Shown piece after piece: positions 1-64,000 of a stretch of DNA of 64,000 nucleotides. This DNA comes from the human T2T-CHM13v2.0 reference genome, Homo sapiens: the NCBI RefSeq assembly GCF_009914755.1, contig NC_060927.1. One strand, given 5' to 3'. The translations under genes were made by a program, and so were the position numbers. The notes under the pieces are model-generated. The model was not told the DNA's origin. It saw only the letters and a list, made by a program, of their open reading frames with translations, and did no database searches. Position 1 is the stretch's first letter. Every line of letters starts with the position of its first letter.

Positions 1-9
1 GCCTTCGTC

Positions 10-330
10 ATTTATTCATTTAATCTTTATTCAATATTTATTGAGTCCCAACTATACGCCAGGCCTCATTCCAGGTATTCAGAGGTGTGCAAAAGGCACA
101 TTGTCCCTGTTCTCTTTGAGCTTAGAGTTAAGTGGAGTGAATGAACAATAAAAAAGGAAACAAATATGTTAATATAAAATGAAGAGTACCATGAAAGAAA
201 TACACTGGGTGATGTGTTAGAGAACCAGGGAGGAGGTAAAACTAACACAGAGTGAGCAGGGAAGTGAGTGATACGAGAGGGAGCCAGCCATGAGGTCAGA
301 CGGGGGAGGAACATTCCAGGTCCTGTAAAT
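10..330. mobile_element. L2 3' fragment
   Basis: attcaatatttattgag...ccaggc terminus and purine-rich L2-like body. Confidence 0.55.
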
Positions 331-489
331 TTATCCATTGCAATATCTTCCCCATTTATTTATCCACCTATCCCTTTCCTGCTACCTGATTTCTATGATG
401 GCTACAGCCTCCTCGTTGGTCTCCTGCTGCCAGGTTCCAAAAATAAATTTCATCACGTCTCCCCATCTCCCCACCTGAAAATTATCTGA

Positions 490-1062
490 GATAGGCAGGA
501 CTCTAGGATGGCCCCAAGATTTCTGCCTCATATAATCCCCTCCGTTGAGTGTAGGCTGAACCTGTGACTATAATGCAATATCACTCCTGTGATCAGATTA
601 CTGATCAGTTGAGGTTAAGTTAATCAAAAGGGAGATTATCTTGAGTGGGCCTGACCTAATTAGGTGAGCCCTTAAAGGGGACTGAGAAATTATCCTTTTG
701 GCCTTGAAGGAGCAAACTGCTATGTTTTGGAGAGGGTCATTTTTTAGGAGATGGCAAAAGGCTTACAGGAGCTGAGAACAGCACTGGTTGACAGTCAGCT
801 AGAAAGTAGAGACCTCAGTCCTGCAACTGCAAGGAACTGAATACTCCTAACAACCTGAGTGAGTGTGGATGAGGACCTCAGGCTCCAGATGAGAACACAA
901 CCCAGTCTACACCTTGATTTCAGCCCTGTGAGATCCTGAGAAGAGAACCTACCTACACTGTGTACACAGTGCTGACTTACAGACTCTGCAAGATAAACAT
1001 GGGTACAGTTCAAGCCTCTAAATATGTGATAATTTGTTCCACAGCAATAGAAAATGAATACA
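490..1062 (+). mobile_element. MLT1-family MaLR LTR
   Basis: Typical MLT1 motifs (gggagattatcttgagtgggcc, ccttgatttcagcc, cagcaatagaaaatgaataca end). Confidence 0.75.
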
Positions 1063-2378
1063 CTGTTGATGGCTCCTCTTTCACCTATAAACCAAGCTCA
1101 GCCTTCTCCAACATGACCTCAACTTACGTTGCCAATCTGACCTCCCACTGATCCTGACACTCACTCACAGCTCCAGCCACACTGGCCTGGTAATGAGTAC
1201 TCTTCAATAGTCAGAGACTGGTGTCTTTGTTCAATTAATCATTCCTTCTTCCTCCCTGGGCAACTCAATCTTGCCCTCCATTAATCTCAGATGAACTTTC
1301 CAGCCACCTTCCCACTTCTTTCCATCATGTACAGAGACTTCTAACTATGAACTCTTAGCACTTCTATGCAAATCAATTACAATGCCCTCCTGCATGCAGC
1401 TGTCTTGCCTCATGACTGAATTTGCCTCGTGGCTGGAGAGAGAGAGCTCCATATAATTTTAGTTACTTCAGGATCAAATCTTTTTACAACCTTGATATTT
1501 TCCATAGGTCCTTGTACAAAGAAAGTAATAAGAAACTGTTAACTGTCTGCCTCATGGGTCACGAAGGCCTCCTTTCCTGTAAGAGGGGAAGGCTTCCTTC
1601 CCTTCTAATCCTGGCCAGGCTCAGGGATCTAAGGTATAAGCTGGATCTACCAATGGCTCAACATTTTTTGTCTTGTCAGTTTCCAAGGAACCTGGAGCCT
1701 CCTTAACCCTTGTTGTGCACCTCAAGGCCTGGGATTAAGGAAAGGAAGGACAGATGCTGGGCTCGAAGGGATCGGGCAAGGCTTCCTGAGGCTCCTCCTG
1801 TGTGTTTCCCCTGCTCCTATGCGCCAGCACTGCCCGAATCTGCCTCTTGTGCATCTTGTTGTAGAGTAGTAACATTTGCATTCCCAGAAGGGCAGATTAC
1901 AGTTAGCTGTGAGTTCTGAGATGAAGGTAAACTGTGCAGGACTTGGCCTTGACACCATGCTGTATGACAAAGGTGGCTTCTTTCTCAAAAGGGAAAAATT
2001 TGATAAAGTCAAATTAAGATCCTGCTACCCACTTCTTGGGAGGCTACAACAACCTAGTTCCCTTCATCTGATGCAAGTCCTCTCTTAAATCCCCTCCTTG
2101 GTTTATACAAGAGCAGGTCAAGTAGCAGCTGGTGTTTCTCTAGGCCTCTGACTCTCCTCAGAGCTTTAGACTCTGCCGGGGGCTTCTAGTACAATATGTC
2201 TACAAGGGCCTCGCTGTTAGTGGTAGCTATGAGGCACCTTGGAGGAGGGGCTGAGCCTTGAGTCCTGCTGCTGCCATGACTGAACAGCGAGGGGAAGGAA
2301 TGCTGTAACTCACTTTCTCCAGGCCTTCCACTTGCATAATGTCCTTTGATGTAAAAGAGCCTGACCCTTCTGTGTATT

Positions 2379-2588
2379 CAGTGGTGTGCTGGTAAATGGC
2401 TAACAACAGGCTCTGTAGTTTACAAAAAGCCCTAATTTGTATTATTTGCCAATTTCTGTGGTGTCAATACTCCCACCATGGCCTATTTTAAGCTACCACC
2501 AAAGCTTTAATAACTGATGCAAAAAGTTTCTAAAATTTTGCCAATCAGCTCTCGCTAGCCATGATAAGCTGGCTTCAGCAGACCACTG
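2379..2588. mobile_element. MER63-like non-autonomous hAT DNA transposon
   Basis: Terminal inverted repeats CAGTGGTGTGCTG...CAGCAGACCACTG. Confidence 0.7.
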
Positions 2589-3048
2589 AGAGTTATATAC
2601 TTTCCTAAATATGCTATAATGTTCAGCAACTCCCTGGAGGCTCCATTAATGAAGTGGGCCAACAAGTGTAGGGAACCCTGGCTCTATCCCATAAAGGAGG
2701 AAGCAGAGATGCAAGGATGTCAGTTATGAGCCCAAGGTTCTGCAGCAAATTGTGGCAGAGCCATGTCTCCCACCTCTGAGGTGTGTTTCTCCTGAGTGCC
2801 CTCCTCCCTCTCGAGGGCATCGACAGCTCTCTGAGTTCTTGTGGGGGACAAGGGCTTCCTCAGTGAAGTCAGCATGGCAAGGGTGGTTACCGCTTGCAGA
2901 GCACTGCGTGCGCCCACAACTGAGTTTCCTCAATTCGCTCGATTCTGTTAATTGCCTGGGGGTCCTGTTAAAATGCAGAATATCAGGCTTAGTTTCTGGA
3001 GATTTTGATTTAGTACTTCTGAAGTGGAACCCAGAAATGTGCATTTTT

Positions 3049-3343
3049 GTTTCTTCTTTTTTGAAATTATTTTATTTTTCGATAAGTTATTGGGGTACAG
3101 GTAGTATTTGGTTACATAAGTTCTTCATGGTGATTCGCGAGATCCTGGTGCACCCATCACCCAAGCAGTATACACTGTACCATATTTGTAGTCTTTTATC
3201 CCTCACCCCACTCCCCTTCATCTGATGCAAGTCCTCTCTCGAATCCCCCTCCTTGGGGATTCTTCCCCCAAGTCCCAAAAGTCCATTGTATCATTCTTAT
3301 GCCTTTGCATCCTCATAGCTTAGCTCCCACATATCAGTGAGAA
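3049..3343 (-). mobile_element. Old L1 (L1PB/L1MA-like) 3' fragment inserted into a MER5-like element (~2950-3410)
   Basis: T-rich tail and L1 3'UTR sequence; TSD cagaaatgtg(c/t)attttt on both sides. Confidence 0.75.
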
Positions 3344-3539
3344 CAGAAATGTGTATTTTTAACAAGCAAGTGCATCTTATGATTAGACAGGTTTTGAGAA
3401 AGTCTGCATTAGGGAAAACTTCTGTGACAAAGATTTTTGTTCACTTGGATAAGAAGTAAGAGACAAGACTACAATTTAACACTGTTACAGTAATTTTTTT
3501 CTTGCTCTTTTTTAAACATGATTAAACTGTTAGAATAAA

Positions 3540-4130
3540 TGAGGCCCCCGCTTGTCATAAGCCGACTGCGACAGGGAGGCTGTACCGGAATTGGCCATCG
3601 GAGGGCACTATAATGCAGCAAGAACTCTGCCAGCACGGCTGGGGTGAGAAGTTCACTGCTCACCTGGGGGCTCTCCAGGCTCTGTGGGGAGGCAGAGAGG
3701 GAAAGCCCGGCGCCCTGCTTCCTGGAACCCTGCAGGGACCCTGCATTCCCACCCAGGCCGACCGCTTAGCCTCTGACTTCCTCTCGGAGCGATTGCACGT
3801 GACCGACTGCAGGCGAGGGCCGCGCCAAAGCACCCGGAGGGCTGGGCTGGGCTTGGCCGGGAGAGAGAGGCTTGGCCCAGGGCCACCTCTGAACATCTGG
3901 CCGCTGCGCTCGCGGCGGTATTCCCAGGTCCGGACCTGCCAGCCTCGCACTGTGCGCGCCGCCCCTGCAGACCCTGAGCCAGGGACCCTCCCCTTGTGTC
4001 TGAGCTCTTAGCTCCCTGGGCCGTTTCTGGTGTGGATGACTCCGCTGACCCCAGCACTGGCAGTGTGCTTGGTGATTAAGTCCGCGGGCATGAGAAACGG
4101 ACTGATCAGCTCTGAATCCCGGCTCTGCCA
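3540..4130. promoter_or_regulatory. Intronic GC/CpG-rich patch (small CpG-island-like element)
   Basis: Dense CpGs (cgcgcc, gcgctcgcggcgg, gcgcgccgcc) against a CpG-poor background; not a recognisable repeat. Confidence 0.75.
3592..3610 (+). promoter_or_regulatory. Candidate CTCF binding site
   Basis: TGGCCATCGGAGGGCACTA resembles the core TGGCCACCAGGGGGCGCTA; a GCTGTACC upstream-module-like sequence sits 5 bp 5' of it. Confidence 0.7.
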
Positions 4131-5319
4131 CTGAACTGTGTAGCCATGGGCCAGTGGTTTGTTTTTTCTAAGATCCAATTTTCTCATCTGTACAATGGGG
4201 ATAATAATTTCTGCCCGAAAAGGCTGTAATGAATATTGAATGATATTTTCTCTGTAAACCTTTTTTTTTTTAAGTCACAGTGCCCAGTGATTAATACTAA
4301 ACATTCAAAAGACGGTATTATTATTGTTATTGTTGTCATAATTATTGTGCTAGCTCAAGGGATCAGTGATTGTTCATATCAGTGAGTTTATGGTTGTCTT
4401 CCCCTTCCTCCTGATATCAGGTAATATTAAATTTGTTTATTTATCCACCAAAAATGTACATGACACTTTCTATGTGACAGGCACTATTTGAAGTGCTTTA
4501 CGAATATTAATTCATTTAATCCTCCTAACAACCCTTTGAGGTAGTTGTTATTATCTCCACTAAACAGATAAGAGAACTGAGGCTCTGACAGGTTAATTGA
4601 CTTGCCCAAGGTCACATTGCTATTAAACTGTAGAGCCTGGATTTTTAGCCAGGCAGTGTGACTCTATAGCTAGGGAGCCCAGAGCCAGACTCGCACCTCA
4701 GCATCTCTGAGTAAGGGAGTGTGCTGTAATAGACAGAGGCTGCCTGAATCCTTACTCTTGCACCACCCAGTTGTGTGATCTCGGCAAGCTCACCTACCCA
4801 TTCTAGTCTCAGCACCTTTATTTATATAGTGAGGGTATTACATCTCTCTCTCTGGGTTGTCGTGAAGGTTAGCAATAATGAATGAAGAGTTCTTAGTGTC
4901 TGGCACATAGTACATGCTAAATAAATGTTAACTATTTTTATTATTGTTGCTTCCAGACTCATGTAAGTTAGCATTAGCATAGAGGTAGCCAGGGCATTGA
5001 AGACATAGGTGCCCCATCCTCACCTTCACCAATGAAGGTGTCACTTATTGTAATAGAGTGCTGGTGGAAAGTCAGGAGATTCCATTTCTAGTCCCACACC
5101 TGTGCTAAGAGGCTGCAGCACTTCATGCAAGCATTTAGCATTTCCACTCAAATGAGATAACTGTGATGCCCCTTCTGACTTCTGGTTCTATGAGCAGGAT
5201 GTTGCCCCTTCTGACTTCCGGTCCTATGAGCAGGATCTATATGGTTGGTCACTTACTGAAGGTCTCAGTACCTTGCAGAATTTGATTTCAATCTCAGAGC
5301 CCTGTCCCAGGGTGGGAGA

Positions 5320-5355
5320 TGTGTGTGTGTGTGTGTGTGTATGTGTGTGTGTGTG
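5320..5355. repeat. (TG)n microsatellite
   Basis: Direct reading, one interruption. Confidence 0.95.
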
Positions 5356-7651
5356 CTGACAAGGGTTGCTCTTTAGGAAGCTAGCAGTCCAGGAGGAAAG
5401 AGGCCAGCCTGGGTGGGAAGGCCTGACTCTAACTCCCCGCCTGGGTTTAATGAGCCCCAGAGTTCTGTGAGGGCTGCTTTTCACCATCTTTTATTTGGTC
5501 AGACAGGGGGCTCAATATGTCTTTAGTTCTGTGGACTCCCCTCCTGGAGTTGTTGAAGGAGAAAGCTTTTTGCAAATGACTGGAAAGCCTTTTGCAAATA
5601 TAAAGTGCTTATTTAGATGCAAACTAAAAATCCAAGGTGCCTGTGACTCATCTGGTACCTATTGTGCTCGCTGCAAAGACGCGGAGGCTTGCCTGTGTGA
5701 TGGGTGCCATTTGAGAGCCACTTAAAGAACTCCCTGGTGAATGAATTTGGCTGCATTATTCCTGGGCTCCTCTCGGAGGACTCTAATTCTCACCACTTGG
5801 TCGTGTCCTCCTCTTCTGACACATTCTCAGCCCTCTCCCTGAGTTAGTTTGGACCCAGGATGTGATGGGAGGAGGGCTGGCTCCCTGGGGAGGCAAGGAG
5901 CTAAAGGAGTGGGGGCTTGTGCTCCGAGGACTTCCCACTCTGCTTTTTAAAAACGAAATGGCAGCATTAATCCAAGCATCAGAGCTATGCCTAAGAATCT
6001 AATGACAATAGTATTACTTGCTTTCAAAAACCCTTTTATCATTTCCTTTTCTTTCATATCTCTTTCCACAGCATTATTATAGATCAGGGCTTCATGACCA
6101 AAAAATACTGAATCCATTTGGTTAAGTTTGTCAGATTGGTGACTGGCATTGTGTGAAGACCAAAGGTCTGCGTGAATGACTGCATTTTTAATGAATTGAC
6201 CAGCTATTTGTCATCACATGAACAGAATGTAATGCAAACTGCTGTGAAGAATAATGAACCCAGCTTTTCCAAGGCCTGTTTTCATTTCTAGAATAGGAGG
6301 GGGCTCCATTTTGAGGCTTGGTGAGAATTCATTGGCCCATATAGAACTATGAGCCAAGAAGGGAGCTTCGTTTTCGCTTGGGATCTAAGGCATGGCTGGT
6401 CCCTTCAGGTAGGTAAGTGCTGTGTATTCTCGGAGTTTTCCTATATGGGACAGAAGCCAATTCAAAGTTACTCTTGTTGGTTGCGTTTTAAGTGGTAAAA
6501 ACTAGAGGTGTGTTTTAGGCATGGCTGCTGGCCGCAAAATGGTGCTCTTGTGCAAATTAAAGAAAGGCGCCCTCTCCTGGCTGGCAAATCGTAGAAAAGC
6601 ACCCTCTTCTGGCCAACTCTAGGCTTGGAAAAGGGAGTGATAGCTGAATTTCATTTCCACACCCTTGCGCAGGGAACAACCTGCACAACCTCACCCACAG
6701 CCCTAAGTGCATAAGAATATAGGTGGGTGGAGTGTATAGGCACACTCTCAAGAGGGAAGAGAGGAGGCTCAGGAACTACGAGGGCTGAGGGGGCTCTCTT
6801 TACACAGTTCTCCCTCTTCACAAAGCGAACCCTCTCCCATTCTCTGACGTCCTTTCCGAAAGCCTCCTCCCAAAAGTCAAAAGCCTCCTCCCTTTCCTCC
6901 TTGGAGTTCTCTCCCTCCCACTTCCCCTTCCGCCTCTTCTCCTTCTCCCAATAATATCATCCATCCATCTCATAGCTCCAGCAGGTGACCCAAATAAGAT
7001 CTGCCATTTATTGAGAATTTATCACATTGTGCTAAGCTTTGACACACATTAACTCATTTCATCTTCACAATTCTTAGGTACTGTTGTTATCTTCAATTTC
7101 CAACTTCTTAGAGTATTTAAGGAATTTGCCAAAGCCACACCACTAGTACTGGGCGGTGCCAGGATTAGAATTCATGTCTATTTGACTCCAAGTTAGTAAT
7201 CTTAAGCTTTGTGCTAACCTCCCTAAATCTCCAACTACATCCCTGCCTTCTCCCCTGAGTTCCAGATCACATTACTTCCTGGATAGTCCACTTGTTCCTA
7301 TTATGCCAGATGTTAAAAACCAAACCATTAAAGCACCAAATCGTCTCGACATGGTGATCTCTTCTTGACAGCATCTTTCTCCTGGAATCTTGTGTTCTGT
7401 TTGACTCCTTTCTCTTCCTAATCTTTCATATTCAAGAGGTTGGTGTTTACAGACCTTTTGCCGTTTTTTTTTTCAAAATTTCCCCTACTTTTCCTTTCTT
7501 GTTTCCTCCTATTTATTTTAGGATCCTATGATCCCTTACCTGAAATTCTGCTGCACTTTCTAACTGGTCCTTCATAGCACTATCAAAATCATTCCCTTAG
7601 AAGTAAAGCCTTACTCAAAATCCCTCAGTGCCTCCTTGGCCTATTGAATAA

Positions 7652-8437
<786 letters not shown>

Positions 8438-8790
8438 TGATTCAGTCACCCTTGAACTTCACAATGCTTTCTCTGTCACTATGTTGTGGCATCTCCAGCC
8501 TGCTTTTTCTAGAGGTCATAGCACAGGCCCCCTCAATTGGCCCAGTGTTGTGCCCTCTGTAGCAACAGCCTCACATTTCCTTTTACATGCTGAAGTGGGA
8601 ATTTTGAACAATAACCAAAAAAATGAATATGAACACACTTTGCTCTGGTGATCCTGCAAACCAATCAGCTAATTGGATGATTTTTTATTTATATCACTTG
8701 GTTGGCTAGCCAACTGAGAAGAAAGCTAAAGAACATGTCCACAATGCTGAAAATAATACCATTAAAGAGTGTGTTTAAAAAAGAGGGGTA

Positions 8791-9093
<303 letters not shown>

Positions 9094-9100
9094 AGAGGGG

Positions 9101-9240
9101 TCCAGATGCAGTAGTATGTGCCAGTAATCCCAGCTACTTGGGAGGCTAAGATGGGAGGGTTGCTTGAGTCCAGGAGTTTGAGACCAGCCTGGACAACATA
9201 GCAGGACCTCATCTCTGCAAAAAAGAAAAAAAAAAAAAAG
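9101..9240 (+). mobile_element. Alu monomer (FLAM-like)
   Basis: Single arm followed by A-tail. Confidence 0.8.
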
Positions 9241-10725
9241 GAATATAATTGCATAAGTCTGTAAACATACCAATATAACATTGAATTACACACTTTGAGT
9301 GGATGAATTGTGTGGTATGTGAGTTATATCTTCATAAAGCTGTTTTAAAAAGTGAAGAGTTGGGGATTTTAGAATATTTTTAGCTCTAATATCTAAGTCT
9401 TTTGTGTAATTTCTAGACATTTAGTACACATTTTCAGGAGTGCATTATTTGCAGACATAGAGGACTGCAGCTGGTTTGCTTTATTATCATTACCCCAAAC
9501 TCTTCTACAAGACCTAGCTCCTGATCACCTGTGACCTTCCCTGCTGTGCCCATTACAGAGTCTTGAACAAAGAGTATTCAGCTGAATTCAGTGGTCCCTG
9601 TTTGAAGGTAGCCAATGTTTATACCATAAAATAACAGTACCTAAGATAATACATAAGATAATAACAGTACCTAAGAATTGTGAAGATGAAATGAGTTAAT
9701 GTGTGTCAAAGCTTAGCACAATGTGATAAATTCTCAATAAATGGCAGATCTTATTTGGGGTCACCTGTTGGAGCTATGAGGTGGATGGATGATATTACTG
9801 GGAGAAGGAGAAGAAGCGGAATGGAAAGTGGGAGGGAGAGAACTCAGAGCAGGAATGGGAGGAGGCTTTTGACTGGCAGCAAGGGCCATAGGCTTGAAAG
9901 TGACCTCCTTTCCCCCAGGGCTCTCAGTGAGGCTGGTGATGTCCCAGGGGAACCAGGCAAATCTCAGGCTCAGGCAGAGGAAAGGGGAAAGAAGAGAGGA
10001 AGACAAAAGGAGAGGGGAAGGGAGAAACAGAGGGACCCAGAGCAAGGGTGGTGAGTCCAGGTGCTCTCAGGGATAGAAAGCAATGTTACTCAGGCAGAAC
10101 ACACAGAGAGAGGAGTCAAAATCATAGCAATTCACCCCAGCAACCAAAATGTAATTTTAAAAAACATACTATACTTGCTTCTCTAAGCTCTATGAGAGAA
10201 ACATATAGATCACAGCCATGCTTTCTAAAATTGCCTTTCTCCCCCACTTCTCTCCTCTCTCCCCCTCAAAAATTATCCCTACACCTGCCCCTCTTTCTTT
10301 CTCTTTCTCTCTCCCACCTTCTCTCCATCTCTCCCTTCAACAAAAACAAACAAAACAACAACAGAATTTCCTACCAACCCCAGTCAGCTCACCTTTCCTC
10401 CTTCTCCCCCTCCCTAATGGGAAGCTTTCCTTCCTATTAGGAAGAAAAAAAAAACCCCAAAGGATGGTGGAAAAGCAAAACCAGAATCCTCTTCAGGGAG
10501 CTGGAGGAGAAGAAAGGCCAGGAAAGCTTATAGGGTCGTTATTTCCCACCTGTCGCAGGGGTTTCTTCTCACCTGCAAACCATACTTTAAAAGAAAAAGA
10601 GAGGAAAGAAAATGTTCCAGTGTCAAGTTCTACTTGGAGGTGACCCCAGTACCCTCAAGTGCACAATCTGTCTCTCCCCACTTCCCCAGCTTTTGGGCCA
10701 CCTGGAAGGGGAATTGCAGCCCTAC

Positions 10726-10838
10726 CTGTCTATGCTGATGGCACAGAGATTAAGGATGCTGGCTGTACACATCATGACATCCAGGGTGACAAAAACATCA
10801 CAGCAAATGCGGCTGAAATTCCAGACTCCACCTGTCAC
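10726..10838 (-). CDS. DRD3: DRD3 second coding exon (113 nt, codons 91-128, ECL1/TM3 up to the DRY motif)
   Basis: Manual translation [37 protein letters not shown](R), including the aminergic TM3 Asp. Acceptor cccAG|GTG at 10839/10838 and donor AG|GTAGGG at 10726/10725. Phase 0 join with the preceding exon. Not shown in the ORF track. Confidence 0.97.
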
Positions 10839-11088
10839 CTGGGTATCAGAGACAAGGATGTTAGTGTTTACCCCAGTGAAGGAACGACAACCCAGTTGGC
10901 CCTATTTTCTTTGCTTTGCTGCCTAGTGTAGATGTTGGCACTCCTACTCCCTGTGTACCGTTGTTCCCACAGGGCAGATGGACATCAAGGGAGTGCCAGG
11001 CTATCCAAAACTGGTTGCCTAAAGAAAGGACAAGTTCACAGAATGTTAGAATGCTAATGCTGGAAGTGATCTTCCAAGTCAGTTAGTC

Positions 11089-11479
<391 letters not shown>

Positions 11480-14400
11480 TAAGTGATAACTTCCTCATAG
11501 ATGCTCAGCTGGTGGTAAAAGGACTTCGGTGACTGCCCGATGTGTACATTGTGCCAAAACTGTCTCTCTGAAGTCCTTCACCCAGTAGAGAGCTCATCAT
11601 GCACTCAAGAAATAAGCTAAGAACACATTTTTCATAAAATTTACCTCCAAAGTAAAAATCTATCTGGCTTCAGCTTGTAAAGCTTAGAAACATTCTGAAA
11701 CAACATTTATGGGAATCTATGTAAAATAAGTCTGTGCCAATGTGACTGCCTTCAACACTCTCCCTCCCCACCCACATCCCAAAAACCAAAAGTGGGGAAA
11801 AGGGCTGGATTCTCTCCACTACTCAGAATTCATGAGGATGGTTTCAACCTCCTCATGCATCTATCTATACATGTATTTCAAGCTCCATAACATCCTCTGA
11901 GTAATGCTTACAGTCAGGAATTTATATAATATCATTTATACTCTAGTATATTTCTATTTATTTTTGAAACCTTTACATACCCTAATTGAATCAGGAAGAT
12001 GTGTCAGGGAGATTGACACTTTTAAAATGTCCACCAAAGGCCACTCATGGACCGCGAGGCTTTGTGCAGTTACCAGCTTCTTTCCTGGGGGGGTGGGCTG
12101 TCATTCTTGGGGACCCTAGTTCTCGGGGAGAAACCTGCCAGGCTTTGTGCCTCTGGCTGTAGCTGAGTATTCACAATACCGCTCCTGAACAGGCCCAATG
12201 GCCATTTAAGAGGAAGAAAGAGTGAAAAATGGTACAGTAGCCTCTGAAGTAGCTTCCCAATAAGAAAACAGATACTGACCAAATGACTGTGCATAAAGAT
12301 AGTGCTATTCCTTCATCTGGATTTTCTCATCCAAGGATCTTCTTATATGACCAGGTCACTTTAGTGTTCATTTCTGTTTTATCCCAATAAAATAAGGTCC
12401 TAAAAGGCCGTCTTTCCTTCCCTGTCCCTGATAACTTCTTCCCATTGGATTTATTTCTTTTTTTGCATCTCATTTTATTCCTGTGCTTGGTCATCTCCAG
12501 ACTGTTTTGAGAAACCCTGACCAATGATTTTTTGTTTAAAAGCAACAATGAAAATTAAAACTAGTGAAGAAGTCAAATCCAGTTATGGATTTACTGTCTC
12601 TCTTTTAGTTTGACCAATTGGCTCTATATAAATAAAGGCTGAATATGAATTTATAGGAATTCTGAGAATAAAAAGCTTTTAAAAGATTGAGACATAAGAA
12701 TTCCGATCTAAAGAGTCATAATAACACAATGATTTAGGGGAACCAAGAGAATAAAAGAAGGTTTTCTTCATTACATAGGACAGTTGCATACTGTAAAAGC
12801 GTCTTGCAAAAGCTGATTTTGTATACTAAATTTTATTTCAATATTATATCTACTCTGCAGTTAATGTTTTAAATTGGGTAAAAAAACACTTTTTGGCATA
12901 ATTGTGAGCACATGTTTGTTTGTGTTTTGGGCTAGAGTAGGTGAGAAAGGATAGTTAGGATAACAGCAAACTTCAGTGTTTGCTGGATATTCATTCATTC
13001 ATGCACTTGTAGAGCAAATACTTGTGAAGCTCTTAGTACTTGGTTTGCAGCAGTGTATGTCATGTGTGTTGAGAGGTTTTACAAAATGTACTACAGGGCC
13101 TATCCTTAAAGAATTTACAAGATAACTGGAGAAGTAAGGTATTCATCAATAAAATACTAGAGATCATCATGATATCCTAATATTGTTAATAGGAATTAAC
13201 ATTTATTGAGAATTCACTGTACATGTGTTACCAACCCACATGACCCATTCCAGGAATTTCTATAACTTTGAAACTTCAGACTTTGAAAACTGAATTTGTT
13301 TTTATTGTATGTGTTCTTAAAGCTTTTTGAAGACAAGTTATACATTTACTTGATAGGGGATGGAGTTATTGTTACTTAACCAACACCAACAGGAGCAGGA
13401 AGATTTACTTGTTTGCTGCTGCACCCCCAGCTCCCAGAGCAGGGCCCAACCATGAAAATATATTCTGAAATAATAAATGACCTCTGACATAATCTGTCAT
13501 AATAATAGCTAACATTTATTGAACGCTTACTAAGTGCCTGGTGTTCTGCAAAGCACTTTACATACGTCGCCTCTATTGCCGATTATAATTCTATGACAGA
13601 GGATTATTATCTTCATTGCAGAGGAAGAATCTAAAAGCTTAGAAAGAATAAGCACTTTGTCCAAGGTCACAGGGCTAGTACAGGGAGACAGAGCATTGGA
13701 ATGTAGGTTGTTACACACCCTGCTATAGGGAAGTGTTAGGTGAGGAGGGGTAGTTGTTGGAAAAGGGATGGAAGTGGGTAGATACTAGGGGAAAGAAGAA
13801 AACCAGGTGTTCCTCAGGGATTTTTGTGTGACAGACCATATCATCTCCTTTCTAGGGAAAGAGACACTCTCCTGATTGCCTCTATCCCAGGGTTCAAAGA
13901 ATAGTGCAAGAGACAGTGGTAAGTGCTGCCTTTGGGGTTGGTGAAAGTACACAGACAGTTTTATTTAATACCCCTCCTGCTTAGCCCCCAAAGGACAAAG
14001 CCCTCAAGCTGTTCTCTGGCTTCCAGGCCCCCAATGGCCTGTCATCCCATTCTGGCTATCCTCTTTTCTTGTCTCCTGATTCTGCCATGAAAATTCTCAT
14101 TCTCTCCTTGATTTCAGCTAAGAGTCAAGAAGAAAACAATCTGATTAGCTGATTAAAATAATTCCCACTAAGGTGCCATCACTTAGCCTTCCCTGGAGCT
14201 TACTCATTAAAATGAGTCTCTAATTGGTGGGACTTGTAATGAATTTTTTTTTTTTCTATTGACATCCTCCATATCAAGCAACAAATAGTAAGGGATCAAT
14301 AAAGTGCATCTAGGTGCCAAGAATATGCTGGTAATTCTCACACATTTTCTCATCACAACCTGAAGAGGTAAATGTGATTTTTAACTTATAGGTAAAGAAA

Positions 14401-14816
14401 TGGAGACCTGGAAGGGTTGAGTAATTTGCCAAATGGAGACCTGGAAGGGTTGAGTAATTTGCCTAAGGACACATAGCTTGTAAAAGGAGCTAGGATTTTG
14501 ACCCCTTTATATTACCATTACTCTTCCTGCCTCTCAAAGTATAGTGGCTTGCCTCTTCAGAGATGTGTACAATTTAACTCTATTCTAATATCATAGGAGG
14601 TAGAAGAGTTGGTGTGTGTCCATCCATTACCCCTATAGCCATGGTCTAATGAGTGCCCAAGATATGTCTGATACTTTGCTTGGGCGGGTGTATTGAAACA
14701 AACCTGTTTTTGTTCCCAGGATCTCAGAATACAATGTGTGCCTATTACCAGAAGTGATGTGTGAATGGGTATGGGTGAACTGAGGGCCCGGGAGATAAGT
14801 ACTTAAAAAACAGCTA

Positions 14817-15257
<441 letters not shown>

Positions 15258-15613
15258 TTAGAGACATGATTCTTTCTCCTGCATTCTAATGAATAACTCA
15301 CTTTAGAATTATACAGCAACCAGGTGGTGTTACTCTTACTTGCTAATGAATGTAAGTAACTCCCTGTGGCAATACAGAAGTTGAGTAAGCAGGAAAGTGT
15401 CTTCAGGTACTGAAATTGTCTATTGATTTTCAATAGACACAGCCTAGGGCAGCATTCCCCAAATTTACTGATTATAAGGCAGCATTTCCCAAATCTCCAG
15501 ACACTCTTGTTAAACAAAATGATTCTTAGGCCTCGCTCAGAGTAATAAGTCCCTCAAGTGATTCTTATTGTCTTGGTTTGGGAAACACTGGTCTGGGGTT
15601 AAGGGGAGCATAA

Positions 15614-16025
<412 letters not shown>

Positions 16026-16260
16026 AGAAGAATGTTTTTAAAGCATGAAATAAATACAGTGGTTCATAAAGGATATCAGTTTTATTGAAATATAATTGTC
16101 AAAGTATTTAAAATATATGTGTTTCTTTAATAATTCATTAAATAACAAGATCTAGTGGCAGGTCCAAAATTCCTATAATTTCAAAGAAATGATGAGTATA
16201 AGTGATGTTTCAAGATGTCCGCAACAATCATAATGTGGTTTGAAAATATAAATATCATCA

Positions 16261-16557
<297 letters not shown>

Positions 16558-16962
16558 TTATTTACATCCAAGTTGATGAACTCCCCAGATTAAGAACTCC
16601 AACTCTAAAGGGATGAATTTTTAGTTATTTGGAAATATCTAAGAGGCAAAGATAGAAGTACTTCTCTAATTAGCCTCTTCAGTCCATTTTTGTTTGCCAC
16701 ATTTGGAGTATTTCTTGGTGGGAGGGTTGCTGTGGGGCAAAACAGAATAATAAATAAGGATTTTTCACTTCTCTGCATCTTCATTTCTCCATCTATGAAA
16801 TAGGGGGTTTGTAGCTTATTGGTTCCCAAATGTCGTAGCAGATGACTAGCTGGTTGCACAAGTCACATAAGGTGGGAGTGGGGCCTGGGGCTTACTCTAG
16901 ACTTCCAGGGCTGCCCTGGAAATGCTGGTTTGGTAGACCCGAGGTAGACCCAACAGTTTGTA

Positions 16963-17655
<693 letters not shown>

Positions 17656-20600
17656 CCCCCTAATGAACGTTTAGCTCAGAGCTGCTCAAAGTTTAGGTGC
17701 ATAAGAAGTATGGAGGAGCTCATTTGGATATGAGACTCCAAGACTCATCCTCAGAGAAACCATGTCAGTAGAATATGGCCAGGAATTTCCTGTGGTTGGA
17801 TCACACTGTGGAAATGATGGCAAAAATAATCTCCAAGCCCTTCCAGCTTTAATATTCTATGACTTTTATCAAAATCCAGAGTTTGGTGACGAGATCGTGA
17901 GAATCTCCTGTCTTTGTTTTCCAGTAGGGAGGTCTTAAATTATCATTTGGGGTTTTTTGAGCTGTGGTAAAACTTTCCTTTAAAAAAACCCACTTCTTTA
18001 TTTTTAATAATCAATATCATTACAAAACTCAAAGATTCTTCCCTTCCCAAAATTTTGCTATTCTTTTCTTTCATCACAGTCCGACCTCGATCGCTTTTTC
18101 TGTGGTGCGTTTCCTTGCCTGAACTCATCCTATTCTATCTTGCTTGACTACCTTTCTTAATCCTCAAGTTTTTCCTCCTGTCTACACTGGGACCCAAGTA
18201 GTCTGAGTTTAGTATTCCAAATGTTCCCCTGGCCGCTTATACTGCCTTTCTATCCTGATAAAAGTGTTTTAAACATCACAAAAGGTGCTTCACTGAGTGG
18301 AACAAAATGAGAAGTTTGTGCTTGGAGAGGAAGCTCTGGAGTGCAGACGGTAAAGCAGGAAATTAAAATCTTGAGAGGAAATCTGAGACAGAACTATTTG
18401 GGATGGTACAGAAAAGTTGAGAAAATGCTGCAAACTGAATTAAGCAGATAGCCAAGCCAGAAGCCCTCTGAAATATAATCTTCTGTGAGGTCACCTGCTT
18501 GGTTTTTGTCCTGAACTTATCTGCCAGGCTTGAGGACAGAGAATACTGAAGCACGTCAGTGACTGGTCCCTGTGGGCCCCCTTATATATGCCCAAGTGAA
18601 GGCTCCTGTGTGTCTTAAAGATGAGAATGATACCAATGAAAGCTGACTGTGGTTCCCACTTACTGACTATCCTCTTCTATCTTTTCAATAAATAGTCCCT
18701 AGATGCCACTGTGAATCTATGAGATCGCTGGGCAGTATCCAAAGAAGAAACATATAACCTATGTTAAATCAATTTTTCAAGCTGGAACTCATGTGCCACA
18801 AGCCAGTCCAATCAGAGCACATCTTGATACTTCTACTAGAAATTCTAAGAAAAGGATTTTCTCTCTTGCTGTGAATGGTGTGGTGTGGACATGTGAGACC
18901 TATAGCTTAGCCTGTTGCCTGCAGGTAAGGTCAGTATATGGAAAAAGGCAGAGCTGAGAGAACTGTAGGGAAATGGAGCTGGTGCCCTGATGGAACTGTG
19001 CCTGCAGCCCACCCTACCAGAGGACTTTATAAAGTTCCTGGTATGACAGCCAATGCATTCTGTTTTTTCATTTAAGCCAATTGGAGTTAAGCTGTTTTAA
19101 ACTTATAATTAAAAGTGTCTTAAGTGAGATATTTATAGATCAAAAGTTTTGGTTATCAAAATACTCTATCAGTTGATGACAGCTGAGTCTAACATCAGCT
19201 CAGGGTGGAAAATGTTGTTGTCACCTCCATTTTATGCACTTAAATCCATGTCTTCTGACTCCAAGTTCTGAGTCTTTTTCTCACAGCATGACACTGTGTT
19301 GAAATGACATTCATCCCAGTGAATTCCAATAAAGGAAATGTGATACTTTATTGCCTACGTCAGAGCAATTCCCCACCCCTACATCTTTTATAAATAAAAC
19401 ACACGTTTTCATTTTTTCTTTTTTGGCTTCCTTTGCAGCTAAAGGTGGCCTCATGACTAAGTTCTGGCCAATTAAGCTTATGTGAAACCTCTTAGAAACA
19501 TGCTTTAAGCTACTACAGGGAAAGTGCATGCTCTCTCTCTCTCTCTCTCTCTCATTTCCTGCTGTCCCTACCCATCCTATTTTTGAATACTGCCATGGTG
19601 CTGGGGGCTATGGCAAGATAAAGAACTAAGCCAGCTTGCCAAGGATGGTGAAGAGGAAGGATGGAAAAGTCTGGTCTGTGATGACACCATGGGGCAGCTG
19701 AACCAACACAATAATTCTTTTCCTCCAGAATTCTGGTTATTTGAAAAACATTAAATGCAGTTAAACCACAACTAATCAAGGTTTCCAATATTTACAGCCA
19801 AAACATTCCTACCTCATAAATACTGGTGTCTGGCAAAATGAGCCAATTTTCCTTCGAAGAAGGTGGATGTGTTCAAATCAAAGCACATGCGGCTATGAAT
19901 CTGGTGAATCTTTTGGATCCCAAAGTGGTGTTCTTCTCATGTACATCTTATCTTCCTGGGGGCCCTCAAGCCTACAGCAGTCTCGGTGGTCAACATTGCA
20001 CCCTTTTCTTTTCCAAAGGGAGCTCTTAGGTATAATTAAGTAATTAGTAGAGTAGCTACTCAAACTGTACTATCATTAGGACAAGTTAGTGAGAATAATA
20101 CTTTGCTTCTTCTTGAGGAACATGGATTTATGTATTCATAGCCCATATTTTAAGGGCTCAAAGTGCTCTTTTCTTTCATTAAGGTGCCTCATTTGCCTCT
20201 AAGGAAAGATAGGAAAACATTTGAGATTAAGAAAAGTATAGACTGATGTAAGATGGAGAGACTTGGTCCTCTGTATTCTTCACTGGCTTTAGGGCCTCTT
20301 TTTGGTCTTACCAACTCGCTTCAAGACATTGACTGGGTCTTGAAGCAAATTGGTAAGACCAAAAAGAGGTCCTAAAGCCAGTGAGGAGACGTCTCTGCTC
20401 CCCTGAATCTTCCTTGTGTGAATATAGATTTTAAAAATCATGCTCTTATTGCTTCTCAGCCTTTTGGTTAAGATCAAATGTAAAAATTATGATCTTGATC
20501 ACTGAATACCTACATGAAATAACCTGTTGGACAGAGGGCATAGTATTATGGTTTTTATGGGGAGAAACCAAAAACTTCATCAGAGCTGTTCTCATGGAAG

Positions 20601-22697
20601 AAAACCTATATGTACTACTACAGTGATTTCTTTAAGGCCTTTGGCAAGATTTCCTGTCATTTTCTATAGTCTCACCTGCCCTTCTATGCTCAGTAGTAGA
20701 ATAGGAGCACCAGTATATCAGAAGGTATGGCTAGAAGGGGTGCCATGGATTTCTAGTGTGGAAAAGTCACAATGTCTATCTCCTAAACCAGTACATACAG
20801 ATGTTTTCCAGTATGGTCCAACCAGAGTCCTAGAAATAATCACAAATACATAGCCAACAAATGCCCCTGAGTGGCTTTGTTACAGACACCAAAAGCCTGG
20901 TTTTATCTTAGAGGGAATAAAAATGCTCATTAGAGTGAAGGTCCACTGCCTACATTTCTTCCTGCCATTCATCCTTCTGGAGGACTTAACATTCCTTGGA
21001 ACACATAGAAATGGACAAAAACATTTTAGGAAGATGATGACAGTGCTATGAGTTATTGACCAATTCATATTGGCTGGTTGCACCTAAAGCGCCTCATTCT
21101 TGAACAGAAATATCACATGCTTCGAAATTTTTTCAGGCTCATTATTGTTGGATGTAAAATAACAAATAGCTCGTCCCCAAAAGTCCTCTCCCCAAAAAGT
21201 CTGAGTGTAACAATAGATAGAGAGGCAGATGGTATTAGCAGGAATAGCCCATATAATGCATACATTACAGAGAAGATTCATTTCATCATTCATATATCAA
21301 ATGTTATAGCAGTTAGCATGTATTTTGTGCCAGGTAGTATGTTTAGGCTACAGGAGATGAAGAGTAAAGATCTAGTCTCTGACTTCAAGGTTGACTCAGA
21401 CTAATTGGGTTGACAGAAAAATCAAGATAATTATAAGACCCTTCACCCTCCCAACTAGGATTATCCTAACTGGGAAGAATAAATGCATATTTTTTCCTCA
21501 AGTATTCCCTTAGCCTTTAGATCTACACAGCCTAGTTGTTTTTCTTCTTTTCCTTTTATTTCTCTGTTTTCTTTTTTTCTCTCTTTATGTCTCCCCCTTG
21601 AGATCATAAGTCTAATTTTAGTTCCCAGCCATTCTTTAACAAAGGTATTAGCACAGGCAGTCTATGTACAAGGTTTTTGCTCTCCCGTGATATGTCATAC
21701 TTAATTAACTGTCACTTTTACTATCAATATTAACTGAGATATTAATTTGATGAATCTTAATTTCTCTTAATCATAGCATCATTTTGATCCTTCATTGGAT
21801 ACCTCTTTAAAATGACACACAGTGCAGAGGAGAAATATTAATAGTATACTCAGGTTTTTTTAAAAAAACATATCTTAAGTAATTGCATGTTTTCCTGGTA
21901 AGAATATCTGTTTCTTGAACAGATATGGTCACCCTGATTTCTTTGTTAGCAAATGGGTGTTTTGTCTTGACCACCCCCTGGCTCTGTTTTGCACTCCCAA
22001 TTGAAAATACTTTCAAATTTAATAAATGTTTCTCCCCAAAAGAATTCACCAGGATCTGCTGCACTATCTCTCTGGCAAAGGCTCTGTACTATTCATGGAC
22101 ACATGGAAAATATACATTTGAGGGTTTTGTCTGTTCCTTTGGTAGCAGAGTCTATGGAGAACTGGTACCCAGGAGGAAAGAGCAAAGAGGGACTGAGCCA
22201 TCGAAAGAAGTCTGATCTGTTCGCTGGTCATTCTTTCTATCTTCCCTTACATTCACTAATTTTTTTTTTCTATAATTCCTTTTTCCTCCTGGCCTCACAT
22301 CCCTCCTGCACACCCTCACCCTCATATACATTAAACACTGGTGAAGAGGTCTTCTGGACTGCTTCACCCAGCCCACCATGTCATTGAGACATGTCTGGCA
22401 CAGAGAATAAACTCTAGGCCATATTAGGAAGAGTCCCGTCACTCAAATCCAGTCACCTGAACACTGGAGACCCATGAACAGAATCATTCTCAGCTCCTTG
22501 GTTCTGATGTGGATGAGGGACAGGATGGTGACTGTTTTCCAGAGCTTTAACTCTCTCATTACAGGGAGAATGAGAGCTCTCCTTCCTTCCTCAGTTCCTG
22601 ACTGTCTGGGGAGTCTTTTGAGCCCCAAAGGCCAGAACTCAGGGAAGACAAGTACTAGCACAGTCATAGAGACAACATGCACCTGAAGTCTACTCAC

Positions 22698-22967
22698 CTC
22701 CAGGTATACCACCCAGGGCATCACCAAGGTGGCCACCAGCAAGTCTGCCACAGCCAGGCTCACTACTAAGTAGTTGGTGGTAGTCTGCAGGGCCCGCTCC
22801 TTCAGCACAGCCATGCACACCAGGCCATTGCCGAAGACGATGGCCAGGATGAGCGCGCAGTAGGAGAGGGCATAGTAGGCATGTGGGCGGGCCTGGCTGG
22901 CACCTGTGGAGTTCTCTGCCCCACAGGTGTAGTTCAGGTGGCTACTCAGCTGGCTCAGAGATGCCAT
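22698..22967 (-). CDS. DRD3: Dopamine D3 receptor, first coding exon (codons 1-90: N-terminus, TM1, TM2); Ser9 allele
   Basis: Translates [54 protein letters not shown]...[26 protein letters not shown], the recognised DRD3 N-terminus with class A GPCR GN and LAxAD motifs. Strong Kozak (gctATGG). Donor GAG|GTGAGT at 22698/22697. Acceptor ctcacAG| at 23003/23002 gives 35 nt of UTR in this exon. Confidence 0.98.
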
Positions 22968-23084
22968 AGCCCAGAGGGAGGTGCGTGATGCCAAGGGGCT
23001 TCCTGTGAGGAGACAGAAAACAATATTAATAAAATCAGACTCTTTGGGGCTTGGTTGCTTAGTTACATTTTTTTATTTATTGCA

Positions 23085-23620
23085 TCAGCAAATATTTATT
23101 GAGCATTTTCTATATAGTAGGCACTGTTGTGAGAGTTGGAGATAGAGCAATGAACAAAACAGATAAAATTTTAATTCCTTCCCTTTGAAGCTCCCATTCT
23201 AGAGGAGAAGACAGATAATAAACAAGATAAATAAAAGATGTGGTGTGTTCAATAATGATACGTATATTGGAGACAAATCAGAGAGGCAGGTAAGTAACGG
23301 GTGAAGATTGTGCGTATGTGAGTGAGTATCTGAGTATAATCAGGAACTCCTCATGGAGAAATCAGCAATTGAGTCTTGACCTGGAGGAGATCAGGAAGCA
23401 GACCATGCAGTTATCAGATGTGATAGCAGTCTGAGCAGTGAGAACAACACGGGCCAGCAGGAAGGGCTAGCACATAGAAGTCACAGGAGGGAGTCTGGTG
23501 AGGCTGGAGCCAAGTGAGGCAGGAGTAGAATAGGAGGGTGTGAGGTAGACAGATTGTGCAGGGCTATTGAAAGTACCATGCTTGGACTCTGAGTGAGATG
23601 GGAAGCTGTTGCAGGATTAC
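23085..23620. mobile_element. L2 fragment immediately upstream of the first coding exon
   Basis: cagcaaatatttattgagc terminus and typical L2 body. Confidence 0.6.
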
Positions 23621-23930
23621 AATCCCAGCTCTGCTGCTTCCTAACTCTGGGACCTTATGCATATTACTTTACCTCTCTGAGCTCCAGATTCTTCCCATGT
23701 AAAATGTGGGAATAATGAAACCCATCTATCTTAGTCCATTTTGGGTTGCTATAACAGAACACCTGAGTCTGGGTAATTTATAAAGAGCAGAAATTTATTG
23801 TCTCACAGTTCTGAAGGCTAGGGGAAGACATAAGGCCTGTGACTTAGGGAGTAACCCTGAAACCCAAGCAAAAGTGACTCTTGCCCCAAGCTCTAGAGGA
23901 GGTGCTATAGAGGAGTCCACTCTGGTCTTC

Positions 23931-24296
23931 TGCTGTGGTCTCGGTGTTTGTGTCTCCCTAAATTCATATGTAGAAATCCTAATTCCCAATATGATGGTAT
24001 TAGGAGGTGGGGGTCTTTGAGAGGTGATTAGGTTATGAGGGCAGAGCCCTCATGAATAAGATTAGTGCTTTTATAAAAGAGACCCAGAGAGCTAGCTAAT
24101 CTCTTTCACCATGGGAAGACATAGTGAAAAGACAGCCATCTATGAACCAGAAAGCAGGCCCTCACCAGACACTGAATCTTCTGGTGCCTTGATCTTGGAC
24201 TTCCCAGCCTTCAGAACTGTCAAAAATAGATATCTGTTGTTTATAAACTACTCAGTTTATGGTATTTTGTGATAGCAGCCCAAAAGGACTAAGGCA
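23931..24296 (+). mobile_element. MLT1A/MST-type MaLR LTR
   Basis: tgctgtggtc...gagccctcatgaataagattagtgc...gatagcagcccaaaaggactaaggca. Confidence 0.82.
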
Positions 24297-25390
24297 CCCT
24301 CTACTGGTTATGCCTCTAACCTCTATAGAATGATGTTGTAACCTCCCACAGTGCCAAGGAGAAGGTCCACTAAGTTTACAACCCTGTCTAGACCACACTC
24401 AGGGAATTCTCTACCCAACTGCTCAGAGCCTGTTTCCAAGACATCACGGGTCTCATTCTAAATCTCTCACTCTGACGGGAGACTGTGCCATAAATGTGTA
24501 GGGTTCCTGGGGCCAAGTGGTGGCTTTCAGTTAGAGCTCAGACAAATAGATTCTATGTAGCCTGAGGTTGGGAGAGAAGAGGCCAGGGTCCCTGAAGCAG
24601 ATTAGGGGTGGGGGCCCAGCTTCTCCTGTATGATCACATTTTGTATGGAATTTTGAAAGGTCCAGGAATCTTAAATTCAAACTTGGCCTTCCATGTTGTT
24701 ACGAAGGTGTATTTGTCAAGGTGGGAGGATGAAACATTTTACTCAATGGCTTGTTGGTTACAACTTTAAAATATTTAAGCATGGTACATATAGACCTTTA
24801 TGGGAACTCTCTCTTCAGGCCTTGGCAAAAGTAGAGGCTGACTTGGTGGCCAGAATTTGCCCTCAAGCCAGGTATCTGTAGCTCTCCCTTGATTAGGAGA
24901 CCGGCCTAATCATGGCTGTCATTTTGTACCTCACTTTGAAATGTTTCAGCCTGAAATATGAAAGAGTTAAAATGAACAAATAATTGGGAAAGGGTGACAA
25001 ACTTGGAATGAATTTAGAGAATTGTTTAAAAAAATTGTCCTTTATCTTGGCACACTGTTTGCACTCAATGTATTTTAAAACATAATAATAATTCTTGATA
25101 ATAATTATAATTTTCTCATTATTCAGAGGAGGGCAGCCGCTACCCTGGAGATAGCACCGCTGCTGCCAAGAGCTTTTGGAAAAATACAATGCTTTCTGAT
25201 TGTTCAAGGATATTCCCACTTTTAAGGCAGGCTGAGGCCCAAATGTCTTCCCTTTCACAACTGGGCCACTTTGGAACACAGTGGCCAGAATCCCTCTTTT
25301 CTGGGGTCTGCAACTGGTGAATAATGTCTTAGCCTCCTCTCACCTGCCACGTAAGAGGGAGGCATAAAACCTTAGGATACTTGTTACTCT

Positions 25391-26788
25391 TTTGCTGGAC
25401 TTTTTACTCTGCCAAGAGGTTTGACAGCTACCTAAAAATAGTATAGCTGAATGCCAGTGGCTAATTATACAAAGGGAAACCCTCAACTCTGAAAATCAAT
25501 TCTGAGCCTGATGTTGGAATCACAGTTGCATGGATTTCTGATTTCATATTTATTTTTTCCACATCTGATCTTAGATCCTTTATAGCAGCAGGTGGGTTAA
25601 ACCGTGATTGTTCAGGTAGTTTCTGATGAGTTGTGGATGTGGGAGATGAAAGCAAAGATGAGTGAGATGCTAGATTACTCTCTATCCCTCAGCTAATTGT
25701 TTCAACTTCCTCCCTGCTTAGATTTTTTTTTTTTTTTTCAAACCAGAGTTGCTTATATAACACAGAACTGAGCTGGGCTTTCTTCTTTCTTTTCCCCTCT
25801 GTTAGATATGCTAACAGATAGGAAACGGGTCTCAGGTAAGAAGAAGCAAAGAGCCTAGAGAATTCATTAACTCAATCACTCTCTAAGTAATTTACAATGA
25901 TAGGCTGGTTTCCTCATCAGCAAAATGGAGATAATCATATCCATTCCATAAGGTTATTATGAAGACTAAATGAGATTATATACATGAAGTTTGGCACTAC
26001 TGACAATTTGGGCTGAATAATTCTTTGTTGAGGAGGTTGTCCTGTGCATTGTGGGGGGTTTAACAGCATCCTTTACATATACCCACTAGATGCCAGTAGC
26101 ATACCCCTCCCCACAAGTTGGGACAATAAAAAATGCTTCTAGACATTGCCACATATCCTGGAGCGGGGGTGCAAATTGCTCTCCCCATGAAGAATCATCA
26201 CTCTAGCATAATGTCTGGCACATAGCACTAGAAATATAGTTGCTTTTATTGTTAAGAGGAAAGTGGGAATAGGTGAAGAGTTAAATAAGCTGCAATTGTA
26301 AAGTATCTAGTGAACTTGGAAATGATGACTGACATTCATGGTGGCATTCATGCTTAAACATTCATGAAGACATTCTTAATGTCATCATGTCAACATTCAT
26401 GATGACATGCTTAAACATTCAGGACGATATTCATGATGGCATTCATGCTTACAAAATCTAAGCAGGGAGGAAGTTGAAACAATTAGCTGAGAGACAGAGA
26501 GTAATCTAGCATCTCACTCATTTTTGCTTTCATCTCCCACATCCACAACTCATCAGAAACTACCTGAACAATCACGGTTTAACCCACCTTCTGCTATAAA
26601 GGATCTAAGATCAGATGTGGAAAAAATAAATATGAAATCAGAAATCCATGCAACTGTGATTCCAACATCAGGCTCAGAATTGATTTTCAGAGTTGAGGGT
26701 TTCCCTTTGTATAATTAGCCACTGGCATTCAGCTATACTATTTTTAGGTAGCTGTCAAACCTCTTGGCAGAGGAAAAAGTCCAGCAAA
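25391..26788. repeat. Long inverted repeat: arms 25391-25726 and 26453-26788 (336 bp each), 726-bp spacer
   Basis: Base-by-base reverse-complement comparison gives 5 mismatches and no indels. The ORF track shows mirrored ORFs 25461-25655(-) and 26524-26718(+) differing by one residue. Confidence 0.97.
25990..26205. mobile_element. MER20-like DNA transposon nested in a MIR (~25880-26255), inside the inverted-repeat spacer
   Basis: ggcactactgaca...ctgtgcattgtgggg...cccactagatgccagtagc...tctagacattgcca; MIR core resumes after it. Confidence 0.72.
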
Positions 26789-27292
26789 CAGTGTTAGGAG
26801 TTAAAAGTGGATAGGAGGTAAAAGAATAGAGAAGGCAGAGAAATAGAAGATTACTCTTGGCGTCAGTCTTTTAAGATTCATTACATATAACACTACTTAC
26901 ACATTTTAATGAGCTTTTAAATGCCTTACAAAGTATTGATTTATCTTGGTCTTTATAGTTTGTTCTGGCATCTCTTAGAGTGAGTGCATAACCTATTTAA
27001 AAAGGCAGGGGAACAGAGAGTTGTCAGGTCCCCATCAGTTATGACATTTGTCCTGCTTTGCTGATGTTCAATCCCTCAGTGCTGAATAACAGTCTTCCTG
27101 AAACATTCGTGGGGTTCCTCCTTAGCACCTCATTAAGACTTACAGAGTTTTAATTATTTGTTCTCTTTCTGTAAGAAAACAAATGAAGATGAAGACAACT
27201 ACATCTGGGCTACTACTGTGTGGCAAGTATGAGTACTTTACATGCATTTTAATACTTATAGCAGCATGGAAGTTGACGTTAGTCATTCCCAG

Positions 27293-27684
<392 letters not shown>

Positions 27685-29631
27685 TCATTTCACAGATCTC
27701 TGGCTGTTGCTACATCTAATCTTTTACTCAGACGACTCCTGACCACCAGTCGCCAGAGCTTTTCTGGTCTGGGCTGTAATTCGGACTTGCTATATTGCCT
27801 GATAAAATTAATAATTATAGCTAAAATTTATAAGCATTATCATCATTCAACCTCACAACAACCTGATGAAGAAGGTAAGCACTATTATCCTATCAAGTTT
27901 TCTAGATAAAAAAGGTGAGTCACAGAGAGGTTAAATATCTTGCTGAGATCACAAACCAGTAAATGATGGAGTTGATTCAACCCAAGATTTGTCTGATTCC
28001 AGAGCTCATGTTCTTAACTATGCCACTTAACTATGCCACTTTTTGGGGTGAGGCAGACAAATGTGAAATGGGTACTAATTTTACAATCTCACTTGTTCAG
28101 AGTATGTGAACATGTCACATCATCTGACTAGGCTTGGTGAAGTAATGCAGGTGCACACTGCTCATAGAGCCAGTGGGAGTTACATTGTTATTATTATTAG
28201 AGATAGTCTTTAGCATTTCTATGCTACTTTCTTCTTGCAAATTGCTGCCTATTTTCCTGAAAAAGATTCACAAATGGATTGCAATACATAGCATATTTAT
28301 GTATTTGGGCACATTTACATTGTTGGTAAATGTACAGAGAAAAACTATTGCTGGTTACTGAGTAGCTAAGATAACAGTTTTTTCCCCTCATTAAACCTGA
28401 CTAGTAAAGCAGAGCATACTCACTTTCCTTCACAACCTCTAGAGACTGAGCATCCTACCATTCTAATCAGAGATAAAATGGGGAACTCAGCAAATAAATC
28501 AATCAATAAGCAAATATTAATTGATGACAAACTTCAATGCATTAGAAATTGAATCTGATATTGAGTAGAAACTGTTCGGTATTTGCTTTAATGTATATTC
28601 CATAACAAATAGCCTTCTGTATGGATGCTTTAATATTAGGCACCCATTTGGATACTGTCAGTATTTTCCTTGCTCAATACCCTTGCTCACTGCTAGCCAT
28701 ACAGACCCTTGAAAATATTCAACTACAAATAAATGAGTGCCGAGTAAGAATCTTTCTCACATTGTCTCTACTTCTCCTTGACTATAAGACATCCTAATGC
28801 CATGTCAAGCAGTGGTTCTTCACTCTTATCTAAGGACAGATATTTTACAGACCTTTTAGTATCAGTAAGCAAAGGCTTCACCTATAAAGTGAAATAGTCA
28901 TGCACAATGAGTTTAGAATCCAAGTTTCACTTTGCTATTGCTGCATTATTATTCATGCATGTATTTTGATGGTATTCAATTAAACTAAATGCATGAACTG
29001 GAACAAATACCTAATTGCAATGACTTCTGTTGCCCCAGTAAGCTACAGCAAGTAATGGAAGTCTCACAATTAAATAACAATACCCTAAAAATCATATACC
29101 ATCATCAAAGGAAACATACACAATCATCATCTCAAGTACTACATATCTCTGCTGGGAATAATTGGATTCTGACTTAGAAACAGCCTGACTTTAAATAGAC
29201 CATTGAAAATAGTGCCTCTCCAAACCTTCAGCTCTGAATTGCCAGGGTGCTGAATTGAGGAGTTTAAAATAACAGACCCTTACAATTAAGTAAAATCCTT
29301 AAGAGGAATACAATCAACTTCCATACAAATCCTAGAAATAATAACAGCTTTTTGTTTTCTATCTTTTAATTCTTCCTTGATATAGCTTCTAGAGCCCACA
29401 AGGATACAATTTTGGGGGAAAAAATAAAAGAAAAAGGAATATAAAAGGTTTCTGCTGTCCAACCACTTAGAAGAAAAAGAAAACCATTTCCTCAGGGCTT
29501 TGGTTTTTAAATAAGAGTGGATATTGAGTTTTAATGCATATTTTTAGAGATCCACAGAACCCCAAGCTGATTAAATAACCTTGAGGAAAATACTATGTCC
29601 TAAATTAGAAACGAAAAGAAAAATTACTTAC

Positions 29632-30030
29632 CCTAAAATTTTCTTCTGATTTCTGGAGACCGAGGAGTTTACCACTTCGGCTCCTGCAGCCATTTACTGA
29701 TAGCAGACATACCCAAGCAAAGCAAACTTTGCCTTTCTCAGGACTCAGAAACTATGAAATGAACAGAAAGAAATCACCCATTTTTGCCTCTAAGGTGAAA
29801 TTACTTGAGTGCTGCTTTTCCAGCTTCCCTATTAGACCTTAGTGCATGTTTCATAGCTGCTTTCGAATGTATCCGTTTTCTTTAGAGGATTTGGGAGGGA
29901 CCCTAAACTGAGCGTTGCTTGGGTCAGCCGCTCAGAGGTTCTGTCCTTGGTGCTGAAAGAGGGATGGAGTAGGCATAGGCAGTATCCGTTTTCTACCTCG
30001 CTCTCTTTTCCTCTTTGTCTCTCTATCTGC
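29632..30030 (-). other. DRD3: DRD3 non-coding 5'UTR exon / proximal promoter; internal acceptor at 29751 would define a 120-nt exon for upstream-initiated isoforms
   Basis: Consensus donor AGG|GTAAGT at 29632/29631. Polypyrimidine tract plus AG (tttctttctgttcatttcatAG|) ending at 29752. Consistent with my recollection of the DRD3 structure. The TSS/5' boundary is approximate. Confidence 0.75.
29937..29957 (-). promoter_or_regulatory. RE1/NRSE (REST binding site)
   Basis: TTCAGCACCAAGGACAGAACC matches the consensus TTCAGCACCACGGACAGCGCC at 18/21 positions, in exon 1 of a neuronal gene. Confidence 0.88.
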
Positions 30031-31267
30031 TCGGATACTGTGCTTTTTAGTACATGTATATTTTCTCCTCAGTGCTCTTTTTAATCTTAGTTTTTCCACT
30101 GTTTTTACCTTTATGCTTTAATTTCTCTTGAATAACTCTCACCTTCCTCAGTTTAATTGCCTTTCCAGATTTTGGTGGGTGTAAAGATGATTAGTTCAGA
30201 AGGAACAGATCATCAAATTGATACCACAATTGGTTAATGGAAATCAGTACAATTTAAAACACAATTGACAGGATAATTGAACTTGGAGGTGTAAGCCTGT
30301 CTGGGAAAAGAAGGTTAAAGGAAACATATTACAAAGGTAGCAAAACTGAGGCATGGCGTATAACTGGCAATAAGGATGAAATAAGCTTAATACTGTAAGA
30401 AATGTTAAATGTTTACTTAGCAGCACTTCTTGTTTTCAGAGGACTTCATAAATATTTGCCAATTCATTCTTACTGCTTCTCTGTGATATATACATAGATA
30501 CCTTTTTTAAAACTGGTTTGGAACAAGCTAAAGTGAGATGCAACCAAGGACAATATCAGTGAAAGTCAGCAGTAGAACATAAACAATCCTAACTTATGGT
30601 CACCTGTTCATCTTACATTTTACTGTGGCATCCTAACCATTTCCTGTTCTCTCTCTCTTTTTTTTCTCCTCTGTTTGGTCAGTGTGGTAATTCTTCGGCT
30701 GTTTTCTCTGCCAACAGTGGATGTGCTTGGCAACTGCGGTGCAGTTATAGGGAAGCTAGCTCTTGTTTGACTATGATGGAGACCTCTGCTGGCTGAGAAA
30801 GAAGGCAGCAGCATCAACAAGGTCTAAATACTGCTATTGATAACAACCATCATTTATTGAGCATGTACTTTTAGCCAGTCATTTTAATGCATTGCTCCTT
30901 TTAATCCTTTCAACAACCCTACAAGGCAGGTACTATTTTTTACCATCCTTAATTTATGGATAGGAAAATTAAAGCTTATGGAGGTTAGTATAATGTCTGA
31001 AAGTCACACAGCTAACAAGTGGCTGACCCAAGATTTGGATCTAAACAACCTAATTCTCTTAACCACTATGGTATAGTCTTCCAAAAGAAGAAAATTTAAA
31101 CTTCCCAAAAGACTGATAATATGTCAGAGAGAATAATAATTATGACAGTAATAATAATATTAATAATACATTTGTATATAATTATATTTAGAAATCATTT
31201 AGATGATTTAGAAATCATTCTGTAAATTATATTACATCAGTCTTCATGATGCCATCTTTATAGAGGC

Positions 31268-31641
31268 TGTTATGGACTAAATTGTGTCATTCCAAAATTC
31301 AAGTGTTGAAGCCCTAACCTTAGAACATGACTGTATTTGGATGTAAGATCTTTGAAGTGTGAGTTAAGTTAAAATGGGGCCTGGAGGGTACGCCCTAATC
31401 CAATATGACTAGTTTCCTATAAGAAAAAGAAGAGACACCAGAAATGTGCACACAGAGGAAAGGACACAGGAAGATGGCATCTGTCTGCAAGCCAAGGAGA
31501 GGGGTCTTGCAGGAGAAACCAAACCTGCCACCCTGTTGATTTTGGATTTCTACCCTTCAAAACTGTGCAAAAATAAATTTCTCTTGTTTAATTCACCTAG
31601 CCTGTGGAATTTTGTTATGGCATCCCTAGCAAACTAATACA
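31268..31641 (+). mobile_element. MLT1B-like MaLR LTR
   Basis: tgttatggactaaattgtgtc...ccctagcaaactaataca. Confidence 0.8.
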
Positions 31642-33574
31642 GAGGGTTAGAGAGGTTAGGTTCCATATCCAAGGTTGCCCATAACTTATTGGGCATAAAT
31701 GTATTAGTTATATGACATAACTATATTGAACATGCCCTAAGACTAGAACTCCTGGGTTGAATGTGAACTCCAAGGCTTTTCTTCCCTTGGATAAGGGGAC
31801 CAAGAGAATATGCACTGCTAAAACTTGGCTTGTCTGACATATAAAAGCAGAGAGTAATGTCAGGCTGTTATGTGAGCAGAATGAAGCAAAGGCCTTCTAA
31901 GGAGTTAAGAACCTCATATCACTCATTTTCAGCAACATGGTTTTCACGTTTCAGTATCCTATGTTTATTTTCTTTAACATTTGAAGACATTGTGCCTAAT
32001 GATAATGCTATCTTGATAATGCGTGAATGTAGTAGGAAGAACCCTATTTCTAACTTTCTGTGTTGAGAACACATATTCTCTCTTCAAGGGCAGTTGTAAA
32101 TGCTGGCAAGATATTCCTCAGCATGTTTTTAGTGCCTTCCTTTGGCAAAAGTAAAAGGAAGATAAAGAGTGATATAGACTCTAATTCTGTGTAGGAACAA
32201 GAGACAGGAAAATTAACTGACATGCCTAAAATCACACATCTAGGCAGTCAACTCTGTTCTGACTTAGCTGTCTCTGGTAGACTCCTTGACCCCCGTGGTG
32301 AATGGGGAGGGATTGGTGTGGAAATAGAAGAGAAGCAGGGTAAATGAGGTGATCCTTTCTCTCTGGACTTCACTATAGGTGAAGATTAGCAATTGCTCCT
32401 TTTATCTGGCACTTCCCATTCATACAACAACAAACAATTTTATTCTTTTAAGTAAGTGGAACCCTTATTCATGATTGGCATTGAGATATGCCTTCTGGGA
32501 AGAACTCCAAGATGCCTACAGAAGAGATATGCCTGGGCAGAAATCAAGAAAAATATAGATCATTTTTTTCATCTTCCTTCCAGAAACTCCATCTCAATAG
32601 CATGGCTGGAACATTCTCATGTACTAGCCAATGGCCCTTCATCAGGGAAAGTCTTTATGTTTTCAACTTGAAGTGGCAAGTCTAGAGCAAGAGAAGAGAG
32701 ATGGTGGGCTTCTGATACATATGGTTACTCAGTGATTTTGTTTGAAAGGAAATTGATGTGAAGTTTGTGGTGGGACTATTCTCTTCTTGTCTTTGAAATG
32801 CTGTTCCAGGGAATGATACAAGAAACCTTGCCTTGAGCACCGACCATTGAGTACACCACTTTAAACCCCCACTGAGTTCCCACTCACTAGGACAGTATGG
32901 AGACTAAATGAAGCATTATGGGGAGGCAATTTGCAGGACCTATATGAATAAAGGAACATTTTGTTTCCATGTCTTATTATAACTGGCATTCCTTACTGTG
33001 AACTGGAAGATTTGATTATCATGATGATCTTAAACTGCATGATACTGATCTGGTCTGAACAAGAGCCTCTCAGTATGTTTTTCACTGGAATCAGACCTCA
33101 AGTTGTAAAAGTGTAAATGAAAGTTGGCAAATGCAGTGAGTGGTCCAGTAGTATGGTTATTTCTTCTCAACCTTAGCCCCTGTTCCTCTCCAATGAGATC
33201 TGGTGATAGATGAGAACCATCTGAGAAAGTGTTAGGTTTTATGTTTGAATTCATTCTGCTGCTGTAATACAGTTCTTGAAAGAAAAATAGTTCAACTCAC
33301 TTATTATTATCTAATATTGAGCACCACTTTCTTCCTTTCTACAAGAGAATGGCAGGAAATAACAGAAGGAGGCTTCTCAATCAATCAGATTTGTACCAAA
33401 TCACTCATTATAGGTAGCAGAGTAATAGTAAGGAAGGAAATAAATAAATGATAGTGGTTTTTTATATCTGCATCTACCCTTCTGTGTGCTTGCATGTTAC
33501 CTCCCTTTTCTACTTCTATCTTAACTTTTCGACCTATTTTCTTCCTGTTTTTTACTACCCTCCATCATCATCTA

Positions 33575-36500
33575 ATTTTTTCTTTTTTTCTTTTTCTTTT
33601 TTTTGAGACAGAGTCTCCGTCTGTCACCCAGGCTGCAGTGCAGTGGTGCAATCTCGGCTCCCTGCAACCTCAGCCTACCAGGTTTAAGCGATTCTCTAAG
33701 TACCTCATATAAGTGGAATCCTACTATATTTGCCTTTTTCAGACTGGCTTATTTCACTTAGCATAATGTTCTCAAAATTCATTGATATTGAAGTATATGT
33801 CAGAATTTTCTTTCTTTTCAAGGCTGAATAATATTCAATTGTACCACATTTTGCTTTTCTGTTCATCTATGGATGACACTTAAATTACTTTCACATTTTA
33901 GCTATTGTGCATGACACTGCTATGAACATAGGTGTTCAGATATCTCTTTGAGATCCTGTTTTCAGCTCTTTTAGATATATATCCAGAAATGGAATTGCTG
34001 GTTCATGTGGTAATTCTGTTTCTAATTTTTTGAGGTACTACCATACTGTTTTCCACAGCAGCTGTATCATTTTACATTCCCATCAATAGTGCATGAGTGT
34101 TCCAATATCTTCACATCCTCAAGAGCATTATGCCTCCATTGTAATTTATTCTTTGATCCACTGATTCTTTAAAAGTGTGTTGTTTAATTTCTACAAATAT
34201 GTGAGTTTTCCAGTTTTACTCTGTTATTGATTTCTAATTTCCTCCCATTATGATCAGGGAAGACTTTGTATGACATTTGTCTTTTAAAATCTATTGAGAC
34301 ACAATTTGTGGCCTAACATATGGCCCATCCTGGAAAATGTCCCATGTGTACTTGAAAAGAATGTGCATATCATTGTTGTTGGGTAGAGTGTTCTGTATAT
34401 GTCTTTTAGGTCTAGTGGGTTTATTGTGTTGTTTATATCCTCTATTTTCTTACTTATTTTCTGTCTGGTGGTTCTATCTGTGATTGAAGGTGGAATGTTA
34501 AAGTTTCCAACTATTAATGTAGAATTGTATATTTTTCTCTTTAATTCTACCAGTTTTTGCTTCATGTATTTTGATCGTCTGTTATGAGGCATGTTAATGT
34601 TTAAAATTGCTCTATTTTCTTGTTGTATTAAATATTTTATTAATATATAATACCCTTTTTTATTTCATAATTTTTTGACTTAAATTCATTTTTGTCTGAT
34701 ATTTGTCTAGCCATTCCTGCTCTCTTTTGGTTACTATTTGCATGAATATCCTTTTCCATCTTTTCACTTTCAACCTATTGTATCTTTGTTTTCTTTTTCT
34801 CTTTTTTATTATTTTTGTGTGTGTCTTTGGATCTAAAGTTAGTTTCTTGTAGACAGTATATCCAGCAATCATGTGTGTTTTATCCATTCTGCTGATCTCT
34901 GTTTTTTGATTGGGTAGTTTAATCCATTTACATTTAAAGAAATTACTGATAAAGAAGGACTTACTTCTGTTGTTTGCTATTTGTTTTCTATATGCCTTAT
35001 AGCTTTCCCACATCTCACTCTGCATGACTCTTTTTTGTGTGTGTTTAGTTGATGTTTTGTGGTGAAATGTTTAATCTCCTTTCTTATTTCCTTTTGTTTA
35101 TATTCCTTAACTATTTCTTTTTGGTTGCAGTGGAGATTACATTTAACATCCTAAAGTTATAATACTCTAACTGGAGTTTATACCAGTCTAACTTCAATAA
35201 CATAAAATATCTGGTCCTCTACTATTCTTTCTTCACTCTTTTTGGTTGTTAATGTCATAAAATTATACCTTTATATATTGTGTAACACCAAACATAAACT
35301 AATAATTATTTTAAATGCGTTAGTCTCTTAAATTATATAAAAAACAAAACATGGAGCCACAAACCAAAGTTACAATAATGTTAGCTTTTAGACTAATGAT
35401 TGTTTTCTTTTAAATGTATTAGTCTCTTAAATTATGTAGATAGCAAAATACTACTAGCTTTTATAAAGGTCCTTGCATTTATTGAGCTCTTTGTTTCTTC
35501 ATACAGCTTCAAGTTACTGTCTAATGTCCTTTCATTTCACCTTGTAGGACTCCCTTGAATATTTCTTGCAGGGAAAGTCTAGTGGTAATGTGGTAATGCT
35601 CCTCAGCTTTTGTTTATCTGGCAATGTCTTATGTTCTCCTTCTTTTCCTGCTTCAGTCCCCCAAGTAGCTGGGACTACAGGTGCATGTCACCATATCTGG
35701 CTAATTTTTTGCATTTTTAGTAAAGACAGGGTATTGCCATGTTGGCCAGGCTGGTCTCGAACTCCTGAATTCAAGTGATCTGCCCACCCTGGCCTCCCAA
35801 AATGTTGGGATTATATGTGTGAGTCACTGCAACTGACCTCCTTCACTTTTGAAGGACAATTGTTCTGATATAAAATTCTTGGTTGACAGGTATTTTTTTC
35901 TTTTAGCATTTTGAATACATTGTCCCACTACCTGATGGGCCAAAGTTTCTCATGAGAAATTTGTTAATATTCTTACCAAAGAGCCCTTGCATATGATGAA
36001 TCAGTTCTTTTTTTGCGCTTTCATAATTCACTGTCCTTATATTTCAGCAGTTTGATTATAGTGAGTCTTGGTGTGGGTTCATCTTGAAGTTCATTGTGCT
36101 TCTTGGATGTTTATGTCTTTCATCAGATTTAGAAACTTTTCTGCCATTATTTCTTCAAATATTCTCCTTACCCTTTATCTAGCCCTTCTCTTTCTGGTGC
36201 TGTCACAGTGTGTTAGTTGGTTCACTTGATGGTGTCTCCTATGTCTTTTAGGCTCTGTTCACTTTTCTTCAATCGTTTTTCTTTTTGTTCCTCAGACTGA
36301 TAATTTTCATTGTATCTGCAAGTTTGCTGATTTCTTTCTTGCCTGCTTAAATCTGCCTTTAAATCTGTCTAGTGAAGTTTAAAATTTTAGTTATTATATT
36401 TTCAGCTTCAGAATATCTTTTTGGTTTCTTTTTAGTGTTTCTATCTCTTCGCTAATATTTCCATTTTATTCATAGGTTGTTTTCTTGACTTTTCCCACAT

Positions 36501-37850
36501 CTTCTTTTAGTTCTTTGAGACTTTAAGTTAGGTGTTTTAAAGTCTTTGTCTAGTAGATCTGCCACTGAGACTCTTTCAGGAATAGTTTTGGTTGATTAAT
36601 TAAAAAAAAAATTGAATGTGCCATACTTTTCTGTTTCTTCATGTGCCTTGTAATTTTATTTTTTTTTTAAGAGATGGGCTTGGTCTGTCACCCAGGCTAG
36701 TGTGCAGTGGCATGATCATAGCTCACTGTAACCTCAAACTCCTGGGCTCAAGCAATCTTCCTCCCTCAGCCTCCTGGGTAGCTAGGACTACAGGCTACCA
36801 TGCCTGGAAAATGTTATTTTATTTATTTATTTATAGAAGTGGAGTCTCACAATGTTGCCCAGGCTGGTGTCTTGTAATTTTTTGTTGAAAAACAGACATT
36901 TGAAGTTAATAATGTGGTAACTCTGTAAATCAGATTCTCCCTCTTCTCCAGGGCTTGCATATTTTTTTGTTAGTGTTTTGTTTACTACTTTAAAAAAATG
37001 TTAAGTGCTGTTTCTGTGTCAAGGATCAGCCTGACGTGCAAATTTAAGGTTTCTTTTCTAAATCTGCACCTTTCCCTAGGTAAGTGCAGTCACTTTCTAA
37101 TTTTCCCTGTATATGCATTGTTTTTTAATGTCCTAGTCTTTAATGTCTGACTTCCAAAAGGTGGAAATAGAAAAATAAAGGTAGATTTTTAAAAAATGGA
37201 AGCGATTCTCCTGCCTCAGCTTCCCAATCTCAGCTGGGATTACAGGCATGTGCCACCATGCCCGGTTAATTTTGTATTTTTAGTAGAGACAGGGTTTCTC
37301 CATGTTGGTGAGGCTGGTCTTGAACTCCCGACCTCAGGTGATCTGCCCACCTTGGCCTCCCAAAGTGTTGGGATTACAGGCATGAGCCACTGCACCTGGC
37401 TCTAAATCTTCTTGAAGTTACTACAGCCAGACAGGGAGGGGCTTATAACAGTGGGGGAGGTGCAACAACCGTGGTAGCATACTCCTTTGTCTGAATCTCT
37501 GTGATCAGAAGGAGCAATCAATTATCAGACCATAGTTCCCCTCTATTTGGAGGACAAGGTTCTTTTTGCCCACTCTGGCTCCTGCAAGCTGCTCCCAGAA
37601 TTCAGACATAGCTGTATGCCACATTGCTGGAAGTGGAGAATGAGTAATTGCTATTATGCTAAGAGCTGACATGACCAAAATAAACTTAATTTACCATTCA
37701 AGGCTTCTCCTGGAAGTTGCAAGCTTTCAATAGATTCCAGAGTTCCAAAATAATTACATCAGGCAGACTCTGCCAGTGCAATTGTGTCTAGCTGGGGAAA
37801 CAGATTCCTGGTGCTTCCTACTCCACCATATTTCTGAAATCATCCCCTTT
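33575..37850 (-). mobile_element. Degraded old L1M (ORF2 endonuclease region plus 3' piece) with embedded Alu fragments (~33575-33695, 35645-35840, 36660-36870, 37200-37400)
   Basis: ORF 34284-34592(-) translates IVGNFNIPPSITDRTTRQKI...DIYRTLYP...FFSSTHGTFSRMGHMLGHK, an L1 endonuclease-like sequence; T-rich antisense L1 composition. Confidence 0.85.
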
Positions 37851-39171
37851 TTTCCATTGGCTTTTAGTGCTCCCCCTGGAAATCAGAGAACTGTGTGTAT
37901 AGAAGATGGAAGATGAGAGAGATATGGAAGTGTTATTATGATGGAAGTAGAAATGTCTGAGAAAGTGAAGATCTAGAGGCTCAAAAGTTGCCTGGAGACT
38001 CTAGACTGGGTGAGACATGTTTCAACTGTTTTATTCTAGGCATTTAGGGACATGTATCATGGGGAATAAGATGGAGGAGTAGTAGAGGCACTTTAACTTT
38101 TTCATAGTTGACAACATTCCATCAAAGAACAGGTCATGTGTTTTCTTTCTTTTCTTTTTTTGCAAATGTCTAAAAAATGTTCTCTAAGATTAGAAATAAA
38201 CGATCATTATTTTTGTCGTAAGTTGGGGTTTGTGTGTTCACACACTGTGCTTCTCTTGGTTAAGTGCCTTTATAATGGTTTGATCTCTGCCCTAGAGCAC
38301 AAAGGAGCAGCTTTATCTTCATATCTTGTTTTTCAAGATACTCAGCATGTATAAAGTATATCTGCAATCCATTTTCTGTGGGTTACACTGTCTAATCTTC
38401 AAAAGTTCAGTTCTCCCCAGCAGACAGGACTTGTAGGACTTTGTATGTTAATGAGAATAATCTTGAATTCAATGAAGCTTTTGTTGCTTCCACAACTCCT
38501 TTGCAATCTTGTCATTGATGTTCAGATATCCTACTGCACTGCCATGATTGAAATGTGGTCATTCCCAGAGTAAAGCAAAATGACAGCCTATTACAAAGTA
38601 GTTGGTTTGAAAAGGGACAAATATTACTATCCAAGAAGGGCATTTGGTATCACTAGAACTCTTGGGAGTTCAAAAACTCAGCTTTATTGGAATGGCTTCA
38701 CTATCCCTGGAAATGTCCATTTTCTCCTCTTGTCTATCTTATTTTCCCTATGTCTCTCTCAAATTGGCTCAAACTGTTACTTATGTTTTAAAAATGCCAT
38801 ATAAAAGTGCTGATGTTCATAAGGTTCTAGTCATATTAGGGTACTTAATAGAACCATAGCAGGTAACTCAGGCAAATGGATTGTGCCTCATATTCATTAT
38901 GACCAAACTCGTGAAATGAGACACTAGATAATTCAACACAATCATGCTCCTTGTGCCCTAGGAAGAGAAAAAGAGAAGCAAATACCTGAGCATCTCCCCT
39001 CTCCATATAGGTATCCAAGTGCACTTGGAGAATCAAGTTTATTATTTCGGCTGGGGCTTTGGCAAATAACAGAAAACCCCTTCTCAATTGAATGAAATGA
39101 TAAAGAGTTTATTATCTCACATAAAAAATCCAGAGGCAGATGGCTTCACACGAATTCATTAGGGATCAACA

Positions 39172-39487
39172 TTTCTTTTTTTCCCTTTTTTTTTTTTTTT
39201 TTTTTTGAGATGGAGTCTCTCTCTGTCACCCATGCTAGAGTGCAATGGTGAGATCTCAGTTCACTGCAACCTCCGCCTCAAGTTCAAGTGATTCTTGTGC
39301 CTCAGCCCCTCAAGTGGCTGGGACTACGGGCGTGTGCCACAACACCCAGCTAATTTTTGTATTTTTAGTAGAGATGGGGTTTCACCATGTTGCCCAGGCT
39401 GGCCTTGAACTCCTGACCTCAAGTAATCCGCCCGCCTGGGCCTCCTAAAGTGCTGGGATTACAGGCGTGAGCCACCACACCCAGCCC
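39172..39487 (-). mobile_element. Alu (J/S)
   Basis: Full Alu, reverse orientation, flanked by tcaaca(t/c)ttct. Confidence 0.9.
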
Positions 39488-41383
39488 CATTTCAACACTT
39501 CTGCTTTTATAGATCTTATCCTGGGGCTGACTTGCCTCATGTTCACAATATGGCTGCACCAGCTACACGTATTCATATTCTCAGTGCAACATCCAGAGGT
39601 GGAGAATGAGACTTGTTTTTAACATTAAGGGAGTTCTTTCCCAGAAGTCCCTTGGCAAGTTCTCTTTACGTTTCATTTGCCAGATTTACATCACATGTCC
39701 ATACTTGAATCAATTAGCAGCAAAGGAAATAGGAGCACTGCTGCTGACAGATTTATTAGGACATTCCTGAGTCATAAAGGAAAAGAGGGGACACCTGAAT
39801 AAAATGTGGAATTTTTGCTAGCAAGGAAGACTGTAGGAAGTGACAAATGGCTACACTTAAGATTAAAATGAACCCTAAGTAATGTTGTCAAAGGGAATTA
39901 CCTGAAACACTCCAAAGAATAATATAGCAGCATTACAATGATTTTAAAAAGAATAACAACATAATCATGCCAGTTTCATTTTGCAAATTTTATTCTAGTC
40001 TTTGTCCACTTGTACGTATATTTTACATAGTTGAAATCTTAATTTTATAGTCTATCTTTACCATGTAAAGTAATTATAAATAATATTTGTACACATTTTA
40101 TATTATGGTTATCATCTTTAATGACTAAATTCTCTTTTATTCAGTTGATTTAACATTTTAATCCAGCCTATATCGTTTGATCCTTTTACTACTATTAATA
40201 TCAGTGCAATATATCTTTAAAGGGATTATTTATATTAAGCACACATCAAGAGTAAGATTATTACCAACACATTAGGAAAAGCAATGGCAAGTAGCTGAAA
40301 GATCATCAGACTTGGAGTTGAAGACTGGAGTTTTGTCTATATCCTTGCTATATACTTGTTGCATTTGCTTTGGCTGGTTTATCAGTCTTTTGAGCCTCAG
40401 TTCCCTTATTTGGAAAAGATGAAGTTGGAATAAATAAATTCTATGATCATTTCCAGCTCCAATTGTCCATGATTTTATGAATTCTAAGATCCTTTGAAAA
40501 GCTTAAGTATTTGGGCTGCAGACTAGGAAACTGACTTAATAAAGGCATAGAGATGGAAAATTGGTGGCCACATTATGCCTGTAGAAAACTTATGTTTAGC
40601 CAGCCTATTTTTATGGAAAGTGAATGCAAATACTTTTTAGATAGAGCATGCACCATTCAGTTTGGTCACAGTTTTCTCCACTCCTTGTTGTTTGACACTA
40701 GGAGGCTTCATACCTTTCTAGTACCTGTCTTGCCCCGAAGGGCTTTGAGTTTGCAACCCCTGGAAGAAGGTGACACTGTGGCAATTGAATGACTCCCCAG
40801 CCTGAACCCTTGAACCTAGCACCTAGGTTTCCATGGAAGTCTTCCTTCAAAGAATTGTTGAAAGGCAGCCTTATTTGTTCGCAAGATCTTGTGATGGTTT
40901 CCATGTTATGCACATAAACACCTTGTCAGGCATCAGAGACAGGTTGGAAAGGATGATTGATGGGAGTGGGCTTGTGAAATCACACCTGCTGTCACAGCAG
41001 ATGGGGAAAAAAGCCGGAGTAACCTGTGGAATTGCTGATTCTTTTTGAAAATTCACTCATAAAAACATAATTTTAGCTCTTTTACATACTTTAGATAGAG
41101 CCAGTATCACAAACCAAACTCTAGGGGAGCAACTAATATATGAGTTTGCAGAAGTATAATTTCAATAAAATAGCAAGAAGCCTTCACCAACCAGGTGAAC
41201 TGGTATTTGAGCACAGGGGTGGTGAAGCAGCTCTTTCTTTGCCAAGCAAAAATATGTCATTCAAGCTGCAATTGCTGGCTGGCTGCCCACTGGGCCTATA
41301 AGCATGTCCTCAGTGAATGTTATCCCAATCCATGCATAACTATTGCCTTTGGAGCACAGAATGCATCCTAGAGAGGAAAAAGG

Positions 41384-41387
<4 letters not shown>

Positions 41388-41439
<52 letters not shown>

Positions 41440-41440
41440 T
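41388..41440. repeat. (AT)n followed by poly-T
   Basis: Direct reading. Confidence 0.95.
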
Positions 41441-41989
41441 ACAGAGCAAACCAATAAACAGAAAATGGGAAACATGGGCTTGTCCCAACAGGGAAGCCAT
41501 GTGGACCTGAGGAAGTGCTCTGAGATCTCTTTTGACTTTATGCTGTTGTTGGCTCTGCCCTGAACAGCTTAGCAATAGTTATACTAATTTTACCTGATAT
41601 GCATTTAAAAATTTATTCAACACAACTAGTTACTGAGTTTCCACTATGTTCATGGTACTGTTTTATAGGAAGTACAAAGCAATGTGTTTGGGAGGGTAGA
41701 ACATGCACATCTGCCTAAGTTAAGAAGCAAGGAAAGAGTTTAACAGGACTAGAAGGGAGACCCCAAAGTAGGATATGATCAAATCCAAATGAATCTTTTG
41801 AACAGTCAGAGCTGTGTGTATGGAAAAGGAAAAGGCAGATCATCTGAGTAGAAAAGGAAGACTCTCCAGAGAAGCGGGGGATTGATTTGGGCCTTATAGG
41901 GTATGGGAGTTACGTTCAAGCTAGGGCATGATAAAAGAGAATAGTTTTACCTACCAGAGTCCAAAGTCTCTGGCAGTTCAATGAGTCAT

Positions 41990-42740
41990 TTATTCATGAA
42001 CCCCTTTGTTCATTTGTTCAACAAATACTTATTGAGAATTAATTCTATGACAGGCCTGTTTTGGGCCTAGAGAATACAGTGAATAAACATGACCGATAGA
42101 TCTCTGCTCTGGTACAGGGAGGTGGAGAATAAAACCAAGTAAAACGAGAAAGTCTCAGATAATGGTGAACATTATGCAGAGAGGTAGAATTGGGTGACAG
42201 TGAATGGGTGACTATGGTAGACTTGGTGCTTTCTTTGCTTCTCTGAAGAGGTGACAGATAAGCTCATATCTGAAAGACAAGGGGCAGCCAACCATGCAAA
42301 GGTCAGTGGGAAGAGTATTCCCAGCTGTGCAGAGGCCCTGAGATGGGAACACGATTGGCACATTTGAAAAGGCCAGTGTTGCTGGGTGTAGTGGATGACA
42401 AGAGAGGTGGAACAAGGTGAGGCTGGGGAGAGAAGATGCCAGATGGTGTAGGAGTTTGCATTTTATTCTAAGTGGGATGGAAGCCCTTTGAAGGTTTAAG
42501 CAGAGAAATGATGTATTTGATATGCAGGTACCTCTTTCTTCTGTGTGAGAGTAGATTACAGCAGGAGCAAGCCAGGGCGTGGGGAGGCTGTTACGGTAAC
42601 TCAGAAGCAAGTTGGCGGCTCCCTGGACTCCACTGGTAGTACTAGAGATGGGGAAGAGTGAATACATTGGGTTATATATGAGGACTTATCAATGGATAAA
42701 TTGTGGGACATGAGGGATAGGGAGCTGCCAAAATAGTGAT
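41990..42740. mobile_element. L2 fragment
   Basis: ttcaacaaatacttattgag terminus, typical L2 body. Confidence 0.65.
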
Positions 42741-42838
42741 TGAATTGGATCCAGTTATTAGGAGTGTGCTGGTTTCTCTGAAATGCTTAAGGAAGTTCTA
42801 TAAGAGCATTGAGGATCAATCAATTAGAGGAAACATGC

Positions 42839-43390
42839 TGTAGAAATAAATGAAGACCAACCAAATAAGACAGCAAAGGCTATTTATTTGGAGTTTGCTA
42901 TAGTAAGGGAGTCAGATATCATCACTTGTGTTTTGGCAAAGGCTCAATGGCAGAGAGAGGAGGGGGAAGCTTTATAATGGAAAAAAAGGGAAGGCTTCAG
43001 GTATGCCCTGATTGGAGGCTGGTGGCATGGGGAAGCTGTGGGTTAACTATTATAGAAGCAGACTATCCTCTGTGATTGGTTAGAGGTGCATATTTTGCTT
43101 TCTCTGACTGGGCCTAAGTTGGAAGTGAGGACAAAAATTAGGGAAGCTGTCAGTTATTAATCAAGTCTTGGCCACTTGGGACCAATTGCTATGAAAATTA
43201 TTGTTTTGCTTCTTGGATTGTCACTGAAGATAGCAGTCTGGCTCCCTGCAAGTCTGATTTATAGCAGTCTGGCTCCCTGGTTGCTTATTGTAGATAAGGG
43301 GTTGGTTTCCTGGGTAGGTTGCTGTAGATTGTGGGCCAAAGTTCTGTATTTATGTATTGTCTGGCTAGGGTCTGTATAGTCAATTTCTCA
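42839..43390 (-). mobile_element. Solo ERV LTR (ERV1-like, family not assigned)
   Basis: TG...CA termini, 552 bp, 4-bp TSD ATGC (42835-42838 / 43391-43394), CCAAT boxes and AATAAA on the minus strand. Confidence 0.72.
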
Positions 43391-43936
43391 ATGCCTTGAT
43401 AATGCTTGTTTTTATTTCTGAAGTAGGTCATACATTTTGATACATTTTTTCTCTGTGCTCCTCCAAATCCATTTCTCTTCATCTCCTTATTGTTCTCTGT
43501 CTTTTTCTTTGCTTCAACCTCAGTTCTGTTGGTGATTACACTTGCCTTCAATAGCTCATACAACAATTACCTCTCCCAGATGACTATTTTATGACAGATG
43601 TTCATCGAGCTTCCAATCCTAAAGCTTGAGGTTGACTAATGAAATTTTATGTCTACTTATTCCAATTGTCAATGGAACAGTCTCCAGAGATCAAAGTGTG
43701 GTTTATCAATTGATGCGATAAGCAAACTTTGTAACTGGGTCTGAGATAAGGTAGATACAAAAATTGAGAGTAAGTATCAGAAACACTTATAGCAATTTGA
43801 CAAAATACTTTTATTTCTGTTGAACTTAATATTTAAATTTTAGGCTTATATGCCCCCTTTTACCCCACTTCGTCTTTCCTATAGGTAGATTGGAAATTTA
43901 AAAAAAAGCGACAAAACAAAACAAACAAAAAAAGAA

Positions 43937-44288
<352 letters not shown>

Positions 44289-45201
44289 CTAGATTTCTCA
44301 CAGTTGCCAGCTCTACAACAACCAGAATGAGATGAGAAATGGAGGCAAGCCAACAGTTGAATGCTTATCCATGGGGTCAGAGACAGCGTCTGACCTGAAT
44401 AAATAAGGGCTGCTCTTCCAGCCTGAAGGCTCCCTCTCCCTGCTTCTCAGAGCAGTTCCTGAGTCAACTGGGGCTATACTGGACTTCTATTTCACCTACT
44501 ATGCAGATATAGAGCATTTCTATTGCATATGGCCACCTCCTATGAATGGAGAGTAAGGGAGGAAGAGGAGGAGATAACATACCTTCCTTGCATCCTAATC
44601 ACATTTTTTTCCCCAAACGCTATCTCTCCTTCTTAGGGATTTTGTGCATTTAATAATGGGACTTAGATTCCTTCCTACATTAAAGACATAGAGGAATGGA
44701 ATATCAAATTCCAGAAAAGGAAATATTAAAATAAACATCTTAATTTTTATTTATTAAAGTTTTTGAGTATACATGAGCACACACATATAGTTTGCAAATA
44801 TAAAACAGTTTCATTTGGCTTTTTTTGATGATGTTCATTCACTGAGTAGATATAACTTAGATTTTCCTGTTTCCTTATTCCTTTGTCATTACACATTCTG
44901 CACTCTTGGTCAGTTCTAATTTAAAATATTCTATCCTATAAATAAATTCACATCTGTCTGATCATGTGCTCTGATTTTTAATTCATAAAATATGGTCAAG
45001 GTGTCAATCAGTTGCTATCCCTGCTTACCTCTAGGACTATGATGGCATATCCTAAATGATATCCCCAAATAACACAGCCAATGTGATTTTTGTAGTCCTG
45101 TAAGTCAGTGTTTTAGATTCAGTTTCCTCATTTTGTTTCCATCCAACTGGTGGTTTTGTCTAGCTATGTTTCAGAAGGCACACCATAGTAGGACCCTCTG
45201 A

Positions 45202-45510
<309 letters not shown>

Positions 45511-47064
45511 GGTGCCCTGAATCCTGAATCCATTAAGCTTTCTGTCCTCAACATCTCAAAGATGTGTTGAGCATGCCGACTTTTCTGATCTTACACAAAT
45601 GTGGTACATTCTGTCATTAGTTTTTCATGTGATGAACTTGGACTTGCTACCCGCCTTTTTCTGTTACTCTGAAGGCAAGTGTGCTGTATTGTCTTGCATC
45701 CCTTCCTACCATTGCTTCCTTCCATGGGAAAGACTGACATGGTCTTGGGCATCTTGCAAAGATTTTTTATTTTTTTTTGAAACCACTTAAGTAAAACAAA
45801 GTCTCCTGCTGTCAAGTCATTTGTTACTAATGTTCAGAGAAAATTCTGCTTTTCTTAGTCATCAACAGTGAAGGAGAAACAACTTTCTCCAGACTTACGG
45901 GAAGCTTGTCTGCTCTCAATTCATAGGAAATTCCCTCAGGCAGGTATCTTCAATCAGCTCTAATCTACTCATCAGTGATTTTCTTTCAAAAGGAACCACT
46001 TGAGGCTGAGCCAGAGGCTTATCAAGTACTTTAGGCCTTTTGGGGAACAGGGAGGAATAGAATAAAGGTGGATGAAGATGGGAGCCATGGAGGAGCTTAA
46101 AAATCTGCTACTAAATACCAGTAAAACATTTTCTTGAGGTAGAGTACCTGAATTCTAAGGAGAAGAGTGTGATTTCCTGTAAGTTATTTTTGTTTAGTTT
46201 TTGTCTCATTTTCAACAACTGGGAGATACTTAAAAGAATCTCCATAAAATGAAGACTAGGTACATTCAGCCCTAGTCTAGGTAAGGGATGTCTGGCTGAT
46301 ATTGTACTGATTCACTATGCATAGCCAAGGATGATTGACATACCCTGGAAAAAGTGTGAATATCAAAATGAGAAAATGTTAAATGTCTGAAATCACATAG
46401 TAAAATGTATAAAATTATGAAAATATTTCCATTATTCACAATTTAGCTAAGCAAAGCAACTAAGTTCCATAGTACTCTTTATTATTTATGTAATAACAGA
46501 AGATGGCAAATAGAGAGAATAAGACATAAATTGACTTTTAAACGTTATTGGCCTTGTGACTGAACATCTATATAGTTTTATTTTCAGGTTTAAAGTTCAT
46601 TCAAAGTGGGGAGGGGTAGCCAGTATATTGCCATTTTGAATAGTGCAATTAGGATACCAAAGGGTTAAATATAAAGCATTTATATTTATAATATTATAAG
46701 ACTTTAAACTTATAAAATATCTTACTTACATATAAAACACCCATTTACATAAGAAGAAGTTGGGGAGATCCGGCTTGACAATACTGTGGGACTAAGACTT
46801 GGGCAGAGAATGGTTGATTGGATCACAAGCTTAAAAGGAGCAATCTGGTTAAAATATAGGAGACATCCACAAAACTTCAAAGCTGTGCAACTTTAGGCTG
46901 TATAAACAAAAGTATACAGAACCAGGGAAGGAATATACCTGTTGTACTCTAGACTCTCTAGGTAACCTTTGGAATACCTTTGTGCAACAAGAGCACATTT
47001 TGAGCAGGATGGCCATGTTGGCAGAGGGATTGCTATCCGTAACATAGGAACTGTTTTTGTTGTT

Positions 47065-50125
<3,061 letters not shown>

Positions 50126-50127
50126 TT

Positions 50128-50513
50128 GTCTTGGTCCATTCTGTGCTGCTATGACAGAATACCTGAGACTGGATAATTTATAATGAACAGAAATGTATTT
50201 GGCTCACAGTTCTGGAGTCCGGGAAGTCCAAGAGTGTGGCACAGACATCTGGCAAAGACCTTTGTGCTGTGTCATCTCATGGCGGAAGGCAGAAGAGCAA
50301 GAAAGGGTGAGAGCAAGAGGAGGTTGAACTTGCTTTTATAATGAAGCCACTTTCAAAATAGCTAACCCACTCTGGTGATAGAAACATTAATCCATTCATG
50401 AGGACAGAGCCCTTATGACCTAATCAGCCCTTAAAGTCCCACCTCTCAACACTGTTGCATTGGGGATTAAATTTCCAACACACAAACTTTGGGGGACACA
50501 TTCAAACCATAGC
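50128..50513 (-). mobile_element. MST-family MaLR LTR
   Basis: tgtcttggtccattctgtgctgctatgacagaatacc...ggggacacattcaaaccatagca. Confidence 0.85.
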
Positions 50514-51393
50514 ATATATCATGATTTTTACGTCTAAAAATTCAATGTGTTTTTTTTCTTTTGCATGCCTCTACATAACTTTTTAAATATAAAGAATACA
50601 GTAACAATAATGATGTCAATATCCTTACCTGCCTATTTAATATCTGTGTCAGTTCTAAGTCAGTTTTGACTAACTTATTTTTCCCCTCATTATGAGAGTT
50701 AATAACTATTGGAACTAATCTCTGAATGAGATAAAAAGAAATTCTACTGTAACAATTGATTAGAAGGCCTAAAATTAAACAGTTCAGATTATAACATAAA
50801 ACAAGAAAAGTCATGAAAGTTGTCTTCAAAGAGAAGGCAGATAGATGTATTATGAATTGTTAAGAACCTGCAAGTACAAGGTATACTATTGGTGAGAGGA
50901 AGGTTAAAACAACAACAACAAATCTCTATAAATGAAAAGTATCACCAGCAGCAACAACAAAGAAATACAATTAGAAACTCAGAGAAAACTGAAAATGCAT
51001 ATAAGAAATTTATGTTATGAAAACGAAGTAAATTATACTGCATGATATGAGCAATTGATGGAAATGAAAAAGCAGTATTTTCTGAAATAACAAAGCAAAA
51101 TTTCAGATAATTCAGAAAGATGAAGAGGAACAACTAATGCTTGGTATTCGTGTATACTTTCTTTAGGCTTGTCATAATTACTAAATTTAATCATATTCCT
51201 GTGATGTATTTAGTTTTCCTGTTTGAAACTAATTTGTCTTTTTTATAGGTTATTTTCTTTTTCATAGGAGCTTGTCCCTATTTATCTCCTCCATGGGTTC
51301 AAAGTTTTTAAAAATAAAAACTTTTCTGTTGTTGTTTAGGCCTAGTAGTATCTTCAGATGCTTAAAGACAGTTGATTAAGTATTGCCTTTTGA

Positions 51394-51784
<391 letters not shown>

Positions 51785-53009
51785 CATGTTTTTTCTTAAA
51801 TTGTTTTCCTTAACTTCAAAGACAAATTTTTGGATGAAATAGTTTTTTTTTTTAATAAATAATTTTCTGAAGTTCAGTGACACCTAAAGTTTCCTTTCAG
51901 TTTATTTTTACTGTAAGATTCAAACAAGATTATATTTTATAGCTTTATTTAGAAATAAATAAATATGTATTCACTGTGTTGGATGAGAAATTTATCATTC
52001 ATTTACTTCCTTCATATTTCCTCTCCCAAGTTCTGGATTTCATTAATAAAATCTGAGATTTTATAGACAGATTACTTTTGTTATTACCTTTCAGATTATT
52101 TACCATTTTCTGACTTAAGAGTTACCTGTGGCATTACTTTTACTTTTAAAAAAGGTGAATAGCAATTATTTTTTATTTTAAGGTATTGTAGGTAGTACTT
52201 CCTGTGAAGCAGACGGTGAGAAGCATCATAGCTCAACTTGTTCCCCTGTTCAATCCTGCTTTCCAGGATCCTTATTATTTCTAGGTAAGATTTCTCAGGG
52301 TTGTCCTCTAGTACTGTCCCCAGGCCCCCTACAGATGTCACTGACCTTTCTGTTTTCTCTAATTTCAGTGTTTTCAGTTTTGTCTTTCAGTTAATCTGTT
52401 GTTATTTGTTTTATGACTGTTTTTAATTATCACAATAATGATTTGTTTCTTTTAATTCCTCCTGAAGTCTTCTTTTATATTGCTTTCTCTGTATTATTGG
52501 TTTTAGTTTCAGAGATACAATGTTCTTTCTTGAGGATTACAAAAGAAACTAGAACATTTTGGGGAAATTTCTCCTTCAAAGAGGACAACATTTTCTCTGT
52601 TAGACTGGTCTCTTTTTTCGATTATTTACATATTTTTTTAGAATTACATTTAAGTTGATAAATTAGGTTTTTAGTTGTATCTATTTGTATTACATTTTAG
52701 TGGATGCTATAGGGTTTATAATATACATCTGTAATTTTTCATTGTCTATTTAGAATTAATATTGTCACATGAAATGTAGAACTCTTTTAACTATGTAGGT
52801 TCATTTATTCCCATCCCTATAATGTATATTTTAGTTACTATATGTATTACATCTATAAACATTATAAACCCTAACAAAATATTATTATTGTTTTTGCTTT
52901 AAGCAGTTATATGTAGTCTAAAGAAATTAAGAGGAATACATAGTCCTATACATTTATCAGATATTTGCCATTTCTGATGTGCTTCGTTCCTTCCTTAAGA
53001 TTTTGCTTC

Positions 53010-53820
53010 ACAAATCAACAAGCAAAAAACAATCCCATTGAAAAATGGGCAAAGGACATGAACAGACACTTCTCGAAAGAAGACACACAAGTGGCCAAAA
53101 AGCATATGAAAAAATGCTCAATATCACTAATCATTAGGGAAATGCAAATCAAAACCATGGTGAGATACCATTTCATACCAGTCAGAATGGCTATTACTAA
53201 AAGGTCAAAAAGTAACAGATGCTGGAGAGGTTGCAGAGAAAAGAGAATGCTTATATACTGCTGGAGGGGATGTAAATTAGTTCAGTAATCTTATTACTGG
53301 GTATATATCCAAAGGAATAGAAATTGCTCTACTGTAAAGACATTTGTATGAGTATGTTAATTGCAGCCCTATTCACAATAGCAAACACATGGAATTCACC
53401 TAGATGCCCATCAATTGTTGACTGGATCAAGGAAATGTGGTACGTATACACCATGGAATGACATGCAGCCATAAAAAAGAATGAGATTATGTTCTTTGCA
53501 GAAACGTGGGTGGAGCTGGAGGCCGTTATCCTAAGTGAATTAATGCAGGAACAGAAAACCAAATGCTGCATGTTCCTACTTATAGGTGGGAGATAAACAC
53601 TGACTACACATGGACACAAAGAAGGAAACAGTAGACACCAGGACCTACTTAAGGGTGGAGGGCGGAAGGAGGGTGAGGATGAAAAAAACTACCTATTGGA
53701 TATTATGCTAATTACTGAAGTGACAATTATCTGTACATCGAACTCCTGTGACATACAATTTACCCATGTTAACATACCTGCACATGTTCCAACCTAAAAT
53801 AAAAGTTGGAAAAAAAGAAA
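53010..53820 (+). mobile_element. L1 3' fragment (old L1PA/L1PB) within older L1M sequence extending to ~55270
   Basis: ORF 52965-53288 contains [19 protein letters not shown]...[18 protein letters not shown] (L1 ORF2 C-terminus), followed by 3'UTR and A tail. Confidence 0.88.
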
Positions 53821-56800
53821 AAAAATGCGTTTCATATGACTAAAAAAAAAAAATTGGTTTCATTTTCCTTCGACAGGAAGAACTCCCTTTATACTTTCTT
53901 AACAGTGCACATCTGCTGGCAATGAATTATTTTAATTTTCTTTCTTTTCCTTTATTTCTTGAAGGATATTTTTGCTGAATATAGAATCCTGAGTTTATAT
54001 TTTTCTTTTGGAACTTTAAAATTATTCTCTCTTCATCTTTGGTATTCAGCAGTTTGACTATGATGCTGCTAGGTATGGCTTTGTTTGTATTTATTCTGCT
54101 TATAACTGAATTGCCTAAGGTGGAATCTGTGAATTTATGTTTTTCACCAAAATTGGGAAAATTTTGGCCATTACTGTTTCAAAATTTTAATGCCTCATTT
54201 TCACACTTTTCTCCTTTAAAGATTTCAGTTGCATGTATGTTAGGCCATTTGATATTGTCCCATGGGTTTCTGAAAATCTGTTCATTTTTTTCAATTTTTT
54301 TTCTTATTTCTATTTTTTCAGATTGGGAAATTTCTATTAACCTATCTCAAGTTAAAGGATTGTTTTGTTTGTCATCTCAATTCCATTAAGTCCATTCAGT
54401 AAATTTTTTAAATGTTTACTTTTTTAGTTCTTGAGTTTACATTTGGTTTTTAAAATATAGTTTCTACTTCTCTGCTGAGATTTCCTATCATTTTATTCAT
54501 TGCGATTGTTTTTCTTTACCTCATCAAGTATAGTTATAACGGTTGCTAATCCAACATTTGGGTCATCCTGGAGTTGGTCTCCATTGATTACTTTTTCTCT
54601 TGAGAACAAGTCAACTTTTCTCATTCTTTGTATGTTGAGTAATTTTGCATTTTATTCTGGACATTGTGAATGGTATAGGTGTGGATTCTGCTGCATTCTT
54701 CTAAATATTTATTTCACTGGCATTGTTTTATTAGGCAGTTGACCTGATTGCACCCCCAAGATGCAAACTTTGCTTTTTAGGTAGCAACTCAAATCTCAGT
54801 TCATTTCTTTTGTCTTTATGGAATTTGCTCCACAGAGATATGGTTCAGGAGTCAACCAGAGATTTAGGCAGAATTTATACACAGCATGTAGAGCTTCTCC
54901 TTTCTGACTGCTTTTCTGAGATTCATTCCTTAATTTTCAATGGCTGTGGTTTCCCCAGGACTGTCCTCTCATTCTTCAGACTAGATGGATTATGATTTTC
55001 TAGTAGTTTTAGCTGCTTTGAGCAGCTGCTGACTGCAGCTTGCCTTCAGTTGCTGACTGCAGCTTGCTCAACACCATTTGAAAAACGGGAAATTCATCGT
55101 GTGCCTATTCCTTTTTTACAAGTTTTAACATTCCTCCAGAGTCTACCTGCTGTTATTCACTCTCCAAGGCTTTCAGATAGTTTACTTCTTATATTTTGTG
55201 CGAAGTTTATAGCTGTTATCTGTAGGAGAATCAGTCTGGTTGGACCTTGCTTTGGCATACCAAAATTGGAAGCAAATTCCTTTCTTTTTAATCGCAGAAA
55301 TTTTATAAAGGTCCAGTAATTTTTCTTGCTTACTCATCTTTAGTTTGTCAACATATGCTTGACAATTATTAGCTTACTGTAAAATATGAGTTGGAATGGG
55401 TTCTTTGACATACTGTGGTTGTCCCTTTCTCAATACTTCAGTCCAAAACAAAGAAGTATACACTATTTAGTTATATTGGAAATCCATGTTACTAGGGTAG
55501 AGATGCTTAAAGTCTCAAGGGAGTGGAAAAGCAGCTAGAGCCAGGAGAGAACTGTAGAGAATTCTGCCTCTGTGCCAAAGTATGTCTCTTCTATATATGA
55601 ATTGGGATAACCCCGGCCATGTCCCTGATTTTTGCCTGACAAGGTCCCTGATTTTTGCCTGACTAGGAGACCTTTACCAGATGTTATATTAGAACTAAGC
55701 CTCTTCTATACTCAGCTCAGTGAAGTAACTAGAAATAACTTGGTAATAAAACCTGTCAATACTGAGTTTGAACTCTTGTAAATAGTGAGTTGCCTATCAC
55801 TGGAATCATTCAAGTGGGAGCTTGATGATCATTCCTCCTTTATTATTTTTACCTCTATACTTATTAAGAGGGGTGGAGGGAGAATATATCACTGCTTTCC
55901 CCTTGGCACTCAATAGCTATATGTTGTATAAACAAATATTTATTGAATTCATTGCATGAATGAATTAGAAGAGAGTTTTCTCTATGGTATGAGAAGGCAT
56001 ATTTTGCATTCTGAGGAGAAGAAATTAAAAAGTTAGGGTAAATATTGTCAAATGGTCTTTAATTCAGAATATTTTGGTGGGAGGAATCATGGATAGTGTA
56101 TTAGAATATTTTAAAAGAAAAGCAATGATTTGATTACAATCAGTTAACATGAAATAATCAGCACATGAAACTGGCTACCACAATAGCTGTTTTAAAATAA
56201 TTTCAAATTATCCCTGTGGGAGAAATTTGAACTAAGATGGAAAGGCTCATGGCAGGCCCTCAGAACCTAGGTGAGTTCATATGTTCAACTTAGCAACTTT
56301 CTTTTGCTATTTCTTTATAATCTTAAAGAAAAGGCTACCTGTTCATTTGTCACAAAATTTGAACAGGTGTTCCTTTGCCTTCTAGTCTAGCTTATCCGAA
56401 ACAGCACAAACAGATTGTCCTAAACAGCACACAAATGAGTCTTATTTCCTACCCAGGAGTGAAAGAACAGTCTTGGTCTTCGTAAGTCCTTAGTCATGAC
56501 AATGCTTCTTTCTTTATTCTCAGGAATCAGTGTGCTCTATTTAAAGATATTGGCACAGTCTTACTGGCTTTTCAAAACTATTTGTAATGTAAGGTGAACT
56601 GGACACTAGAATGAATCTGGAAGATTTTAATTGCTCTAGGAATTTCATCTAGTTCTCACAGTGACTTCAATCATGGCTATTATCCAGTTTACACCTCCCA
56701 ATTCTGCCCTCACTTTATCATACGAATGAAGCAAGACTGCATAAGTAGAATGGCATTCACACAGGAAGCATTCATTAATGTTTGAATGAAGAAATGGGAA

Positions 56801-57589
56801 ATGATCTATTTTATTCATCAGATACTTAGAAACTAAAGTTAAATAATTCTTCCCTCATTTAAAGTTCCACAGACAGATATTTAAAAGGTTTGGTAAGTGA
56901 TTGATAGAGCTCTGAAATCATATTAGCTGCCATTTATTTCTCACTGTGACATGTACCAGGCCACTTCTAAATCCTTTATATGCATTATTTCATTCATACC
57001 TTACAATATCATATGAACCAGGCATTGTTATCTTCCTTTCACAGAGAAGAAATGGAAGTATAGAGAGGTTGACCAGCTCACAATCACTCTCTCAGGAAGC
57101 TTCAGAGCTGAGATCCAAGCTCCAGGGTACTTGGCTTCAAGGCCAGAGCCACTGGTCTAGAGTGCCATAGGTAAGTAGCCATTATAGAAGAACAGCTGAG
57201 CAATTTTAAAACACGTTGTGAAATCACATCAAATCTTGAGGGCAACTAAGGTGAAAAGTAGATGATCTAAAAGGGCAAAATTTGCTTTTGTGTAAGTTTT
57301 ACCTGAAACTATGAGCGTATATCCCCCAAACTATCACAGGAAATATAGTAATCTCTCCCCTATTCCTTCTCAGATTAGAGCTAGGTATTTATGGAAAATG
57401 TGGTATCCTAGAAATGTCAACCAAGGAAGAAGCTATTGGTGGAAGAAAATTTGACCTCCCTCATCCTCTCCACAATCTCTTTAACATCTCATATCTGGCA
57501 AGGCCACACAGTTCAAGGCATTCAAACGATTGCCTTCATGGGTTTCTGCTGATGGTATGATTGTTTGTCAAGCACCTGCTATATTCGTA

Positions 57590-58530
57590 ATTTTTAAAAA
57601 TTGTAGTAAAACATATATAATTTAAAATTTGCCATTTTCATCATTTTAAAGTGTACAATTCAATGGCATTAATTACATTCACCATCTTATATAACCATCA
57701 CAATTTCCAAAAATCATTTCATCATCTCAAAGAGAAATTCTGTGTCCATTAAGCAATAACTCCCCATTATTCCCTTCTCCCATTCCATGGTAACCTCTAA
57801 TATACTTTCAATCTCTGTGAATTTGTCTATTCTAGATATTTCATATAATTGAAATCATGCAATATTTGTCCTTTTGTGTCTGATTTATTTCACTTAGAGA
57901 GAGAAAGAGGGCTTAATTCTTTTTTCAGTAACCCACTCTCCAGATAATTCACTCTGCAAAACAGCATTAATTCATTCATAAAGTCTGAGCCCCATGACCT
58001 AATCATCTCTTAAATATCCCACCTCTCAACATTGTTGCACTGGGGATTAAGTTTCTAACACATGAACTTTGGGGGACACATTCAAACCATAGCACACCAC
58101 CTTTGGCTGTTGTGAATAATGCTGCTATCAACATTAGCTTATAAGTATCTGTTTAAGTCTTTGTTTTCAATTCTTTTTGGTATATACCTAGCAGTGCAGT
58201 TGCGGGGTCATAAGGTAATTCTATGTTTAATGTTTTGAGGAATAGCCAAACTGTTTTCCAGAGGGCTATACAATTTATATCCTCACCAGCAATGCACAAA
58301 TTTCCATTTTTTCCACATCCTTACAAACATTTGTTATTCCTTATTATTTCCTTTTTTAAAAAGTAGTCATCCTAGTAGTTATGAAGTGGTATCTCATCGT
58401 GGCTTTGATCCGCATTTCCCTAATGACGAATGATGTTGAGCATCTTTTCATGTGCTTATTGGCCATTTGTGTATCTTCTTTGGAGAAATGCTTATTCAAG
58501 TGCTTTGACATTTTTAAATTGAGTTGTCGG
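57590..58530 (-). mobile_element. L1MB-like 3' fragment interrupted by an MST fragment (~57898-58095)
   Basis: aagtgtacaattcaatggcattaattacattcac... antisense L1M 3' end. Confidence 0.78.
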
Positions 58531-58694
58531 AGTTATATTTATTATCTTTAATTTTCATCACAACTCTGCAAATTACACATTATTGCTTTAACTTCATAGA
58601 GGAGAAAATCAAGGCTGAGAGACTGTTACTTGTCTGAGGTCCTACTATAAGTGGCAGAGCCAGAATTTGAATCCACATATGATAGGGCATCTCT

Positions 58695-59270
58695 AAGAGG
58701 GTCTCCATGATTCTCCCCTCCTGATACTCATGCCCTCATGTAATCCCTTCCCCTGGGGTGTGAGGTGAATGTTAATGACTCATTTCTAATAGATATAATA
58801 TATCAAAAGGGATGGGATGCCGCTTCTGAGATTAGGAAGTGAAAGATTGTGGCTTGCATCGTGCTTGCTCTTTTTCATTCTCTCGCTTGTTAACTCTGAG
58901 GGAAGCTAGTTGCCACATTGTGAGCAACATGATAGAGAGACCCATGTGTCAATCAACTGAAGGAGTCCTCTGGCCATCCAACAGCCAGTGAAGACGTGAG
59001 GTGTTCAGTCCAGAAAACTGTGAGGAACTGAATTTTACCAACTATGTGAGGAGCTTAGAAATCAGTCCTCCCTTAGTTAAACCATCACATCAGACCACAG
59101 CTGTGGTCAGCACCTTGATTATAGCCTTGTGAGAGACTTTGGGGTACAGGCATCTGGCTAAGCTGTGCCCAGATTCTTGACCTATAAAAATACTAATAAA
59201 TAATTAATATTTGTTGTTTTAAGCTGCTAAGTTTTGAGGCAATTTGTTATGCAGCAATAGATAACTAACG
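58695..59270 (+). mobile_element. MLT1-family MaLR LTR
   Basis: Ends ttttaagctgctaagttttgaggcaatttgttatgcagcaatagataactaa. Confidence 0.78.
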
Positions 59271-60569
59271 CTTCATATCTACTGCTTTTTAAGTAAAAAC
59301 ATTAAATTGGTTTAGATGCCAAGCAAAGACATTTTAACAGAAGATAATGGGGCAAGTACTCTCTCTGGACCTGTTTGGGCACAGCAGACATGGGCCAACC
59401 TAAAGAAGGAATTAAATTTGGGATGGGAATAGTCAACCTGACTGTGGTTATGAGAAGTTTATTGAAAATAATTTTGTGTGTTGACCTTTTGGATTATTCT
59501 TGTGAGTCATGGGGTTCAGCCTATACTCTAGTCTCCCTTAGGAGCACAGAAAAGCTATCTTGAGATATCCTTACCTCTTCTCTGGAATCTCTAGGTTCTT
59601 CCATTGGACAGAAAGGTACTAGGGAGAGGGACAAATACGTTATGACTTCTTCCTACTTTAGAATTTTTCTGGATTAAAACCTCAGTGTTCATTTATCAGG
59701 CTTTTGGCACTCGTTCATACAAGAAATCCAATCTATCATCATCAACATCAGTAAAAAGTATTGATGGTGCGTTGTGTTCTGAACCTGTATTTCTTGAATG
59801 GACTATATGGGGTTCAAAGAAGTCTTTGCAATTATAGGCACAATGATGTATGTTTGTGCAAATTGCATTTTTTCCTGCAGAGAGGGGCCATAACTTTCAT
59901 GGACTCTCAAAGGGGTATGGAATCTAAAACAGTTAAAGACCATAGCTTGGGTTTCTTATTAGCATGCTTACTCCTGGCTATAACTGCACCCTTATTTTGA
60001 ACTCAGATCAGGGATGGACCTTTTCTGCTGTCCAGAGTCTCCTGTTGTTGTTCTTCAGATCACAAGACTGGACCTTTTGGATACTGACAGCAGCTCAGCT
60101 TGGGCCCAGGTAACCACAGCCTCTTAAGATACTGTGCCTGAGTTGGCCAGGCAACCTCCCAGTGGGAGCACTGGTCCATGCTGTACAGTCTAACTCCTAT
60201 CTGCTGGCCCATTGTGAGGCTCCTTTGTGCTTTTGTTTTTCTATCTCAGGGCAATTTACTCTTATACATACCTGGTAATGCCAAGAAGAGACTTTTTGGC
60301 AAATAAATCTCTTCTTTAGTGTCAAAATGATAAACAATTAGCATTGAAGGTAGAAGAACTCTAGTCCAAATTATATTATCTTATCACAGTCTTCTCTCCA
60401 GTGTTGAAGAGCTTCTATCATCCTTGCAAAGAACCCATTCCATTGCTGGTCAATTTTGTTGGAAATATCTTCCAACAAACCCTAGTGTTGCTCTGCTTCT
60501 TTCTTCACATTGGCAGCTGTTCCAATGATTGAAAACAGCTCTCAATTCAAGTTACTTTAAGAGTTGTTT

Positions 60570-60864
60570 GGCTGGGGGTGGTGGCTTGTGTCTGTAATCC
60601 CAGCACTTTGGGAGGCCGAGGTGGGTGGATCACCTGAGGTCAGGAGTTTGAGACCAGCCTAGCCAACATGGTAAAACCCCATCTGTACTAAAAATACAAA
60701 AATTAGTTGGGCATGATGGTGGACACCTGTAATCCCAGCTACTTGGGAGGCTGAGGCATGAGGATCGCTTAAACCCAGGCGGCCCAAGTTTCAGTGAGCT
60801 GGGATGGCGTCACTGCACTTCAGCCTGGGCATTAAGAGCAAGACTCTGTCTGAGAAAAAGAAAA
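60570..60864 (+). mobile_element. Alu (S/J)
   Basis: Full Alu, TSD aagagttgtt. Confidence 0.9.
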
Positions 60865-61354
60865 AGAGTTGTTCATGTCATGTTTTTGAGCCCCCTCATC
60901 TCGCTCAACTTGAGAGCATCTGTTTGTCTACAATAATGGAGAGGGTTTTTCTCCTCCCTCACAAGGTTCTTGAAAGTAGTCCCATCCATTAAGTCTACCT
61001 CTCCCCATCAGTTGTACTGTAACCTATAGGTTGGGGGTTCTAGATGCTGAAGGAGATGTTGCTAATGTTATGTTTACATATTATGTTTATATATGTATGC
61101 GTATATGTTATGTTTGCACCCACACACCCATACATGTCTTTCCCATTCATTGTCTTTACTCTACCATCCTCATCACAGGGATGGTGGTGAGAAGAATAAT
61201 GAATGTGTATTTTCTAGTCCTGCAGAGCATAATTAATCTGAGAGTATGAGATGGCAATGTCTATGCTTGAAATTGATTGGGGGACCCTCAAACTGATTGA
61301 ATATGAACTGTTTCCCTTTCAGGCCAATGGAGGCTTAGAATAGATCATATGATT

Positions 61355-61990
61355 TTTCCAATTCTGTGAAGAAAGTCAGTGGTAGCTTGATAGGGAGAGC
61401 ATTGAATGGAAGACAGTGTGGCGATTCCTCAAGGATCTAGAACTAGAAATATCATTTGACCCAGCAATCCCATTACTGGGTGTGTACCCAAAAGATTAGA
61501 AATCTTTCTACTATAAAGACACATGCACATGTATGTTTATTGCAGCATTATTCACAATGGCAACGACTTGGAACCAACCCAAATGCCCATCAATTATAGA
61601 CTGGCTAAAGAAAATGTGGCACATATGCACCATGGAATACTATGCAGCCATAAAAAAGGATGAGTTCATGTCCTTTGCAGGGACATGGATGAAACTGGAA
61701 ACCATCATTCTCAGCAAAGTAACACAAGAAGAGAAAACCAAACACCACACGTTCTCACTCATAAGTGGGAGTTGAGCAATGAGAACACATGGACACAGGG
61801 AGGGGAACATCACACACTGCGGCCTGTTGAGGGGTGGAGGGCTGGGGGAGGGATAGCATTAGGAGAAATACCTAATGTAAATGACGAGTTGATGGGTGCA
61901 GCAAACCAACATGGCACATGTACACTTATGTAACAAACTGCACGTTGTGCATGTGTACCCCAGAACTTAAAGTATAATAATAATAAAAAA
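61355..61990 (+). mobile_element. L1PA 3' fragment with 5' inversion (twin priming)
   Basis: Antisense ORF2 piece 61355-61407 joined to a sense 3' end 61408-61990; 18-bp TSD agaatagatcatatgatt (61337-61354 / 61991-62008). Confidence 0.9.
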
Positions 61991-64000
61991 AGAATAGATC
62001 ATATGATTAAAGAAATAAAGATATATAACATTATTTCACACCTGGGTGCTGTGGAGTAACATTCATACCACTACTTATGATTATTTAGTAATATCTTGTT
62101 TATGGAGGTTTTCATAGCAAATTTTCCAATTGGAATTTTAACACTACACCAAGGAACTTGTCAGTTTCAGTACGTGTGTGTGTCTAAACAGTGATGATCT
62201 TTGTGAGATGGTGTACAATCTGTATTCCTGCAGCTCTTCCCTGTTTATAAAAACATTATTTTTTTTTTGTTTCCTGCAGTGGTCTTTTAGGGTAGGCAAG
62301 GATCATTACCCTCCATTTTACAGAGCCTCAGAGAGATCAGGGAACTTTCTGAAAGTCACAGGCTTGGTGGGCCTCAGGCAGGGCTTCAGATGCAGACATT
62401 TGGATTTTGAGTTCTGAGTGTGATCAGCCACTGCACACAGAGCCAGGAATGGAACTTCTAGGCTGCCCGTTTTCACTTGGTACCAGAAAGGTAGGTTGGA
62501 GGTGAGGAGTGTCAGAATTGCCCCTCTCTTGGCCTCCTGTATGAAAAATAGAATAGCTTTTTTATAATGAAAGTATAATTGACCTACAGTAAAATGCAGA
62601 CACTAAGTGCACAGGCTAATCAGTTTTGATAAATGCAGACATGCATACAACCTACATCTGATCAAGATGTAGAACATTTCCATCACTCTGGAAACATTTC
62701 CATCACTTCATATCCCTTGTCAATCAACTACCCCTCCCTCTCTGTTCTGCTAGCAACCTCTGTTCTGATTTCTGTCCCATATATTTGGAGAACTTATTTA
62801 AGAAATTTCTGTTTCGGTCACCTGCAGTAAGGGCCAAGCGAACAGCAGCGACTTTGTCATTCCTTTTGGTTGCCATGGTCAGGCTGGAGCCAGTCTACAT
62901 GTGAGCCAGTTGGATGGGTCTGCCAGCTGTCACTGAACAGAGGCAGAGTCTCTGTGACAACAGCGCCCTTATGCATTCTAACAGGTAGTGAGTGTCATTT
63001 AAGCAGCTTCGAGACCTTGCCTGAGGTTCTTGTTCACTTGCACATAGCATACCAATGGAATCAAGTTAATGTTGACATAAAAAAGATGTCAGCTCCATCC
63101 CAATCTACCTCTGTGAAGAGCAGGTATAATCCCGTAAACATCTATTCTGGGGGCTCCCCTTGGGAGAGAGACCCTCCCCTGCACACAGGCTTGGGAAGAC
63201 TGAGTCATGCTTTAGAGCCCATTAGCCAACATCTTCTTCAATAGCAATCGCCACTACTCCCTTTTATTTGTAGTTACTCTATGGTAACTCTGTGGAGATG
63301 ACGTGCATGTGGGGGCCACTGCCCTTTGTGGAAGGAATTAGATTTGAGGAATTGGACTATCGATAGAAGGTGGCTGGGCAAGTGACGAATCAGAGTCAGG
63401 AGATGGTTCTGAGGAAAGAGACCTGGCTGCCCAGTACTGTGCCCCGTATCTGAGCCCCATTTCTAGTCAGGAAAGGTCTTTCATGGGGTGGGGCCAGCCA
63501 GGATGGTCCAGCCTACTTGCATCCTCCCCCAATTGGCATTCTAGGCAATTTCTTGAAAGGACATTCCTTGTCTTCTTCTCACACGGCTTGAGTGAGTACA
63601 CTTTGTTCTAGGAGCAAGATCCAGCCCATCCCAGGCTGAGATCTCTTTCTGTCCTGGTTAGGAACAGGGGCCAAGAGAGGCTGCCATGGGAAACACATGG
63701 CTCAGCCTGAGATGAGCATTCTCAGCAGACTCTTACTTCCATTACAAGCAGCAGTAGTAGGAAGCAATGTTTTTGGAGAGCGTCCACTGCACTCTCCTTG
63801 GTCTTGCCAGTGAAGTGCAGGGGCGGGGACCAGCTCACCTTCACATTCCTGGCCATGAAGGTGAGAATGGATCCAGACAATAATGTGTTTTCATTTGTGG
63901 TTGCTTATCTTTTGTCTCCAACTGGCAAGCTGGAATGATGTTGGCACCACACGACAACAGCAGGGAGTCACAGCCTTTTCATAAATGCATGGAGAAATGA

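What the first reader, a model, noticed from the sequence alone, without database searches (positions are those of the whole stretch)
25391..26788. 336-bp near-perfect non-Alu inverted repeat in DRD3 intron 1
Seen: two arms with 331/336 identity and no indels flank a 726-bp spacer, 2.4 kb upstream of the first coding exon's acceptor. The arms do not resemble any repeat I recognise, and the spacer holds ancient MIR/MER20 sequence, so this is not a TIR transposon. Inference: it is either a recent inverted duplication or an older one homogenised by arm-to-arm gene conversion. It could mediate a recurrent ~0.7-kb micro-inversion. In pre-mRNA it would fold into a duplex far more perfect than Alu pairs (ADAR substrate, endo-siRNA source or splicing modulator).
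Basis: partly seen in the sequence, partly recalled or inferred. Interest (0 to 1): 0.72.

Follow-up and report, generated by a model that had tools for sequence, protein, structure and literature searches.

The report
Catalogued local inverted duplication in DRD3
A 336-base stretch inside the human dopamine D3 receptor gene has a near-identical backwards copy 726 bases away, likely left by an ordinary DNA copying error; the pair is already listed in a published table of about 200 such repeats, and no function is shown.

Summary
The repeat is real: arms 25391-25726 and 26453-26788, 331/336 identical, no gaps, 726-bp spacer. An own-genome search finds only these two copies. It is already catalogued. 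Barak et al. 2020 (PMC7006430) Table S8 lists a chr3 hg19 pair with the same arm and spacer lengths at 98.21%, ranked 62nd by identity of 197 long near-perfect inverted pairs in human pre-mRNAs, with zero read coverage. Its anatomy fits the known 'inverted duplication' class (<1 kb copied within 5 kb; PMC4617611). Added here: a 132-bp patchwork of short self-copies ends exactly at the right arm's inner breakpoint, and the left arm's inner end runs into T16. Together these point to fold-back template switching. A second, more diverged repeat with templated junctions lies 16 kb away in the same gene. Arm divergence of 1.5% suggests ape age unless gene conversion reset it. The pre-mRNA is predicted to form a 336-bp duplex 112 nt after an alternative exon's donor. 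Editing, splicing effects and inversion polymorphism are unshown, and no primate orthologues were available. Verdict: ordinary, probably neutral.

The parts
25391..25726 (+). Left arm; likely the template (original) copy
   Evidence: Polarity is inferred only from the patchwork lying at the other arm; no dispersed repeat spans either of its junctions.
25723..25738 (+). T16 tract; its first four T are the inner end of the left arm (likely priming microhomology)
25727..26452 (.). 726-bp spacer (loop of the predicted duplex)
25873..25990 (.). Old dispersed repeat fragment (MIR-like; name recalled)
   Evidence: nhmmer matches to other window sites and 1 of 20 tiles, E 1e-4 to 0.03
25985..26197 (.). 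Old dispersed repeat (MER20-like; name recalled)
   Evidence: Genome-wide matches at 75-82%; tile L019 match E 7e-13
26321..26452 (.). 132-bp patchwork of short direct and inverted self-copies ending at the right arm's inner breakpoint; likely templated-insertion scar
   Evidence: 81% covered by recurring 8-mers versus at most 39% in 2,000 shuffles; reached by 8 of 3,968 background windows, all simple repeats. TRF period 12, 62% matches. Single match in the genome.
26453..26788 (-). Right arm; likely the inserted inverted copy; 5' arm of the predicted duplex in the DRD3 pre-mRNA
26901..27168 (-). Annotated alternative 5' exon of DRD3 (context); its donor lies 112 nt before the duplex in the transcript
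   Evidence: Annotation supplied with the finding; canonical GTAAGT donor and pyrimidine-rich acceptor seen

Best explanation
This is a local inverted duplication, likely made in one replication or repair accident by fold-back template switching, and probably neutral. Inferred steps: (1) synthesis stalled near 26320 and made a 132-bp patchwork by repeated short re-priming; (2) the 3' end, finishing in four A, annealed to the T16 tract about 730 nt back and copied about 335 nt in reverse; (3) it returned to the original template at 26789. Five differences have accumulated since, 1.5% (95% CI 0.5-3.5%). That is about 2-18 Myr at 1e-9 per site per year or 5-35 Myr at 0.5e-9 (rates recalled), if no conversion occurred. 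When DRD3 is transcribed the arms would pair into an intronic 336-bp duplex that ADAR would probably edit as a by-product and that is removed with the intron.
For: Shown: two copies only. Shown: the patchwork abuts the breakpoint exactly and is extreme against shuffles and background. Shown: T16 at the other inner end. Size and distance match the commonest class of sequenced 'inversions' (54%; <1 kb within 5 kb; not typically retrotransposed; PMC4617611 passages). Multi-template insertions in both orientations are described for MMBIR, including as human germline variants (PMC8421209 passages), and for Pol theta in Drosophila (PMC2895639 passages). A second repeat in the same gene has 13- and 17-nt templated junction pieces (null 0.6% and 0.2% of 3,000 draws), and there a dispersed repeat crossing one junction marks original versus copy. 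The locus is 1 of 197 similar pre-mRNA pairs.
Against: No orthologue was available, so the insertion, its polarity and its age are not shown; a past flip of the spacer would swap which arm is the copy. The patchwork could be an older degenerate minisatellite that provoked the event. None of the 4 main junctions shares more than 6-7 nt with the adjacent arm (null median 7), and no continuity was found between the sequence before the patchwork and after the right arm (shuffle P=0.21). A 4-nt microhomology within a T run is weak evidence. Such repeats are not frequent: 0 in 20 random 10-kb tiles against 2 in this 64-kb window. Neutrality is a default, not a result; long near-perfect pairs are depleted even in pre-mRNA.
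Confidence: 0.7

Rival explanations
1. The duplication is much older than its 1.5% divergence suggests, and arm-to-arm gene conversion keeps the arms alike.
For: The neighbouring repeat has 11 of its 12 differences in its outer 115 columns and a 97-bp perfect run (P=0.009, post hoc), so homogenisation may act in this gene. The hg19 pair is 330/336 against 331/336 here, so at least one arm site differs between the two assemblies.
Against: Mismatch spacing in this repeat is compatible with uniform (P=0.12). The patchwork keeps exact 15- and 16-bp internal repeats, although arm-to-arm conversion cannot reach it. The one-site difference may be an ordinary SNP.
Confidence: 0.14
2. The duplex has acquired a regulatory role: it alters use of the alternative 5' exon whose donor lies 112 nt upstream, or acts as a heavily edited ADAR-recruiting stem in DRD3-expressing neurons.
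For: Predicted duplex with 331 Watson-Crick pairs, 2 G-U pairs and 3 mismatches including one A-C, -622 kcal/mol. It lies close to a canonical donor. Several pairs of this class are heavily edited where they are expressed.
Against: Zero coverage of both arms in the 15-tissue pool; uninformative rather than negative. No Rfam family over the arms. No paper on this repeat appeared in four DRD3 search listings. The duplex covers no annotated splice site and ends 2.4 kb from the coding acceptor. Editing alone would not show function.
Confidence: 0.07
3. The arms mediate a recurrent 0.7-kb inversion of the spacer that is polymorphic in humans.
For: Most repeat-mediated inversions recur (PMC6748972 passages), and validated ones have repeats as short as 140 bp (PMC13629690 passages). 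Small inversions between near-identical arms are easily missed.
Against: Not among 612 candidates merged from five long-read, Strand-seq and optical-map studies (plain-integer hg38 format checked; hg38 position derived from recalled coordinates). The 24 NAHR inversions in PMC6748972 have repeats of 654 bp or more, and the longest perfect run here is 182 bp.
Confidence: 0.07
4. It is a transposon with long terminal inverted repeats, a retro-copy, or an assembly artefact.
For: Long, near-perfect inverted arms and an adjacent homopolymer.
Against: No other copies. The spacer holds much older repeats. No target-site duplication is visible in the outer flanks. The T run is at the wrong end for a poly(A) tail of the arm. 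The same arm and spacer lengths occur in hg19.
Confidence: 0.02

Closest known systems
Barak et al. 2020 (PMC7006430) Table S8: 197 long (>300 bp), tight (>96%) inverted duplicated sequences in human RefSeq pre-mRNAs
   Same: This locus is a row of the table: chr3 113893262-113893598 / 113894324-113894660, 336 bp, spacer 726. It ranks 62nd by identity.
   Different: The table gives 98.21% (hg19) against 98.51% here, names no gene in the row, and says nothing on origin, junctions or the neighbouring exon.
'Inverted Dup' structural variants of 1000 Genomes phase 3 (PMC4617611)
   Same: Stretch under 1 kb, inserted inverted within 5 kb of the other copy, not retrotransposed.
   Different: Those are polymorphic. 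This one is in two reference assemblies and 1.5% diverged, so it is probably fixed (not tested).
MMBIR/FoSTeS and Pol theta templated insertions (PMC8421209, PMC2895639)
   Same: Inverted copy of a nearby template plus multi-piece junction insertions in both orientations.
   Different: The copy is longer and farther from its template (336 bp, 726 bp) than the events MMBSearch calls (template within 100 bp). The enzyme cannot be told from sequence.
NAHR inversions between inverted repeats (InvFEST set; PMC6748972, PMC13629690)
   Same: More than 90% identical inverted repeats flanking a short unique segment.
   Different: Shorter repeats than the 24 genotyped NAHR cases; no inverted allele on record in the catalogue searched.

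Membership tests
Long near-perfect pre-mRNA inverted pairs (Barak 2020) | >300 bp, >96% identity, both arms within one RefSeq transcript | tested here: met
   listed in Table S8
Local inverted duplication (1000 Genomes 'Inverted Dup') | Copy <1 kb within 5 kb of its source, inverted | tested here: met
   336 bp, 726 bp apart
Local inverted duplication (1000 Genomes 'Inverted Dup') | Not a member of a transposon family, not retrotransposed | tested here: met
   2 matches genome-wide, a lower bound; no target-site duplication
Local inverted duplication (1000 Genomes 'Inverted Dup') | An allele or ancestor lacking the second copy | not testable with these tools
   No primate genomes or population haplotypes held
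MMBIR / Pol theta templated insertion | Multi-piece locally templated insertion at a junction | tested here: met
   132-bp patchwork at the right inner junction; that it arose with the event is inferred
MMBIR / Pol theta templated insertion | Microhomology at the switch points | tested here: inconclusive
   Four A/T at the inner junction; the outer junction cannot be judged without the ancestral allele
TIR DNA transposon / MITE | Dispersed family of copies with shared ends and target-site duplication | tested here: not met
Recurrent NAHR inversion | Both orientations segregate | not testable with these tools
   Only a catalogue look-up was possible, and it was negative
ADAR hyper-edited duplex | A-to-I clusters in RNA from the arms | tested here: inconclusive
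   Published pooled GTEx coverage is zero; duplex predicted
Endo-siRNA or miRNA hairpin | Small-RNA reads or a known RNA family | tested here: inconclusive
   No Rfam match over the arms; 5 of 5 matches lie in the nearby Alu. Reads not available.

The most novel reading that the evidence does not exclude
An ape-lineage copying accident placed a 336-bp near-perfect RNA stem 112 nt behind an alternative 5' exon of DRD3. The stem now tunes that exon's inclusion through ADAR editing in striatal neurons, making it a lineage-specific regulator of dopamine D3 receptor output, possibly with a hidden inversion or conversion polymorphism that SNP studies miss.
Probability: 0.06. Interest if true: 0.65.

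Novelty: already known. Interest (0 to 1): 0.15.

Why it matters
As it stands it matters little: it is one of about 200 catalogued near-perfect intronic inverted pairs and a clean fossil of template switching. Two such fossils of different divergence in one gene make a small teaching case for how these repeats arise and decay. It would matter if the stem changed DRD3 5' exon choice or hid an untagged inversion in a much-studied neuropsychiatric drug target. The published editing survey could not test this, because the arms had no read coverage.

Tried and rejected
(1) Base rate: 0 non-family inverted repeats (>=80 bp, >=85%, spacer <=8 kb) in 20 random 10-kb tiles. 160 positions were drawn and only the first 20 were analysed, so this gives only a loose upper bound. 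(2) Finding the original arm from a repeat crossing a junction worked for the second repeat but not for this one. (3) Purine-rich continuity across the putative insertion looked suggestive but was not significant (P=0.21). (4) A 6-nt hairpin between patchwork and arm is within chance (null median 7). (5) A distant template for the patchwork: only the self match. (6) Conversion tract in the main arms: P=0.12. (7) Look-ups with coordinates derived from recalled positions: none in PMC13629690 (3 files; the 'chr3' control failed because chromosomes are written as bare numbers), PMC13721702 (2 small files), PMC4617611 (1 file held, which may lack the inversion table) or PMC2603318 (retrotransposon-caused inversions only). 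The last three are weak negatives. (8) The Porubsky 2022 inversion paper and the Kronenberg 2018 ape variant paper were not held under the ids tried, so their tables may bear on age and polymorphism. (9) PMC11794170 (part 2 of 8) and PMC5829575 (passages) gave background only.

Full report
Observation. The inverted repeat is as described: arms 25391-25726 and 26453-26788, 336 nt, five mismatches, no gaps, 726 nt apart. It is the strongest self-match in the window; the other long inverted pairs listed are 71-87% complementary and mostly fall in the annotation's masked repeats. A search of the whole genome with the left arm gave 2 matches from 2 candidates, both here (a lower bound). The spacer contains old dispersed repeats, which I call MIR-like and MER20-like from recall only. 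Rfam gave 5 matches in 24000-28500, all in the Alu near 27300-27600.

Already catalogued. Barak et al. 2020 (PMC7006430; main text parts 1-3 of 5 and supplement file 1 parts 3-4 read) list 197 inverted pairs longer than 300 bp and over 96% identical within human RefSeq transcripts. One row is chr3 113893262-113893598 / 113894324-113894660, length 336, 98.21%. Chromosome, arm length and the 726-bp gap match, and the position agrees with my recalled hg19 position of DRD3. So the repeat is also in GRCh37 and is not a CHM13 artefact; that haplotype has one more mismatch (330/336). It ranks 62nd by identity. Its editing cells are NA in the 15-tissue pool, meaning zero coverage, so the survey says nothing about editing here. 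Only 20 of the 197 pairs were expressed above FPKM 0.01.

Anatomy at the junctions. The left arm's inner end runs into T16 (25723-25738); the right arm carries only four of the matching A. Directly inside the right arm lies 26321-26452, which TRF reads as a poor 12-bp repeat (62% matches) and which holds exact 15- and 16-bp direct repeats and an 11-bp inverted repeat. Recurring 8-mers cover 81% of it, against at most 39% in 2,000 shuffles. Only 8 of 3,968 overlapping background windows (20 random tiles plus this window) reach that level, all simple repeats. It matches nowhere else in the genome. Such multi-piece insertions are described for MMBIR and Pol theta repair (PMC8421209 and PMC2895639, passages). 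Against this reading: none of the four main junctions shares more than 6-7 nt with its adjacent arm, and the sequences on either side of the putative insertion show no significant likeness.

A natural comparison in the same gene. A second non-family inverted repeat lies at 6875-7093 / 9655-9874 (94.5%; 2 matches in the genome). A dispersed repeat crosses the inner end of its left arm, marking that arm as the original. It has 13- and 17-nt templated pieces at 2 of its 4 junctions (null 0.6% and 0.2% of 3,000 draws). Its differences cluster in the outer half (97-bp perfect run, P=0.009, post hoc), which warns that arm identity can understate age. In 20 random 10-kb tiles there were 0 such repeats, too small a sample to call this gene a hotspot.

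Mechanism. Best reading (0.70): a fold-back template switch primed in the T tract copied the left arm in reverse, leaving the patchwork at the entry junction. The two arms, T tract and patchwork are shown; the order of events, polarity and neutrality are inferred. This matches the 1000 Genomes 'Inverted Dup' class: 54% of sequenced inversions, nearly all under 1 kb and within 5 kb, not typically retrotransposed (PMC4617611 passages). Divergence is 1.5% (95% CI 0.5-3.5%), giving 2-18 Myr or 5-35 Myr under two recalled mutation rates. Mismatch spacing gives no sign of conversion (P=0.12).

RNA. On the DRD3 strand the arms are predicted to pair along their whole length: 331 Watson-Crick pairs, two G-U, and C-U, A-G and A-C mismatches. 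The duplex energy is -622 kcal/mol against -268 to -364 for three inverted Alu pairings. It starts 112 nt after the canonical donor of the annotated alternative exon 26901-27168 and ends 2,389 nt before the first coding acceptor. From general knowledge of ADAR, editing is likely wherever the intron is transcribed, but editing of an intronic duplex is not by itself a function. Four searches with DRD3 (listings and abstract starts only) showed no paper on this repeat.

Inversion. The locus is not among 612 repeat-mediated inversion candidates (PMC13629690; passages, supplement search and one part of Table S1), using an hg38 position derived from recalled coordinates. The 24 NAHR inversions of PMC6748972 have repeats of 654 bp or more (passages), though validated cases go down to 140 bp. 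Other look-ups were weak negatives, and two key papers were not held. Polymorphism is therefore unlikely but not excluded.

Verdict. Real, already listed, and of a known kind. What this work adds is the junction anatomy, the second repeat and the adjacent alternative exon. Interest 0.15. The regulatory reading has probability about 0.06 and would deserve about 0.65.

Noticed in passing
window 6875-7093 / 9655-9874: Second non-family inverted repeat in DRD3 (220 columns, 94.5%, spacer 2,561 bp; two copies in the genome). It has 13- and 17-nt templated pieces at two junctions, the left arm is marked as original by a repeat crossing its inner end, and its differences cluster in the outer half. 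Its right arm ends about 850 bp from the coding exon 10726-10838.
   Followed up: yes
window 26901-27168 (-): Annotated alternative 5' exon with canonical donor and acceptor, 112 nt from the repeat.
   Followed up: partly
window 26447-26452 (-): On the transcript strand the patchwork begins with a donor-like GTAAGC immediately after the 5' arm; a possible cryptic donor created by the insertion, not scored.
   Followed up: no
window 25391-26788: The hg19 pair is 330/336 identical against 331/336 in this assembly, implying at least one variable site within the arms.
   Followed up: no
window 5167-5236, 14398-14463, 28013-28041, 55621-55667: Short near-perfect two-copy tandem duplications (units of 36, 33, 13 and 23 bp).
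   Followed up: no
window 53283-53698 / 61462-61877: 416-bp gap-free direct repeat at 74.5% identity, longer than an Alu; probably two copies of an older interspersed repeat.
   Followed up: no
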